A DNA stretch of 64,000 bases from Gammaproteobacteria bacterium (GTDB lineage: Bacteria > Pseudomonadota > Gammaproteobacteria > DATFLL01): the NCBI GenBank assembly GCA_035267785.1, contig DATFLL010000075.1:41579-105578 (forward strand), in the 5' to 3' direction. Both the position numbers and the translations under genes were made by a program. Positions 1 through 64,000 of the stretch are shown here, piece by piece. Each line of letters begins with the position of its first letter. Positions within the stretch are counted from its first letter, which is position 1. Under the pieces are notes generated by a model. That model ran no database searches, was not told the DNA's origin, and saw only the letters and a list, made by a program, of their open reading frames with translations.

Positions 1-994
1 CGTCCCCGCCGACCAGTACAAAACCGGCGACCAGTCCCGTGATCACCGCGTACATGGGTTCCATGGTGGCACAGCCGGCCGTGATGGCGACCAGGCCGCC
101 GATGGAGCCGTTGACCGTGGTCGTCATAAGCACGGGGCGCCGGCTGATCCACATCGTGGTCATGGCCCCGACCGCGCCGGAGGCGGCGGCCAAGTGGGTA
201 TTCAGGTTGATGAGCCCAATACTGGGCACGGCCGCGGCCGTGCTGCCGCCGTTGAAACCGAACCACCCCAGCCACAGGATGAAGCCCCCGAGGGCCACCA
301 GCGTCAGGTTGTGGCCCGGGATGGGACGCGCCTTTCCATCGGCATCGAATCGTCCCAGCCGCGGTCCGAGTACAATGATCCCCGCCAGCGCGACCCAGCC
401 GCCGATCGAATGCACCACGGTCGAGCCGGCAAAATCGATAAAGCCCATCTGCTTGAGCCAGCCCGAACCGGTATACAGGCTGCCCCAGGCCCAGCTGCCG
501 TAAACGGGATAGATGACGGCTGTGATGCCGATAGCCCCGACCAGATAGGACTCGTAGCGCGTGCGTTCGGCCATCGCCCCGGAGGCAATGGTCACGCAGG
601 TCGCGGCGAACATGGTCTGAAAGAGCAGCAGGCTGTAATCCATGTGTTCGGCATTGCCGAGCAGGAAGTGGTCCGTGCCCAGCCAACCGGTGGCATTGAC
701 GCCGAACATCAAACCGTAGCCCACAAGCCAGAACACGATGCTGCCCACGCACGCGTCGACGTAATTCTTCATGATGACGTTGACGGTGTTCTTGGAACGC
801 ACCATGCCACCCTCGAGCAGCGCGAAACCGGCTTGCATAAAGAACACCAGTGCGGCCGCGGTGACCAGCCAGACTGTGTCCATCGAGACCTGGAACGAGC
901 CCGTCCCGTCGGCTGCAAAGGCCGGTGCGGATAACAAAGCGAGGAGAGCCGCCGACGAGAACCTAACTATATTTTTACACCTTGATGCGAACAT
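1..994 (-). CDS. amtB: Ammonium transporter (Amt/MEP family), partial; C-terminus lies beyond the window start
   Basis: Reverse-strand translation reads MFASRCKNIVRFSSAALLALLSAPAFA (signal peptide), then MDTVWLVTAAALVFFMQAGFALLEGGMVRSKNTVNV ... IDFAGSTVVHSIGGWVALAGIIVLGPRLGRF ... GFNGGS, which are hallmark Amt motifs. ATG at 994..992 is in frame with no stops down to position 1. Missing from the ORF track because there is no in-window stop. Confidence 0.85.
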   Translation of the reverse strand, partial: MFASRCKNIVRFSSAALLALLSAPAFAADGTGSFQVSMDTVWLVTAAALVFFMQAGFALLEGGMVRSKNTVNVIMKNYVDACVGSIVFWLVGYGLMFGVNATGWLGTDHFLLGNAEHMDYSLLLFQTMFAATCVTIASGAMAERTRYESYLVGAIGITAVIYPVYGSWAWGSLYTGSGWLKQMGFIDFAGSTVVHSIGGWVALAGIIVLGPRLGRFDADGKARPIPGHNLTLVALGGFILWLGWFGFNGGSTAAAVPSIGLINLNTHLAAASGAVGAMTTMWISRRPVLMTTTVNGSIGGLVAITAGCATMEPMYAVITGLVAGFVLVGGD

Positions 995-1027
995 CGGATG
1001 CCCCTTGTTGTGTTATACGGGGCCTAG

Positions 1028-1043
1028 TGCAAGGGGTGTGCCA
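1028..1043 (-). promoter_or_regulatory. sigma54 (RpoN) -24/-12 promoter for amtB
   Basis: Minus strand reads TGGCACaccccTTGCA, an exact TGGCAC-N5-TTGCA consensus, about 35 nt upstream of the amtB ATG at 994. Confidence 0.6.
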
Positions 1044-1217
1044 TACGCGGAAATACCCCGGGGCCGTGATGTGGAACGCTTAAACGGCGCAGAGCGGTGC
1101 GGCGCGAGCGTACGGGTGCACCAAGGAGCATCGTCGCGGCGACCGCGTCGCGCCATAGTGGTGCGTTGCGGCTGCAGTGCGGCGGTCACGCTCCGCACCC
1201 GTTGGTAGGCCCAGGCC

Positions 1218-1688
1218 TCAGCGTTGGAAGTTGCCGACGAGCTCGGTGTGAGCCAGGATGTGGTCCTTCATCGCCTGTTCGAGCGTATGCTTGTCGGGTG
1301 ATGCCAGATCGGGTAGCACGGTATCCAGCGCGTACAGCTTGTGGAAGTATCGATGGCGGCCGACGGGCGGACAGGGGCCGCCGTAGCCGGTTCGCCCCCA
1401 GTTGTTCTTGCCCTCGCGGGTGCCGTTCGGTAGCTCGGTCGGCGTTACCGCCTCGGGCAGATGCGTCGCGTCAGGGGGCAGGTTGTAGAGCACCCAGTGG
1501 ACCCAGGTCATTCGCGGGGCGGCCGGGTCGGGGGCGTCGGGGTCGTCCACGATCAGCACGAGGCTCCGGGCGTCGGGCGGGACGCCGGTCCAGGCGAGCG
1601 GGGGCGAGATGTTCTCGCCGTCGCAGCTGTAGCGCGTGGGGATGGCCTGTTGGTGCTCGAAGGCGTCGGAGCGCAGTGTCAATGCCAT
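1218..1688 (-). CDS. YbhB/YbcL-family phosphatidylethanolamine-binding (PEBP/Raf-kinase-inhibitor-like) protein
   Basis: Translation MALTLRSDAFEHQQAIPTRYSCDGENISPPLAWTGVPPDARSLVLIVDDPDAP...GGPCPPVGRHRYFHKLYALD is typical of the bacterial PEBP family. Internal ATG chosen over the upstream extension. Confidence 0.8.
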   Translation of the reverse strand: MALTLRSDAFEHQQAIPTRYSCDGENISPPLAWTGVPPDARSLVLIVDDPDAPDPAAPRMTWVHWVLYNLPPDATHLPEAVTPTELPNGTREGKNNWGRTGYGGPCPPVGRHRYFHKLYALDTVLPDLASPDKHTLEQAMKDHILAHTELVGNFQR

Positions 1689-1854
1689 AGGTCCTCCTGG
1701 GGGCGTCGATGAGGCGCCGCGATCGCCCACTGTGCCTTTCCGGTGGGCAATGTCTCCGTGCACTGGGGACGGCGACTCTTATAATGAGCATGTACTGAGC
1801 ATGGTCGACCGGCGGGCGAACGTCGACCATGTTAGCCAAACGAAGGGAGCCGCA

Positions 1855-2706
1855 ATGCCCTACGAGACCCTGATCAGCGCCGAGGAGCTCTACTCCCGCC
1901 TTGGGGAGCCCGGCTGGGTGGTCGTGGACTGCCGTTTCGACCTGGCCGAGCCATCGGCCGGGCGCCGGGCGTACCGGTCCGCCCATCTGCCGGGCGCATA
2001 CTATGCTCACCTGGACGAGGACCTGTCCGGTCCGGTCGGCCGCTTCACCGGACGCCACCCGCTTCCCGCGCCCGAGGTGCTGGCCCGGCGAATCGCTGCG
2101 TGGGGTGTCGACGCCGCGACGCAGGTCGTGGCCTACGACGATCGGGGCGGGGCCTTCGCCGCGCGCCTCTGGTGGCTGCTGCGCTGGCTTGGTCATGACG
2201 CGGTTGCGGTGCTCGACGGCGGCCTGGGGGCGTGGCGCCGCCACGGTTACCCACTTGACGACCAGGTGCCGCCGGCGCGTCGTGCGGACTTCGTGCCCAA
2301 CGTGCGCGAGGCGCTGTGCCTGGACAGCGCGCAGGTCGAGGCCGCGCTGTCGCGCCAGGGGATTGCCCTGGTCGATGCGCGCGAGAGCCCGCGCTTTCGC
2401 GGCGAACACGAACCGATCGACCCCGTCGCCGGCCACATCCCCGGCGCGCGAAATCTGCCTTTTGCGGGCAACCTGGACGACGAAGGATGCTTTCTGGCGC
2501 CGGCGGCGCTGCGCTCGCGCCTGGCCTCGGTCCTGGGCGACCAGGACCCGAGCGCCAGCGTGCATATGTGCGGTTCGGGCGTGACGGCCTGTCATAACCT
2601 GCTGGCCATGGCGGTTGCCGGTTTGGGGGACGGCTGTCTGTATGCCGGTTCCTGGAGCGAGTGGATTCGCGACCCGCACCGGCCCGTGGCACGCGGTGAA
2701 GACTGA
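1855..2706 (+). CDS. sseA: Sulfurtransferase with two tandem rhodanese domains (3-mercaptopyruvate/thiosulfate sulfurtransferase)
   Basis: MPYETLISAEELYSRLGEPGWVVVDCRF ... catalytic loop VHMCGSGVTACH in the second domain. RBS AAGGGAG lies upstream of the ATG at 1855. Confidence 0.85.
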   Translation: MPYETLISAEELYSRLGEPGWVVVDCRFDLAEPSAGRRAYRSAHLPGAYYAHLDEDLSGPVGRFTGRHPLPAPEVLARRIAAWGVDAATQVVAYDDRGGAFAARLWWLLRWLGHDAVAVLDGGLGAWRRHGYPLDDQVPPARRADFVPNVREALCLDSAQVEAALSRQGIALVDARESPRFRGEHEPIDPVAGHIPGARNLPFAGNLDDEGCFLAPAALRSRLASVLGDQDPSASVHMCGSGVTACHNLLAMAVAGLGDGCLYAGSWSEWIRDPHRPVARGED

Positions 2707-2810
2707 GCTGGGGAGTCCGCCGTTAGCGGCGTCCGGGACGATTTCGGTTTGGTGGGGCAGTGAATACTGCTAACATCGTTGGAAAACGATAACGACGCCG
2801 GAGAGGGAGC

Positions 2811-3263
2811 ATGCCGCAGCAAGACACCCTAAAAGAGCGCCGGGGGCAGTCGCTTGATCAGCTGAAGAATCTGCTCAAGACCCGGACGGCGACTCTGGCA
2901 CTGTTCAGCCAGCTCGCTGCCAAGCGTCCCTTCAAGCCCGAGCCGGTGGTCCAGGAACTGCTGCAGGAGTTTTGTGAGTCCCTGGTGGACTATACGGCGA
3001 TCGCGCATTTTCAGCTCTATCGCCATTTCCAGGGTGGCCGGGAGCGCCGCCAGCCTGTGGTCGCGATCGCTGAGCAGGTCTACCACCGCATTGCCGATAC
3101 CACGGCTCAAATCCTGGATTTCAACGACAAGTATGATTGCGGCGACCACTGCGACGACCTGGGGGGCCTTGCCGATGACCTCTCCCGCCTGGGCGAGGTG
3201 CTGGCCGATCGCATCAATCTCGAAGACCGCGTCATCGCCGCATTGCGCGGCGCTCAGCGCTGA
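2811..3263 (+). CDS. rsd: Rsd/AlgQ family regulator of sigma D (anti-sigma70)
   Basis: FCESLVDYTAIAHFQLYRHF aligns to E. coli Rsd FCQSLVDYLSAGHFSIYERI. Length is 150 aa. RBS GGAGAGGGAG. Confidence 0.8.
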   Translation: MPQQDTLKERRGQSLDQLKNLLKTRTATLALFSQLAAKRPFKPEPVVQELLQEFCESLVDYTAIAHFQLYRHFQGGRERRQPVVAIAEQVYHRIADTTAQILDFNDKYDCGDHCDDLGGLADDLSRLGEVLADRINLEDRVIAALRGAQR

Positions 3264-3295
3264 CGTCCCTGCTCAGGCCGGTTGTGGCTCCGGCC

Positions 3296-3460
3296 TTACC
3301 GCGCCTGTACCCAGGGCCGCGCCCAACCCAGTGCATGGGCTCTTTCGGCCTCCTCCTCGTTGACTGTCTCGGTCGCATCATTTTCCGCGGCCAGCGCCTG
3401 CAAGGCCTCCCGGACGCTCAGTTCCTGGACCTCATAGATTGGCAACGGCGAGTCTTCCAT
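3296..3460 (-). CDS. Small hypothetical acidic protein (54 aa), below the ORF-track size cutoff
   Basis: Minus-strand ATG at 3460 is preceded by AAGGGAGG at a 6-7 nt spacing. Translation is MEDSPLPIYEVQELSVREALQALAAENDATETVNEEEAERAHALGWARPWVQAR, with stop TAA at 3298-3296. Convergent with rsd. Confidence 0.4.
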   Translation of the reverse strand: MEDSPLPIYEVQELSVREALQALAAENDATETVNEEEAERAHALGWARPWVQAR

Positions 3461-3483
3461 CGAACTTTTCCTCCCTTGTTTTA

Positions 3484-3600
3484 AGTGGTTATATAGGAAA
3501 AGTTAAAGTGAAATGCAAGTTGTTTTTATATCATACTGATTTAAAATAATAAATATTAGGGTTCCGCCGCCGTGCGGGGCTTGTGTTATGTTGCCGAGAT
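3484..3600. other. AT-rich intergenic tract with strongly atypical composition for this window
   Basis: ttaagtggttatataggaaaagttaaagtgaaatgcaagttgtttttatatcatactgatttaaaataataaatattagg sits inside DNA that is otherwise about two-thirds GC. It is upstream of the vapD-like gene. Confidence 0.6.
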
Positions 3601-3680
3601 CGGGGCCGGCGCCTCACCTCGCGCCCGTGGAGCGTGGGAGACCCGTCGCTCGGTCCGAATCGTTACACCGAGGAACACGC

Positions 3681-4025
3681 ATGACTTACGCAATCGTCGT
3701 GAATATGGACTACGAGAACAATCCGCCCGAAACGTGCGGCGATCTATGGGAGGAGATAAAGCGGCGAATGCTGGCGGCAGGATTTATCCGCGACGGGCGG
3801 ACCTTCACCACTTCCCTGCCGGAAAAGGAGGCGACCCGCCTGGCCCGACGGGTCATGGCCGAACTCGAGGAACAGCTCGAGCGGCACGACCGGGACGTCT
3901 ACCATTACTTGAGAGACTTCTACGGCTACGATCTGGCGTATACCACCAACCTGATGCTGCCGCCCACCGAGGAGATCGAGGTCGAGGAGGAGACGCCGAC
4001 GCGCCCCTCCAAGCCCGGTCAGTAA
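3681..4025 (+). CDS. vapD: VapD-family (Cas2-like endoribonuclease fold) protein, orphan
   Basis: MTYAIVVNMDYENNPPETCGDLWEEIKRRMLAAGFIRDGRTFTT ... DVYHYLRDFYGYDLAYTT parallels VapD MYAIAFDL...LGFEWTQGSVY...DIRAFKVTDFSDFT. RBS GAGGA lies before the ATG at 3681. Confidence 0.5.
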   Translation: MTYAIVVNMDYENNPPETCGDLWEEIKRRMLAAGFIRDGRTFTTSLPEKEATRLARRVMAELEEQLERHDRDVYHYLRDFYGYDLAYTTNLMLPPTEEIEVEEETPTRPSKPGQ

Positions 4026-4058
4026 GCGCCTACCGGAGGATTTGGACCTCGGGCCCTG

Positions 4059-4238
4059 TCAGCGGCCGCTGAAGCCGCTGTGTTCCTGCAGGTCCTCGCC
4101 GGCTCCGTTCGGCCGCCGCTGTCGGGCCTCACGCAGGCGGCGGCGGATCGGTTCGGTGATCCCCATCTGATGGCCGAGGTGGAAACCCAGCCAAAAGGCC
4201 AACATGGAAGCGGCGAGGGCGGCGGCGATGGTCAGCAC
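4059..4238 (-). CDS. Small single-TM membrane protein (59 aa), GTG start
   Basis: GGAGG RBS then GTG. Translation is VLTIAAALAASMLAFWLGFHLGHQMGITEPIRRRLREARQRRPNGAGEDLQEHSGFSGR, a hydrophobic helix followed by a basic tail. Confidence 0.4.
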   Translation of the reverse strand: MLTIAAALAASMLAFWLGFHLGHQMGITEPIRRRLREARQRRPNGAGEDLQEHSGFSGR

Positions 4239-4516
4239 GGCGAATCCTCCTGACAGGCGAAATAAAGGCTCCTTCAAGTGATATCGACCACCCACCCGGC
4301 GTCTTGAACCGGCCCGAGAGATTGAGCACCGGCGTAGCGCCCCTTCACCCGTGGACCGACATCAGAGGTCACAATCTGACACGCCGCGTCACGGGTGCCT
4401 CTGATTATCACGAACTGAAGCGGATTTCCTGCCGTTTTGATTTGGCACGCGGATTGTATGGGTTAAGTGCGAATGTCAAATGGCCGTTACCCGGTCGTCA
4501 CAAAGGCTACCTGCGC

Positions 4517-4921
4517 ATGTCTCAGCCCCAGGATCCCGTCGACAAGCGATCGCCCGGCCGACGGACGTTGCGGCGCGTGCCGTTGACCGACGACGATCTA
4601 CGCCGCCAGACCGCCGAGCGGCGCGGCACGGGCGGTACCAGCGACGACAACCGCGACTGCGGTTTTCTGCCCGCCTTCCGCGACAGCCTGACGGGCAAGA
4701 TCTACCCGTCGCGTTACGCCGACGGCCGCCCGGCCTGCGTCCACCTGCTGGAGGGCCTGCCGGGGGATCTGGTGGTCGAGCGGGGCACGGACGGCCAGCC
4801 GGTCGCCGTCAAAGGTTCCCTGGAGCCGGGATTCACGCGCGAGGGGCGCTTCTACACCCGCGAAGAGGCGGCGGCCTTGGCGGCCGAGACGGGGGCGAGG
4901 GGAGAGCGCGCGACAGGCTGA
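4517..4921 (+). CDS. Hypothetical protein (134 aa)
   Basis: ORF MSQPQDPVDKRSPGRRTLRRVPLTDDDLRRQ...CGFLPAFRDSLTGKIYPSRYADGRPACVHLLEGLPGDLVVERGTDGQPVAVKGSLEPGFTREGRFYTREEAAALAAE. I recognise no family. Internal ATG chosen. Confidence 0.45.
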   Translation: MSQPQDPVDKRSPGRRTLRRVPLTDDDLRRQTAERRGTGGTSDDNRDCGFLPAFRDSLTGKIYPSRYADGRPACVHLLEGLPGDLVVERGTDGQPVAVKGSLEPGFTREGRFYTREEAAALAAETGARGERATG

Positions 4922-4943
4922 GGCTTGGCCCGGCGAGGCCCGC

Positions 4944-6953
4944 CTACAACTCGGTGCCGGCGTCGTCGGCGACAGGCGGCACCGTCTGCATCCGTTGCTG
5001 GAGTGGCTCCGGCGAATATCCCAGCCGCTGCTGGTAGATCACCGTGTAGGCCATGACCCGGCGGAGATAATTGCGGGTCTCGGCATAGGGGACGGTTTCG
5101 ACCCACACGTCCGCCGCCATGGGGCCGCTCTGCGGTTGCCATGCCCGTACCCGTCGGGCTCCGGCATTGTACGCCGCCGTTGCCAGCACGGTGTGGCCCC
5201 CGAAGCGATCCTCGACCCGTTTCAGGTAGCGTACCCCCAATCGGATATTCGTACCTGCATCGAGCAGGGCCGAGCGGTTTCCCAGATGGACCTGCAGGGT
5301 ACGGGCCATCTGGCGCGCGGTGCGCGGCAGCAGCTGCATCAGGCCCATGGCCCCGGCGGACGAATGGGCATCGGGCGTAAAGGCGCTTTCCTGGCGAATG
5401 ACCGCGAAGGCCCAGGCCGGATCGATATCGTGGCTGGCCGCTTCGCTCACGACCTCGTCCTGGTAGGCCAGCGGGAAGCGCAGCTTCAAATCATCCCAGT
5501 AACGCGCGCGCCCGAGAGTGAAAATCGCGCGGTCGTGCCAACCCCATTGATGCGCCAGCTGGGCGGCCTTGAGCAACTGCGGCTCGCTCAATGTCGGCAG
5601 TACGGTGCGCCACTCGCGCCGTGCGTCGACGACGTGGCCGATGTGGAAGAGCTCACGCGCCCGTTGAATACCGGGCAGGTCCGCCACCTCGCGCAGCTCC
5701 TCGGCGCGATAGACCAGGGGGCGCTCGTCGAATCGGTAGGCCGTACCGGCGCGGTCGGCGGCCAGGAACCCGTAATAGCCCCGCTCGGCGGCCAATGACT
5801 TATACAGCGCCTTGGCCGGCGCCTTTCGTCCCATCGCCTCCAGGGCCCGGGCGCGCCAGTAGCGCCAGCGAGCGCTTTGGCGCCGCTCGGGGGCGAGCGC
5901 ATCGATCCAGGTCAATGCCTGTTCCCACTCGCCCTCGCGCAGCGCGGCCACGATATGGGTAGTGCGCAAGCGGCGCAGCGCGGCGGGATCCTTGATGCGT
6001 TGTATCCAGTGGGCGGCGCCGGCATCTCCCGCATCGGCCAGCTCCAGGGCGATGGTCCGCTCGATGGCCGCGCGTTCGATCTTCGTGACTGGGGCGCTGG
6101 CGCCGTGCGTCTGCCAGAAGGCCGCGGCACGCTGCGGGTCCGCGTGGGCAAGGCGGCGCAGCCCGTCGCTCAGGATCCAGCCGGCGAGCCCATTGGGGGT
6201 AGCTGCCGCGGCCAGCAGGCCCGGCTCGGTCAGGACCCGCTGGGGCTCGCGGCGGATCTGGCGCCAGAGGGTGACCTGGCCGCGTTGGGCCTGCGGCAGG
6301 TAGCGGGCCAGGTAGCCCGCCAGGCCGGACTGGCCCGCCTGCATGGCCAGGTGGATGCGCTCCCAGACCAGATCGGGCGTCAGGTTGCCCGCTTCGCGCC
6401 ACGCGCGGAAGACAGGGTCGCAGCTCTTCGGGCGCGACCGGCCGACCAGCCACAGCGAGCGAACGACGGGGCCCGCCTTGTCCTGCTGCATTTGCTCGAG
6501 TAAGGCACGGGCATAGTCGCAACGCAGCGTCTCGCCGGTCCCCGGGACGTAGGCGGCCAGAAATTGTTTCCACTGGCGGCGGCGTGCCAGGGTGTCCAGC
6601 CAATCGCGCTGCAGCCGGGGGGCGAGCGGGGTATCGGCGTAGCGATCGAGGAAGGCCTTGATACGCGCCGCCTTGGCGCCATCGAGTTCCTGTTCGAGGC
6701 GGTCGAAGACGAGGTAAGGATAGAGGGGATAGTCGCGCAGGGTCGCGGCGAGGCGCTCGAAGGTGGCCGTGTCGCCTGCGGCCAGGGCGCGCTCGGCGGC
6801 CACGAAGGCCTGGCGTTCCAGCTGTGGCGGGCGTGCGGGGGCACCTGCGAGCGCTGCCGTGCTCACTGCGGCGGCGGCCAATAGGATTGCGCCCGCGGCG
6901 TGCCGGGCACGGCCTCGCGGCCGGCAGCGGGAATCGGCGGATTGGAATTTCAC
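4944..6953 (-). CDS. slt: Soluble lytic murein transglycosylase (Slt70 family)
   Basis: GTG start VKFQSADSRC... with signal peptide AILLAAAAVSTAALAG. N-terminal superhelical repeats. C-terminal SLT domain with IRQESAFTPDAHSSAGAMGLMQLLPRTA and ATAAYNAG. Confidence 0.85.
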   Translation of the reverse strand: MKFQSADSRCRPRGRARHAAGAILLAAAAVSTAALAGAPARPPQLERQAFVAAERALAAGDTATFERLAATLRDYPLYPYLVFDRLEQELDGAKAARIKAFLDRYADTPLAPRLQRDWLDTLARRRQWKQFLAAYVPGTGETLRCDYARALLEQMQQDKAGPVVRSLWLVGRSRPKSCDPVFRAWREAGNLTPDLVWERIHLAMQAGQSGLAGYLARYLPQAQRGQVTLWRQIRREPQRVLTEPGLLAAAATPNGLAGWILSDGLRRLAHADPQRAAAFWQTHGASAPVTKIERAAIERTIALELADAGDAGAAHWIQRIKDPAALRRLRTTHIVAALREGEWEQALTWIDALAPERRQSARWRYWRARALEAMGRKAPAKALYKSLAAERGYYGFLAADRAGTAYRFDERPLVYRAEELREVADLPGIQRARELFHIGHVVDARREWRTVLPTLSEPQLLKAAQLAHQWGWHDRAIFTLGRARYWDDLKLRFPLAYQDEVVSEAASHDIDPAWAFAVIRQESAFTPDAHSSAGAMGLMQLLPRTARQMARTLQVHLGNRSALLDAGTNIRLGVRYLKRVEDRFGGHTVLATAAYNAGARRVRAWQPQSGPMAADVWVETVPYAETRNYLRRVMAYTVIYQQRLGYSPEPLQQRMQTVPPVADDAGTEL

Positions 6954-7221
6954 GGCCAGCCCCCTGATTTTCGATACCTTTTCCCTACGGGTATCCGATA
7001 GGGTCCCACTATAGTCATCGGCAGGCGCAGAGCAAAGGTTGAGCCGCGTCCAACTGCCCGCAGGCCGGTTGCGGCCGGCCAATCGGAGCAGCCCGATCCG
7101 GGCCCGGTATGGTTTATACTGCGGGTTTTTAGCGTGGCCGCCCCGACATTGCCCACGGGCGGCCCCTGCATGCGTTCCCGCGCGGATGCCTATCCGGCGC
7201 GGCCAGTCCTGGAGTCCGTCG

Positions 7222-8907
7222 ATGACCGAGAAGCTCAACAAATACAGCGCCCGCATCACCCAGCCGAAGTCCCAGGGAGCCTCCCAGGCCATGCTCTACG
7301 GCACCGGCCTGACCGAAAAGGACCTGGACAAGCCCGAGGTCGGCATCTCCTCGGTCTGGTGGGAGGGCAACACCTGCAACATGCACCTCAACGACCTGGC
7401 CGCCAAGGTCAAGGAGGGCGTCGAGGCCGCGGGACTGGTGGGGATGCGCTTCAACACCATCGGTGTCTCCGACGGCATTTCCATGGGCACCGAGGGCATG
7501 AGCTACTCGCTGCAGTCGCGCGACCTCATCGCCGATTCGGTCGAGACGGTCATGAAGGGCCAGTGGTACGACGCGAACATCTCCCTGCCCGGCTGCGACA
7601 AGAACATGCCGGGCGTGCTGATTGCGATGGGGCGCGTCAACCGCCCCTCGCTGATGATCTATGGTGGGACCATCAAGCCCGGCTATACTGACAAGGGGCA
7701 CGAGGTGGTGGATATCGTCTCGGCCTTCCAGAGCTATGGCCAGTTCCTCGCCCAGCGCATCGACGAGACCGAGCGCCAGGACATCGTGCGCCACGCCTGT
7801 CCGGGGGCCGGCGCCTGCGGCGGCATGTATACGGCCAATACCATGGCCTCGGCAATCGAGGCCATGGGCATGTCCCTGCCCTACAGCTCCTCGACGCCGG
7901 CGGTCGATCCCCTGAAGCTCGACGAATGCGTTCGCGCCGGACAGGCCATTCGCCACCTGCTCGAGCGCGATATCAAGCCGCGCGACATCATGACCCGCGA
8001 GGCCTTCGAGAATGCGATGGTGATCGTGATGGCGCTGGGCGGTTCGACCAATGCCGTGCTGCATCTCATCGCCATGGCGCGTTCGGTCGAGGTGGACTTG
8101 ACCATCGACGATTTCCAGGCCGTCTCCGACCGGGTGCCCTTCCTCGCCGACCTCAAGCCCTCGGGCAAGTACGTGATGGAGGACCTGCACAACGTTGGCG
8201 GGACCCCGGCCGTGATGAAGTATCTGATGGAACAGGGCCTGATCAACGGCGATTGCCTGACCGTCACCGGCAAGACGGTCGCAGAGAACCTCGCCGATCT
8301 CCCGGGGCTGAGCGCCGGACAGGAGGTGTTCCGCCCGGTGGAGCGGCCCATCAAGGAGACCGGTCATATTCAGATCCTCAAGGGCAACCTCGCCCCGGGC
8401 GGATCGGTGGCCAAGATCACCGGCAAGGAGGGTCTGCAGTTCTCCGGTCCGGCCCGAGTGTTCGACTGCGAGGAAGACATGCTCAAGGGCCTGGAGGAGG
8501 GCCGCATCCGGAAGGGCGATGTGGTCATCATCCGCTACGAGGGACCGAAGGGTGGTCCGGGCATGCCCGAGATGTTGACGCCGACCTCGGCGATCATGGG
8601 GGCGGGCTTGGGCAGCGATGTGGCCCTGCTGACCGACGGACGCTTCTCCGGCGGTTCACACGGTTTCATCATCGGGCATATCGTACCCGAGGCGCAGGAA
8701 GGCGGACCGCTGGCGCTGGTGCGCGACGGTGACACGGTTACCATCGATGCCGCCCGGCGCGCCATCGAGGTCGATGTCGACGAGCAGGAGATGGCCCGCC
8801 GGCGCGAGGCGTGGCAGATGCCCCCCTATAAGGCGACCCGCGGAACACTGTCCAAGTACATCAAGAACGTCAAGAACGCCTCCGAGGGCTGTGTCACCGA
8901 CGAATAA
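7222..8907 (+). CDS. ilvD: Dihydroxy-acid dehydratase
   Basis: [30 protein letters not shown] ... CDKNMPG ... [16 protein letters not shown]. Full-length IlvD, 561 aa. Confidence 0.95.
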
Positions 8908-8930
8908 GCCTGCCGCCGTCGCCGGCACGC

Positions 8931-8963
8931 GCTCGTTCACGGGCGGTGCCGGCACCCTCTAAA
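8931..8963 (+). terminator. GC-rich hairpin downstream of ilvD (putative terminator)
   Basis: GCCGGCAC gcgctcgttcacgggcg GTGCCGGC is an 8-bp perfect stem. No strong T-tract follows. Confidence 0.35.
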
Positions 8964-9020
8964 GAATCTATGGATTGGCACGATAGAATAATTATATAAG
9001 GTTCCGATCAGGAGGCGGCC

Positions 9021-11666
9021 GTGCGCCGCCAAGGCCCGGGTAAGGGGGGAGCCGTCTGCGAGGGCGGCGCCGACACTCGGCGTATCTGCCAGGGTGGCTG
9101 CGTCTCGACTCTGACGTTGGACGGTTCCATGGCCGGTTCACGCGTTATCCGATTCCTGACCCAGAGCCTGCGGGGGCGCTACCTCGCGGTGGCCATCTCG
9201 CTGGGGCTCATCACTCTCATCACCGCCTGGTCCATGGGCTGGTATGTTTCGCGTGCCAGCCGTTCGAGCACGGCCCATATCGAGCAGCGCTATCGCATCC
9301 TTCAGGAGAGTCGGGGCATCCGCGACGCTGTTTGGCAGGCGGATTTCGCGCTGCAGTCCTATGCTCTGTCGCCGGACAGCGACACGCGCGCCACGGTGCA
9401 CCGAGGCATCGCCGTCGCCATTCAGCGTGTCGAACGCCTGCGCCGCCAGCCCGACCTCGACGACCCGCGCGTGCGCCAAGAGCTTCGTGTGCTCAGGAGC
9501 GAGCTGCAGAAGTTCGACAGTCAGGCGGCGGCGCTCATGCAGACGCGTGTGGATGTGGACGAGCTGTTTCCGGCCATAGGACTGGCCCGAACTTCCATGC
9601 TGCCCAAGCAGATCGGTTTCTATACGGCTGCGAACTTGGCAATGCGCGAGGCGGCCGAGGAGCACGGCCGTGACTCCGCCGACTATCGTCTATTCGAGGC
9701 GGCTCGTTATACCTGGTCGCAGATGATCGCGGCCTACCGCTTGTATCTCATCAATCGACTCGCCTCGCTGGGCGAGGTTAGGTTGACCAATCAGGCCGAG
9801 GACGTCGAACAGCTGTACGCGGTCGTCCAGGACAGGCTGGTGGCACTGCAGCGACTGAAGGCGCGCGGGCGTTTGGGTCTGCAGGGCTCGCAATCGCTGG
9901 AGGAAATGCAGGACCAGGCCGCCGAGTGGCAGCAGGATTTCACCACAGTGGTTGACATCGCGCGTTCGGACCGTTGGCGCACCGACATTCCCTTGTTCCG
10001 GCGTTCGATCGAGCCGCTGCTCGGTTCGATCTGGGAGCACCTGCAGGTCATCGATGAGCACTTGATGGGCGCGGCCGCCGCAGACGTGTCTCGCCTGGCT
10101 GAGGTGGCTGCGTCCATCAGTCACGCATTGTGGGTACTCAGTGGCGTGGCCATGCTGGTAATTGTCTTCGGATTTCGCCACTTCGAGCGTCGGGTACTGC
10201 GCCCGATGACCCAGGTCGCTAGAGCGCTGAAGAACGAGGCCATGGGTCGGTCCGACTTCGATTTGCCCACGCTGCCCGCGGTCAAGACCTGGGAGACGCA
10301 GAACCTGATCGATGCCTTCTCCGAGATGCGTCGCCAGGTGCATTCGCGTCAGCGCGAGCTCGAGCACCAGGCCCTACACGACGCATTGACCAACCTGCCC
10401 AATCGTACGCTGCTGCAGGACCGTCTACAGCAGAGCGTGGTCGTCGCCCAGCGCGAGGGTACCAGCACCGCGCTGCTGATCATGGACCTGGATCGCTTCA
10501 AGGAAATCAACGACACACTCGGCCATCATGTGGGCGACCTCGTGCTGCAGCAGGTCGGCGCCCGTTTGACCGAACTGCTGCGCGAAAGCGACACGGTCGC
10601 GCGCCTCGGCGGCGATGAATTTGCGATCCTGCTGCCCGGAGGCGGCGAAGAGGGTGCCGAGAGGATAGCCCGAAAGACATTGAATGCCCTGGAACGGGTA
10701 TTGCGCGTGGCGCACCACAATCTTTACGTCGGTGGGAGCATCGGCATCGCCCTGTCACCCGAACACGGCACCGATGTCCAGACACTGATGCAGCGCGCCG
10801 ATGTGGCGATGTATGTCGCCAAACGGAAGAACGTCGGTTACAGCGTCTATTCCAGCGCCCAGGACCAATACAGCGTCGGGCGTCTGGCGCTGGTCAGTGA
10901 GCTTCGCAGCGCCATCAATACCGATCAGTTGGAACTGCACTATCAGCCCAAACTCGACGTCAAGACCGGCCGCATGGTCGGTGTCGAGGCCCTGCTGCGC
11001 TGGGATCATCCGGTACGCGGCAACATTACGCCCGAGGAGATCATTCCCGTTGCCGAGCAGACCGGGCTCATCAAGCTCCTCACGCTCTGGGTACTCGAAC
11101 GGGCAATCCGGCAAACCGCTGAGTGGCGCCGTCGGGGACTGGACATTCACGTGGCGGTCAACCTGTCGGTGTGGAACCTCCACGACCCGGACCTCGAGCG
11201 CCAGATCGCCCACAGCCTGGATCAATGGGAGCTGCCTCCCGAGCGCCTCGTGCTGGAGATCACCGAAAGTGCGACCATGGCCGATCCCCATCATGCCCTG
11301 GAAACGCTGCTGCGCTTGGATGCCATGGGGATGCGCCTGTCCATCGACGACTTCGGCACCGGATTTTCATCCCTGGCCTATCTGAAAAAATTTCCCGTCG
11401 ACGAGCTCAAGATAGACAAGTCGTTCGTCATCGACACGTTCGTCGACGAAAACGATGCGGTCATCGTCCGCTCGACCATCGATCTTGCCCACAACCTGGG
11501 CCTGGAAGTGGTCGCCGAAGGGGTGGAGGAAAAGGACGTCTTCGACATGTTGTACGTCCTGGGCTGTGATATCGCCCAAGGACATTATTTCAGCCGGCCG
11601 CTGGCGCCGGCCGAGCTGTTTGAATGGGCGGCACGCCTCGGCGTTACAGGTGTGGAAGCCTATTGA
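9021..11666 (+). CDS. Membrane-anchored sensory diguanylate cyclase/phosphodiesterase (N-terminal sensor domain, TM segments, GGDEF + EAL)
   Basis: GGDEF motif RLGGDEFAILL and EAL motif EALLRWDHP with ELKIDKSFV. GTG at 9021 is preceded by AGGAGG at 5 nt. An alternative ATG at 9129 (MAGSRVIRFL) lies just before the first TM helix. Confidence 0.85.
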   Translation: MRRQGPGKGGAVCEGGADTRRICQGGCVSTLTLDGSMAGSRVIRFLTQSLRGRYLAVAISLGLITLITAWSMGWYVSRASRSSTAHIEQRYRILQESRGIRDAVWQADFALQSYALSPDSDTRATVHRGIAVAIQRVERLRRQPDLDDPRVRQELRVLRSELQKFDSQAAALMQTRVDVDELFPAIGLARTSMLPKQIGFYTAANLAMREAAEEHGRDSADYRLFEAARYTWSQMIAAYRLYLINRLASLGEVRLTNQAEDVEQLYAVVQDRLVALQRLKARGRLGLQGSQSLEEMQDQAAEWQQDFTTVVDIARSDRWRTDIPLFRRSIEPLLGSIWEHLQVIDEHLMGAAAADVSRLAEVAASISHALWVLSGVAMLVIVFGFRHFERRVLRPMTQVARALKNEAMGRSDFDLPTLPAVKTWETQNLIDAFSEMRRQVHSRQRELEHQALHDALTNLPNRTLLQDRLQQSVVVAQREGTSTALLIMDLDRFKEINDTLGHHVGDLVLQQVGARLTELLRESDTVARLGGDEFAILLPGGGEEGAERIARKTLNALERVLRVAHHNLYVGGSIGIALSPEHGTDVQTLMQRADVAMYVAKRKNVGYSVYSSAQDQYSVGRLALVSELRSAINTDQLELHYQPKLDVKTGRMVGVEALLRWDHPVRGNITPEEIIPVAEQTGLIKLLTLWVLERAIRQTAEWRRRGLDIHVAVNLSVWNLHDPDLERQIAHSLDQWELPPERLVLEITESATMADPHHALETLLRLDAMGMRLSIDDFGTGFSSLAYLKKFPVDELKIDKSFVIDTFVDENDAVIVRSTIDLAHNLGLEVVAEGVEEKDVFDMLYVLGCDIAQGHYFSRPLAPAELFEWAARLGVTGVEAY

Positions 11667-11687
11667 GCGCCGGTTGGCGCCAGCGGC

Positions 11688-12953
<1,266 letters not shown>

Positions 12954-13155
12954 GGGGGCCGACACCTTGGAAACGAGACCTCGATGGGATATTCGGATTG
13001 AGGCGATAACGCAGAATGATACCATATCGTCCCCGCACACACCGACCGATTCCGTCTTCGGTCAGGGTGGGCCCGCAAAGTCCGTATAATGGGTGGGATA
13101 TTGCCGGGAGCCTTCGCGCCGGCAGCACCGACGACCACAGAACGAGAGGAATTTC

Positions 13156-14025
13156 ATGGGCAAGCACGCGCAACGCAAGCTGGACAAGCAGTCGGAGCCG
13201 GGCCTTTCGGCCACCCAGGCTGAACGGGCCGACCGTCACCATCTCTACCAGGAGGCGGTGCAGGCGGCCGAGACCGAGGTCGACTTCATGATCGATACGT
13301 ATCGATCGCTGCGCGGGCGCGAGCCTCTCGTGCTGCGGGAAGATTTCTGCGGCACCGCCCTGCTGGCCGCCCAATGGTGCCGCACCGACCCGCAGCGCAC
13401 CGCGCTGGGCGTCGATTTCTGCCCCGAAACCCTTGCCTGGGGCCGCGAGCACAATATCGAGCCGGCGGGCGAGGACGTGGCGAAACGTCTGACGCTGGTC
13501 GAAGCGGATGTGCGCACCGACTCCGATATCAAGGCGGACGTGACCTGTGCGTTCAATTTCAGCTACTGCACCTTCAAGACCCGCGACGAGCTTCGCCATT
13601 ATTTCGAGACCGCGCGCGCTGGCCTGAAGGAGGACGGCATGCTGATGCTCGATCTGTTCGGCGGCACCGAAAGCTACGACACGCTCAAGGAGGAGACCAA
13701 GCTCAAGGGCCAGAAGGCGACCTACATCTGGGAGCACGCCAGCTTCAATCCCATCGACCACCGCATGACCTGCCACATCCACTTCCGCTTCAAGGACGGC
13801 TCGCGCATGGATAAGGCCTTCACGTACGAGTGGCGACTGTGGACGATGCCGGAGGTGCGCGAGTTGCTCGAGGAGGCGGGTTTCAGCAAGGTGCGGGTCT
13901 ATTGGGAGCGCTTCGAGGACAGCGACGACGATGACGAATACCTCGAGGGTACGGGCGAGTATTACGAGGTCACCGAAGTCGAGAACCAGGAGTCCTGGAT
14001 GAGCTATATCGTCGCCGAGGTCTGA
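13156..14025 (+). CDS. Class I SAM-dependent methyltransferase
   Basis: LREDFCGTALLAAQWC and LDLFGGTESYD point to a Rossmann methyltransferase fold. Acidic C-terminal tail. RBS GAGAGGA. Confidence 0.75.
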   Translation: MGKHAQRKLDKQSEPGLSATQAERADRHHLYQEAVQAAETEVDFMIDTYRSLRGREPLVLREDFCGTALLAAQWCRTDPQRTALGVDFCPETLAWGREHNIEPAGEDVAKRLTLVEADVRTDSDIKADVTCAFNFSYCTFKTRDELRHYFETARAGLKEDGMLMLDLFGGTESYDTLKEETKLKGQKATYIWEHASFNPIDHRMTCHIHFRFKDGSRMDKAFTYEWRLWTMPEVRELLEEAGFSKVRVYWERFEDSDDDDEYLEGTGEYYEVTEVENQESWMSYIVAEV

Positions 14026-14072
14026 GGCTCCGCGGTCGTGCCGGCCGCCCGGCCGCAACGCGCGTCATCAGG

Positions 14073-14774
14073 CTACGAGGCGCCGCGCGGTACCGGGTGG
14101 TACGGCGTGTGTCGGATTCGATCGTGGGTGTGCATCCGGTATTCGACGAAGTCCTCGACCTGGTCGAAGTGCATGAAGGGATTTCCGTCGGCCTGTTCTG
14201 CCAGGGTGGAGACCGGTTTCTCCGCGTAGTTGTGGCCCGGGTGGATCACCGTGTCGTCGGGCAGCTCGCTGCCGAGCCGGCGCAGCGTGTCGTACATCTG
14301 TTCGGGGTCGCCGCCGCTCAGGTCGCAGCGCCCGCAGCCGAACACGAACAGCGTATCGCCGGTGATGAGCTGGCCGCCCAGGTGGTAGCAGGCCGAGCCC
14401 GGCGTGTGTCCGGGCGTGTGCAGGACCTGGATTTCGGTCTCTCCCAGCTCGATGACGTCGCCGCCGTGGTGCAGCGTCGGCAGCTCCAGATAATGTCCCC
14501 AGAACTTCGCCTCGGGCTTGAGCAGGTGTAACTGCGCATCGTACTCGGCCAACACGTCCTCGATGCCGTTGATGTGGTCGTGGTGGCTGTGCGTGAGCAG
14601 GATGTCGCTGATGCGCACGCCGCGAGTGCGCGCGAGCTCCAGGACCTTGTCCACCTCCCACGCGGGGTCGACCACCGCGGCGCGGCCGCTGGCATGGTCC
14701 TGAATTAAATAGACGAAATTCTCCATGGGGCCCAGCTCCAGGGCCTCGATGGTGAAGGGGGTGGTATCGGCCAT
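14073..14774 (-). CDS. MBL-fold metallo-hydrolase (hydroxyacylglutathione hydrolase/GloB-like)
   Basis: THSHHDHINGIED ... HTPGHTPGSACYH matches the metallo-beta-lactamase HxHxDH and downstream His motifs. Confidence 0.8.
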   Translation of the reverse strand: MADTTPFTIEALELGPMENFVYLIQDHASGRAAVVDPAWEVDKVLELARTRGVRISDILLTHSHHDHINGIEDVLAEYDAQLHLLKPEAKFWGHYLELPTLHHGGDVIELGETEIQVLHTPGHTPGSACYHLGGQLITGDTLFVFGCGRCDLSGGDPEQMYDTLRRLGSELPDDTVIHPGHNYAEKPVSTLAEQADGNPFMHFDQVEDFVEYRMHTHDRIRHTPYHPVPRGAS

Positions 14775-14813
14775 GGCGGTGTGCCTCCTTCAATGAAGCC
14801 GGATGCGTGACGT

Positions 14814-15515
14814 TCAGCCGAGCGCCTCGATCCAGCGCGTGTACAGGGCGTCGGCGGCGCGGCGCGACGCCACGATGCGCTCGTCCAGGCGGCTTTGTAT
14901 CTGTTCGGCACTCTGGACGGTCGGCGCAGGGTCGTCAAGCTCGTCGGCGTAGAGGTGCGACCATTCGCTGACCATGGGTGCGGTCATCTCGACGTGGCAC
15001 TGCAGGGCGAGGATGTTGTCGAGCACGAAGCCCTGGTGCTCGCAGGCCTCGCTGCGCAGGATATTCGCCGCACCGTCGGGCAGGCTGAAGGTCTCGCCGT
15101 GCCAATGGAAGACCTCGAAGGCCGGCGGCAGTCCGTTCAGCCAGTCACGGGCCGGTGCGCCATCCACGCGCTCGACCGGCAGCCAGCCGATCTCGCGCTG
15201 GCCGTTGGGCCCCACCTGGCCCCCCAAGGCCTTGGCAATGAGCTGGCCGCCCAGGCAGTGACCGAGCACCGGCCGGCCGGCATCGGCGGCACGGCATATC
15301 AGGGCGAACTCCCGCTGCACCCAGGGCAGGGGATCGTTCACGCTCATAGGGCCGCCCATGAAGATGAGCCCCGGAGCGTCGCCGAGTTCGGCGGGCACCG
15401 GCTCGCCCTGATCGACGGCGACGATCCGGTAGGCAACATCGTGACGTTCGAGAAACTCGCCCAGGTAGCCGGGGCCCTCGCAGGCGACGTGGCGAAAGAT
15501 GAGCAGGGGACCCAT
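14814..15515 (-). CDS. Class I glutamine amidotransferase-like protein (GMP synthase N-domain-like)
   Basis: GHCLGGQLIAKALGG is a catalytic Cys elbow. FMGGPMSVND and HWHGETF are typical of GATase1. Confidence 0.75.
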   Translation of the reverse strand: MGPLLIFRHVACEGPGYLGEFLERHDVAYRIVAVDQGEPVPAELGDAPGLIFMGGPMSVNDPLPWVQREFALICRAADAGRPVLGHCLGGQLIAKALGGQVGPNGQREIGWLPVERVDGAPARDWLNGLPPAFEVFHWHGETFSLPDGAANILRSEACEHQGFVLDNILALQCHVEMTAPMVSEWSHLYADELDDPAPTVQSAEQIQSRLDERIVASRRAADALYTRWIEALG

Positions 15516-15533
15516 GAGGCGGGCGCGCGTCGC

Positions 15534-16616
15534 TCAGGCGTTGCCGCTGCCCAGGACCTGGGCCTGTTGATCGCGGGCGAAGTCCAGCATGCGCTGCACC
15601 GAGACCAGGGCACGTCGGCGGATGGACTCTTCGACGTGAATCTCGTTGGCGCCCGTCTCCAGCGTCTCGGCGAGGTTGCGCAGGCCGTTCATGGCCATCC
15701 ACGGGCAGTGCGCGCAGCTGCGACAGGTCGCGCCGACGCCGCCGGTCGGTGCCTCGATGAAGGTCTTGTCGGGGGCGGCCTGTTTCATCTTGTAAAAGAT
15801 GCCGTTGTCGGTGGCCACGATGAACGTCGGCGCATCGAGCTCGGTGACGGCCTTGATGAGCTGCGTGGTGGAACCGACGACGTCGGCCATATCGATGACA
15901 TCGCCCGGGGACTCGGGATGGACGAGCACCGCGGCTTCCGGATGCTGGGTCTTTAGCTTGGCCAACTCGCGGGCCTTGAACTCGTCGTGGACGATGCACG
16001 AGCCTTGCCACAGCAGCATGTCGGCACCAGTGGCCTTTTGGATGTAGCCGCCGAGGAACCGATCCGGGGCCCAGAGGATCTTCTCGCCGCGCTCGGATAG
16101 ATAGCGCGCGACCTTGAGCGCGATGCTCGAGGTGACCACCCAGTCCGCGCGGGCCTTTACCGCCGCGCTGGTGTTGGCGTACACGACCACGGTGCGATCC
16201 GGGTTGGCGTCACAAAAGGCGCCGAAGGCATCGGCGGGGCAGCTCAGGTCGAGCGAGCACTCGGCCTCGAGGGTGGGCATCAGCACCCGTTTTTCGGGAT
16301 TGAGGATCTTGGCGGTCTCGCCCATGAAGCGCACGCCCGCGACCACGAGGGTGCTGGCCGGATGCTCATTGCCGAAGCGTGCCATATCGAGGGAGTCGGA
16401 GACGTAGCCGCCCGTCTCTTCGGCCAGCATCTGCAGGTCCGCGTCGACATAATAGTGCGCAACGAGGGCAGCATCCTGCTCCTTGAGCAGGCGTTTTATG
16501 CGGCCAATCAGGGCCTCGCGCTCTTCGCCCGTGACCGGGGCAGGGCGCTGGGCATGCCATGCACGGTCGCGGATGGCCGCCTCGTCGACGGCGGGAATGG
16601 ATGCAGCCACACTCAT
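15534..16616 (-). CDS. nadA: Quinolinate synthase A
   Basis: [32 protein letters not shown] ... [12 protein letters not shown] ... CIVHDEF ... [22 protein letters not shown] before the ATG at 16616. Confidence 0.9.
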
Positions 16617-16907
16617 CAGATACCTCCCCGGTCCATTGCCCGACCCTTCGTCGGCGGAGCCGGCTCGTGTATTGCAAGAAAAGATATCTAGCTTAGCCAA
16701 TTATGATTGGTGCCGGAAGGGCCAATTCCAAGCCCCGCGCGGTCCCTGACGGGCGGCCCCCGGCGGCGCGGCGCCCCTTCGGGGCAGCGGCGGCATGCTA
16801 TAGTCGCCTATAAAGGGGTGTGGGGCCCGCGACGGTCGCGGCCGACCGCCCGCCGGCCCGTGGCTTGGTGGCGCGTCCTGACCGGGATGCGGCGCGGAGA
16901 GGCGACG

Positions 16908-17834
16908 ATGGGGACCTTGAGCTACAGCGTCGGCGATAAAGAACACAAGGTGCTGTGCAACAGCGTCTTGACCATCGGCCGTGACAAGAGCAACGACGTG
17001 GTGTTGAGCGATCTGATGGTCTCGCGCAACCATGCGGTCATCCGCCGCCTGGGCGATGGCGAGTATTATCTCATCGACAGCGGCAGCTCCAACGGCAGTC
17101 GCCTCAACGACCAACGCGTCGCCGCCCCGACCCGCCTGAGCGATGGCGATACCATCTGCATCGGTCGCACTTGTTTCGTGTTCAAGCAGGACGCCACACC
17201 ACGCCAGTACATCGATTCCCTCTCCTTTCAAGAGACGATTATCCTCGACAGCCCAGAGATCAAGGACATCACAATCCTCGTGGCCGACATTCGGGGGTTC
17301 ACCTCCCTGTCCGAGCAGGTGCCGATTCAGACACTCACCAAAATGATGAGCAAATGGTTTCACGACGTGAGCAACGTTATCTACAAGAACGATGGCGCGG
17401 TGGATAAATTTATCGGCGACTGCGTCTTTGCGCGTTGGGAGGCCGAGCAGGTACCGCGTAACGTCCTCAAGGCCATGAAGACGGCATGGCTAATCGGCGC
17501 GCTCACCGAGCGCCTGTCCGCCCACTTTCCCGAGCTTCCCGGCAAGCTGCGCATCGGCGTGGGTATCAACACGGGCAAGGCCTCGGTGGGAATCGGCGCG
17601 GACAACACGGCCCTGGGTGACGCGGTCAACACCGCCTTCCGGTTGGAGAGCGCGACGAAGGCCATCGGCACCGATGTGGTGATGAGCGCGAGCTCCTATA
17701 AACACCTGCCGGAACAGTTCTGGAAGGACAACGAGAGACGGGTGCGCCTGCGCGGGAAGAAGGAGCCCATGCGCGTCTGTGCGCTGAGCTTCCCCCAGCT
17801 CGAGGCGGTCTTGCAATCGGTGCGTATCGCCTGA
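16908..17834 (+). CDS. FHA domain fused to a class III adenylate/guanylate cyclase domain
   Basis: N-terminal FHA reads TIGRDKSNDVVLSDLMVSRNHAVI...YYLIDSGSSNGSRLN. C-terminal cyclase reads ILVADIRGFTSLSE ... DKFIGDCVFARWE ... LRIGVGINTGKASVG. RBS GGAGA. Confidence 0.8.
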   Translation: MGTLSYSVGDKEHKVLCNSVLTIGRDKSNDVVLSDLMVSRNHAVIRRLGDGEYYLIDSGSSNGSRLNDQRVAAPTRLSDGDTICIGRTCFVFKQDATPRQYIDSLSFQETIILDSPEIKDITILVADIRGFTSLSEQVPIQTLTKMMSKWFHDVSNVIYKNDGAVDKFIGDCVFARWEAEQVPRNVLKAMKTAWLIGALTERLSAHFPELPGKLRIGVGINTGKASVGIGADNTALGDAVNTAFRLESATKAIGTDVVMSASSYKHLPEQFWKDNERRVRLRGKKEPMRVCALSFPQLEAVLQSVRIA

Positions 17835-17868
17835 CTCCCCCGGAGCCCGGCCAATGCGCCGGGACGTT

Positions 17869-18300
17869 TCAGGAGGATGCCGGCGGTTCGTGGTCGTCGT
17901 GGGATTGCAGCAGCGTGATTTCCTGCAGCAGGGCCTCCATGTCCAGCTTGATGCGGTTGGCGATACGGGCGGCTTGATCGGCCTGCTCCCAGTCGTTGGA
18001 TTCGGGGTCCCCGCTGCGCATCACATTCTGGCCGCGGGCGGCGATGGCGGCCTCGTGGTCGGGAATGAACTGGCCGAGAAAGACGTAACCCTGGATCAAC
18101 CCGTCGCGCAGGCGTTCATCGCCGTCGCCCAGCTCCCAGAGCAGCAGTTGGATCGCCTCTTTGATCGTGTCGCGGTCGTGGGGAAGCAGTGATACCGGCA
18201 GTCCCGAGACCGAAGGTTCCACCTCGGAGAGTACGGCGCCGTAGTCGGTGAGAACCTTCTCCGCTGCCCTGACTCTCGCCTCGTATTGCGCCTCGTCCAC
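17869..18300 (-). CDS. Hypothetical protein (143 aa)
   Basis: ORF MDEAQYEARVRAAEKVLTDYGAVLSEV... with coding-like composition. No recognisable motifs. Confidence 0.45.
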   Translation of the reverse strand: MDEAQYEARVRAAEKVLTDYGAVLSEVEPSVSGLPVSLLPHDRDTIKEAIQLLLWELGDGDERLRDGLIQGYVFLGQFIPDHEAAIAARGQNVMRSGDPESNDWEQADQAARIANRIKLDMEALLQEITLLQSHDDHEPPASS

Positions 18301-18398
18301 GGTCTGTCCCCCCTGCAGGTCAATTCCATTATAGGGCAGTGTGCGAGCGTGCGCGCGCCGAGCTGACCCCCGGCGGGTTTCAACGCCGAGGCTTGAGC

Positions 18399-18989
18399 TC
18401 AGTGCGTCCGCGGCAGCAGCCCACCGCCAGGCGCTGCGGCCGGACCAGGGGCGCTCGGGTTCAGGTAGTGTTGCAGGTCGGGCAGGTGATGGCCGTAAAA
18501 CCGAATCACGCCTTGTGGAGAGACCAGGACGATGGTGGGGGTGCCAATGACGCCATAGGCCTTGACGAGCGAGGGCTTCCGGGCGTCGTCGTTGAGTACC
18601 AGATAGTCGATGTCGTGATCTTCGACGTAGGCCTGAACGTCGGGTCGGTCCTCATAGCCGATGTCGATGGCCGCCAGGGTCAGCCCCTGATCGCGATAAC
18701 GCTCGTCGATCGCCTTGAAGTCCGGGATCAGGGCCTGGCAGAACGGACAATGCGTCGACCAAAACACCAGCAGCACGTAGCCCTGTTCGCGTAGCCCGTG
18801 CAGACTGTGGACCGTGCCGTCGAGCGCATCGAGCGTGAAGTCCGGCGCCACTGTGCCGATGCGTTGTCCGGGGAAGGAGGATTGCCGGGCGTCGCGGGCG
18901 GTGTCATCGGGTGTCGCAGCCAGCCCGGGCGGGGCCGCCAGGGCGAGCAGTACGACGAATATTGCTATTTGGTTCACAATACGGGACAT
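18399..18989 (-). CDS. Secreted thioredoxin-fold thiol-disulfide oxidoreductase (TlpA/redoxin family)
   Basis: Signal peptide MSRIVNQIAIFVVLLALAAPPGLAA. Active site FWSTHCPFCQ (CxxC). Confidence 0.8.
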   Translation of the reverse strand: MSRIVNQIAIFVVLLALAAPPGLAATPDDTARDARQSSFPGQRIGTVAPDFTLDALDGTVHSLHGLREQGYVLLVFWSTHCPFCQALIPDFKAIDERYRDQGLTLAAIDIGYEDRPDVQAYVEDHDIDYLVLNDDARKPSLVKAYGVIGTPTIVLVSPQGVIRFYGHHLPDLQHYLNPSAPGPAAAPGGGLLPRTH

Positions 18990-19121
18990 TTGGGCCTCCA
19001 CCCGGTACTGTCATTATTGCCAATGCGTGTGCCGCGCAGTATTGCCGACTCGGGACCTGTGTTAAAGTTCCGCGCGCTTGTGCCCAACGTTAGAGTGCCC
19101 GCCCAATCGGGCGCAGACAAA

Positions 19122-19874
19122 ATGACCGCAGAAATTGCCAATATAATAACGCTTCTCGGTGCGAAGGTCGTGCGCGTCGTCCCATGGCTGGGGCCGGCCG
19201 GAACCGCAACCTTCGCATTGCTGCTGCTTTGGCCGCGGATGCGCGGCAAGGTTCGTGAGCGGCGCATGCGCCGGGTCATCGAACGGTGCGGCCTCGATTT
19301 TGTCAAAGATGTCATGTTGCCCGATGGGATGGATGGCATTACTCACATCGATTATCTGCTGTTGCGGCCCGATACCATCGTCGTTGCCGACTTGAAGAGG
19401 TATCAGGGGATTCTGTTCGGTGCTGAGCACATCGACCAGTGGACGCAGCTCGTCGGTCAAAAAAGCTTCAAGTTCCCCAATCCGCTGTTCAAGAACGAGC
19501 TGGATGTGATGGCGGTGAAGGCCCAGGTGCCGGCGGCGCCGATTACCGGGCGCGTGATCTTCTCCGATGAAGGCAGTTTCCCCAAGGGTATCCCCGCCGG
19601 GGTTTCGATGCTCGGCACGTTGGCGCAGGATCTCGGCGTGAGCGGTTCGAGCGGCCAGGGTTCCGATGCCGCAGGCTCGGCGGCGCCCCGCGAGCCGTCG
19701 GCGGCGGTCGCCAGCGCGTGGCAGGCGCTGCGCAGCGCGCTGGCGCAGGCCAGCGCCGGCGGTGCGAGGGAGCGCGGGCGCGGCGGTGGCAGCGGCATTG
19801 TCATGGCCTCGCTGCTCCTGGCGCTCTCTTGTGCCTGGGCGCTGTGGATGCTGCGCGCCACGCTGTTCGGATAG
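19122..19874 (+). CDS. NERD (nuclease-related domain) protein with C-terminal membrane anchor
   Basis: MTAEIANIITLLGAKVVRVVPWLGPAGTATFALLLLWPRM, then NERD-type core HIDYLLLRPDTIVVADLKRYQGILFG..QW, a Ser/Gly/Ala linker, and a terminal helix IVMASLLLALSCAWALWML. Confidence 0.65.
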   Translation: MTAEIANIITLLGAKVVRVVPWLGPAGTATFALLLLWPRMRGKVRERRMRRVIERCGLDFVKDVMLPDGMDGITHIDYLLLRPDTIVVADLKRYQGILFGAEHIDQWTQLVGQKSFKFPNPLFKNELDVMAVKAQVPAAPITGRVIFSDEGSFPKGIPAGVSMLGTLAQDLGVSGSSGQGSDAAGSAAPREPSAAVASAWQALRSALAQASAGGARERGRGGGSGIVMASLLLALSCAWALWMLRATLFG

Positions 19875-19882
19875 GCACGACC

Positions 19883-20347
19883 ATGCTCGATTCGCTTCAA
19901 AAGCTCTTCGATCGGTATCTCGACCCTCAGGCCCCCGGCGGCGAGCGTGAGCGCCAGCAGGCGCTGCAGGTTGCCGCCGCGGCGCTGCTCATCGAAGTGA
20001 TGCAGGCGGACTATGATGTCAGTGATGACGAGCGCAGGGCGGTCACCCGCGCCGTTCGTCAGACGTTCCGCCTGTCCGAGGCGGAGGCCGGCGAGCTGAT
20101 ACACCGCGCCGAAAGCGAGGCGATGAACGCGACATCCCTCTATCAGTTCACCTCGCTCATCAACGATCGGTTCTCCTACTCGGACAAGGCCGACGTCATC
20201 GAGCAGATGTGGCAGGTGGCCTATGCCGACGGCGAGCTCGACAAATACGAAGAACACCTGATCCGCAAGGTCGCCGACTTGATTTACGTCTCCCACAGCG
20301 ATTTCATTCGCGCCAAGCTCAGGGCAGCGGGCGAGGAGGGCGCCTGA
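19883..20347 (+). CDS. TerB-family (tellurite-resistance TerB-like / DjlA N-domain-like) protein
   Basis: ALLIEVMQADYDVSDDERRAVTRAV ... DKADVIEQMWQVAYADGELDKYEEHLIRKVADLIYVSHSDF fits the TerB fold signature. Starts 9 nt after the NERD stop. Confidence 0.7.
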   Translation: MLDSLQKLFDRYLDPQAPGGERERQQALQVAAAALLIEVMQADYDVSDDERRAVTRAVRQTFRLSEAEAGELIHRAESEAMNATSLYQFTSLINDRFSYSDKADVIEQMWQVAYADGELDKYEEHLIRKVADLIYVSHSDFIRAKLRAAGEEGA

Positions 20348-20695
20348 GCGCGCAACCCCCTCGTCGGCCCGTGTGCCGACGTGCGTAGCAGCCGGTAGAG
20401 GGAACGCGTCATCGACGAACACGGCGCGCCATTCATGCCTCGTTATTGAAGCCGTATCGAATCGCCGGGATTGGAACGGCTGCATCGTCCCGGCCGGGCT
20501 GGCCCGGGGAGGGACACTGGTCCGGCAAATGTGATTCAATACATGACATGCGGTGGTTTGCACAATTATGGTATGAATGGATTAGACCATGAGTGAACCG
20601 GACCACGACCGGCGAAGGCGATCGGCTCAGGGTATGAGTGCATCGGAACCAATACGACGGGGGACGCACCTGTCAGGCGACTTGGGCGCGGGGGA

Positions 20696-21193
20696 ATGAC
20701 GTTGCGGCGTGTGACGCGGCGTTTGCGATTGGCGCTGTTCTGGGGCGCCGCTTTCGGTCTGTTCCTTTCGTGGGCGCCCGCGGCTCCGGCGGCGAGCGAT
20801 TCGGCGCATCCGGCGACCGAAGGGCGCGTGGCGCGCGCCTTGTTTACCACCGACGTGGTCAATCGCGAGCCGGTGGATCGCGTCCTGGTACTCAGTAATG
20901 CCAAGGACGAGATCTACTTCTTCACCGATCTGCGCCACATGCAGGGCAAGACGATCATCCATCGCTGGATGTACAAGGGCAAGGTGGTGGCGAGCGTCCC
21001 CTTCAAGGTCAAGGGCCCGCGTTGGCGGGTCTATTCCAGAAAGCAGCTGGATCCCAAGGAACTGGGCAAGTGGACGGTGATCGTCACCGACAGCAAGGGC
21101 TGGCCGCTGAAGGCGGGGATATTCCGCTATGTCGCCGCGGGTGGTTCGGGCAAGAACGCCCCCGTCATTCTGCCGCCAGACGCCGACGAATAA
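20696..21193 (+). CDS. Secreted protein, DUF2914-like
   Basis: Signal peptide LRLALFWGAAFGLFLSWAPAAPAAS. RWMYKGKVVASVPFKVKGPRWRVYSRKQL resembles the DUF2914 C-terminal domain (from memory). Confidence 0.5.
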   Translation: MTLRRVTRRLRLALFWGAAFGLFLSWAPAAPAASDSAHPATEGRVARALFTTDVVNREPVDRVLVLSNAKDEIYFFTDLRHMQGKTIIHRWMYKGKVVASVPFKVKGPRWRVYSRKQLDPKELGKWTVIVTDSKGWPLKAGIFRYVAAGGSGKNAPVILPPDADE

Positions 21194-21232
21194 CGTCGTC
21201 CCCTGTCTTCGAACGACTCTTTGTGTTGAGCG

Positions 21233-24200
21233 CTATTGGGCGCCGGGGTGGCCGGGTACCGGCGGTGCCGGTGTAGTGGACGTTGTTCCGGCCGGCGCGG
21301 ACGGTTCGGGCGCCGGGGCGGCAACGACCGGCGGGGCCGACGACGGCGCGTTGTCCGCCTCGCTGCGGGTGTCGTTGGCGTTGGGCCGCGCGTCCGGGGA
21401 TCCCTTGAACATCGGCACGCTGTTCAATTTCTTGCGCCACTCGCGCAGCAGCGTTGAGAACTCGCCTTCGGCCTGTTCGACCACCTTGGCTTCCTGGCGC
21501 GAACGCGCCTCGGCCAGGCGCGCTGCGCGTTCACGCCGGGCGGTGGCACTGTCCGCGGACTGTTCGGCCTGTCCGCTGGCGAGTCGCGCTTTCAGGCTGG
21601 ACCAGGGCACCTCACTGATGCCGTAGGCGACTCCGACAGCCACAACGAGCGTGGCGGCAATCGCGACGATGCCGCGCCGGGAGGGGCGGGGCGTCGACCG
21701 CGCCTTGGGGGCCGGCCGGTTCGTGCTGCGCTTGGAGCCGCTGCCGATGCTACCGGCGCCATAGGAGCTCGGCGAGGCCTCGAATACCGCCCGGTTGGCG
21801 CTCGGTGCCTCGGTTACAGTCGGCGCCGCTTCGGCGGCCGGCGGCGGGGCGGGACTGGCGGCAGGGGGCGGCGGGGCGGGTTTGACCTCCGGGGCGGGGG
21901 CCGGCTCCGGCTCCTCAATGCTGATGAATTCGTCTCCGAATCCCTCGTCATCGATCGTGACGGTCGCGGGCTCGGGCGAGGGGGTGGGCGGCGCCGCCGG
22001 CGCAGCCGGTGTCGCCCTTGGCGGGGGGATGTCGTTCAGCTTGCCGCCCGAATTGGGCTCGACAAAGACGAAGATGTCCTCTTCGCCTTCCAGGATCAGC
22101 TTATTATCCACCCGGCGCAGCCCGGTATGGATGGCGTGCTCGGCGCCGCTGCGCTGCTGGCGCCGCTTCTTTTCGACCGTTTGCAGGCGCTTGGCGATGG
22201 TCGCGGCCATTTGGCGCGCCTCTTCGGCTTTTTTGAGGCGCGATTCGGCCGTGGTCAACACGTCGGCTGCGCGAGACTCGGCCTGCTGTCGGGCGGCCTC
22301 GGCGGCCGCGGCTCGGCGCGCCTCCTCTTCGGCCCGTCGCTGGGCCGCCTCGAGCTCGGCCTGGGCACGGCGGGCCGCCTCGGCCTTGTTGCGGGCCGCT
22401 TCACGCATGGCCTCTTCGCGGGCCGCCTCGGCTTCCGCCTTGAGACGTTCGGCCTCTTCGAGGGCTTCGCGCCGCATTCTTTCGGCCTCTTCACGCAGGC
22501 GCCGCGCCTCCTCCTGGGCGGCCTGGCGGGCCGCCTCGGCCGCCTTGGTCTGCTCGGCGGCCTCCATCGCCTGGCGCCGGGCGGCCTCGATCTCGGCCTC
22601 TTTACGCGCGCGCTCCTCGGCCAGGATGCGTTGTGCCTCCTGTTCCGCCTCTCTGCGGGCCGCGTCTGCCTCCTGCTCGGCGCGTCGGCGTGCCGATTCG
22701 GCCTCGGCCTTGAGGCGATTGGCCTCCTCCAGCGCCGCCAGACGCGCGGCCTCCGCGGCCTTGGCCTGCCGTTCGGCCTCAGCGGCCTGACGGCGAGTGG
22801 CCTCGATTTCGGCCTCCTTACGCCCCATCTCCTCGGATCGGACCTTTTCGGCCTCGGCCTGGGCTGCAGCGCGGGTCTTCTCTGCCGCGGCCGAGCGCTG
22901 GGCCTCCTCTTCGGCGCGACGCCGCGCCGCCTCGGCCTCGGCCTTGAGGCGGTCCGCCTCCGCTTGGGCCGCCACACGGGTCTGTTCGGCCGCTTGGGAG
23001 TGTTGGGCGACCTGCTGAGCCGCGGCCTTGCGTGCGGACTCGGCCTCGGCGCGGACCTTTTCCAGCTCCATTTCCGCCGCGCGCAGCGCCGATTCATGGT
23101 TCTTGGCGAGCTTGGTCTGCTCGGCGGCTCGGCGCTTGATATCGCCGATCTCGTCTTTTTGTTCCGCTGCCTGGGCTTGGCGCAGGCGCTCGGCCTCCTG
23201 GTCGGCGGCCTGGCGCGAAGCCTGGGCCTCCGCCTTGAGTCGGTCGGCCTCGGACTCGGCTTGCTTCTGGGCCGATTCGGCCTGTGCCAGTCGTCTTTTC
23301 GCGTCGTCGGAGGAGCCGGCGGCCTTGCTCGGCGCGGCGGATGCGGTAGCGGCGGCCTGCTTGGCGCCCGTTTGCGCGGCGGCGCCCTGCAGCCCCTCCT
23401 CGAGGACGTAGGCGGGCAGACCCTGTTGACTCATCAGGAAGGCGGCGGCGCGGCTGCGTGAGCCGTCGTCGCAGTAGACGATATAACGCTGCTCGGCCTC
23501 GAGGTTGCCGAGCTTGAGCCTGAGCACGGACAGCGGGATATTGACGGCCCCGGGCAGTGCACCTTGATGGAACTCCTCCGGACCGCGTACGTCGACAAGC
23601 ACGGCGCCGCTCTTGGTCAGGGCGGGAAGGTCTTTGGCCGAGATCGAACGCAGCAGCGGGTTGACCAACAGCGCGTTGAAATCATCCTTGCTCAGGCGCA
23701 TCAGAACGCCGTCTTCTAGCATGGTGATGGTGGCGTTGCGCGTACCGCCGGTGATGAGCGCCTCTTCGCCGAAACCGTCGCCCACGCCCAGGGTCGCCAG
23801 GTTGACGTCCTTCATCTTGGGGGCCGGGCGGCGCGAGACCTGGCAGCGGCCCAGCTTGACGATGTAGTAGTACTCGTCCCGGTCGCCCTGGTGGATGATT
23901 ACCGTGCCCTTTTTCGCCGGGACCTCTTCCATGCGCATGATCAGCGCCTGGATGTTCTCGGTGGGCAGGTTGAGGAAGGCCGGCGATTGAAGGAAACGGA
24001 ACATCCAGACGCTGGCGTCGTCGTCGCCCGAGATCTCGGTGACCTCATAGGCCCCCGGCGGGCCGTCGCTCAGCAGGATTTCGAGCAGGTCGGTATCCAC
24101 CGAAAGAATCGTCGCGGCGGTCTTGGTGCGTGCCGTGCAGGTGCGCGGCAGCTCGGGCACCAGGGGCTCGCGGGCCTCGGCGGTCTTGGCCTTGACCACA

Positions 24201-24418
24201 CGGCTGCCCAGCTTGCCGTGGGCGGTCAGCTCGATCTGACCGGACAGGAGGTACAGCGCACGGCGATCGCGTTCGCCCTGGCGGAATAACAGGCGGCCGG
24301 CGGGCATGTCTTCGACTTCCGCCTTTGCGACGAGCTCGTCGAGCTTGTCGTAGCTCAGCGAGCCGAAGGGCTCGAGGGTCTTGACGAGCTTTCTGTCGAT
24401 GCTGGTCTTGGATGCCAT
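21233..24418 (-). CDS. Large multidomain membrane protein: two cyclic-nucleotide-binding domains, a catalytic rhodanese domain, a roughly 400-aa Ala/Glu/Arg-rich coiled-coil repeat region, a TM helix and a Pro-rich C-terminal tail
   Basis: CNB motif FGEEALITGGTRNATITMLEDGVLMRLSKDDF. Rhodanese LVDVRGPEEFHQGALPGAVNIP...YCDDGSRS. Repeats RLKAEAESARRRAEQEA / KEAEIEA(T/A)RRQA. TM RRGIVAIAATLVVAVGVAYGI. Tail rich in PAPxP. ATG at 24418 (MASKTSIDRKLVKTLEPFG). Confidence 0.8.
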   Translation of the reverse strand: MASKTSIDRKLVKTLEPFGSLSYDKLDELVAKAEVEDMPAGRLLFRQGERDRRALYLLSGQIELTAHGKLGSRVVKAKTAEAREPLVPELPRTCTARTKTAATILSVDTDLLEILLSDGPPGAYEVTEISGDDDASVWMFRFLQSPAFLNLPTENIQALIMRMEEVPAKKGTVIIHQGDRDEYYYIVKLGRCQVSRRPAPKMKDVNLATLGVGDGFGEEALITGGTRNATITMLEDGVLMRLSKDDFNALLVNPLLRSISAKDLPALTKSGAVLVDVRGPEEFHQGALPGAVNIPLSVLRLKLGNLEAEQRYIVYCDDGSRSRAAAFLMSQQGLPAYVLEEGLQGAAAQTGAKQAAATASAAPSKAAGSSDDAKRRLAQAESAQKQAESEADRLKAEAQASRQAADQEAERLRQAQAAEQKDEIGDIKRRAAEQTKLAKNHESALRAAEMELEKVRAEAESARKAAAQQVAQHSQAAEQTRVAAQAEADRLKAEAEAARRRAEEEAQRSAAAEKTRAAAQAEAEKVRSEEMGRKEAEIEATRRQAAEAERQAKAAEAARLAALEEANRLKAEAESARRRAEQEADAARREAEQEAQRILAEERARKEAEIEAARRQAMEAAEQTKAAEAARQAAQEEARRLREEAERMRREALEEAERLKAEAEAAREEAMREAARNKAEAARRAQAELEAAQRRAEEEARRAAAAEAARQQAESRAADVLTTAESRLKKAEEARQMAATIAKRLQTVEKKRRQQRSGAEHAIHTGLRRVDNKLILEGEEDIFVFVEPNSGGKLNDIPPPRATPAAPAAPPTPSPEPATVTIDDEGFGDEFISIEEPEPAPAPEVKPAPPPPAASPAPPPAAEAAPTVTEAPSANRAVFEASPSSYGAGSIGSGSKRSTNRPAPKARSTPRPSRRGIVAIAATLVVAVGVAYGISEVPWSSLKARLASGQAEQSADSATARRERAARLAEARSRQEAKVVEQAEGEFSTLLREWRKKLNSVPMFKGSPDARPNANDTRSEADNAPSSAPPVVAAPAPEPSAPAGTTSTTPAPPVPGHPGAQ
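22300..23400. repeat. Imperfect in-frame tandem repeats (about 150-nt periodicity) inside the large protein gene
   Basis: Recurring DNA blocks such as ctcggcctcggccttgaggcg(a/g)t(t/c)(g/c)gcctcc at about 22,690 and 22,930, with a diverged copy near 22,430. Protein-level repeats KEAEIEATRRQAAEAERQAKAAEAARLAALEEANRLKAEAESARRRAEQEA and KEAEIEAARRQAMEAAEQTKAAEAARQAAQEEARRLREEAERMRREA. Confidence 0.5.
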
Positions 24419-24601
24419 GTCGGCCGTGCCTGGTCTTACCGTGCTTGGGGGCGTGGTTCCCGCGACGGTGTGCGGGACGCGGCGCAAGGGCGCCGCTCGC
24501 CGAGCGCCGCGCCTTTTCAAACAAGCTTAGTCGCCCACGTCGGGGCGCATTGTGAAACACCTCACAAATGAATGAGATAGCGGCCCCATCTAAACAGCTT
24601 A

Positions 24602-25306
24602 CTAGAACCTGCGGGCGAAAAACATCTCTGCCCCGCGAAACTGGCCCCCATCGACCCGCAGACCGACGTGGCCGGTGCGGTCCACATTGACGTCCAGCCC
24701 CCCGAAATAGCCGGTCCTGGTGTCCTGGTGGAAGCCGGTTGTCCGGTTGACGCTGCCGCTCAGGCGCTGATCGCCGTTGAGGACGCCATAACGGGCGCCG
24801 GCGAACAGACGCAGCCGCGCGCTGGGGCGAACGCCCGCGACCACCTCGGCCCACGCCTGATGCCAGGTGAGGGTGATGTCCTGGTCGCTCGCCGGAGAGG
24901 TATCCAGGCGGTGGTAGCTGTAATGAACGGACACGGCGGCATCGAACCGGCGCGAGGAGAGCAGATGGCCGCGCAGGGCTATCCCCCCGTAGTAGCCGTT
25001 GGGCGCTTGGCCGGCGAGGTCCGGATTGTCTGCCTGGGTGATGTCTTCGTAACCCGCGCTGAGCAGGCCGTCCAGCCCGGGCCCCAGGCTCTGGGTCAAG
25101 GTCACCCCCAGGCGCTCGACGGTGCTGTCGTAAGTAACGCCGTCGTAACGCAGCCGGGTGTTGCTGCGCTCCAGGTGCAGGGCGAAATCGACCAGTTGAT
25201 CGCCGAGGTCGGGTCCGCGATAGGTGCCGGCCGCGGCGATGTTGGACAGGGCGCCCGACACGAGTATCAGCGCCAGCCAGGCGAATCCGATGGGATGTCG
25301 GTACAT
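24602..25306 (-). CDS. Outer-membrane beta-barrel protein (small OMP, OmpW/OmpA-barrel-like)
   Basis: Signal peptide MYRHPIGFAWLALILVSGALSNIAAA. Alternating amphipathic strands. Terminal aromatic ...FFARRF is typical of OMP C-termini. Lies upstream of, and on the same strand as, the large CNB protein. Confidence 0.65.
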   Translation of the reverse strand: MYRHPIGFAWLALILVSGALSNIAAAGTYRGPDLGDQLVDFALHLERSNTRLRYDGVTYDSTVERLGVTLTQSLGPGLDGLLSAGYEDITQADNPDLAGQAPNGYYGGIALRGHLLSSRRFDAAVSVHYSYHRLDTSPASDQDITLTWHQAWAEVVAGVRPSARLRLFAGARYGVLNGDQRLSGSVNRTTGFHQDTRTGYFGGLDVNVDRTGHVGLRVDGGQFRGAEMFFARRF

Positions 25307-25549
25307 GAGTATCCTCGGGAAAGGCGCGAGGGCTCGCCGCGATGGACGGGTCTGTGAACGGGCGCCGCGCGGCAACGATCCATCATAGCATTCGTGCGAG
25401 CGCGTTGGATCGACGCCCCGGCGGGCCGTGATCGTCGCCACAAAAATTTGTCACTCACGGGGTTTGCTTTTACGATGTACTCGGGCCTTCGGCGCAGATT
25501 GTGCGCGGCGGAGGCCGACCGCGGGTACTTGCGGCAGGAGAGGGAGGAC

Positions 25550-26854
25550 ATGCGCAGAGAAAAGTTTGAGCCGTTGGGTGTGCCGGATATCGCGGACAGA
25601 GGCGCTGACTGGTCCAAGTCAACCGAACAGGAGCCGCGGGGCGGGCGGGTCACCGCCCTGGACCGCCGGCTTGCGCGCCAGCTGTTGGCGGCGGTCGGCT
25701 CGCCCCCGTTTCGCCTTGTGCTTTGGAACGGCGAGACGGTCGCCGGTTCCGACGACAAGAACAGCCTCGTCGTGCGTTTCCGGGATCGCGGCGCGATGTT
25801 GGGCCTGCTTTACGATCCCGAACTGCGCTTCGGGGACCTCTACAGCTCGGGGCGCATCGACGTTGAGGGCGACCTGCTCGAGTTCGTCGAAACAGCCTAC
25901 CGCGCGCTGGATGTGAAGCTCGCCCACAGCCCATGGCACCATCGCCTGTCTCGGCTGCGCAACCGCCCGCGCAGCAACAGCCTGACCGGTTCGCGTAGCA
26001 ACATCCATCACCATTACGACCTGGGTAACGAGTTCTATCGGCTGTGGCTGGATCGCGAGGTGATGCAGTACACCTGCGCCTATTACCCGGACCCGACCAT
26101 GACCCTGGAGCAGGCGCAGGTGGCCAAGCTGCACCACGTCTGCCGCAAGCTGCGCCTGCAGCCGGGGCAGACGGTCGCCGAGGCCGGTTGCGGCTGGGGT
26201 GGTCTGGCGCGCTTCATGGCCAAGCATTACGGCGTCAAGGTACGCGCCTACAATATCTCCCACGAGCAGGTCAGTTTCGCCCGTGAGCGTGCGGCCGAGG
26301 AGGGGCTGGCCGAGCGTGTCGAGTACGTCGAAGACGACTACCGCAACATTCGCGGCGATTTCGATGTCTTCGTCTCGGTGGGTATGCTCGAGCACGTCGG
26401 CACCGACCACTACCGCGAGCTCGGCGGCGTCATCGACCGTTGTCTCAAGGACGACGGCCGCGGCCTTATCCACACCATCGGGCGCAATCAGGCGGGGCTG
26501 ATGAACGCCTGGATCGAGAAGCGCATCTTCCCCGGCGCCTACCCGCCGACCCTGGGTCAGATGATGGAAATCTTCGAGCCCTGGGAATTCTCCGTGCAGG
26601 ATGTGGAGAATCTGCGCCTGCACTATGCCCGCACGTTGACACACTGGCTGGAGCGTTTCGACCAGAACCTCGACAAAATCGAGGACATGTTCGACGAACG
26701 CTTCATCCGGGCGTGGCGCCTGTACCTCGTCGGTTCGATTGCGGCCTTTACCACCGGCTCCCTGCAGCTGTTCCAGGTGGTGTTCGAGCGCCCGCGGACC
26801 AACGAGCTGCCCTGGAGCCGCGCTCACCTGTATGCGGGTGACCACCCGCAATAA
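25550..26854 (+). CDS. Cyclopropane-fatty-acyl-phospholipid synthase family SAM-dependent methyltransferase
   Basis: VAEAGCGWGGLARFMAKHYGVKVRAYNISHEQ ... FDVFVSVGMLEHVG ... IEKRIFPGAYPPTL. Cfa/mycolic-acid-methyltransferase fold, 435 aa. RBS GAGAGGGAGG. Confidence 0.85.
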   Translation: MRREKFEPLGVPDIADRGADWSKSTEQEPRGGRVTALDRRLARQLLAAVGSPPFRLVLWNGETVAGSDDKNSLVVRFRDRGAMLGLLYDPELRFGDLYSSGRIDVEGDLLEFVETAYRALDVKLAHSPWHHRLSRLRNRPRSNSLTGSRSNIHHHYDLGNEFYRLWLDREVMQYTCAYYPDPTMTLEQAQVAKLHHVCRKLRLQPGQTVAEAGCGWGGLARFMAKHYGVKVRAYNISHEQVSFARERAAEEGLAERVEYVEDDYRNIRGDFDVFVSVGMLEHVGTDHYRELGGVIDRCLKDDGRGLIHTIGRNQAGLMNAWIEKRIFPGAYPPTLGQMMEIFEPWEFSVQDVENLRLHYARTLTHWLERFDQNLDKIEDMFDERFIRAWRLYLVGSIAAFTTGSLQLFQVVFERPRTNELPWSRAHLYAGDHPQ

Positions 26855-26878
26855 GCTTTGGAGGTCGCCAGGAGTTCC

Positions 26879-28024
26879 ATGGAAACGACGGATGTCTTGA
26901 TCGTCGGCGGCGGGCCAGCGGGGTCGACCCTGGCCTGGCGCCTGCGCGATGCCGGTCTGCACGTGTCCATCATGGACAAGCGCGAATTTCCGCGCGACAA
27001 GGTCTGCGCAGGCTGGATTACTCCGGCGGTGGTCGAGGAGCTGGCCCTGGATACGGCCGATTACCGCAAGGAGCGGACCTTCCAGCCGATCCACGGCTTT
27101 CGCATCAGCCACCTGGGGGGCAAGGAGGTCGAGAGCCGTTACGACGGCGAGCCCGTGAGCTTCGGCATCCGCCGCTGCGAGTTCGACGAGTACCTGCTGC
27201 GCCGCGCCGCCGCCGAAGCACGCACGGCGCTGCGTCTGGGTGAGGCCTTCAAAGGCATGCGCCGCGAGGACGGCGCGTGGGTGGTGAACGATGACCTGCG
27301 CGCGCGTCTTGTGATTGGGGCCGGCGGGCACTTCTGTCCCGTGGCCCGGGCGCTGGGGGCCAAGCTCGGTTCCAGCGAATCGGTGGTCGCGGCCCAGGAG
27401 ATCGAGTTCGAAATGAGCCCGGCACAGCGCGCCGCCTGTCCGGTCGACGGCGAGGTGCCCGAGCTCTATTTCTGCCGCGACTTGAAGGGTTACGGCTGGG
27501 TCTTTCGCAAGGGCGACTGGCTCAACGTTGGCCTGGGGCGCGAGGACAATCACAAGCTCTCCGAGCATGTGGCGGAATTTCGGCAGTTCCTGATCGACCA
27601 GGGCCGGATCCCGTCGGATACGCCGGTCAAGTTCCACGGCCACGCCTATCTGTTGTACCTGCATGCCCCGCGGCCGGTGGTGGCCGACGGCGCCATGCTC
27701 ATCGGCGATGCTGCGGGCCTGGCCTATCCCCAAAGCGGCGAGGGTATTCGCCCGGCCATCGAATCGGCCCTGATGGCTGCCGAGGTGATCCGGGCCGCCG
27801 ACGGTGACTACGCGCAGGCACGTCTGGCGCCGTATCAGGCTCGTCTGACCGAACGCTTCGGTGATCGGCCGAGCGATGTCGGCATCGCCTCGCTGCTGCC
27901 CGACGGGCTCAAGCAGTTCATCGCCTCCCGCCTGCTTGCCACCCGCTGGTTCACCCGCGGCGTGGTCATGGACCGCTGGTTTCTGCATACCCATCAGCCC
28001 GTTCTGCGCGTCGGTACCGCCTGA
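26879..28024 (+). CDS. FAD-dependent oxidoreductase (geranylgeranyl-reductase-like family)
   Basis: DVLIVGGGPAGSTLAWRLRDAGLHVSIMDKREFPRDKVCAGWI is a GxGxxG dinucleotide fold. Starts 25 nt after the cfa-like stop, suggesting an operon. Confidence 0.8.
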   Translation: METTDVLIVGGGPAGSTLAWRLRDAGLHVSIMDKREFPRDKVCAGWITPAVVEELALDTADYRKERTFQPIHGFRISHLGGKEVESRYDGEPVSFGIRRCEFDEYLLRRAAAEARTALRLGEAFKGMRREDGAWVVNDDLRARLVIGAGGHFCPVARALGAKLGSSESVVAAQEIEFEMSPAQRAACPVDGEVPELYFCRDLKGYGWVFRKGDWLNVGLGREDNHKLSEHVAEFRQFLIDQGRIPSDTPVKFHGHAYLLYLHAPRPVVADGAMLIGDAAGLAYPQSGEGIRPAIESALMAAEVIRAADGDYAQARLAPYQARLTERFGDRPSDVGIASLLPDGLKQFIASRLLATRWFTRGVVMDRWFLHTHQPVLRVGTA

Positions 28025-28153
28025 GGCCCGTCGGTCGCCCCCTCGGGTGCCGCCTGCCGGCGCAATGGCGTAGAATCCTGCCCTGAGTTCCCCACCAGGG
28101 GCCGGCGCCGGACCGCGAGCCAGGCGCCGGCCGAGCGCCGATCCGAAGATTCC

Positions 28154-31100
28154 GTGTCCACTGAGCCCTCCGCCACCACGCCCACCCTCGATGCTATCGC
28201 CCGATCCCTGGACGATGCCCTCGGTCGCGATCGGCACGGCCTGCGCCGTCGTCTGAGCCGCCTGCGCCGCGCAGCCAAACAGGGACAGCCCAAGGCCGGG
28301 GCGGTACGCGCGCTGGCTGCCGACGTCGAAGCCTCGTGCCAGCGCCGCGAGGCGCGCCGGGCCGCAGTCCCGCCCATCCGCTACCCTGAGGCGCTGCCGG
28401 TATGCGAGCGCCGCGAGGAGATCGCCGCGGCCATTCGCGATCATCAGGTCGTCGTGGTCTGCGGTGAGACCGGTTCGGGCAAGACCACACAGCTGCCAAA
28501 GATCTGTCTGGAGTTGGGCCGCGGCGTCGGCGGCTATATCGGCCATACCCAGCCGCGGCGCCTGGCGGCGCGCAGCGTTTGCGCGCGCATCGCCGAGGAG
28601 CTCGGTGCCGGGAGGGATGCCCGTGCGAATTCGGGCGGCGCTGTCGGTTACAAGGTGCGCTTTCACGACACCGTGGGGGAGGGCGCCTATATCAAGCTCA
28701 TGACCGACGGCATCTTGCTCGCCGAGGTCCAGGGCGATCGCTTTCTCGACCAGTACGACACGCTGATCATCGACGAGGCGCACGAGCGCAGCCTCAACAT
28801 CGACTTTCTGCTCGGTTATCTCAAGGATCTGCTGCCGCGTCGGCCCGACCTGAAGCTCATCATCACCTCGGCGACCATCGACCCCGAGCGCTTCTCCCGC
28901 CACTTCGGCGATGCGCCGGTTATCGAGGTCTCGGGGCGTACCTATCCGGTGGATATCCGCTATCGTCCCGTGCGCGGCGAGGACGAGGACGAACGCGATC
29001 GCGACCTGCAACAGGCCATCCTCGACGCCGTGGACGAGGTCTGCGCCATCGGCCCGGGCGATGTGCTGATCTTTCTGCCCGGCCAGCGCGAGATTCGCGA
29101 CACGGCCGAAGCGCTGCGCAAGCACCACCCGCCGCACACGGAGATATTGCCTCTGTACTCGCGCCTGTCGGCCGCCGAGCAGGATCGGGTCTTTCACCCG
29201 CACGGGGGACGGCGCATCGTGCTTGCCACCAACGTCGCCGAGACCTCGCTGACCGTGCCCGGGATCCGCTACGTCATCGACCCGGGTTACGCACGACTCA
29301 ACCGTTACAGCTACCGCAGCAAGGTGCAGCGCCTGCCGGTGGAGAAGATCTCGCAGGCCTCGGCCAATCAGCGTGCCGGGCGCTGCGGGCGCGTCAGTGC
29401 AGGCGTGTGTATACGCCTGTACAGCGAAGAGGATTTCGGCGCACGTGAGGCGTTCACGCCGCCGGAAATTCTGCGCACCAATCTGGCGGGCGTGATCCTG
29501 CAGATGCAGGCCCTGGGTCTGGGCGCGGTCGAGCGCTTTCCCTTTGTCGAAGCGCCCGATACGCGTCATGTCAACGACGGCTACCGTCTGCTGCAGGAGC
29601 TCGGCGCGGTCGACGAACGCCGGCACATCACGGCCATCGGGCGCGAGCTGGCCCGCCTGCCCATCGACGTGCGTCTGGGGCGCATGCTGCTGGCGGCGCG
29701 TGAGGAGCGCTGCCTGGCAGAGGTCCTCATCATCGTCTCGGCGCTGGCGGTGCAGGACCCGCGTGAGCGCCCGCTCGAGGCACAGGCGCAGGCCGATGCG
29801 GCGCACGAGGCCTTTGCGGACGAGCATTCGGACTTCGTCTCCTATTTGAAGCTCTGGACCTTCTACCAGGAGCAAAAGCGCCACCTGTCGCACAGGAAGC
29901 TGCGTGCCCTGTGTCGGGAGCGCTTCCTGTCCTACCTGCGCCTGCGCGAATGGGAGGACATCCACCGCCAGCTGGCCGCGCAGCTGAGTGGAATGGGGAT
30001 GACAATCAACAGAACGCCGGTAGAGGGTGACGAGGGCTATGCGGCGATTCACCGGGCGCTGTTGCACGGGTTGCTCGGAAACGTCGCGATGCGCCGCGAT
30101 GCGCGCAGCCATCTGGGCGCGCGCAATCTCCAGCTCCAGGTCCACCCCGGCTCGGCACTGGCCAAAAAGCCGCCCAAGTGGCTGGTGGCGGCCGAGTTGG
30201 TGGAGACGACGCGACTGTATGCGCGCACGGTGGCGCGGATTGAGCCGGCCTGGATAGAGCCGGTCGCGGGCCACCTGCTCAAGCGCAGCTATTCGGAGCC
30301 GCACTGGGAGCGGCGCGCGGGCCGGGTGGCGGCGTTCGAACGCGCCACGCTCTACGGCCTGCCCGTGGTGGCGCGGCGCAAGGTCAATTACGGCCCGATC
30401 GATCCCGTCGCCGCGCGGGAGTTGTTTATCCGAGGGGCCCTGGTCGAAGGAGACTTTCAGACACGCGGCGGCTTTCTGGTCCACAACCGCGCCCTGCTCG
30501 AGGAGGTCCAGGGACTGGAGCACAAGGCGCGGCGGCGCGACATCGTGGTCGACGAGGACACGCTGTACGCGTTCTACGATCGGCGCTTGCCCGCGGAGGT
30601 CTATGACGGCGTACGCTTCGAACGCTGGCGCAAGCAGGCCGAGGCGCAAACGCCGAATCTGTTATACCTGCGCCGCGAGGACCTGCTGCGCAAGGACGCG
30701 CGGGCGGTCAGCGGCGAGCGTTTCCCCGATACGCTGGCATTGGGCGATGCGGTATTGGCGCTGCATTACCACTTCGAGCCCGGCCATGCGGAAGACGGCG
30801 TGACCGTGGACGTGCCCTTGCCGGTGTTGAATCAACTGTCGGCGGCGAACCTGGACTGGCTGGTGCCCGGGCTGCTCATGGACAAGGCCGTCGCCCTCAT
30901 CAAATCCCTGCCCAAGTCGCTGCGGCGCAACTTCGTGCCGGCCCCGGATTTTGCCGCCGCCGCTTTGGAGGGCGCGACGTCGCGCGAACGGCGGTTGACC
31001 GAGGTGTTGGGCGAGGTGCTCGAGCGTATGACGGGTGTGGCGGTGCCGGCCGAGGCGTGGTGCGTCGAAGAGCTGCCCGAACACCTTCATATGCGTGTGC

Positions 31101-32137
31101 GCGTGATCGATGCCCAGGGCGGCGAACTCGCCAGCGGTCGCGACCTGGACGTTCTGCAGGCGCGGTGGGGCGAACGGGCCCGTGCCGCGTTTGAGTCCGA
31201 AGCCAGTGCCGATACCAATGCCGGTCGCGGTGCCGAGCGGGCGGCGCCCGGGCACGATGGAATTACAAAGTGGGACTTCGGGACCCTGGAGACGGCCGTG
31301 TCGGTCGAGCGCGGCGGGCTGACCCTGCAGGCCTATCCGGCGCTGGAGGATCGGGGCAAGAGCGTGACCCTGCGCCTGCTGGACAGCGCCGAACAGGCGC
31401 GGGCGATGACCCGCGGCGGGCTGCGGCGTCTGTACATGCTGGCCCTGGCGGACAAGGTCAAATATCTGCGCCGCAACCTGCGCGAGATCGACACGATGTG
31501 TCTGCAGTTCTCAGCGGTGGGGCGCTGCGAGGCGCTCAAGGACGATCTGATCGCCTGTGCCTTCGATCGAGTGTTTCTCGACGAGCACACCTGGCCGCGC
31601 ACCGGCGCGGAGTTCGCCGCCCGGGTGGAGGCCGGTCGGGGGCGCGTCATCGAGGTGGCCGACGGGATCGCCGCCCAGGCGGGCGCGGCGCTGGCCGCCT
31701 ACCATGACGTGGCCAAGCGCGTGCGCGGCAGTATTCCGCCCTCGTGGATGCATGCGGTCAAGGACATTCGCGAACAGCTCTCGGGGCTGGTTTATCCGGG
31801 GTTTGTCAGCGCAACCCCGCCGGCGCAGCTCGCTCACCTGGCGCGTTACCTGCACGCCATTTCCCGCCGACTGGACAAGCTCGATCGGAATCCGGCGCGC
31901 GACCGCGAACAGATGCTGGTGCTGCGCCCGCTGTGGGAAGCCTACCGGCAGCGGGCGCAGGCCGCCGAGGGGACCGGGATCGCAGGCGCGGGGGCAAGCG
32001 GCGACTCGGCCCTGGCACAGTTTCATTGGCTGCTGGAGGAGTGGCGCGTCTCGCTGTTCGCCCAGGAGCTCAAAACGGCCCAGCCCGTCTCCGAGCAGCG
32101 GCTGCGTCAGGCGTGGCAGGCGTTGTCGGGCACTTGA
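28154..32137 (+). CDS. hrpA: ATP-dependent RNA helicase HrpA (DEAH-box)
   Basis: VVVCGETGSGKTTQLPK, DEAHERSLNIDFLLGYLK, SATID, the HA2/OB region and a long C-terminal extension (1327 aa) are typical of HrpA. GTG start. Confidence 0.9.
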   Translation: MSTEPSATTPTLDAIARSLDDALGRDRHGLRRRLSRLRRAAKQGQPKAGAVRALAADVEASCQRREARRAAVPPIRYPEALPVCERREEIAAAIRDHQVVVVCGETGSGKTTQLPKICLELGRGVGGYIGHTQPRRLAARSVCARIAEELGAGRDARANSGGAVGYKVRFHDTVGEGAYIKLMTDGILLAEVQGDRFLDQYDTLIIDEAHERSLNIDFLLGYLKDLLPRRPDLKLIITSATIDPERFSRHFGDAPVIEVSGRTYPVDIRYRPVRGEDEDERDRDLQQAILDAVDEVCAIGPGDVLIFLPGQREIRDTAEALRKHHPPHTEILPLYSRLSAAEQDRVFHPHGGRRIVLATNVAETSLTVPGIRYVIDPGYARLNRYSYRSKVQRLPVEKISQASANQRAGRCGRVSAGVCIRLYSEEDFGAREAFTPPEILRTNLAGVILQMQALGLGAVERFPFVEAPDTRHVNDGYRLLQELGAVDERRHITAIGRELARLPIDVRLGRMLLAAREERCLAEVLIIVSALAVQDPRERPLEAQAQADAAHEAFADEHSDFVSYLKLWTFYQEQKRHLSHRKLRALCRERFLSYLRLREWEDIHRQLAAQLSGMGMTINRTPVEGDEGYAAIHRALLHGLLGNVAMRRDARSHLGARNLQLQVHPGSALAKKPPKWLVAAELVETTRLYARTVARIEPAWIEPVAGHLLKRSYSEPHWERRAGRVAAFERATLYGLPVVARRKVNYGPIDPVAARELFIRGALVEGDFQTRGGFLVHNRALLEEVQGLEHKARRRDIVVDEDTLYAFYDRRLPAEVYDGVRFERWRKQAEAQTPNLLYLRREDLLRKDARAVSGERFPDTLALGDAVLALHYHFEPGHAEDGVTVDVPLPVLNQLSAANLDWLVPGLLMDKAVALIKSLPKSLRRNFVPAPDFAAAALEGATSRERRLTEVLGEVLERMTGVAVPAEAWCVEELPEHLHMRVRVIDAQGGELASGRDLDVLQARWGERARAAFESEASADTNAGRGAERAAPGHDGITKWDFGTLETAVSVERGGLTLQAYPALEDRGKSVTLRLLDSAEQARAMTRGGLRRLYMLALADKVKYLRRNLREIDTMCLQFSAVGRCEALKDDLIACAFDRVFLDEHTWPRTGAEFAARVEAGRGRVIEVADGIAAQAGAALAAYHDVAKRVRGSIPPSWMHAVKDIREQLSGLVYPGFVSATPPAQLAHLARYLHAISRRLDKLDRNPARDREQMLVLRPLWEAYRQRAQAAEGTGIAGAGASGDSALAQFHWLLEEWRVSLFAQELKTAQPVSEQRLRQAWQALSGT

Positions 32138-32147
32138 CCGGGTGTCG

Positions 32148-33671
32148 TCACGCCGCGTCCGCGGCGCTGCCGCCCGTGTGGCCGCGGTAGGCCGCGATCA
32201 GGCGCATGGCTTGGGTGCGGCAGCGTGCGTCCAGCGCCATGGCGTGCTCCAACGCGGTAACGCCCGCCGGTTCGCCGCAAGACAGCAGCAGTCGACCGGC
32301 CTCGAGCAGTTGAGCGGCGTCGTCAGGATGTTCGCTCACCAGGCGCTTGAACAGCGGTACGGCGGCGGACTTGTCGAGATGTTTGGCCACAAGGCGTGCG
32401 TGCATCCATGCTTCGCGCGGTTCGAGAGCACCGCGTTGGGCACGTGCATTGAGCGTCTTGAGTACCTGCAGCTCGCGCTGATACTTGGTATGGCGCTGCT
32501 GCCACTCGGCCAGGTGTCCGCGCAGCCAGCTTTTGTCCAGTCGGGCGCACAGATTGGGCAGGGCGGCGCCGAGCAGCGCGGCCGTCGCCGTTTCTCCGCC
32601 GGTCGCCGCGGGTAGGTGACCGTGTTCGTGACCGATGTTGTCGAGCCGCTCGGCCAGGCCGGGCTGCAGCGCATCGCCGTCGCGACGCATGGCCTCGGTC
32701 AGCCACCGCTGGGGCTCGCTGCGCTGCAGCAGCGTGGGCAGCGCCTGGATCAGCCGGCTGTAGGGTCCCATCGGCGGAGTCGCGTGTTTGTATGCCAGGC
32801 GCCAGAAGGGCGGCCAGAATCGCTCCTTGAGCAGACGTGGATAGACGGTCAACGCCGACACGAGCTCGACGACGACGCGATCGTTGACGGTATCCAGTGC
32901 GTATTGATCGCCCTCGAGCTCATCGCGACGCACCGTATAGCGGGCGGCGAACGTGAACAGCCGCGCGTACCAAAGAAAGCACACCTGTAGCAGCCAACGC
33001 ACTTTCGGTGGCTGCAGACGATAGAGCTTCGCGTACTGCAACCAGGCCTCGTGAAGACGATGCAACCAGCCGGTGATGCGGTTGTGGCGCAGACTGGCCT
33101 GGCCGATGGCGCGGGCCAGCGCGCCTTCGGCGTGTTCGGGTGACAGTGCCGCCATCAGCGGCAGGCCGATGCGAAGGTGCAGGCGCGGGGCGAAGGGAAA
33201 TCCGTTCAGCGGGACGTAACCCATGGTTACCGCCATCTCGCCGGTCAAGGTGACGCGGTGGGCCGGGCTTGCCCCGTAGGTGGTGTACAGGGCCGCGAGA
33301 TGTTCGAACAGGGCGGGGCATTCGGACTGCTGAAGCTCGATGCCGCCGGCGTCGCCCCGGTCGGGCTTGAGCCGCAGCAGTGCGACGGTCACTCCAGTGC
33401 CAAACACCGCCGCGACGACCTCGCCCGCAACTGCGGCCCAGCCCAGCGGCCCGTCGGCCGCCATCACGCTGTCGGGCAGGTCGACCAGACAATAGATGGC
33501 CAGTATCGGGAAGGCGAGCAGCCACACATAACCCAGGACGGCGAGCGCCGCGGTCAATGCCAGATACAGGCTCGGCAGATTTCGCGTCAGGCGGGCCAGC
33601 GCCGAGCGGCGGCGCCCGCGCCGTGGTTTACGGCCGGTGCGCTCGAGCAGCTGTTTGAGGGGTTGCCACAT
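32148..33671 (-). CDS. Hypothetical polytopic membrane protein with helical C-terminal region
   Basis: N-terminal TM helices (LYLALTAALAVLGYVWLLAFPILAIYCLV). Contains HEHGH about 370 aa in. The ORF is long and coding-like. Convergent with hrpA, 10 nt apart. Confidence 0.55.
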   Translation of the reverse strand: MWQPLKQLLERTGRKPRRGRRRSALARLTRNLPSLYLALTAALAVLGYVWLLAFPILAIYCLVDLPDSVMAADGPLGWAAVAGEVVAAVFGTGVTVALLRLKPDRGDAGGIELQQSECPALFEHLAALYTTYGASPAHRVTLTGEMAVTMGYVPLNGFPFAPRLHLRIGLPLMAALSPEHAEGALARAIGQASLRHNRITGWLHRLHEAWLQYAKLYRLQPPKVRWLLQVCFLWYARLFTFAARYTVRRDELEGDQYALDTVNDRVVVELVSALTVYPRLLKERFWPPFWRLAYKHATPPMGPYSRLIQALPTLLQRSEPQRWLTEAMRRDGDALQPGLAERLDNIGHEHGHLPAATGGETATAALLGAALPNLCARLDKSWLRGHLAEWQQRHTKYQRELQVLKTLNARAQRGALEPREAWMHARLVAKHLDKSAAVPLFKRLVSEHPDDAAQLLEAGRLLLSCGEPAGVTALEHAMALDARCRTQAMRLIAAYRGHTGGSAADAA

Positions 33672-33815
33672 GGCCGGCCTCCTGCGGCGCGGAGTATGCA
33701 TATCAATATAGCAGCAGACCATACGGCATCAGCGGCTCATCGCCGCGACCAAGGTCACAGTTCGATGCCGCGGCCGGCGTGCCCGGCAGGTCCGGAGCGA
33801 TGCGGGCGGGGCCGC

Positions 33816-34571
33816 TCAGCCTCGCTCGCGTTTGGGCATCAGGGCCTCTATCAGATCGATGGGCAACGGGAAGACGATGGTGGAGGATTTGTCGCCCGCC
33901 ACTTCGGTCAGGGTCTGCATGTAACGCAGCTGGATGGCCTGGGGCTGCGCCGAGAGCCTTTCCGCCGCCTGGACCAGCTTTTCGGCGGCCTGCATTTCGC
34001 CTTCGGCGTGGATCACCTTGGCGCGGCGTACGCGTTCGGCCTCGGCCTGTTTGGCGATGGCCCTGATCATGCTCTCGTCCAGGTCCACGTGTTTGATCTC
34101 GACGTTGGCGACCTTGATGCCCCAGGCATCGGTCTGCATATCGAGGATCGCCTGAATGTCCTGGTTGAGCTTGTCGCGTTCGGCGAGCATCTCGTCGAGC
34201 TCGTGTTGGCCCAGGACCGAGCGCAGGGTGGTCTGGGCGAGCTGACTGGTGGCCGCGTAGAAGTCCTCGACCTGGATGATGGCCTTCTCCGGTTCGATGA
34301 CGCGGAAGTAGACCACGGCGTTGACCTTGACCGAAACGTTGTCGCGCGAAATGACGTCCTGGCTGGGTACGTCCATGACAATGGTGCGCAGGTCGACCTT
34401 TTCCATGGTCTGGACCATGGGGATCACGATGATCAGCCCCGGCCCCTTGACCTTCCAGAACCGGCCGAGCATGAAGATAACGCCGCGTTCGTATTCGCGC
34501 AGAATCTTGATCGCGCTGATGAGAAACAGCGCAATCGCGCCGACGATGATGTACAGGGTGTAGGCCGTCAT
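33816..34571 (-). CDS. SPFH/band-7 (stomatin-like, QmcA family) membrane protein
   Basis: [38 protein letters not shown] ... [33 protein letters not shown], plus a coiled-coil tail. Confidence 0.9.
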
Positions 34572-35962
34572 CGAGTATCCTCCCTCCGTTTATTGTCCGG
34601 TGCCACCGTCAGCGTGAGCCCTTCCCGGCCCGTGACCTTGATCTTTTGCCCGCGTTTGAGCGGTGTGCTGGTCAGCGCGTTCCACAATTCGCTGTGCACG
34701 CGCACGGTCCCGCTGGCGTCGAAGTCGGCGAGTGCCTCGCCCGAGGCACCGATCAGCTCCTCCTCGCCGCTGACCACCGGGCGGTGGCGCGACCGGATGA
34801 CCAGGCCCAGCAGCAGGATGAACAACACGGCGCTGAGCAGCGTGAATGCGCCGATCAGTGCCGGCGAGATGCCGAAGCCCGGGGCCCGGCTGTCGATCAG
34901 AATGACCGAACCGATGGCAAAGGCGATGATCCCGCCGATACCCAGCGCCCCGAAACTCGGCGCAAAGGCCTCGGCCACCATGAGTGCGATACCCAGCAGC
35001 AGAAGACCGACCCCGGCGTAGTTGATCGGCAGCGCCTGAAACGCGAACAAGGCCAGCAGCAGACAGATCGCCCCGACCGTACCGGGCAGAATCGCGCCGG
35101 GGTTGGAGAACTCGAAGACCAGGCCGTAGATGCCGATCAGCATCAGGATGTAGGCCACGTTCGGGTTGGTGATCACACCGAGCAGCCGCGTGCGCCAGTC
35201 GGGCTTGAATGTTTCGACATTCAACTGCCGTGTCTCGAGCGTGCGCGTCCGGCCCAGCACGTTGACCTTGCGGCCGGCAATCTTTGCCAGCAGGCTGTGG
35301 ACGTCGTCGGCCATGAGGTCGACGACGTTCTGCTTGAGCGCTTCGTCGGCGGGCAGGCTGGCCGCTTCGCGGACCGCCTTCTCCGCCCAGTCGGCGTTGC
35401 GCCCGCGCAGCTTGGCCAGTCCCCGGATATAGGCGACGGCGTCGTTGACCATCTTGTGATGCATGGTGTCGCCGCCGTCCTTGGACTGGTCCGTGTCGTC
35501 CCCGCCGCCGGTGGGTCCGCTGAGCTGGACCGGTGTGGCGGCTCCCAGGTTGGTCCCCGGTGCCATCGCCGCGACATGGCTGGCGTACAGAATATAGGTG
35601 CCCGCGCTGGCGGCGCGTGCACCGCTGGGGGCGACGTAGCTGACGACCGGCACGGGGGAGGCCATGATATGCTTGATGATGTCGCGCATGGCGGTGTCCA
35701 GCCCGCCGGGTGTGTCCATGCGCAGGATGACCACCTCGGCGCCGCGCTCGGCGGCTTGCGCCAGACCGCGGTCGACGTAGTCACTGGTCGCCGGGCCGAT
35801 CGGACCGTTGATGTCCAGCAGCAGGGCGATGCCACGGGGGGCACCGTCGGTCGAGCCGGAGTTCGGGGACAACGGTGCGGCGTCGGCGCGGAACTGGCCG
35901 GCCAGGACGGCGACCAACAGGCCGAACACCGGAATCCATTTCAGGTAACGCGCGATGGCCAT
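34568..35962 (-). CDS. NfeD-family membrane-bound serine protease (ClpP-class)
   Basis: [46 protein letters not shown] (ClpP-like), then TM helices and a C-terminal OB domain. Its last 4 nt overlap the start of the SPFH gene, the classic NfeD-SPFH pair. Confidence 0.85.
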
Positions 35963-36010
35963 CGAGGGCTCGCAATCGACCACAGACACCTCAAGCATAG
36001 CGACCGACTA

Positions 36011-36526
36011 ATGCCTTGCCAACTCAGCATTCGCTGCGTTACCGGATCAGGCCGGCCGGGAGTCTCGAACCGCGGCGCTTGGGCGCGGTTGTTCGTCGCC
36101 CTGTGCAGTGCGGCGTTGTTGACGGGTCTGCTGCAGGCCTGCAGCAAGCCACCCGATGAGACGCAGATCCGCACCGCAATCGACGCGATGGCTCAAGCCG
36201 TGCAGGACAAGGACCGCAGTGCTTTCGTTGAACACCTGTCGCCCGAGTTCAAGGCGGGCAATGGCATGGACCAGAACGGCCTTGGGCGGCTGATGCTGTT
36301 CGAGTTTCAGCGCAACAAGAAGATCGGCGTGTACGTCGTCGATACGGACGTGCAGGTCGATGGGCTCTGGGCCAATGCCGTGCTGCACGTGGCCGTTACG
36401 GGTGCCAGCGATTGGCTGCCCGAGCGGGCGCGTTACTATCGCGTGAGCACGCGCTGGCACAAGCGGGACGGACAGTGGCGGGTTCGGCGCGCCCGGTGGG
36501 AGTCGGTGACGGCACCGGCTGGTTGA
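36011..36526 (+). CDS. Putative lipoprotein (NTF2/SnoaL-like fold suspected); start uncertain
   Basis: Lipobox LLTGLLQAC followed by SKPPDETQIRTAIDAMAQAVQDKDRSAFVEHLSPEF. The only in-frame ATG, at 36011, gives a long leader. The true start may be a downstream non-ATG codon. Confidence 0.5.
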   Translation: MPCQLSIRCVTGSGRPGVSNRGAWARLFVALCSAALLTGLLQACSKPPDETQIRTAIDAMAQAVQDKDRSAFVEHLSPEFKAGNGMDQNGLGRLMLFEFQRNKKIGVYVVDTDVQVDGLWANAVLHVAVTGASDWLPERARYYRVSTRWHKRDGQWRVRRARWESVTAPAG

Positions 36527-36557
36527 CGTCTCCGTGGATAATGCGCCGCCGCCGGCC

Positions 36558-37103
36558 TCATGAGGCGCGCGAGGTGGGGGTGATGGTGCCGGTGTGCAGA
36601 CCGTAGTGTCCGCGGTGCCGGTCGCCGAAGAAGTGGCGCAGCGTCTCGTGAATCGTACGAAAGGCGAGCCGCTCCCATGGGATATCGGACTCGGCGAACA
36701 AGGCGACCTCCAGGCTCTCGTCGCCGGCGCGATAGTGCAGGTCCAGCAGGCGCGCCCGGTACATGATATAGACCTGATTGATGTGCGGCAGGTCGAACAT
36801 GGAGTACAGCGAGAGGATCTCGATGTTGGCGTTGGCCTCTTCCTTGGCTTCGCGCGCCGCCCCTTCACCCGTGGTCTCACCGTTTTCCATGAACCCGGCC
36901 GGCAGGGTCCACAGTCCGTAGCGCGGCTCGATGGCGCGCCGACACAGCAGGACCTTGTCTTCCCACACCGGAATTGCGCCCACGACCATCTTCGGGTTCT
37001 GGTAATGCACCGCGTTGCACGCGTCGCAGACGTACCGGGGTAGGTTGTCGCCTTCGGGGATGCGCAGGGTGACGGAGTGGCCGCAGTGGCTGCAAAAATT
37101 CAT
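36558..37103 (-). CDS. NUDIX hydrolase with N-terminal zinc ribbon (NudC-like architecture)
   Basis: CSHCGHS...CDAC zinc ribbon. NUDIX box GFMENGETTGEGAAREAKEEANA. Confidence 0.8.
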   Translation of the reverse strand: MNFCSHCGHSVTLRIPEGDNLPRYVCDACNAVHYQNPKMVVGAIPVWEDKVLLCRRAIEPRYGLWTLPAGFMENGETTGEGAAREAKEEANANIEILSLYSMFDLPHINQVYIMYRARLLDLHYRAGDESLEVALFAESDIPWERLAFRTIHETLRHFFGDRHRGHYGLHTGTITPTSRAS

Positions 37104-37209
37104 GGGCGGATGGCGTGGCGTTGTCGAGCGTTTTCCCGATTCCCGGATCGGACTGCAAAGCGATTACTATGGTGTGCGAACGCCTGGGTACGCGGCGCAC
37201 CGGGGCGTG

Positions 37210-37446
37210 TTATACGCCGCGCAGCGAGACACCGTCATTGAGCCACGCCGCCCATTGAGCGTGCAGGGAGACGTCGACGCCGTCTTCGCGGGCACGTCTC
37301 TGCAGGATGCGCTGCAGATCGTGCATGAGTTCCGAGTCCATCAACTCCATGTGCTCGGGTAACTGTGAGTGTAGAATGCGGTAGACCCGCTTGAGATCCT
37401 CGATCGGATAGTCGGCAAGAGGGCGCATGCTCTGGGCCTCGGTCAT
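37210..37446 (-). CDS. Small hypothetical protein (78 aa) immediately downstream of hspQ
   Basis: MTEAQSMRPLADYPIEDLKRVYRILHSQLPEHMELMDSELMHDLQRILQRRAREDGVDVSLHAQWAAWLNDGVSLRGV. ATG lies 17 nt after the hspQ stop. No strong RBS. Confidence 0.4.
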   Translation of the reverse strand: MTEAQSMRPLADYPIEDLKRVYRILHSQLPEHMELMDSELMHDLQRILQRRAREDGVDVSLHAQWAAWLNDGVSLRGV

Positions 37447-37462
37447 GATGCGTTGCCGCGCT

Positions 37463-37795
37463 TCAATTCCAGCGCTGGCGTGTGACGTAGCCGTCACCTT
37501 TGAACTCGGTGAAGAAGTCGCCGAGCAGCGGATGCTCGATCGGCCGATCGCTGGTGTCGGGCTCCAGGTTGCGTTCGGCCACGTAGGTCGTGTGCTCGGC
37601 GCCGTCGACCAGGACATGGTACCAGGGCCGGTCCTTGGGCGGGCGGCTGCGGGCCACCTGCTCGTACCATTGGTCGCTGCCCTGGAAGACGGGGTCGACA
37701 TCGACCACGACGCCGCGGTAGTCGAACAGGCGGTGGTGGATGAGCTGTCCCGGGGCAAAACGCGCGCCGCCGGAATGCAGGCCTTGCATGCTCAT
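37463..37795 (-). CDS. hspQ: Heat shock protein HspQ (YccV-like hemimethylated-DNA-binding domain)
   Basis: [37 protein letters not shown] ... compare E. coli HspQ ...[25 protein letters not shown]. 110 aa. Confidence 0.8.
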   Translation of the reverse strand: [110 protein letters not shown]

Positions 37796-37805
37796 GATTG
37801 GCAGC

Positions 37806-38090
37806 CTATTTTTTCTGGCCCTGCGGGGTGTAACCCGCCGGCAGTTGGCCGTAGTCGCCCTCGCCGAACAGGAAGCCCCGCATATGCAGCTCGATGACCT
37901 CGAGGCTGCCCGGATCGGCCGTGCTGAGGCGGTTTTCGTTGAGGATGGTGGCCAGGCGCTGCAGCCACTGCTTCCAACCCTCTTCGGAGACTTCTTCGAA
38001 GATGCGCTGTCCGAGCTCACCGGGATAGGGCGGGCGAGGCAGGCCCTCGGCCTCGCGTTTCAGAACCTGACAAAAGACCATACGAGTCAT
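37806..38090 (-). CDS. yggX: Fe(2+)-trafficking protein YggX
   Basis: MTRMVFCQVLKREAEGLPRPPYPGELGQRIFEEVSEEGWKQW aligns to E. coli YggX [42 protein letters not shown]. Confidence 0.85.
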   Translation of the reverse strand: MTRMVFCQVLKREAEGLPRPPYPGELGQRIFEEVSEEGWKQWLQRLATILNENRLSTADPGSLEVIELHMRGFLFGEGDYGQLPAGYTPQGQKK

Positions 38091-38235
38091 ATCAATACCA
38101 ATTCGGTCGTGCGTCTACACGGACGCGGCGTGAACTGCTAAAATACCAAGTAATTAGCTAGGTTATTATTGCCCCCGCGCTACGCGGAGTCAAATGGCAT
38201 ACTGCAGGGCAAATTGTAACAAAGGAGTCGTGATA

Positions 38236-38619
38236 ATGAATGTGAGCGCAGCACAAGCCTTCCCGTCTACCCTGGGCGAGATGGAGATGCGTCTGAGTGG
38301 CGAGGCCCGGAGCAAGATGGCCGAGCTCATGGCACAGGCCGATGAGGAGGTCAGCGCCATTCGGGTGTTCGTCTCCGGCGGCGGCTGCAGCGGCATGACC
38401 TACGGTATGACCTATGCCACGGAGCAGGCGCCGCAGGACAGCGTGTTGGAGGGCGAAGGGTTTCGAATTCTGGTCGACCCGGTCGCGCTGAACTACCTGC
38501 AGGGCTGTGAGATCGATTTTCTCAGCGACGGTTTGAATGCAACCTTCGTGTTCAACAACGTCTTCCAGGCCGTGGGCGGCAGCGGCGGCTGTGCCGGCTG
38601 CGGCGGCGGCGGATTCTGA
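38236..38619 (+). CDS. HesB/IscA-family A-type iron-sulfur carrier protein with a Gly-rich C-terminal tail
   Basis: IRVFVSGGGCSGMTYGMTY ... FRILVDPVALNYLQGCEIDFLSDGLNATFVFNN ... GGCAGCGGGGF parallels IscA LRLGVRTSGCSGMAYVLEF...CGCGESF, with all three ligand Cys present. RBS AAAGGAG 8 nt before the ATG. Confidence 0.8.
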   Translation: MNVSAAQAFPSTLGEMEMRLSGEARSKMAELMAQADEEVSAIRVFVSGGGCSGMTYGMTYATEQAPQDSVLEGEGFRILVDPVALNYLQGCEIDFLSDGLNATFVFNNVFQAVGGSGGCAGCGGGGF

Positions 38620-38641
38620 GCACCGCTTGCCAGCGCCACGA

Positions 38642-39901
38642 ATGCCGTCTCGTCTGTTGGTCGTCGCTCCGCACGGCAGCTATCGTACCGCCCCCTTCAT
38701 CGATGCCGCCCGGCGCCTCGGCGCGCAGGTATTGATCGCCTCTGAGGGCCGCCATTCGGTGGTCAGTGCCTATGCGCAGGGGCTGCATATCCGCTTCGAC
38801 GACCCGGATGGGGCCCTGGCGACGATACTGGCCGAGGCCGAACGCGGCGGTCCGTTCGCCGGTGTCGTCGGCACTGACGACGCGAGCACCGAGCTGGCCG
38901 CACGCGTGGCCGGGCTCTTGGGTTTGCCGCACAACGACCCCACGGCCGTGCGTATCGCCCGACGCAAGGACCTGGCGCGGGGGCGTCTCGCCGAAGCCGG
39001 TGTGCCCGTGCCGGCGCATCGGTGCATATCGCTGGCGGCGGGCGCCGCGGACCCGGCCGAGCAGGTCGCCGGACTGGGCTATCCGGTGGTGGTCAAGCCG
39101 CTGGCGCTGTCGGCCAGCCGCGGCGTCATCCGCGCCGACGACCCGGCACAGCTGCGCGAGGCCTGCCTGCGCGTCGGGCGGCTGCTGCACAGCGAACAGG
39201 GGCTCGAGGCCGAGGCCCGCGATCGGGTCCTGGTCGAGCGCTTCGTGCCCGGCGCCGAGGTCGCCGTGGAGGGAATGCTCCGCGGCGGCGAGCTCGAGGT
39301 GTTGGCCGTGTTCGACAAGCCGGACCCGCTCGAGGGGCCATACTTCGAGGAGACCTATTACATTGCGCCCTCGCGCCTGGGGGCGGACCGCCAGCACCAG
39401 CTGGCCGAAACCGTCGCCGCGGCTTGTCGCGCGTACGGCCTGCGCGAGGGGCCCATCCATGCCGAGTGCCGTCTTAATGAAGAGGGCGTGTGGATATTGG
39501 AGGTCGCCGCGCGCACCATCGGCGGCCTGTGCTCGCGCCTGCTGCGCGTGGGGACGGGGCACGGGCTGGAGGAGTTGGTGCTCGCCCACGCCATGGGCGA
39601 GCCGTTGGCGCACGCGCCCGATGATGGAGCGGCCGGGGTCTTGATGATTCCCATCCCGCAGGCCGGGCTGCTCAAGCGCGTCGAAGGCCTGCTGGAGGCC
39701 CAACGCGTGCCGTACGTGGAGGACATCCAGATCCAGATCCGCGAGGGCAACGAGGTCGTGCCGCTGCCCGAGGGGGCGAGCTATCTCGGCTTCATTTTCG
39801 CCCGTGCGCCCAGCCCCGCCGAGGCCGAACAGGCGCTGCGCCGCGCGCATGCCTGTCTGCGCATCGTGGTCGCGCCCCTGTGGCGGATCCAGGTCGCCTG
39901 A
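38642..39901 (+). CDS. ATP-grasp domain protein (carboxylate-amine ligase superfamily), substrate unknown
   Basis: N-terminal pre-ATP-grasp LLVVAPHGSYRTAPFIDAARRLGAQVLIA. Central GLGYPVVVKPLALSASRGV. C-terminal VLVERFVPGAEVAVEGMLRGGELEVLAVFDK. Starts 22 nt after the iscA-like stop. Confidence 0.75.
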   Translation: MPSRLLVVAPHGSYRTAPFIDAARRLGAQVLIASEGRHSVVSAYAQGLHIRFDDPDGALATILAEAERGGPFAGVVGTDDASTELAARVAGLLGLPHNDPTAVRIARRKDLARGRLAEAGVPVPAHRCISLAAGAADPAEQVAGLGYPVVVKPLALSASRGVIRADDPAQLREACLRVGRLLHSEQGLEAEARDRVLVERFVPGAEVAVEGMLRGGELEVLAVFDKPDPLEGPYFEETYYIAPSRLGADRQHQLAETVAAACRAYGLREGPIHAECRLNEEGVWILEVAARTIGGLCSRLLRVGTGHGLEELVLAHAMGEPLAHAPDDGAAGVLMIPIPQAGLLKRVEGLLEAQRVPYVEDIQIQIREGNEVVPLPEGASYLGFIFARAPSPAEAEQALRRAHACLRIVVAPLWRIQVA

Positions 39902-39954
39902 GCGCCGCGCGACCACCGAATCTTTACACCGAACCGAATTCCAGGAGCATCACC

Positions 39955-41028
39955 ATGGCCGAACAACGCGCCGCACCGCAAGAATATCAACTGGTCGAGA
40001 CCGGATTGCAGGAGCGTCTGTCCGACGGCACGACCCGCTGTCACCTCTGCTTGTGGCGCTGTCGCCTGCGCCACGGTCAACGCGGTTTTTGCCAGGCCCA
40101 CGTCAATCGCAACGGTACGCTGTACAACCTCTCCTACGGCATCATCTCGGCCATCGACGTCGATCCGATCGAGTCCAAGCCCGTGCGCCTGTACCGCCCG
40201 GGCACGCAGGTGATGTCCATCGGCAGCTACGGATGTAACTTCCGCTGCGGCGGCTGCCACAACCTGGAGATCTCCTGGGGCACCGAGGCGCTGGATGCGC
40301 TGGCCCGAGGCGAGTCGACCGCGGCCTATGTCACGCCCGAGGCCATGGTCGCCGCCGCCGTACGCCACGGGGTCGAGGGCATCGCGTTTACCTATTCGGA
40401 ACCGGCCGTGTGGCTCGAATACGTCGAGGACGTCTCGCGTCTGGCGCACGAGGCCGGACTCTACACGGTGTATGTCTCCAACAGCTTCGTGACCGACGAG
40501 GCCCTGGAGCGCATCGCACCCCATACCGATGTCTTGTGCTCGGATATCAAGAGCCTGGACGATGCGTTCTATCGCGATATCTGCGGTCTGGCCAGCGTCG
40601 AGCAGGTGCTCGGTTCCATCGAACGCGCCGCGCGCCTCGGCGTGCACGTCGAGACACGCACCAACATCATCCCCGGGCGCAACGACGACCCCGACATGTT
40701 TCGCGGGATTGCCGAATGGATTCGCGATCACCTCGGCGCCGACAGCCCCTGGCACATCACCAAGTTCTTTCCGGCCTATCGCCTGGAGCATCTGCCTCAG
40801 ACGCCGAGCGAGACGCTGTGGCGTGCCCATGACGCGGCGCGCGCGGCGGGGCTTCGCAACGTCTACGTCTATGACGACAAGGGCTGCGACTGCGCCGAGG
40901 AGAACCTGCCCGTCGACGCCTATCTCGACGACGACCCCACCGCACTGCACGCGGTCAAGAAGTGCGCCGCCTCCTGCTGCGGTTCCGAGGGTATTCTGCT
41001 CAAGAAATACGAACGCGCCGCTGACTGA
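39955..41028 (+). CDS. Radical SAM enzyme of the AmmeMemoRadiSam / PFL-activating-enzyme-like family
   Basis: N-terminal Cys box RCHLCLWRCRLRHGQRGFC (CxLC..CxL..G..GFC pattern characteristic of this family). Radical SAM motif GSYGCNFRCGGCHN (CX3CX2C). RBS AGGAG. Confidence 0.85.
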   Translation: MAEQRAAPQEYQLVETGLQERLSDGTTRCHLCLWRCRLRHGQRGFCQAHVNRNGTLYNLSYGIISAIDVDPIESKPVRLYRPGTQVMSIGSYGCNFRCGGCHNLEISWGTEALDALARGESTAAYVTPEAMVAAAVRHGVEGIAFTYSEPAVWLEYVEDVSRLAHEAGLYTVYVSNSFVTDEALERIAPHTDVLCSDIKSLDDAFYRDICGLASVEQVLGSIERAARLGVHVETRTNIIPGRNDDPDMFRGIAEWIRDHLGADSPWHITKFFPAYRLEHLPQTPSETLWRAHDAARAAGLRNVYVYDDKGCDCAEENLPVDAYLDDDPTALHAVKKCAASCCGSEGILLKKYERAAD

Positions 41029-41135
41029 CGGCGGTGGCCGATCGGCGCGCCGTGTTCGGTGCGCGACGTATGCAAACAGCCACGGCGCCGCGGCCCCGTC
41101 GGCATGCCGCGCGCCTCAACCCCAAGGAGGACGTC

Positions 41136-41651
41136 ATGCGAAATACCAGAGGCCTTACGACCTTCTCCGCGGTCCTGCTGCCCCTGATCCTGGTGTTTGC
41201 CGCCGGGGCGGCGCGGGCGGACGATGTGCCCGCCGTGCCGCTGGACAAGGCGGTGATCAAGATGCGCCTGCACAAGGGCGTGACCATGGACGATGCGATT
41301 TCCTCGATGAAGCTGCGCGCCAACATGCTCAACATGAAGCTGGTGGCCCATCTGCCCCTGTCCAAGCAGATCGAGGCGATGGGCAAGAAGGCCCGGCGCA
41401 TGGAGGTGTTCCAGTTCTGCAACCCCCTCATCGCCCAACAGATGGTCGAGTCGAACATCGACTTCGCGGCCTACCTGCCTTGCCGCATCGCACTGGTCGA
41501 AGACGAACACGGCCAGGGCTGGCTGGTGATGACCAACCTGAACATGATTATCCGCGGCGGACACCTCGAACCGAAGCTCAAGGCCAAGGCCGAGCGGGTG
41601 CGCGATGCGCTGATGAAGATCATGAAGGCCGGCGCGGGCGGCGAATTGTAA
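41136..41651 (+). CDS. Secreted DUF302-domain protein
   Basis: Signal peptide MRNTRGLTTFSAVLLPLILVFAAGAARA. DUF302-like core FQFCNPLIAQQMVESNIDFAAYLPCRIALVED. RBS AAGGAGG. Confidence 0.7.
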   Translation: MRNTRGLTTFSAVLLPLILVFAAGAARADDVPAVPLDKAVIKMRLHKGVTMDDAISSMKLRANMLNMKLVAHLPLSKQIEAMGKKARRMEVFQFCNPLIAQQMVESNIDFAAYLPCRIALVEDEHGQGWLVMTNLNMIIRGGHLEPKLKAKAERVRDALMKIMKAGAGGEL

Positions 41652-41672
41652 CGGCTGCGCTGCGCGCGGACT

Positions 41673-43130
41673 TCAGGACGAGCAGCTGACCTGGATACGC
41701 CCGGCCCATTCCGGTGGTTCGGCGGCATAGTCTTCCATGTCCGGGCGCTCGGCGAAGGGATCGGCGAGCAGGTCGAGCAGCCGGTCGACCTCGGCGAACT
41801 CGCCGCGCTCGGCCTCGACGATCGCCTGCTGGGCGAGATAGTTGCGCAGGATATATTTCGGATTGGTGCGCCGCATGCGCTCGGCGCGTTCGCCGGGCTC
41901 GCCGCCCTCGGTCGCAAGGCGTGCCCGATAGCGGTCGGCCCACGCGTCGAAGGCCTCGCGGTCGTCGAACATCTCGCGCGGGCTGTCGCCGTCGATATCG
42001 AATCGGCACAGGCAGCGGAACAGGCGGGTGTAGTCGACTCGATCCTTACCCATCAGCTCGAGCAGGTCCGTGACCAGCGGGACCACCTCCCGGTCGTGCT
42101 CGCGCAGACCGAGCTTGGCGCGCATGAGATCCAGATAACGGGTGACGAAGGCGGACTCGTACAGGTCCAGCGCTTCGCGCGCGGCGTCGACCTCGATCAG
42201 GGGTGTCAGTGCCTGGGCCAGGCAGGTGAGGTTCCACAGCCCGATCTGGGGCTGCTGGCCGAAGGCGTAGCGGCCGGTGTGGTCGCTGTGGTTGCAGATG
42301 AAGTCGCTGTCGTAGGCGTCGAGAAAGCCGAACGGCCCGTAGTCGATGGTCAGGCCGAGGATGGACATATTGTCGGTGTTCATCACCCCGTGTGCGAACC
42401 CGACGGACTGCCAGTGCGCGATGAGGCGCGCCGTGTCGAGCACGGCTCTGCGCAACAGCTGCAGGTACTTGTCCGGGGCATCGGCGAGATCGGGGAAGTG
42501 TTCGTCGATGACATAATCGGCCAGGCGGCGCAGTGACTCGTGCTGGTCGCGGTAGAAGAAGACCTCGAAGTGACCGAAACGCACGTGCGAGGGCGCCAGG
42601 CGCGCCAGCAGCGCGCCCGTCTCTTCGGTCTCGCGGAAGACCGGCGCTTCGGTACCGATGACGCACAGGGCGCGGGTGGTGGGGATGCCCAGCCCGTGCA
42701 TGGCCTCGCTGCACAGGTATTCGCGGATGCTCGAGCGCAGCACGGCACGCCCGTCGCCGCCGCGCGAGTAGGGCGTCGGTCCGCTGCCTTTGAGTTGAAT
42801 GTCCCATTTCTCGCCGTGCGTGTTGCGCACCTCGCCGAGCAGGATCGCGCGCCCGTCCCCGAGCTGAGGCACGTAGACACCGAACTGGTGCCCGGCATAG
42901 AGCATGGCCAGGGGTTCGCTGCCGGGCAGGGCCTTCCGGCCGGTGAGGTAGTCGATGAATTCCGGGCGCTCCGCCTCGCCGGGGTCGAGGTCGAGCAGGG
43001 CCGCGGCCCGCGGATTGAAGCTGACCACGTGATGGTCGGCATCGAACGGCTGCGGGGCGACGCGCGAATAGTGTGCCTCGGGCAGCCGGGCGAAACTGTT
43101 GTCGAAGCGTAGTTGTTCCAGACTCGGCAT
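41673..43130 (-). CDS. selO: Protein adenylyltransferase SelO (YdiU/UPF0061)
   Basis: LEQLRFDNSFARLP ... YAGHQFGVYVPQLGDGRAILLGEV ... GSGPTPYSRGGDGRAVLRSSIREYLCSEAMHGLGIPTTRAL ... HGVMNTDNMSILGLTIDYGPFGFLD. Confidence 0.9.
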   Translation of the reverse strand: MPSLEQLRFDNSFARLPEAHYSRVAPQPFDADHHVVSFNPRAAALLDLDPGEAERPEFIDYLTGRKALPGSEPLAMLYAGHQFGVYVPQLGDGRAILLGEVRNTHGEKWDIQLKGSGPTPYSRGGDGRAVLRSSIREYLCSEAMHGLGIPTTRALCVIGTEAPVFRETEETGALLARLAPSHVRFGHFEVFFYRDQHESLRRLADYVIDEHFPDLADAPDKYLQLLRRAVLDTARLIAHWQSVGFAHGVMNTDNMSILGLTIDYGPFGFLDAYDSDFICNHSDHTGRYAFGQQPQIGLWNLTCLAQALTPLIEVDAAREALDLYESAFVTRYLDLMRAKLGLREHDREVVPLVTDLLELMGKDRVDYTRLFRCLCRFDIDGDSPREMFDDREAFDAWADRYRARLATEGGEPGERAERMRRTNPKYILRNYLAQQAIVEAERGEFAEVDRLLDLLADPFAERPDMEDYAAEPPEWAGRIQVSCSS

Positions 43131-43230
43131 CGTTGTCTCGGCAGCGGTTATCGATGGCATCGATTGGCGGCCATGATAACGTGTCTGGCGTTGGATATAG
43201 TCGCGGAGTTTATATGGACATCATCAGCGA

Positions 43231-43776
43231 ATGCCTGCACCTGTGTTGGGCGCACGGCCGGGCGGCGGCGAGCGGCGTCGGGGGCGGGTCTTGAATCTCA
43301 GCCGCTGGGGGCGTCGGCTGGGTTTCCTGTCCGAGCGCCGGCGCCTGGAATTGTTTCCGCCGTTTTGGTTGATGCGCGTCAAGGTACTGGAGATCGCCGA
43401 GGACGGGCGGCGCATGCGCCTGCGTCTGCCGCTCAATGCCGCCTCGCGCAATATGGGCGGGGCCATGTTCGGCGGTTATCAGGCCGCGCTGGCCGATCCC
43501 ATCCCCGCCCTGGCCTGCGCACGCGTGTTTCCGGGCTATTCGATCTGGACCCGTGCCCTGCGGCTTGACTTTCGCCGCGAGGGGACCTCGGACCTGGAGC
43601 TGCGCTTTGAATTTCCCGTCGAACTGGAGACCCGCGTTCGGGAGGAGCTGAGCACGCGCGGGCGCAGCACGCCGCATTTCGAGCTGGGTTTCTACCGCGA
43701 CGATGGCGTCCTGTGCACACTCGTGCATAATACCGTCGCCATCCGCCCGCGCGGATACCGCGCCGGCGGGGGCTGA
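43231..43776 (+). CDS. Hotdog-fold thioesterase-like protein (DUF4442/YiiD C-domain-like); start uncertain
   Basis: NMGGAMFGGYQAALADPIPALACARVF ... TRALRLDFRREGTSDLELRFEFP is PaaI/DUF4442-like. Possible starts are 43231 (ATG) or 43372 (ATG, MRVKVLEIAEDG). Confidence 0.55.
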   Translation: MPAPVLGARPGGGERRRGRVLNLSRWGRRLGFLSERRRLELFPPFWLMRVKVLEIAEDGRRMRLRLPLNAASRNMGGAMFGGYQAALADPIPALACARVFPGYSIWTRALRLDFRREGTSDLELRFEFPVELETRVREELSTRGRSTPHFELGFYRDDGVLCTLVHNTVAIRPRGYRAGGG

Positions 43777-43828
43777 GCGACTGGGGCGAGATCGCGGCGA
43801 AGCCGAAGCAATCACATATCGGAGAACA

Positions 43829-44653
43829 ATGAGTACATCCTCGGACAACGATGCCGCCCTGCCAGAGCTCGAGGAGCTCGGTTCGCTCGTAGCAGCGATT
43901 GCCGCCGAGGAGCTGATGCCGCGCTTTGCCCGGGCCGAACGCAGCTTCAAGGCCGACGGGAGCATCGTGACCGAGGCCGACGTCGCAATGCAGCGCCGCC
44001 TCACGGCGGCGCTGTCCGAGCGTTGGCCGGCCTACCGCGTCCTGGGCGAGGAGATGGACGCCGAGGCACAGGCCGCGTTGCTCGAGGAACCGGGCGCCGG
44101 CCTGTGGTGTCTGGACCCGCTGGATGGGACCAGCAATTTTGCGGCGGGTTTGCCTTTTTTTGCCGTGTCGCTTGCGCTGGTGCGTGACGGCGAGCCGGTG
44201 CTGGGTCTGGTCTACGACCCGGTGCGCCGGGAATGCTTCACGGCGCGGCGCGGTCGGGGCGCCCGGCTCAATGGCGTGCCGCTGGGCGAGCGTGTGCCGC
44301 AGCTGGATCTGTCGCGGTGCATTGCGGCGGTGGACTTCAAACGCCTGCCGGCCGAACTGGCCGCGCGCCTGGCGGCGCAGCCGCCGTACAGCTCCCAGCG
44401 CAGCTTCGGTTCGGTCGCGCTCGACTGGTGTTGGCTGGCGGCCGGGCGTTATCACGTGTATCTGCATGGCCGCCAGCGGCTGTGGGACTTCGCTGCGGGA
44501 TGGCTGATACTGGGCGAGGCCGGGGGCCATTCGCGGACACTGGCGGGCGAGACGGTGTTTCGTGCGGCGACGGGGGCGCGCTCGGCGCTGGCGGCCCTGA
44601 GCGAGTCGCTGTTCGAGCAATGGCGCACATGGCTCTCGCGCGACAGTGCATAG
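43829..44653 (+). CDS. Inositol monophosphatase family protein (SuhB/CysQ-like)
   Basis: VLGEEMDAEAQ...WCLDPLDGTSNFAAGLPFFAVSLALV ... WDFAAGWLILGEAGG match IMPase family motifs A/B/C. RBS GGAGA. Confidence 0.8.
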   Translation: MSTSSDNDAALPELEELGSLVAAIAAEELMPRFARAERSFKADGSIVTEADVAMQRRLTAALSERWPAYRVLGEEMDAEAQAALLEEPGAGLWCLDPLDGTSNFAAGLPFFAVSLALVRDGEPVLGLVYDPVRRECFTARRGRGARLNGVPLGERVPQLDLSRCIAAVDFKRLPAELAARLAAQPPYSSQRSFGSVALDWCWLAAGRYHVYLHGRQRLWDFAAGWLILGEAGGHSRTLAGETVFRAATGARSALAALSESLFEQWRTWLSRDSA

Positions 44654-44707
44654 CGCCGGCATCTTGCCGCCGCGGCGCTGGCGCGCGGTCGGTCTGTGAA
44701 GGGAGAC

Positions 44708-45496
44708 GTGAGTTTGGCCAATGAGATTCACCCCACGGCGCTCGTGGCGCCGGGCGCGCGACTCGGCGAGGGTAACCGGATAGGTCCCTTTGCCATCGTC
44801 GAGGACGATGTCGAGCTGGGCGACGGCAACGCGGTCCTGGCCCACGCGGTGCTCAAGGCGGGCTGTCGCATCGGCAATGCCAACCGCATTCACGAGCACG
44901 CGGTGATCGGCGGCCTGCCGCAGGATGTCTCCTTCGAGGACCGGTGGACCTTCGTGACCATCGGCGATCGCAACGTGCTGCGCGAGGGCGTCACCGTGCA
45001 CCGCGCCACCCGTGAAGAGGGCAGCACGCGCCTGGGCAACGACAATTTTCTGATGGTGAACGTGCACCTGGGCCATGACTGCCAGTTCGGCGACCGTATC
45101 ATCGTCGCGACCGGCTCGGGATTCGGCGGTCACGTATCGGTGGCCGATCGTGCCTTTGTGTCGGGTGGGGTCATGGTGCACCAGCACGCCCGGATCGGCC
45201 GGTTCGCCATGATCGGCGGCAACACCAAGCTTACCCAGGACGCCCTGCCGTTTATGATCACCGACGGGGTGCCGGGTACGGTGCGCGGGCTCAACGCGGT
45301 AGGGCTCAAGCGCGGCGGTTTTGCCGCTGCCGACCTGCGCGCGCTCAAGCAGGCCTACCGGACCCTGTTTCGGGCCGGCGGCTCTCTGGAGGGGCACCTC
45401 GCAGAGCTCGCCGCCAGCGAGCATCCCCTGGTCGCAGAGCTGGCCGCCTTCATCGGCGCGTCCAAGCGGGGATTTCACCGCGATCGGGAGCTGTGA
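44708..45496 (+). CDS. lpxA: Acyl-[ACP]--UDP-N-acetylglucosamine O-acyltransferase
   Basis: ANEIHPTALVAPGARLGEGNRIGPFAIV ... hexapeptide repeats ... GLKRGGF (compare E. coli LpxA SAFVHPTAIVEEGASIG...GLKRRGF). Start is ambiguous: GTG 44708 or TTG 44714 after AAGGGAGA. Confidence 0.8.
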   Translation: MSLANEIHPTALVAPGARLGEGNRIGPFAIVEDDVELGDGNAVLAHAVLKAGCRIGNANRIHEHAVIGGLPQDVSFEDRWTFVTIGDRNVLREGVTVHRATREEGSTRLGNDNFLMVNVHLGHDCQFGDRIIVATGSGFGGHVSVADRAFVSGGVMVHQHARIGRFAMIGGNTKLTQDALPFMITDGVPGTVRGLNAVGLKRGGFAAADLRALKQAYRTLFRAGGSLEGHLAELAASEHPLVAELAAFIGASKRGFHRDREL

Positions 45497-45505
45497 GCGG
45501 TTAAG

Positions 45506-45524
45506 TGCAAATTAATTGTTTGCA
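45506..45524. promoter_or_regulatory. Palindrome TGCAAA-N7-TTTGCA in the fabA upstream region (candidate fatty-acid regulator operator)
   Basis: tgcaaattaattgtttgca lies about 200 nt upstream of fabA. A second palindrome GGGCACgtctGTGCCC sits at about 45648-45663. Confidence 0.25.
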
Positions 45525-45730
45525 TCCGACGGACAAAATGCGGTCTAATTTGCCCTTGACTGTCGGTGGCACCCCTCGAATCCGCTGAGATTACAGCACC
45601 TTAAACGCGCAGAGCATCCAAGAGCCTGTTAGAATTTTCGACCCAACAGGGCACGTCTGTGCCCGGTCTGCGGCCTGTACGCCGCGGGTGCCGGCTGGCC
45701 CACGGTTCCGATACTAATTGACTGATATCT

Positions 45731-46246
45731 ATGACCAAAAAGAACAGTTTCGGGTACGACGAATTGTTGCAGTGCGGGCGGGGCGAGCTGTTCGGGCCCG
45801 GCAATGCGCAGCTGCCCCTGCCGCCGATGTTGATGTTCGATCGCATCACCCACATCTCGGACGAAGGGGGCAAGTACGGCAAGGGTGAGATTATCGCCGA
45901 GCTCGACATCAAGCCCGACCTCTGGTTTTTCGATTGCCACTTCCAGGGTGATCCCGTGATGCCGGGCTGTCTGGGGCTCGACGCCATGTGGCAGCTGGTC
46001 GGGTTCTTTCTCGGCTGGATGGGCGGGCCGGGCCACGGACGTGCGCTGGGTTCGGGCGAAGTCAAATTCACCGGTCAGGTAACGCCCAAGATCAAACTCG
46101 TGACCTACAAGGTGGATATCAAGCGCGTTATCATGCGCAAACTCTTCATGGGCATCGCCGAGGCCAGCCTCACCGCCGATGGGAGGGAAATCTATACGGC
46201 GAGCGACCTTCGGGTAGGATTGTTTACGTCGACCGAGAACTTCTAG
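45731..46246 (+). CDS. fabA: 3-hydroxydecanoyl-[ACP] dehydratase/isomerase
   Basis: [34 protein letters not shown] is the FabA active-site signature. Confidence 0.95.
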
Positions 46247-46254
46247 GGGGATTC

Positions 46255-47472
46255 GTGAGACGCGTTGTGATTACCGGACTGGGTATCGTCTCCAGCATCG
46301 GCAACAACCGGCAGGAAGTCATCGATGGCCTGCGCCAGGGGCGCTCGGGCATCGAGTTCCAACAGGAATACGCCGACCTGGGCTTTCGCTCCCATGTGGC
46401 CGGCCCCATCGGCTTGAACCCGGATGAGCTGATCGACCGCAAGATCCGCCGCTTCATGGGTGACGGCGCCGCGTTCAACTATATCGCCATGCAGCAGGCG
46501 ATCGACGACGCCGGTCTGGAGGAGACCGAGGTCTCCAACCCTCGCACGGGCCTCATCATGGGTTCGGGCGGCGCCTCGACCGAAAACCAGCTCCTGGCCA
46601 CCGATACCCTGCGCAGCAAGGGGATCCGGCGCGTCGGTCCGTATATGGTCCCTCGGACCATGTCCAGCACCAACTCCGCGTGTCTGGCGACCCCGTTCAA
46701 GATCAAGGGCGTGAATTACTCGATCAGCTCGGCCTGTTCGACCAGCGCCCATTGCATCGGCAACGCGGCCGAGCTCATCCAGTTCGGCAAGCAGGACATG
46801 GTGTTCGCCGGCGGCGGCGAGGAAGTGCACTGGACACTGTCGCTGCTGTTCGACGCCATGGGCGCGCTGTCCTCCAAGTACAACGATCGGCCTCAGTCCG
46901 CCTCACGGGCCTACGATGTCGATCGCGACGGTTTTGTGATCTCCGGCGGGGGTGGCGTGCTGGTGCTCGAGGAGCTCGAACATGCGAAGGCGCGCGGGGC
47001 CAAGATACATGCCGAGCTCGTCGGCTACGGCGCTACCTCAGACGGCTACGACATGGTGCAGCCCTCCGGCGAGGGTGCCGTGCGCTGCATGCAGCAGGCG
47101 CTGGAGAACGTCGAAGGCCCTATCGACTACATCAATGCCCACGGCACCAGCACACCGGTGGGCGACGTGCGCGAGCTGCAGGCCGTGCGCGAGGTCTTCG
47201 GCGACTCCGTGCCGCCGATCAGCTCCACCAAGTCCCTGACGGGCCATGCCCTGGGCGCCGCGGGTGTCAATGAGGCGATTTACTCGCTGTTGATGATGGA
47301 GCAGGGGTTCATTGCCGCCTCTGCCAATATCGAAAATCTCGACCCCGAGGCCGAAGGCTATCCCATCGCGCGCGAGCGCCAAGACGGCGTGACCCTGGAG
47401 CGAGTCATGTCGAACAGTTTCGGTTTCGGCGGCACCAACGCCTGCCTCGTCTTCCAGCGCTACCACGACTGA
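46255..47472 (+). CDS. fabB: 3-oxoacyl-[ACP] synthase I
   Basis: GTG start [18 protein letters not shown] (E. coli [18 protein letters not shown]). [34 protein letters not shown]. 9 nt after the fabA stop. Confidence 0.95.
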
Positions 47473-47808
47473 CGATCGCGCCCGGTCAAGAGCGGGCGTC
47501 CGCTTGCCTGCAGGTGCAGGGGCCGCCGGGGTCCATTGGGCCGCATGCATCGAGCGGGCGTAGGTGTCGTGTTCCTCTCCCATCGAATCCGGTATCCGGC
47601 TTGAGATTCTCGATCGAGCGGCGGTGCGAGAAGGTCGACGGATTTTGCGACACCGATCGTTTCCATGTATCACACCGAACGCCCGCTGCAAAGGGCGGTG
47701 GTGCGATTGCGCGACGGTGATATCGAATCGCGGCGCCGGCGCTTTCGCGCGAAGGCTCTTTCGCTATACTTTGGATCGGGGAGAGTTATTCGTCCGAGGA
47801 GGTCCCAC

Positions 47809-48648
47809 ATGCCGCCCATCGAACGCCTCAAACGCATCGCCCGGCGCCCCGACTGCGAAATCAACCTGGCCGAGGCAGCACTCATTGTGGCCAGCCAGGC
47901 CTATCCCGAGATCGACATTGAACACTACCTGCGCCGTCTCGACGAACTCGCGGACGGGGTCCGTGGGCATTTACCCGCCTCGCCCAATACGGCGGATCGG
48001 GTGTTTACCCTTAACCGTATCTTGTTCGAGGAGGAGGGATTTTACGGCGTCGAAGACGACTACTACGACCCGCGCAACAGTTTCCTGAACGAGGTGCTGG
48101 ACCGGCGCTGCGGTATCCCGATCACCCTGTCGATTGTCTATCTGGAAATTGGGCGGCGCATCGGCTTGCCCCTCGAGGGCGTTTCCTTTCCCGGTCACTT
48201 CCTGGTCAAGCTGCCCGTGCAGGGCGGCGACATCGTGCTCGATCCGTTCTCCGGGGGTGTGTCGCTGAGCGAAGCGGAACTCGAGCAGCGCCGGGAGTGG
48301 ATAAGCAGCGAAGGGTCGGTGCCGTCGGCCGCGCCGTTGGGGGCGCTGCTGCGCGCGGCACGTAATCGCGACATTCTTGCGCGCATGCTGCGTAACCTGA
48401 AGGGTATCTACTACCAGACCGGCGCGCTGGAGAAGGCGTTGGAGGTGTCCAACTGGATACTGGCGATCACGCCCGATGAGGCAGCCGAGCTGCGCGACCG
48501 CGGCCTGATCCTGGCGCAGCTGGAGTGTGCCGCTGCCGCGTGTGAGGATTTCGAGCACTATCTTCGCTTGGCGCCGCAGGCCGAGGATGCCGACCGGATC
48601 CGCGAACGGCTGATCGACCTTGTCGGCAGTACCGGTCGACTGCACTGA
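47809..48648 (+). CDS. SirB1/YchA-family transglutaminase-like plus TPR protein
   Basis: NLAEAALIVASQAYPEIDIEHYLRRLDELA ... GIPITLSIVYLEIGRRIGLPLEGVSFPGHFLVKL ... C-terminal TPR. RBS GAGGAGG. Confidence 0.75.
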   Translation: MPPIERLKRIARRPDCEINLAEAALIVASQAYPEIDIEHYLRRLDELADGVRGHLPASPNTADRVFTLNRILFEEEGFYGVEDDYYDPRNSFLNEVLDRRCGIPITLSIVYLEIGRRIGLPLEGVSFPGHFLVKLPVQGGDIVLDPFSGGVSLSEAELEQRREWISSEGSVPSAAPLGALLRAARNRDILARMLRNLKGIYYQTGALEKALEVSNWILAITPDEAAELRDRGLILAQLECAAAACEDFEHYLRLAPQAEDADRIRERLIDLVGSTGRLH

Positions 48649-48698
48649 TCGACTGCACTGAGGTTGAGCCCGCGATTGAATCGCCCTGCGTGTTTCGG

Positions 48699-49511
48699 TT
48701 AAGAGGCCGTTGACTTTGGCCGCTCGGTTTTTTTGTGCGGCTTAACACGCTTGAATTGTAGATGGGCATGGCTGAGCGTCACGGCGCCGACGATATCGAT
48801 GCTCTTGGGATCGACGATGGCCACGAGATTGCGATAGCGGCAGGACAGCGGCAGATAGATATAGCGGTCCAGCGGTGCATCGCGTTTGGCCAGAAAGCGC
48901 TGCAACTCCCGCCAGGCGCGGCGATCGGATTTAACGTTTGCCCGTACGTCGATAGGCTCGGCCCGTATCTTTTCCCTGTTCTGGGCGTCGAGCGGACGAT
49001 AGAGTTTGCTCATCAAATACACGGGATGACCGCTCCTGAGCGAGCTCACGAACAAGGCTTCGCGCTTGTCGGGATCGGTTGGCACGTCGACGTAGGCCAT
49101 GGGCAGTACGGAGCCCTGCTCGAATCGTTTAAGGTCCCCAATTGTCAGGCCGGTCTTTTCGAGCTGGTCGGCGGTGACCGTGTAGAATCCGAACTGGGAG
49201 TAGGTGATCAGCACTGGACGCTCACTGTAGGTGATGTGCACGCCCCAGGTCAGGGCCGTCAGTTGCACCAGTGCGATCATGGTCAGATCGAATTTCAGAC
49301 CGGGTTTGCCCTTGCGATAGACGATAAAGGTCAACAAGGGGCCGAGCACGACATCGACGCCGAACACGATGCGAATTCCCTGCCAGCCGCCGTCGGCGGC
49401 GAAAAACGGCTGCGGGTACCAGTGGACGAGGATCAGATACAGCAGGACGGCAAAGATGGTCAAGCTGATGGACAGGTGTATCGAGAATGCCTTTAACCTT
49501 TCTTTGAACAT
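48699..49511 (-). CDS. Membrane protein, tentatively TfpX/TfpZ-like (type IV pilin accessory protein family); lower GC than surroundings
   Basis: MFKERLKAFSIHLSISLTIFAVLLYLILVHWYPQPFFAADGGWQGIRIVFGVDVVLGPLLTFIVY has two N-terminal TM helices followed by a soluble domain. Many A/T-ending codons. Family assignment is from memory and weak. Confidence 0.45.
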   Translation of the reverse strand: MFKERLKAFSIHLSISLTIFAVLLYLILVHWYPQPFFAADGGWQGIRIVFGVDVVLGPLLTFIVYRKGKPGLKFDLTMIALVQLTALTWGVHITYSERPVLITYSQFGFYTVTADQLEKTGLTIGDLKRFEQGSVLPMAYVDVPTDPDKREALFVSSLRSGHPVYLMSKLYRPLDAQNREKIRAEPIDVRANVKSDRRAWRELQRFLAKRDAPLDRYIYLPLSCRYRNLVAIVDPKSIDIVGAVTLSHAHLQFKRVKPHKKTERPKSTAS

Positions 49512-49638
49512 TATGCTTACGACCTCGTGTTCCTGGATGCGGGCTGGTGGCCCCGGTTCGGTGTGCTGTGTCGGTTTTTTACTGCCTTTGCGATTTTGGT
49601 GTCAACCGGCGGGCGTATTGCGCGTGCATTAACAGAGA

Positions 49639-50145
49639 TTGCATATGAAACGTTTGTTCGCTTCGCGCTATGCGCGCTGGCTCCTGGAGGCGCTAGTCGT
49701 GCTCGTCGTCTTGATCGGCGCACACGCGTTCACACAACGCGGCACCGTGCGCGGCACGGCCCCGGCACTGGCCGGGACGCTGCTCGGCGGCGGGCATTTT
49801 GATCTCGCGGACGAACGGGGACGGCCCGTGCTGGTGCATTTTTGGGCGACGTGGTGTCCGGTCTGCCGCCTCGAGCTCTCCTCCATTGCCTCGATTGCCA
49901 AAGACTATCGTGTCATCACCGTGGCGCAGCAGTCGGGTTCGCCCGACGCGATCCGCGCCTACCTGCACAAGCACCAGGTCGATTTTCCGGTGCTCGCCGA
50001 TCCCGACGGCAGCCTGTCGCGGCGCTATGGTGTGCGGGCCGTACCCGCGAGCTTTGTGGTGGGCCCGCGGGGGCGAATACGGTTCGTCGAGGTCGGATAC
50101 ACCACGGAACTCGGGCTGCGGGCCCGTTTGTGGTGGGCCCGGTGA
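49639..50145 (+). CDS. Membrane-anchored thiol-disulfide oxidoreductase (TlpA/ResA/DsbE-like)
   Basis: N-terminal TM anchor. Active site VLVHFWATWCPVCR (WCxxC). Confidence 0.8.
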   Translation: MHMKRLFASRYARWLLEALVVLVVLIGAHAFTQRGTVRGTAPALAGTLLGGGHFDLADERGRPVLVHFWATWCPVCRLELSSIASIAKDYRVITVAQQSGSPDAIRAYLHKHQVDFPVLADPDGSLSRRYGVRAVPASFVVGPRGRIRFVEVGYTTELGLRARLWWAR

Positions 50146-50155
50146 GCAACCTTCG

Positions 50156-51316
50156 TCAGTTCGACGTGTTCAACGCCTTGAGCAGCTTTTGGAGCTCACC
50201 CTTGGCGTGATTGGCCAGAAAGGTCATCAGCGGCGCCATGCGGTGCACCAACGACGCCGCGTACGGTTCGAGCTCGTCCTGGCGTCCTTCCTGGAGCAGG
50301 CTCAGGGCGCCTTCCAGATCGGGTTCGGGATGGGCGCGCTGTTCGGCCGCCGGGGGCGCTGGCTGGGCCGCGGCCGAATCGGAGACGACCCGGTTGCCGC
50401 CGGCATTGACGGCCGCGGCGAGGTTCGCCTCCGCCGCCTGGAGCATGTCGTCGACGGTCGTGTCGTGGCGCAGCGCGGGTTCGGCCAGACCGATGCTGAC
50501 GGTTGTGCGCATCTGGTGTTCGCCATAGACGAATTCTTTGGCCGCGATTTCGTGGCGCACGCGTTCGGCGAGACGCTGCGCGCCTTCCAGCATGGTCGAT
50601 TGCAGCAGGCACGCGAAGCTGGCCAGGCCGACGCGTGCGGCCTTGTCCTCTTGACGAATCGAACCCGAGAAAATCTTGCCGATATGCTCGAGGATGGAAT
50701 TGGCTGCTTCTTTACCGTTCTTGAGGAACAGGGTGTTGAAGTTGTCCACGTCCAGGCGCACGAGGATAAGGCGATGACCGTGGCGTTTGGCGTAGGCGAG
50801 CGTCTCGTTGGCCGACTTCGTGAAGTAGACCTTCGTCCCCAGCCCGGTGACCGAGTCGATGGCCGCTTCCATCTCCAGCGTGGCCGCGGTCTTGGAGAGC
50901 TTGCGCGATGTCTGTTCGAACTTGACGTGCGCCTTGGCGCGCGCCAGTAGCTGAACGGAGTCGAACGGTTTGGTGATGAAGTCGGTCGCGCCCTTGGCCA
51001 GTGCCTCGGTTTTCGCCGCCTCGTCATCTTCCTTGCCGGTGATGATGATGACAGGGATGTCCTGCAGGCGCTCGTCTTCCGCGGAGCGCACCTTGGCGAG
51101 CAGGCCATAGCCGTCCAGATACGGCATGGACAGATCCGAGAAGACGACCTGGATGGTCTCGTCGTTGGTCAACAGTGTCCACGCATCTTCGCCGTGCTCG
51201 GCTTCGATGACGTCGTAATCGTTGCCCAGAATCTTGGTGACGGCGCGTCGCATGACGCGCGAGTCGTCGACCACGAGAATGCGGGGTTTGGTGTCGTTGT
51301 CGTTAGTTGAGCTCAC
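50156..51316 (-). CDS. Response regulator: REC receiver plus degenerate (probably non-catalytic) GGDEF domain
   Basis: REC: RILVVDDSRVMRR...VFSDLSMPYLDGYGLLAKVR...VIIITGKEDDEA. GGDEF-like domain in which the signature position reads RVGLASFA instead of GG[DE]EF. GTG start VSSTNDNDTKPRILVVDD. Confidence 0.7.
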   Translation of the reverse strand: MSSTNDNDTKPRILVVDDSRVMRRAVTKILGNDYDVIEAEHGEDAWTLLTNDETIQVVFSDLSMPYLDGYGLLAKVRSAEDERLQDIPVIIITGKEDDEAAKTEALAKGATDFITKPFDSVQLLARAKAHVKFEQTSRKLSKTAATLEMEAAIDSVTGLGTKVYFTKSANETLAYAKRHGHRLILVRLDVDNFNTLFLKNGKEAANSILEHIGKIFSGSIRQEDKAARVGLASFACLLQSTMLEGAQRLAERVRHEIAAKEFVYGEHQMRTTVSIGLAEPALRHDTTVDDMLQAAEANLAAAVNAGGNRVVSDSAAAQPAPPAAEQRAHPEPDLEGALSLLQEGRQDELEPYAASLVHRMAPLMTFLANHAKGELQKLLKALNTSN

Positions 51317-51610
51317 GCGGGCCCTTGTTATGGAAGCGCCATGTCGGTCGGTCCGCGACCGGACTCCACATTTTCGCCTAGCATAGCCGGTCTGCAAGTC
51401 GCCCGCCAGGGGACCGCGCCGGAGCGCTGACCGGTACGTTGCACGTACGGTTTGGTATCTGTTGTCGGACCGAATCGGCGAGGCTTGAGGGCTGGGGCCG
51501 TCGCGGGCGGGTACAAAGCGCGGCGCGGTTGCATTCCCAAAATGCTTGGCGTAGCGTACTTGGCGTTTGCGAATTCTTTGCGCGAGGCTCACAACGTCGG
51601 AGGGGGCGGT

Positions 51611-52165
51611 ATGTGGCGGAGCATAGTGGCGGGCACTCTGGTGCTGGTCATGGTTACCGGCTGCGGGCATTTCGGCCTGCATTCGGGGCCGGGATACGAC
51701 GCCAGGCATGACGGTGGGCCTGCGGCCGGTGCGCCCAACGTCCCGCAGCCCGTGCGGGCCGAACGGATGAAGGTCTACACCGTCGATGGTACCTTCGATG
51801 ACGTACGCGCCTTCGTGGAGCTGGCAATTACCGGGCGCGGCATGGTGATAAACAACGTCTCGCACATCGGCAACATGCTCCAGCGCACCGGCAAGGACAT
51901 CGGCGCGGACAAGCGGGTCTATGCCAAGGCCGAGGCCCTGGAGTTTTGCAGCGCCACGGTCTCGCGCCGGATGATGGAGGCCGACCCCCGCAACATCGTC
52001 TTCTGCCCGTATATCATCGCTATCTATACGCTGCCCCACGTACCCGGCAAGGTCTTCGTCGCCTACCGCCGTCCCCCGCCGCTCGGCACGCCGGCTTCGC
52101 GCAAGGCCTTGGCCGACGTCGAACATTTGCTCGATGGCATCGTCAAGGAGGCCATCGGGCAATGA
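51611..52165 (+). CDS. DUF302-domain lipoprotein
   Basis: Lipobox LVLVMVTGC. DUF302-like core MKVYTVDGTFDDVRAFVELAITGRGMVINNVSHIG ... NIVFCPYIIAIYTLP. RBS GGAGGGGG. Confidence 0.75.
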   Translation: MWRSIVAGTLVLVMVTGCGHFGLHSGPGYDARHDGGPAAGAPNVPQPVRAERMKVYTVDGTFDDVRAFVELAITGRGMVINNVSHIGNMLQRTGKDIGADKRVYAKAEALEFCSATVSRRMMEADPRNIVFCPYIIAIYTLPHVPGKVFVAYRRPPPLGTPASRKALADVEHLLDGIVKEAIGQ

Positions 52166-52728
52166 ACCGCGACGGCGGTTCGCCCGGGCGGGCCGTGCGC
52201 CTGGTATCCAGGCGCGGCCGGCGGTTTGGCTGGCTGGCGGTCTGTGCGGCCGCGGCCTTGGTGTGGACCGCCGCCTGCGCAGATGAGCTCGATGCGCGGG
52301 TTCGTGCGGCCGCTCATCCGCGCACGCCTGCGGCCTCGCTGGCCAAACTGGCCGGCGATACGGCCTGGCCGGTGCGCCGCGCCGTGGCCGCCAATCGCCG
52401 TACGCCGCCCAAGGTCCTGGCGCGTCTGGCCCGCGATCCCGACCGGCGGGTTCGTATCGCGGTGGCGACCAACCTGAGCACGACCGAGCCGACCTTCCTG
52501 ATGCTTGCCGGCGACGCCGACACCGCCGTGCGCAGTGTCGTCGCCCGCTTCGAATACGTGCCGGTCAGCGCCTTGGATCGTCTGGCCGGCGACCCCGACG
52601 GTGACATTCGCCTCGAGGTGGCCCGCAATCCCAATACCTCCACGCCCACCCTGCGCCGGCTGCGCCGCGACGAGCTTGCGTCGGTGCGCCAACTCGCCGA
52701 AGCGGCACTCGCCCAGCGCAGGCCCTGA
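52162..52728 (+). CDS. Secreted leucine-rich-repeat-variant (LRV) repeat protein
   Basis: Signal peptide RRFGWLAVCAAAALVWTAACA, then about 24-aa repeats: TAWPVRRAVAANRRTPPKVLARLARDPD / RRVRIAVATNLSTTEPTFLMLAGDAD / TAVRSVVARFEYVPVSALDRLAGDPD / GDIRLEVARNPNTSTPTLRRLRRDE. Its ATG overlaps the DUF302 stop (ATGA). Confidence 0.6.
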   Translation: MNRDGGSPGRAVRLVSRRGRRFGWLAVCAAAALVWTAACADELDARVRAAAHPRTPAASLAKLAGDTAWPVRRAVAANRRTPPKVLARLARDPDRRVRIAVATNLSTTEPTFLMLAGDADTAVRSVVARFEYVPVSALDRLAGDPDGDIRLEVARNPNTSTPTLRRLRRDELASVRQLAEAALAQRRP

Positions 52729-52836
52729 CAGCGGCACGTCCCCACTCGGGCCAAGGGACTAAAGTGAGGGGCTGTCGCGGCCGCTACATTGGGTTAAGGC
52801 CGCGCAAGACGGCGGCAAGCGCAGGGTAAGAATAAC

Positions 52837-53694
52837 GTGAATCCAACTGAGCTTGTTCGGGGAGACGTACGACTGGTCTCTCTGCCGGAAGTCTGTCTTC
52901 GTATTGGGGAGATGGTCGACGACCCCAATGTCAGCGCCGGGGAGATCGGTCACGTCATCAGCCAGGACGCCGGTCTCACGGCGCGCCTGCTCAGGGTCGT
53001 TAACGACGCCGGCGAGGCCGGGTCACCGGGGGTGGAGACCGTCTCGCGCGCGGTGGACATCATCGGCTTGAGCGGGCTGCGAGCCCTCGTGCTGGATGCC
53101 TTTGTCACCGACGCCGTCGATCACATTCCCGGCGAGCTGTTGAGCGTTTCGGACTTTTGGCGCCACAGCGTGTACTGCGGCGTGCTCGCGCAGCTGCTGG
53201 CCGAGCATTGTCGGGTATTGCACAGCGAGCGCCTGTTCGTCGCGGGTCTGCTCCACGATATCGGCAGCTTGATTCTGTGCGACCGCCTCCCCGAGCGCAT
53301 GGTCGATGTGTACGATCACCGCGACAAACAGGGCGTATCGAGCCGCGTGGCGGAGCGCGAGGTCCTGGGATTCGATCATGCCGATGTTGGCGGTGCGCTG
53401 CTCGAGGAGTGGAAGGTGCCGGCGGCGCTGCGTGATGCGGTGAGCTTTCATCATTCTCCGTCCGGCGCCGGTGCGGACGGCCTCGACGCCTGCCTGGTCC
53501 ACATCGCCGACGCGCTTGCCGGCGAAGCCGAGCTCGGTCTGAACGACGAGGCGCGAATTCAGGAAATCGACTCCACGGCGTGGGCCACCTCGGGCCTGGA
53601 CCCCTCTGTCGCGCAGGTCGTGCTGCGCGATGCCGGCCCGCGCTTCTCCGAGGCCCTGGAGTTGGTGCTGCCGCGGGCGATACACCCGAACTGA
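52837..53694 (+). CDS. HDOD (HD-related output domain) signalling protein
   Basis: LPEVCLRIGEMVDDPNVSAGEIGHVISQDAGLTARLLRVVN ... FWRHSVYCGVLAQLLA ... AGLLHDIGSLIL ... FDHADVGGALLEEWKVP. GTG start. Confidence 0.75.
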   Translation: MNPTELVRGDVRLVSLPEVCLRIGEMVDDPNVSAGEIGHVISQDAGLTARLLRVVNDAGEAGSPGVETVSRAVDIIGLSGLRALVLDAFVTDAVDHIPGELLSVSDFWRHSVYCGVLAQLLAEHCRVLHSERLFVAGLLHDIGSLILCDRLPERMVDVYDHRDKQGVSSRVAEREVLGFDHADVGGALLEEWKVPAALRDAVSFHHSPSGAGADGLDACLVHIADALAGEAELGLNDEARIQEIDSTAWATSGLDPSVAQVVLRDAGPRFSEALELVLPRAIHPN

Positions 53695-53736
53695 GACGGC
53701 GCCGGGGGCGCCTCGGTCAGGCCGGTCCGGTCGGCC

Positions 53737-54990
53737 TCAGGTCAGCGCGAACCACGCGCCAGCCACCAGCGCCGCCGCAGCCAGTGCCCCGCCCACCCGC
53801 GCCAGCATGGCGCCGCGCGCGATGATTCCCACCAGTACGCCCTTGACCAGGGTATTGACCGTCGCCGCCAGCACGATGCAGTCCACGGCCACGTCGGGCG
53901 ACACCTGATCCTTGGCCAGGCGCGCCATCGACAAGGTGATGGCGTCGACATCGGCGATGCCCGAGGCCGCGGCCAGCGCATACAGGCCCTTGGTTCCCAG
54001 CCACTCGCGTACGCCCGCGGCGAGCAGCATGATCAGGGCAAGGAACAAGCCGAACTGCACGGCGGTCGCCAGCTCGAAGGGGTTGCTCAACGCGACCTCG
54101 GCGCCCAACTCGCCGCGGCGCCGACGCCACAGCCACAACCCGGCGGCGGCGGTGACCCCCGTCATGGCCAGCATGGGCACGGCCAGGGGCCAGACGAGTC
54201 GATGGTTGACCACAGCCACTTCGACCAGGATGCGCGGGAACATCGTGGCCGAGGCGATCAGTATTCCGGCGGCGAGCAGCGGGCGCAGCGCGCTGCGGCC
54301 CCGGGCCAGACGCGAGAACGACAGCGTCACCGCGGTGGATGAGGCCAGTCCGCCGGCCAGCCCGGTAAACAGTGTACCCGCGGCCGGGCCCGCGGCCTTG
54401 ACGGCGAAGTAGCCCACCGAGGACACCCCCGCGATGAGCACCACCATCCACCACAGCGCGAAAGGGTTGAGCGCCTGCCACGGCCCGTAACCCTGGTCAG
54501 GCAGCACGGGCAGCAGTACGACGGAGATGAGCAACAGCTTGAGTACTGCGAACAGCTCTTCGCGCTCGAGGTGCTCCAGCCAGCGGTGCAGTGTGGGTTT
54601 CAGCCCCAACAGCACGGTGGTCACCACGGCCCCGGCTGCCGCCACCGTCTCGAAGCCGAGCAGGGCGAGGGCGCCGAGACTGAAGGCCACCAGGGCCGCG
54701 ACGACGGTCGTCGCGCCATAATCGCGCGTGGCGCGCAGGCTGCCGAGATAGGCACTGGTGACCAGGATCGTCAGCGCGATGAACCCCAGCCCCATGACCA
54801 GCTGGCCGGCCTGTTGGCCGATGAGCCCCCACAATCCCCCGAGCAGTCCGATCAGGCCGAAGGTCCGGATCCCCGCGACCTTGCCGCCTTCGGGCGTGCG
54901 CCGGGTCTGCCAACCCCGCTCCATACCGATGAGCAGTCCGCTGGCGAGCGCGATGCCAAGCCCCTCAAAGACGTCTACGATCGGGGTCAC
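53737..54990 (-). CDS. MgtC/SapB-family plus DUF4010 polytopic membrane protein
   Basis: GLGIALASGLLIGMERGWQTRRTPEGGKVAGIRTFGLIGLLGG is an MgtC N-domain. About 10 further TM helices. Confidence 0.75.
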   Translation of the reverse strand: MTPIVDVFEGLGIALASGLLIGMERGWQTRRTPEGGKVAGIRTFGLIGLLGGLWGLIGQQAGQLVMGLGFIALTILVTSAYLGSLRATRDYGATTVVAALVAFSLGALALLGFETVAAAGAVVTTVLLGLKPTLHRWLEHLEREELFAVLKLLLISVVLLPVLPDQGYGPWQALNPFALWWMVVLIAGVSSVGYFAVKAAGPAAGTLFTGLAGGLASSTAVTLSFSRLARGRSALRPLLAAGILIASATMFPRILVEVAVVNHRLVWPLAVPMLAMTGVTAAAGLWLWRRRRGELGAEVALSNPFELATAVQFGLFLALIMLLAAGVREWLGTKGLYALAAASGIADVDAITLSMARLAKDQVSPDVAVDCIVLAATVNTLVKGVLVGIIARGAMLARVGGALAAAALVAGAWFALT

Positions 54991-55149
54991 GGTGCCGCGG
55001 CCTTCGCAATTGGCCCGATGGGCCGTGACCGGTGTAGCATTTCCAAGTTCGCGCCTTCTGTGCGTGCCTGCCTTGCAGTGTACCCGCGGCCAGGCGCAGA
55101 TTCATCCGAGAGCGACTCATCCGATCGGGCGTTCCGTGGAGGAGAGGGT

Positions 55150-55965
55150 ATGCAGTCAATGGAGCAACTCCTGGAGATCATGCGCCGACTGCGCGACCCG
55201 CAGACCGGTTGTCCCTGGGATCGCGAACAGACCTTCGAGACCATTGTCCCGCATACGCTTGAAGAGGCCTATGAGGTGGCCGACGCTATCGAGCGCGGCG
55301 ACCTGGACGAGCTCGGTGAGGAGCTCGGCGATCTGCTGTTCCAGGTGGTGTTCTATGCGCAGCTGGCCGCCGAACGCGGTGCGTTCGATTTCGCCGACGT
55401 GGCCGCCGGCATCGGCGAGAAACTCATACGCCGCCACCCGCATGTGTTTGGCGAGGAGGCCATCGACTCATCCGCGGCCCAGACCGAGGCCTGGGAGCGC
55501 CACAAAGAGGGCGAGCGCCGCGTGAAGGCCGAGCGACAGGGGTGTGAGCCGAGTGTGCTAGACGGCGTGATCCTGGCGCTGCCCGCGCTGACGCGCGCGG
55601 CCAAGCTGCAGCGCCGCGCCGCGCGGGTCGGTTTCGACTGGTCCGAGGTCGGCGGCGTGCTGGACAAGCTCGACGAGGAGCTCGCCGAGCTGCGGGCGGA
55701 GGTGGCCGACCCCGGCGCGTCGGACGAGCGCCGCGCCGAGGAGCTGGGCGACGTCCTGTTCACGTGCGTCAATTTGGCGCGCCATCTCGGGATCGACCCC
55801 GAGGGTGCGCTGCGCGAGGCGAACGCCAAATTCGAACGCCGCTTCCGTCTGATGGAGCAGGCGCTGCGCCCGCGCGGCGGGGTCGAACGGGTCGACGGCG
55901 AGGCGCGCGAGGCGGCCTGGGCGGCCAGCAAGCTTGCGCCGCGCGACGAGGGAGACGGACTATGA
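55150..55965 (+). CDS. mazG: Nucleoside triphosphate pyrophosphohydrolase MazG
   Basis: LLEIMRRLRDPQTGCPWDREQTFETIVPHTLEEAYEVADAIERGD...ELGDLLFQVVFYAQLA and a second EELGDVLF module. RBS GGAGAGGG. Confidence 0.9.
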   Translation: MQSMEQLLEIMRRLRDPQTGCPWDREQTFETIVPHTLEEAYEVADAIERGDLDELGEELGDLLFQVVFYAQLAAERGAFDFADVAAGIGEKLIRRHPHVFGEEAIDSSAAQTEAWERHKEGERRVKAERQGCEPSVLDGVILALPALTRAAKLQRRAARVGFDWSEVGGVLDKLDEELAELRAEVADPGASDERRAEELGDVLFTCVNLARHLGIDPEGALREANAKFERRFRLMEQALRPRGGVERVDGEAREAAWAASKLAPRDEGDGL

Positions 55966-56444
55966 AACTCTATCTGGTACAGCACGCCCGGGCCCTGACC
56001 AAGGAGCAGAATCCCGAGCGCCCCCTCAGCCCGGGCGGGCGCGAGGACGCGCGGCGCATTGCCGGGGTGCTCCAGCAGGCCGGCGTTCGGCTGTGGCGTA
56101 TCCGACACAGCGGCAAGGCGCGCGCGCAGGAGACCGCCGACATTATCGGCGCCGCGCTGCAAATCGATGAGGACATCGAGGCGATGGCCGGCCTCGCTCC
56201 CAACGATGCGGTGACCGGAGTGGTGCCGGACCTGGCCGGCTGGGACGCCGACGTGATGTTGGTCGGGCACATGCCCTTCGTTGCGCGTCTGGCCGCCTAT
56301 CTCCTGGGCGAGGGCAGCCAGGAGCGGCCGGTATTAGCATTCGAACCGGGCGCGGTGGCGTGCCTGGAACGCACGCCCCCGGATGGCTGGCAGCTGGTCT
56401 GGATGCTCTCGCCCGCCCTGGTTCGGGGCGGGGCCGCTGATTGA
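55962..56444 (+). CDS. sixA: Phosphohistidine phosphatase SixA (histidine phosphatase superfamily)
   Basis: MKLYLVQHARALTKEQNPERPLSPGGREDARRIA ... RIRHSGKARAQETADII ... VMLVGHMPFVARLAAYL. Its ATG overlaps the mazG stop (ATGA). Confidence 0.8.
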   Translation: MKLYLVQHARALTKEQNPERPLSPGGREDARRIAGVLQQAGVRLWRIRHSGKARAQETADIIGAALQIDEDIEAMAGLAPNDAVTGVVPDLAGWDADVMLVGHMPFVARLAAYLLGEGSQERPVLAFEPGAVACLERTPPDGWQLVWMLSPALVRGGAAD

Positions 56445-56453
56445 CTCCTGCCG

Positions 56454-56501
56454 CGCACCATACAGGTGCGCCTTAACGACCATGCGCACCATTAGGATGC
56501 G
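56454..56501. promoter_or_regulatory. Two NtrC-like enhancer palindromes upstream of amt
   Basis: cGCACCAtacAGGTGCg (56454-56470) and tGCGCACCAttaGGATGCg (about 56483-56501) versus the NtrC consensus TGCACCA-N3-TGGTGCA. About 100 bp upstream of the sigma54 element. Confidence 0.45.
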
Positions 56502-56566
56502 TATACAGTCCACATGCATCGTCTTGATTTCATGTAAGCGACTGATTCCTAAATGAACGTCCATTT

Positions 56567-56582
56567 TGGTGCGCTTCTTGCT
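56567..56582 (+). promoter_or_regulatory. Probable sigma54 -24/-12 promoter for amt
   Basis: TGGTGCgcttcTTGCT has GG and GC at the correct 10-nt spacing. About 36 nt upstream of the amt ATG at 56618. Confidence 0.5.
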
Positions 56583-56617
56583 TCCTTTTGCGCCAAATTC
56601 GTTCATAGGGAGCAGTT

Positions 56618-57811
56618 ATGGAGACCTTCAAGACCGCCTCGGACGTCCTGTTCGTCCTGCTCGGCGCCATTATGGTGCTTGCGATGCACGCCGGCTTCGC
56701 CTTCCTGGAGCTGGGGACCGTGCGCAAGAAGAACCAGGTCAACGCGCTGGTCAAGATTATTTCCGACTTTGCCGTCTCGACCATCGCGTATTTCTTTATC
56801 GGTTATGCCGTTGCCTACGGCGTGTCGTTCTTCGGCGGCGCCAACGTCCTGGTGGCCGACAACGGCTACGGGCTGGTCAAGTTCTTCTTCCTGCTGACGT
56901 TCGCGGCGGCCATCCCGGCCATCATCTCGGGCGGTATTGCCGAGCGTGCACGGTTTCTACCGCAGCTGACGGCCACCTTCCTGCTGGTGGCGCTGGTCTA
57001 CCCGCTGTTCGAGGGTATCGCCTGGAACCATCGCTTCGGGATTCAAAGTTGGCTCGCCCACACCTTCGGCGCCGAGTTCCATGACTTCGCCGGTTCGGTG
57101 GTCGTCCACGCCATGGGCGGCTGGATTGGACTGGCCGCGGTGCTGTTGCTGGGGGCCCGCCACGGGCGCTATACCCGCGACGGCGCCGTCGCCGCTCACC
57201 CGCCTTCGAGCATCCCGTTCCTGGCCTTGGGCGCCTGGATACTGACCGTCGGCTGGTTCGGCTTCAACGTCATGTCGGCCCAGCACATCGACGGCATCAG
57301 CGGCCTGGTGGCCGTCAACTCACTGATGGCGATGGTCGGCGGCATCCTCGCCGCCCTGGCCGCCGGGCGCAACGACCCGGGCTTCGTGCACAACGGTCCG
57401 CTGGCCGGCCTCGTGGCCGTGTGCGCCGGGTCCAATGTCATGCACCCCATCGGCGCCCTGATTACCGGCGCGGTGGCGGGGGGGTTGTTCGTCTGGACCT
57501 TCACCCTGGCCCAGAACCGCTGGAAGATCGACGACGTCCTCGGTGTGTGGCCGCTGCACGGCCTGTGCGGGGTGTGGGGCGGCATCGCGGCCGGCATCTT
57601 CGGCCTGAAGGCCCTGGGCGGGCTCGGGGGCGTGAGCTTCATGTCCCAGCTCATCGGCACCGCCCTGGGGGTGGTCATCGCCCTGGCCGGCGGCGTGATC
57701 GTCTACGGGCTGCTGCGCGCGACGGTCGGCATCCGCCTGAGCCAGGAAGAGGAATTCGAGGGCGCGGACCTGAGCATCCACAAGATCGCCGCCGAGCCCA
57801 CCTACGACTGA
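56618..57811 (+). CDS. amt: Ammonium transporter (Amt family), second paralog
   Basis: METFKTASDVLFVLLGAIMVLAMHAGFAFLELGTVRKKN ... DFAGSVVVHAMGGWIGLAAVLLLGARHGRY ... GWFGFN. RBS AGGGAG. Confidence 0.9.
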   Translation: METFKTASDVLFVLLGAIMVLAMHAGFAFLELGTVRKKNQVNALVKIISDFAVSTIAYFFIGYAVAYGVSFFGGANVLVADNGYGLVKFFFLLTFAAAIPAIISGGIAERARFLPQLTATFLLVALVYPLFEGIAWNHRFGIQSWLAHTFGAEFHDFAGSVVVHAMGGWIGLAAVLLLGARHGRYTRDGAVAAHPPSSIPFLALGAWILTVGWFGFNVMSAQHIDGISGLVAVNSLMAMVGGILAALAAGRNDPGFVHNGPLAGLVAVCAGSNVMHPIGALITGAVAGGLFVWTFTLAQNRWKIDDVLGVWPLHGLCGVWGGIAAGIFGLKALGGLGGVSFMSQLIGTALGVVIALAGGVIVYGLLRATVGIRLSQEEEFEGADLSIHKIAAEPTYD

Positions 57812-57852
57812 GCGGCCGAATCGCCGGGGCTTCGGGCCGGCCCGCCCGCACC

Positions 57853-57935
57853 GCCGCCCCTGGGGCCGGGGCGGGGGGGGGCCGGTATCGGCCGGTCCGA
57901 GGGGGCCGGGAGCCAGCCGGCCCTCGCGGGGCTGG
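57853..57935 (+). terminator. Cluster of GC-rich hairpins downstream of amt (putative terminator/structured 3' UTR)
   Basis: CCGCCCCtggGGCCGGGGCGG, GGCCGgtatCGGCC and CCAGCCggccctcgcgGGGCTGG are consecutive stem-loops. No canonical U-tract follows. Confidence 0.35.
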
Positions 57936-58003
57936 AAAACGATTAGCGATAAGGGATATTCTAATGCGTTTGCGCTAGACTTATTTCGAGAACCGATTCG
58001 GGC

Positions 58004-59356
58004 ATGGCTCGCACACTCTACATCAAGACGTTCGGCTGCCAGATGAACGAGTACGATTCCGCCAAGATGGCGGACGTGCTGGCGGCCTCGCACGGCCTGA
58101 CGCCGGTGGACGGCGCCGAGCAGGCCGACGTGCTGCTGCTCAACACCTGCTCGGTGCGGGAAAAGGCACAGGAGAAGGTCTTCTCCCAGCTCGGCATGTG
58201 GCGCGAGCTCAAGGCCGCGCGCCCCGAACTCATCATCGGCGTGGGCGGCTGTGTCGCCAGCCAGGAGGGTGAGGCTATCCGGGCGCGGGCGCCCTACGTG
58301 GACCTGGTGTTCGGGCCGCAAACCCTGCACCGCCTGCCGGCGATGATCGACGAGGTGCGTCGCGCGCGCGCGCCGGTGGTGGATATCTCGTTTCCCGAGA
58401 TCGAAAAGTTCGACCGCCTGCCCGAGCCGCGGGCCGAGGGGCCGACGGCCTTTGTCTCGATCATGGAGGGCTGCAGCAAGTACTGCACGTTCTGTGTGGT
58501 TCCCTACACGCGCGGCGAGGAAGTCAGCCGGCCCTTCGACGACGTGATCGCCGAGGTCGCCCAGCTCGCCGAGCAGGGCGTGCGCGAGGTGACGCTGCTC
58601 GGCCAGAACGTCAACGCCTACCGCGGCCCCATGCACGACGGTGACGTCGCCGATCTCGCCCTGCTGATTCGCTACGTGGCGGCCATCGACGGCATCGATC
58701 GCATCCGCTATACGACCTCGCATCCGATCGAGGTGACCGACAGCCTGATCGAGGTCTATGCCGAGGTCCCCGAGCTGGTCGGTCACCTGCACTTGCCCGT
58801 CCAGAGCGGCTCGGATCGCATCCTCGCCGCCATGAAGCGCGGCCACACGGCATTGGAATACAAGGCCAGCGTGCGCCGCCTGCGCGAGGCGTGTCCCGAC
58901 CTCAGCCTCTCGTCGGACTTCATCGTGGGCTTTCCCGGCGAGACCGATGACGACTTCGAGGCGACCATGGACCTTATCGCGGAGGTCGGCTTCGATCACT
59001 CCTTCAGCTTCGTCTACAGCGCGCGGCCGGGTACGCCGGCCTCGGCCCTGGTCGACGACGTGCCGCTGGACATCAAGAAGCGGCGCCTGGCCCTGCTGCA
59101 GGCGCGGATCGGTCAGCGTGCGGCGGAGTACAGCCGCGCCATGGTCGGTACCGTCCAGCGCATTCTGGTCGAGGGACCCTCGCGCAAGGATCCCACCGAG
59201 TTGGCCGGCCGCACCGAGAACAACCGCGTCGTCAACTTCGCGGGCCCGTCCGATCTCATCGGCCGTTTCGTCGATGTTGCCATCGTCGAGGCGCTGCCCA
59301 ATTCGCTGCGCGGCGAGTTGACGGGCGTTGACGATTCGCTGGTCTCCTGCGCCTGA
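58004..59356 (+). CDS. miaB: tRNA-2-methylthio-N6-dimethylallyladenosine synthase
   Basis: [19 protein letters not shown] ... [10 protein letters not shown] ... radical [20 protein letters not shown] ... TRAM domain. Confidence 0.95.
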
Positions 59357-59376
59357 CATCCGCCCGCCGTACGATT

Positions 59377-60369
59377 TTGAACGACACCGCCGCCTTTTCC
59401 GATTTCCTGCTCGAGCCCGCCGACAATCAGCGGCTGGCGAACCTGTGCGGGGAGTTCGACCAGCACCTGCGTCAAATCGAGCGCCGCCTGGGCGTGGAGA
59501 TCAACAATCGCGGCAATGCCTTTCGTGTCATCGGCGAAACCAGCTCGGTCCAGGCCGCCGGCCAGGTCCTCCAAGGGCTGTATTCCGAGACGGCGAGCGA
59601 GTCGTTGAATCCCTCGCGCGTGCACCTGTTTCTTCAGGAGGCGGGCATCGAGACGCTGCTCGAGACCGAGGACCGAGCTGTCCAGGAGGTCGAGGTTCAG
59701 ACGCGCCGCGGCACCATCCGCGCCCGCGGCAAGAATCAGCAGCGCTATCTGCACAACCTCGCCACGCACGACATCAACTTCGGTATTGGTCCTGCCGGCA
59801 CGGGCAAGACTTACTTGGCCGTGGCCAGCGCCGTGGAGGCGCTCGAGGCCGAGCGGGTACGCCGCCTGGTACTCACGCGCCCGGCGGTCGAGGCGGGTGA
59901 GCGTCTGGGCTTTCTGCCGGGGGACCTGGCGCAGAAGATCGACCCTTACCTGCGCCCGCTCTACGATGCCCTGTACGAAATGCTGGGGTTTGAGCGTGTG
60001 GCCAAGCTCATCGAGCGCAACGTCATCGAGGTGGCACCGCTGGCCTATATGCGCGGGCGCACGCTGAACGAGTCGTTCATCATTCTCGACGAGGCGCAGA
60101 ACACGACGCTGGAGCAGATGAAGATGTTCCTAACGCGCATCGGCTTCGGCTCCACCGCGGTGGTCACCGGCGACGTGACCCAGATCGACCTGCCCCGCGG
60201 CCAGCCCTCGGGGCTGCGCCACGTCATTGAGGTCCTCAAGGACGTCAAGGGCATCAGTTTTACCTTCTTTCTGGCCAAGGACGTCGTGCGCCATCCCATG
60301 GTGCAGCGCATCGTCGAGGCCTACGAGGACTTCGATCGTCAAAACGGCCGGGACGGCGAGACGCGGTGA
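59377..60369 (+). CDS. ybeZ: PhoH-family ATPase YbeZ
   Basis: [22 protein letters not shown] ... [19 protein letters not shown] ... [10 protein letters not shown] ... [11 protein letters not shown]. Near-colinear with E. coli YbeZ. TTG start. Confidence 0.9.
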
Positions 60370-60899
60370 GCGCGCATGTCGAGGTGCAGCGGGCGGCGAA
60401 GGCCCCGGCGGGCATACTGCCCGAGGATGCCGATTTTGCCCGGTGGGTCGAGGTCGCGCTGACCACGGGGCGCGCCGCGGCGGGCGGGCTCGATGCGGCC
60501 GACAAGGCTTCGGGCGACGTGACCGTACGGCTGGTCGATGCCGCCGAGAGCGCCGAGCTCAACGCCAGCTATCGGCACAAGGACGGTCCGACGAATGTGC
60601 TGTCTTTTCCCTTCGAGCTGCCCCCGGGCGTGCCGGCGGCCGAGGCCGGGTTGTCACTGCTCGGCGACTTGGTGATCTGCGTGCCGGTGGTCGAGCGAGA
60701 GGCCAGGGCGCAGGGAAAACCCGAGCGGGCACACTGGGTCCACCTGGTGGTGCACGGCACTTTGCATCTGTTGGGGTTCGACCATATAGAGCCGGCCGAT
60801 GCCGAACGAATGGAAGCGCTTGAAATTGAAATATTGGACGCCTTAGGCTATCCGAATCCCTATCTTGAATCAGACCACGATGAACGACGATCGACCTAG
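60366..60899 (+). CDS. ybeY: Endoribonuclease YbeY (rRNA maturation factor)
   Basis: [15 protein letters not shown] is the metal-binding motif. GTG start overlaps the ybeZ stop (GTGA). Confidence 0.9.
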
Positions 60900-61848
60900 T
60901 CGCGGTTCTGCCGAGGACGGCAGAACACAAGAAGGCAAGTCGTCCGGCCGCACCTGGTTGGAACGGCTTACCCAGGCCCTGCTGGGCGAACCCAAGGACC
61001 GGGAACAGCTAGTCGAACAACTGCGCGAGGCGCAGCAGCGCGACCTCCTCGACTCCGATGCCCTGGGGATGATCGAGGGTGTGCTCCAGGTCTCGGAGAT
61101 GCAGGTGCGCGACATCATGATCCCGCGCTCGCAGATGGTCGTGGTCGAGCGCGACGCGCGTCCCGAGGACATCCTGCCCATCCTGATCGAATCACAGCAT
61201 TCGCGCTTTCCGGTCATCGGCGAGAATCGGGACGAGGTGGTCGGTATTCTGCTCGCCAAGGATCTCTTGGCCTATTTCGCCCAAGGCAGCCCCGGCGGTG
61301 GCAACGGCTCGTTCAATATCCGCGATGTGCTCCGCCCGGCGGCCTTCATCCCCGAGAGCAAGCGGCTCAACGTTCTGCTCAAGGAATTCCGCGCCAGCCG
61401 CAACCACATCGCGATCGTCGTCGACGAGTACGGCGGGGTGGCCGGCCTGGTCACGATCGAGGACGTGCTCGAGCAGATCGTCGGGGAGATCGAGGATGAG
61501 CACGACGTCGAGGAAGACGCCTACATCATGGATCACGGCGGCAACCACTACACGGTCAAGGCGCTGACCCCCATCGAGGATTTCAACGAGTACTTCGGCG
61601 CCGATTTCAGCGACAAGGAGTTCGACACCATCGGCGGTCTGTTGTTGAACGGCTTCGGTCACCTGCCCAAGCGCGGTGAGACCATCGACCTCGGACGGTT
61701 CCATTTCCGCGTGTTGCGTGCCGACAATCGGCGCATCTACCTGCTGGCGGCCTCGGTACGCACGCCCGAGGAGGTCCTGGCGCAGGCCACGGCCGATGCC
61801 GGCGTCGGCGGCGGGGACACGGGTTCGGGCTCGCCCGCCAGTGGTTGA
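60880..61848 (+). CDS. corC: CorC/HlyC-family transporter-associated protein (tandem CBS plus CorC_HlyC domain)
   Basis: [39 protein letters not shown] ... [37 protein letters not shown] at 60880 overlaps the ybeY 3' end. Confidence 0.85.
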
Positions 61849-61849
61849 T

Positions 61850-63454
61850 ATGGAGGGCGCCCGGCCCGGCGCGTCGAATCCGCCCGGGCGGTGGGGACGG
61901 TGGTCTGCCAGTCCCTGGGCCTATCTCTGGGCCCTGCTTGCCGGCGGCGTGGTACCGCTGGCCTTTGCACCGTTCGAGTATTTTCCCCTGGCCGTTCTGG
62001 CCCCGGCGCTGCTGTTCGCCCTGTGGCGCGGGGCCGCGCCGCGTCGGGCGCTGGGTCTGGGTTTCGTCTTCGGCCTGGGCCAGTTCGGCGTCGGTGTCTC
62101 CTGGGTCTTCGTCGCCATCCACGACTTCGGCTACAGCGGCGTGGCCGTGGCCTCGATCATCACCGGTCTGTTCGTTGCGCTGCTGGCGCTGTTTCCGGCG
62201 CTGCTCGGCTATGGGCTGGCGGGGGCGCTGCGCCGGGCCGAGCGCTCGGGCCGGGGCGTCGGCGAGGCCGTCGTGTTCCTGCTGCTCATGCCCGCCGGCT
62301 GGACCCTGGCCGAATGGGTGCGCGGCTGGTTTCTGACCGGTTTCCCCTGGCTGGACCTGGGCTATAGCCAGATCGATGCGCCCCTGGCAGGGCTGGCCCC
62401 GGTGTTCGGCGTCTACGGGGTGTCCTGGGCGGCGGCCTTTACCGCCGGGCTGCTGGTATGGATGGCCACCGCATTGGGTCGGCGCCAGTGGCGGGTTCTG
62501 GTGCCGGGTGTGCTCGGTTTGGCGCTGTTGTGGGCGGGGGCCGCGGCCCTGATGCGCGTCGAGTGGACCCACCCGGTAGGGCAGCCTCTGCGTGTCAGCC
62601 TCATCCAGGGCAACGTCGCCCAGGAGACCAAGTGGGACCCGCTGGCGGTGGCGCACCGGGTCAACGTCTACGGGACACTGACGCGTCAGCACTGGGATTC
62701 GGACCTCATCGTCTGGCCCGAAAACGCGATGACCGACTACTATCGCCGCCTGGCGCCGGGCTTCCTGGACGGGTTGGCGGCCGAGGCCCGTGCGCACGAT
62801 ACCGACATCGTGCTGGGGGTCCCCGTGACGGACCCGGCGACCGGCCGTTACTACGCGGCGATGGTGAGCCTCGGACGCACCCCGGGCGTCTATCGCAAGC
62901 GCCACCTCGTGCCCTTTGGCGAATATGTGCCGCTGCAGTCCGTGCTGCGCGGCCTGATCGCCTTTTTCGATCTGCCGATGTCGAGCTTCAGCCCCGGGCC
63001 CGCCGACCAGCCCCTGCTGCACGCCGCCGGCCAGCCCCTGGCGGTGAGCATCTGCTATGAGGATGCCTTCGGAGAGTTGGTCCGCGGCGACCTGCCGCAG
63101 GCGACCCTGCTGGTCAACGGGAGCAACAACGCCTGGTATGGGGACTCGCTGGCGCCGGCCCAGCATCTGGAGATCGGACGCATGCGTGCCCTGGAGACGG
63201 GACGCGACCTGGCGGGGGCGACTACCAACGGCATTTCGGCCCTAGTCAACTATCGGGGCCGGATATTGGCGCGCTCGCCGCAGTTTCGACGCACCGTTCT
63301 GACGGGGAGGCTCCAGCCGCGCAGCGGGGCCACCCCTTATGTGTGGTGGGGCAACTCGCCGGTGCTGGCGGGTTTGTGGCTGGGTCTGCTGGGGCCGTGG
63401 GCCGCGCGGCGCCCATGGACTCAGGGGCGGCGGACGCGGGGGCGCGCCGACTGA
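61850..63454 (+). CDS. lnt: Apolipoprotein N-acyltransferase
   Basis: N-terminal polytopic domain. C-terminal CN-hydrolase with LIVWPENAM, YRKRHLVPFGEYVP and AVSICYEDAF (catalytic Cys). ATG is 1 nt after the corC stop. Confidence 0.9.
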   Translation: MEGARPGASNPPGRWGRWSASPWAYLWALLAGGVVPLAFAPFEYFPLAVLAPALLFALWRGAAPRRALGLGFVFGLGQFGVGVSWVFVAIHDFGYSGVAVASIITGLFVALLALFPALLGYGLAGALRRAERSGRGVGEAVVFLLLMPAGWTLAEWVRGWFLTGFPWLDLGYSQIDAPLAGLAPVFGVYGVSWAAAFTAGLLVWMATALGRRQWRVLVPGVLGLALLWAGAAALMRVEWTHPVGQPLRVSLIQGNVAQETKWDPLAVAHRVNVYGTLTRQHWDSDLIVWPENAMTDYYRRLAPGFLDGLAAEARAHDTDIVLGVPVTDPATGRYYAAMVSLGRTPGVYRKRHLVPFGEYVPLQSVLRGLIAFFDLPMSSFSPGPADQPLLHAAGQPLAVSICYEDAFGELVRGDLPQATLLVNGSNNAWYGDSLAPAQHLEIGRMRALETGRDLAGATTNGISALVNYRGRILARSPQFRRTVLTGRLQPRSGATPYVWWGNSPVLAGLWLGLLGPWAARRPWTQGRRTRGRAD

Positions 63455-63469
63455 CGCGGCGGGCGGCGC

Positions 63470-63982
63470 CTATTTGCCCGCGTCGAAGCGTTTGTTGAAG
63501 ACGGTACCGCCGCACTTGGGGCACGCCGGGATCTGCCCGGTGTGCTCGAAGTGCAGCTCCTCGCCGCAGTTCTGGCACTCCAGAATGCCGATGCCGGTGA
63601 CCTCGCCGGTGTGGCGTTCGTGGATGCGCCGGTCCCATTGGCCGAGCTCGACCCGGCTTTGATCGACCACCGCGGCGAACAGTTCCGCCAGCCGGCTTTC
63701 GGCGTACTCCAGGTCCAGGCTCAACCAGTCGCCGAGCTGGCGGCCGGATTCGGCCAGATAGTCGCCCGCGTCCTCGAGGTCGCGCTGCAGGTAATCGGCG
63801 ATGCGCGCGGCCTCTTCGCGCGAGAGCTCACCGAGCTCGGAGGCCTTCTCCTGGGCGCGGTCCAGGTTCTCGCGCAGGCTCGGCACGGCGCCCTCTTCGG
63901 CCTTGTGCCAGGCCGCGCGCAGGCGCTCCAGCATCCGGTTGTAGGCCTGGACGAATTTGTCGTTTGTGCCGTTGTCGCTCAT
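63470..63982 (-). CDS. Zinc-ribbon-containing protein (DUF1451-like)
   Basis: Coiled-coil N-terminus. C-terminal ILECQNCGEELHFEHTGQIPACPKCGG is a Cys4 zinc ribbon. Confidence 0.6.
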   Translation of the reverse strand: MSDNGTNDKFVQAYNRMLERLRAAWHKAEEGAVPSLRENLDRAQEKASELGELSREEAARIADYLQRDLEDAGDYLAESGRQLGDWLSLDLEYAESRLAELFAAVVDQSRVELGQWDRRIHERHTGEVTGIGILECQNCGEELHFEHTGQIPACPKCGGTVFNKRFDAGK

Positions 63983-64000
63983 GGCATTCCTTCCCGCTGC

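Follow-up and report, generated by a model that had tools for sequence, protein, structure and literature searches.

The locus described here raises the question which of its genes form a functional unit and what this unit does. It is located in a stretch of 64,000 nucleotides from a gammaproteobacterial contig (the window; positions are counted from its first letter). A preliminary description had joined four same-strand genes, encoding an A-type Fe-S carrier, an ATP-grasp ligase, an AmmeMemoRadiSam-type radical SAM (rSAM) enzyme and a DUF302 protein, into one cassette, with the divergent yggX gene as a landmark outside of it. Comparison with related loci leads to a different set, consisting of YggX, a variant carrier, a ligase of the L-amino acid ligase (LAL) type and a facultative rSAM; this conserved set is undescribed. 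We tentatively regard it as an iron-sulfur-stress module that may supply clusters to a cluster-rich radical enzyme.

Organization of the locus

The locus comprises the following genes and predicted promoter elements:
37806..38090, - strand: yggX, "type A" subfamily; 94 amino acids, Cys7 present; divergent partner of the operon
38136..38144, + strand: putative extended -10-like element TGCTAAAAT of the iscA operon, read from the sequence
38142..38166, no strand assigned: predicted IscR Type-1-like palindromic operator AATACCAAGTAATTAGCTAGGTTAT, 25 bp, common to both opposed promoters
38165..38193, - strand: sigma-70-like yggX promoter (TTGACT, 17 nt, AATAAT) predicted by promoter scan, 10/12 matches
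38236..38619, + strand: variant A-type Fe-S carrier (iscA-like); 127 amino acids; AAAGGAG ribosome-binding site; motif GGGCSGMTYGMTY
38642..39901, + strand: LAL-type ATP-grasp; 419 amino acids; PF13535, PF18603, PF18130
39955..41028, + strand: AmrS-like radical SAM, "CDCA...CC-tail" subfamily; 357 amino acids; AGGAG ribosome-binding site
41136..41651, + strand: DUF302 (PF03625)

Re-reading of the coordinates confirmed that the four same-strand open reading frames are separated by exactly 22, 53 and 107 nt and that yggX is divergent from them on the - strand. The leader is lower in GC, as described earlier (0.53 over 38050-38349 versus approximately 0.65 around it). HMM searches matched all four proteins to a family (PF01521/TIGR00049, PF13535/PF18603/PF18130, TIGR04337 and PF03625). 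No transporter, resistance or precursor-peptide genes are present at the locus, and the intergenic gaps are too short for an open reading frame.

Conserved gene content of related loci

For the comparison, the 80 best matches to the window proteins were used (80 genome loci and 80 metagenome loci). Across these approximately 160 related loci the invariant core consists of the YggX subtype, the IscA-like carrier with CxxC and Gly tail, and the LAL-type ATP-grasp. The ATP-grasp gene is directly preceded by iscA in 55 of the 58 informative loci (95%), and yggX adjoins iscA/ATP-grasp in approximately 44 of 52, in two gene orders; since the loci are the best matches to the window proteins, these and the following co-occurrence figures are skewed in favor of arrangements that resemble the window. 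The tightest pair is iscA followed by the ATP-grasp gene, with a median gap of approximately 59 nt and some overlaps. The triad is also found in Sulfuricaulis and Burkholderiales. Far from being an outside landmark, yggX accompanies iscA and the ATP-grasp gene more faithfully than any other gene.

A DUF302 gene follows the rSAM gene in none of the 80 genome loci and in a single one of the 80 metagenome loci (L087, a relative with an rSAM 93% identical); in L168, a DUF302 gene is located 5.5 kb away. The four genes are therefore not conserved together, and what the neighbourhood analysis upholds is a unit of the other three plus yggX. DUF302, whose N-terminal hydrophobic stretch ends with ARA followed by DD and by eye resembles a Sec signal peptide, is a lineage-specific passenger outside the unit.

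The YggX of the window belongs to PF04362 and scores 104.2 bits with NF003817 (cut-off 74); its sequence MTRMVFC puts a cysteine at position 7. With the iscA/ATP-grasp-linked YggX of Gamma- and Betaproteobacteria it shares 65-79% identity, compared with only 46-55% for mutY-linked YggX, and type A as a whole shows 69% identity within the type versus 48% to the mutY-linked type. In Salmonella, YggX was reportedly identified because it suppresses defects of the Fe-S-dependent ThiH/ThiC.

A shared promoter region with a predicted IscR Type-1-like operator

In E. coli and Pseudomonas, erpA, nfuA and iscA are IscR Type-1 targets. Nowhere in the window is the P. aeruginosa Type-1 consensus matched better than at the predicted operator between yggX and iscA, which has 2 mismatches to it. 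Footprinted IscR Type-1 sites of P. aeruginosa were used for comparison (PMC6599224): with a 17-nt inner matrix four such sites score 12.5-23.4 bits and the 99th percentile of shuffled sequences is 9.0, and the top match in the window is the operator with 20.6 bits. It is conserved in position between the conserved opposed -10 boxes of yggX and iscA. On the iscA side, TGnTAnAAT is present at the same place in at least 15 orthologous intergenic regions; on the other side, the yggX -10 box abuts the operator, and TATTAT is kept on the + strand in orthologues. Where the intergenic region is of the Beta/Acidiferrobacterales type, the conserved motif is another one.

Since the 64-kb window contains no iscR gene, it provides no internal control for the operator. 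From these sequence features we infer IscR binding and co-transcription, and yggX, iscA and the ATP-grasp gene are probably under one Fe-S-sensing switch. The rSAM gene is not generally in this regulon, because its stand-alone copies are without the operator (only 2 of 42 above the 95th percentile of the control).

The ATP-grasp protein resembles L-amino acid ligases

The ATP-grasp protein has the N- and C-terminal LAL domains and the core (PF18130, PF18603 (LAL_C2) and PF13535). In a profile search against the PDB, residues 56-409 match BL00235 (3VOT) with E = 7.7e-60. The structure prediction proposed earlier points to the same type of enzyme: the best fold match of the AF2 model (pLDDT 91) is again 3VOT, with a TM score of 0.84.

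Known LALs occur in antibiotic or stand-alone contexts, and to our knowledge every characterised LAL makes a small peptide. We found no literature on LALs combined with Fe-S carriers, YggX or radical SAM genes and know of no LAL reported beside such genes. Nor do we know of a role for an ATP-grasp ligase in Fe-S biogenesis, which makes the ligase the weakest link of the Fe-S model.

Coupling of the rSAM gene to the triad

Among the best 80 rSAM loci, the rSAM gene adjoins the ATP-grasp gene in approximately 46%, and the order iscA, ATP-grasp, rSAM is found in 38 loci. In these co-directional loci the rSAM gene starts a median of 21 nt after the ATP-grasp stop, and in most of them the distance is 0-30 nt or the genes overlap. 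The proposed pairing of ligase and rSAM is thus tight where the two co-occur, and there the dedicated IscA-like gene is closely coupled to both, as had been suggested. However, the rSAM is optional: 43 of the 80 rSAM loci (approximately 54%) have no ATP-grasp gene within 4-7 kb, and of the 42 informative ATP-grasp loci only about 8 (approximately 20%) have the rSAM alongside, in several gene orders, leaving approximately 80% of the ligase loci without it. The rSAM is a facultative neighbour of the triad.

Other arrangements were also found. In Thiogranum, L163/L164 and the Gigantopelta symbiont, rSAM followed by yggX is convergent with the iscA and ATP-grasp genes, and in the Gigantopelta symbiont the rSAM stop is overlapped by the yggX start. 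A further gene order in other lineages has yggX followed by a CUAEP-tail rSAM (NF040546, 608 bits), divergent from iscA and ATP-grasp; there this ArsL-related enzyme occupies the rSAM position. The stand-alone rSAM gene is convergent with mutY-yggX in 23 loci.

The short distances between ligase and rSAM genes would fit the model of the preliminary description, in which the genes make up a pathway of their own for biosynthesis or modification. The rSAM would then act directly on what the ligase makes, for example a dipeptide or a comparable amide, and the role of IscA-like and YggX would only be to keep the rSAM clusters loaded. This is also suggested by L037, where another ATP-grasp paralogue (41% identical) comes after the rSAM gene, by L060, where the rSAM and ATP-grasp genes are divergent neighbours, and by the small peptides that characterised LALs, as far as we know, all make. 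In addition, rSAMs of the sister clade are located in clearly biosynthetic clusters, together with ThiF/ThiS, a cysteine desulfurase, methyltransferases and an aminotransferase in L172 and with SaoL and nitrogenase-like genes in L171. Such a pathway is nevertheless doubtful, since the rSAM adjoins so few of the informative ATP-grasp loci and more than half of its own loci are without the ligase, since an unrelated rSAM family takes its place in other lineages, and since transporter, resistance and precursor-peptide genes are missing.

It is less probable still that the triad and the rSAM are functionally unrelated and their adjacency ancestral. Common descent could explain much of the gene order, since the flanking genes (nudix, lpxA-like, fabA and fabB) are syntenic around the window-type arrangement and equally conserved; furthermore, the rSAM is as conserved without the triad at its locus as with it (72-81% identity), and the operator is missing at its stand-alone copies. 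Against a merely syntenic neighbour, the adjacency persists through at least four gene orders or strand arrangements, the yggX link holds for both YggX subtypes, and in L174 the rSAM and yggX genes overlap by their start and stop codons.

The radical SAM enzyme

The N-terminal box and the CX3CX2C motif reported for the rSAM are found in the translation (CHLCLWRCRLRHGQRGFC and CNFRCGGC). TIGR04337 is the sole NCBIfam model above its cut-off, with a marginal 230.2 bits (cut-off 220) and a match that is not full-length: it covers model positions 5-284 of 349 and leaves the last 65 unmatched. A representative of the clade (P0241) reaches 221.6 bits, versus approximately 378 bits over model positions 1-334 for canonical AmrA-fused members. 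A conserved tail, YVYDDKGCDCA...KKCAASCCG (CDCA...CxxxCC), replaces the canonical CxxC...CxxC. The clade is isolated, forming one cluster at 50% identity with next relatives at most 49% identical. Its core fold is closest to PFL-AE; yet, as expected from the earlier description, it is not an ordinary PFL-AE or NrdG, as the PflA, NrdG and YjjW-type equivalogs score 31-49 bits versus cut-offs of 131-250. A glycyl-radical enzyme gene was found in none of the neighbourhoods listed.

The AMMECR1 and MEMO1 partners are indeed absent, both from the 64-kb window and from approximately 170 related loci. A scan of the window for the LRGCIG motif gave nothing, and the additional domains present in 19 fused AmrS proteins, used as tblastn queries, matched only the rSAM gene in the window. 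In the sister clade, an IscU/NifU_N scaffold gene is present in 2 of 3 loci inspected, in L170 directly upstream of and overlapping the rSAM gene, and sister-clade rSAMs adjoin SaoL and SaoD homologues.

An ordinary AmrS with AMMECR1 (AmrA) and Memo (AmrB) encoded elsewhere in the genome would account for the only family model above cut-off, for the AmmeMemoRadiSam name that NCBI gives to close relatives and for the retained N-terminal CxxCxxxC...C box, and a canonical amrS-amrB-amrA cluster is known from Acidihalobacter, a related genus (PMC9062700). We consider this very unlikely in view of the threshold scores (222-230 versus 220), the unmatched and replaced C-terminus, the distance to the nearest relatives and the absence of AmrA and AmrB genes from window and related loci.

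The variant carrier

The IscA-like protein belongs to the A-type carrier family (TIGR00049, 82.9 bits versus 58.8; PF01521, 46.8 versus 26.3), but scores below the equivalog cut-offs for ErpA (75.7 versus 117 bits), IscA (65.5 versus 150.6) and SufA (69.2 versus 136.2). Its translation has the Gly-rich C-terminal tail noticed before (GGSGGCAGCGGGGF): the C-terminus reads VGGSGGCAGCG plus Gly tail, and both the motif GGGCSGMTYGMTY and the tail are kept in 34 orthologues. The C-terminal C-G-C ligand pair is not present in the protein; it has C-x-x-C-G and then the Gly tail, conserved in the same 34 orthologues. The IscA model aligns to residue 120, and in the alignment the conserved tail cysteines fall on the positions of the cluster ligands in ordinary A-type carriers. 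A carrier-protein mechanism like LysW/LysX, with the ATP-grasp ligating a substrate to the IscA-like tail and the rSAM acting on the tethered group, would suit the tight iscA/ATP-grasp pairing and the Gly-rich, presumably flexible tail, but appears far-fetched, given that the terminal residue varies among orthologues (F, G, A, CA, CG, GY), that the tail is not acidic, that its conserved cysteines align with cluster ligands and that the ligase is similar over its full length to free-amino-acid ligases rather than to the RimK/LysX type.

Proposed function

Starting from the observed gene content, domain identities, conservation pattern and operator match to footprinted IscR sites, we favor, with reservation, an iron-sulfur-stress module whose functional unit may be yggX(A), divergent from the iscA-like and LAL-type ATP-grasp genes and extended here by the putatively co-transcribed Cys-rich AmrS-like rSAM gene. 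The single IscR Type-1-like operator would block both promoters while [2Fe-2S]-IscR is abundant, and both transcripts would be released when Fe-S clusters are short or oxidised. Fe-S clusters could then be delivered or rebuilt by YggX(A) together with the variant carrier, whose Cys/Gly tail is presumably flexible. The recipients would be the oxygen-labile multi-cluster radical SAM enzymes encoded alongside, here the CDCA...CC-tail enzyme and in other lineages the ArsL-related CUAEP/CCAEP-tail enzyme. The ligase would join its substrates by an amide bond into a small molecule, in the simplest case an alpha-dipeptide, which might serve as the substrate of the radical enzyme or as a thiol or ligand for cluster handling. 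Cluster transfer, ligase substrates and the reaction of the radical enzyme are conditional throughout this proposal.

A more specific version is rather speculative: YggX(A), the CxxC-tailed carrier and the ligase might be an unrecognised ATP-dependent, IscR-switched route that serves Cys-Cys-tailed rSAMs (CDCA...CC-tail AmrS-like and CUAEP/CCAEP-tail ArsL-like) doing C-S or C-metalloid chemistry, by loading or regenerating their auxiliary clusters or by passing sulfur or a soft metal to them. If this were true, it would provide YggX with definite partners and with enzymes as its clients.

For YggX, a widespread protein of unsettled mechanism, a conserved paralogue that is linked to a dedicated carrier, a ligase and two rSAM families and is preceded by a predicted Fe-S-sensing operator offers testable partners. 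In addition, a large rSAM clade, highly conserved (72-81% identity) across orders of sulfur-oxidising Gammaproteobacteria, is separated from the AmmeMemoRadiSam name of the databases, and an LAL family would for the first time be linked to Fe-S biology. The organisms concerned are abundant sediment sulfur oxidisers and symbionts.

Comparison with known systems

The YggX described here has the fold family, Cys7 and the NF003817 match in common with YggX of the mutY-yggX operon, but represents a separate subfamily with the signature EGWxQWLxRLxxIxNENxLxTADP, which occurs away from mutY and in association with iscA and ATP-grasp. The ligase is similar in full-length sequence and fold to the L-amino acid ligases BL00235, YwfE/BacD and RizA, LAL C-terminal domain included; unlike these, it is encoded beside Fe-S carrier, YggX and radical SAM genes.

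With AmrS (TIGR04337) the rSAM shares the N-terminal CxxCxxxC...C box, the CX3CX2C core and the PFL-AE-like barrel, whereas its clade is isolated, has a borderline score and the CDCA...CxxxCC tail, and in the loci examined has Fe-S and iron-trafficking neighbours but no AMMECR1/Memo. Cys-Cys near the C-terminus is common to the rSAM and the CUAEP-tail/SAO-type rSAMs, and the CUAEP-tail family holds the equivalent place elsewhere. The window rSAM is nevertheless of another lineage (PFL-AE-like, no B12-like N-domain), and its locus has no selenocysteine and no SAO transporter genes.

Finally, the IscR-regulated erpA, nfuA and iscA of E. coli and P. aeruginosa (PMC6599224) likewise combine a gene for the A-type carrier fold with a Type-1-like palindrome over the promoter. 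Here, by contrast, the carrier has CxxC and a Gly tail instead of CGCG and scores below the ErpA, IscA and SufA equivalogs, its gene is joined to that of an ATP-grasp ligase in a putative shared transcript, and the predicted operator is common to the divergent yggX.

Genes and expression signals of the cassette

Four genes lie on the forward strand in the ORFs found in the window, at the positions and in the shared orientation that the preliminary description had given them, and the gaps of 22, 53 and 107 nt between them are those it had claimed. HMM searches confirmed all its domain calls, and both the quoted cysteine motifs and the Gly-rich tail of the carrier were read in the translations. 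The leader divergent from yggX is of lower GC content, as reported there (0.53 vs. approximately 0.65 nearby).

Genes of the cassette and the divergent yggX (matches from HMM scans)
37806-38090, reverse: yggX, divergent from the iscA-like gene
38236-38619, forward: IscA-like carrier; PF01521, TIGR00049
38642-39901, forward: ATP-grasp ligase; PF13535, PF18603 (LAL_C2), PF18130
39955-41028, forward: radical SAM (rSAM) enzyme; TIGR04337, 230.2 bits vs. a cut-off of 220
41136-41651, forward: DUF302 protein; PF03625

Shine-Dalgarno sequences were found upstream of genes 1, 3 and 4 (iscA-like, rSAM and DUF302). A terminator scan detected no forward-strand terminator within the operon; at the stop codon of rSAM there is a hairpin, but it lacks a T-run on that strand. 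The Rfam scan of 37000-43500 (E ≤ 0.1) was empty, giving no riboswitch or leader RNA, and no precursor-peptide ORF fits the cassette gaps. A metagenome contig encodes an identical copy of a cassette protein, as does an NCBI MAG with the label Gammaproteobacteria.

YggX, the IscA-like carrier and the ligase form the conserved core

With one genome scanned per species, 407 relatives of the rSAM protein were found. The best 80 of the 407 are 71-81% identical and belong to sulfur-oxidising Gammaproteobacteria (Acidiferrobacterales, Chromatiales, Ectothiorhodospiraceae, Thiohalobacter, Thiogranum, Woeseiaceae, Granulosicoccaceae and others). These loci were sorted by tblastn with the window's proteins; as best matches they are biased towards window-like arrangements. 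The ATP-grasp gene adjoins the rSAM gene in 37/80, mostly with yggX divergent from iscA, ATP-grasp and rSAM in this order. In 23 the rSAM gene stands alone, convergent with the canonical mutY-yggX operon (loci in L002-L061; e.g., L082 8001-11027), and 21 of the 80 show neither arrangement. Since the stand-alone rSAM gene sits by mutY-yggX, both YggX subtypes adjoin this enzyme. In one further locus, L160, mutY and a type B-like yggX are followed by ATP-grasp after 460 nt.

For the ligase side, 80 metagenome loci were retrieved with ATP-grasp, and fractions were taken over the informative ones. iscA lies directly upstream of ATP-grasp in 55 of 58 loci and yggX adjoins in approximately 44 of 52, in some divergent from iscA and in others convergent, just past ATP-grasp, whereas an AmrS-like rSAM gene adjoins in only about 8 of 42. 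Thus, the invariant core consists of YggX, the IscA-like carrier and the ligase, and rSAM genes are recurrent, optional members. Of the four cassette genes proposed as a unit, iscA and ATP-grasp belong to this core; rSAM is optional, and DUF302 was detected by tblastn beside rSAM in 0/80 genome loci. Adjacency of DUF302 to rSAM is confined to the closest relative (L087, rSAM 93% identical); in L168/L169 a DUF302 gene is found 5.5 kb downstream. Between rSAM and the lpxA-like gene it has the look of an insertion specific to the lineage. The N-terminus of the window's DUF302 protein (41136-41651, forward) is signal-peptide-like. Methyltransferase, DUF169, ZnuA and Fur genes were considered as further conserved neighbours and proved to be lineage-specific only.

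The triad-linked YggX is a subfamily of its own (69% identity within the type, 48% to the mutY-linked type, which E. coli YggX resembles). The carrier passes the general A-type family model and none of the ErpA, IscA and SufA equivalog models; its orthologues keep GGGC[SG]GM.YGMT and, at the C-terminus, VGGSGxCxxCG; the Gly tail beyond this varies and often has an extra cysteine.

The selO gene (41673-43130, reverse) is convergent to the cassette, and selO is found immediately downstream of rSAM in about eight other loci (L008, L064, L068, L071, L079, L081, L087). The E. coli orthologue of selO, ydiU, is under IscR control, and selO may have a link to the regulon of the cassette.

A candidate IscR-type operator between yggX and iscA

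The gammaproteobacterial yggX-iscA intergenic region has a fixed order: an extended -10 box (TGnTAnAAT) directed towards iscA, a 25-bp palindrome, and TATTAT, the -10 box of the yggX promoter on the other strand.

38142-38166: palindrome of the window, AATACCAAGTAATTAGCTAGGTTAT

The window's palindrome has two mismatches to the Type-1 consensus of P. aeruginosa IscR, for which footprinted sites are available (PMC6599224), and orthologous palindromes come as close as 0-1 mismatch. The E. coli Type-1 IUPAC consensus gave no match in the window with up to three mismatches; that consensus being too strict, the one from P. aeruginosa was used together with a matrix built from 17 of the orthologous palindromes, restricted to their inner 17 positions and thus leaving out the -10 boxes. 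Four DNase-footprinted P. aeruginosa sites score 12.5-23.4 bits on this matrix, with controls at 9.0 bits (99th percentile of shuffled sites) and 7.6 bits (99.9th percentile of window 25-mers). The palindrome is the top match in the whole window, scoring 20.6 bits. Weaker matches at 46874 (reverse, 12.7 bits) and 11739 (forward, 11.3 bits) are probably due to chance, since both lie inside long ORFs. From the consensus match, the conserved architecture and the matrix scores we infer that a single candidate IscR-type operator would govern both promoters. An iscR or iscU gene that could serve as internal control was searched for in the window and none was found, and upstream of stand-alone rSAM genes operators were not enriched (2/42 above the 95th percentile of the control).

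Beta/Acidiferrobacterales intergenic regions (L084, L085, L113 and similar; e.g., L084 5487-5652) carry a different conserved motif, with the blocks CATTGTAGTACGGAA, ATTGCCACATGAA..GCGGTGAT and TTCTTGAATTCGG...AGTACCAT, which fits the IscR matrix poorly. An ArsL-related rSAM protein with a CUAEP/CCAEP tail (NF040546 at 608 bits vs. a cut-off of 500) follows yggX in at least 11 ATP-grasp loci, as well as in Sulfuricaulis and Burkholderiales contigs.

L084 3771-5487, reverse: CUAEP/CCAEP-tail rSAM (also in L085, L086, L103-L107, L113, L115, L151, L152, L167)

In Sulfuricaulis, Burkholderiales and related metagenome contigs this gene and type-A yggX run in one direction, divergent from iscA and ATP-grasp. 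The order in L151 is yggX, CUAEP rSAM, ATP-grasp, with iscA absent. An apparent YggX-rSAM fusion of 574 aa (L086 3694-5418, reverse) was rejected as most likely an indel artefact of long-read assembly, because the same contig has a split DUF169 gene and a truncated iscA; on a neighbouring contig from the same sample yggX and rSAM are separate genes.

A possible Fe-S-stress module

Starting from the observed gene content, conservation and operator match, the best-supported reading of the locus is, tentatively, an Fe-S-stress module, the biochemistry of which we infer throughout. A fall in holo-IscR would derepress type-A yggX and the iscA-ligase(-rSAM) operon. YggX and the tailed carrier may then provide clusters, or restore them, for rSAM enzymes that are oxygen-labile and rich in clusters. 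The ligase would make a small amide, probably a dipeptide, which could act as a cluster or thiol ligand or be the substrate of rSAM.

The main rival is the linear pathway of the preliminary description, in which the ligase product passes to the rSAM enzyme. It fits the tight coupling of the two genes (the distance from the ATP-grasp stop to the rSAM start has a median of 21 nt in co-directional loci, many of which overlap) but loses strength because rSAM is optional, and appears unlikely.

That rSAM adjacency is pure synteny would be a distinctly improbable account. Synteny extends to the flanking genes (nudix, lpxA-like, fabA, fabB), so shared ancestry accounts for part of the gene order. Housekeeping synteny common to many window-type loci (window 36558-37795, reverse, and 44696-45496, forward) comprises a Zn-ribbon NUDIX gene, a 72-aa ORF, a YccV/HspQ-like gene and an lpxA-like acyltransferase, after which relatives have fabA-fabB. 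The adjacency nonetheless outlasts rearrangement, which speaks for a link beyond inherited synteny. Three Thiogranum genomes, L163/L164 and the Gigantopelta aegis symbiont (complete genome) have rSAM and yggX convergent with iscA and ATP-grasp, and in the last of these the start of yggX overlaps the stop of rSAM. ATP-grasp and rSAM are divergent in L060, ATP-grasp precedes rSAM without iscA or yggX in L069, and in L037 rSAM is followed by another ATP-grasp paralogue with 41% identity.

The rSAM enzyme and the AmmeMemoRadiSam family

An ordinary AmrS with distant partners is very unlikely. Homologues of AMMECR1 and Memo, described earlier as lacking near rSAM, are absent from the 64-kb window and from every fetched locus. 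The rSAM clade, a single 50%-identity cluster with next relatives at most 49% identical, is at the fringe of TIGR04337: it scores 222-230 bits over model positions 5-284 of 349 only, whereas AmrA-fused members reach approximately 378 bits over positions 1-334. Where canonical AmrS has a terminal CxxC...CxxC segment, this clade and the sister clade share an invariant CDCA and, further along, a CC motif. In the AF2 model the core fold is closest to PFL-AE, and the C-terminal tail is modelled without confidence (pLDDT 47-74).

Sister-clade contexts, from three loci only, are a lead rather than a test.

Gene contexts of the rSAM sister clade
L170 7217-9017: SaoD-like DsrE protein, NifU_N scaffold, rSAM; genes overlap
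L171 7371-14266: MerR, rSAM, SaoL (MerB-like lyase), NifH-like, NifDK-like, NifB-like
L172 1-10211: three MerB-like genes, ThiF, ThiS, cysteine desulfurase, NifU_N, PP-loop ATPase, methyltransferase, rSAM, methyltransferase, aminotransferase

All three contain sulfur- or metal-handling genes, and an Fe-S scaffold is encoded in the same cluster as rSAM in L170 (directly upstream) and L172. The sister-clade CDCA...CC tail often ends in CC-COOH-like residues. The Haft and Gwadz preprint is the source of the names SaoL and SaoD and of the theme of CC/CU tails.

The ligase and comparison with known systems

A LysW-like carrier-protein scheme is scarcely credible; the ligase is a full-length relative of free-amino-acid ligases, matching BL00235 (3VOT) in a profile search of the PDB (E = 7.7e-60, residues 56-409), and 3VOT is also the top fold match of its AF2 model (pLDDT 91, TM 0.84).

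The locus would give YggX defined partners and tie an L-amino-acid ligase to Fe-S biology, and a large and very conserved rSAM clade is split from its database name. Literature searches on AmmeMemoRadiSam, on AMMECR1 or YggX with radical SAM, and on YggX or IscR with ATP-grasp found no description of the module. All its parts belong to known families, and it is a new combination of these, not a new category.
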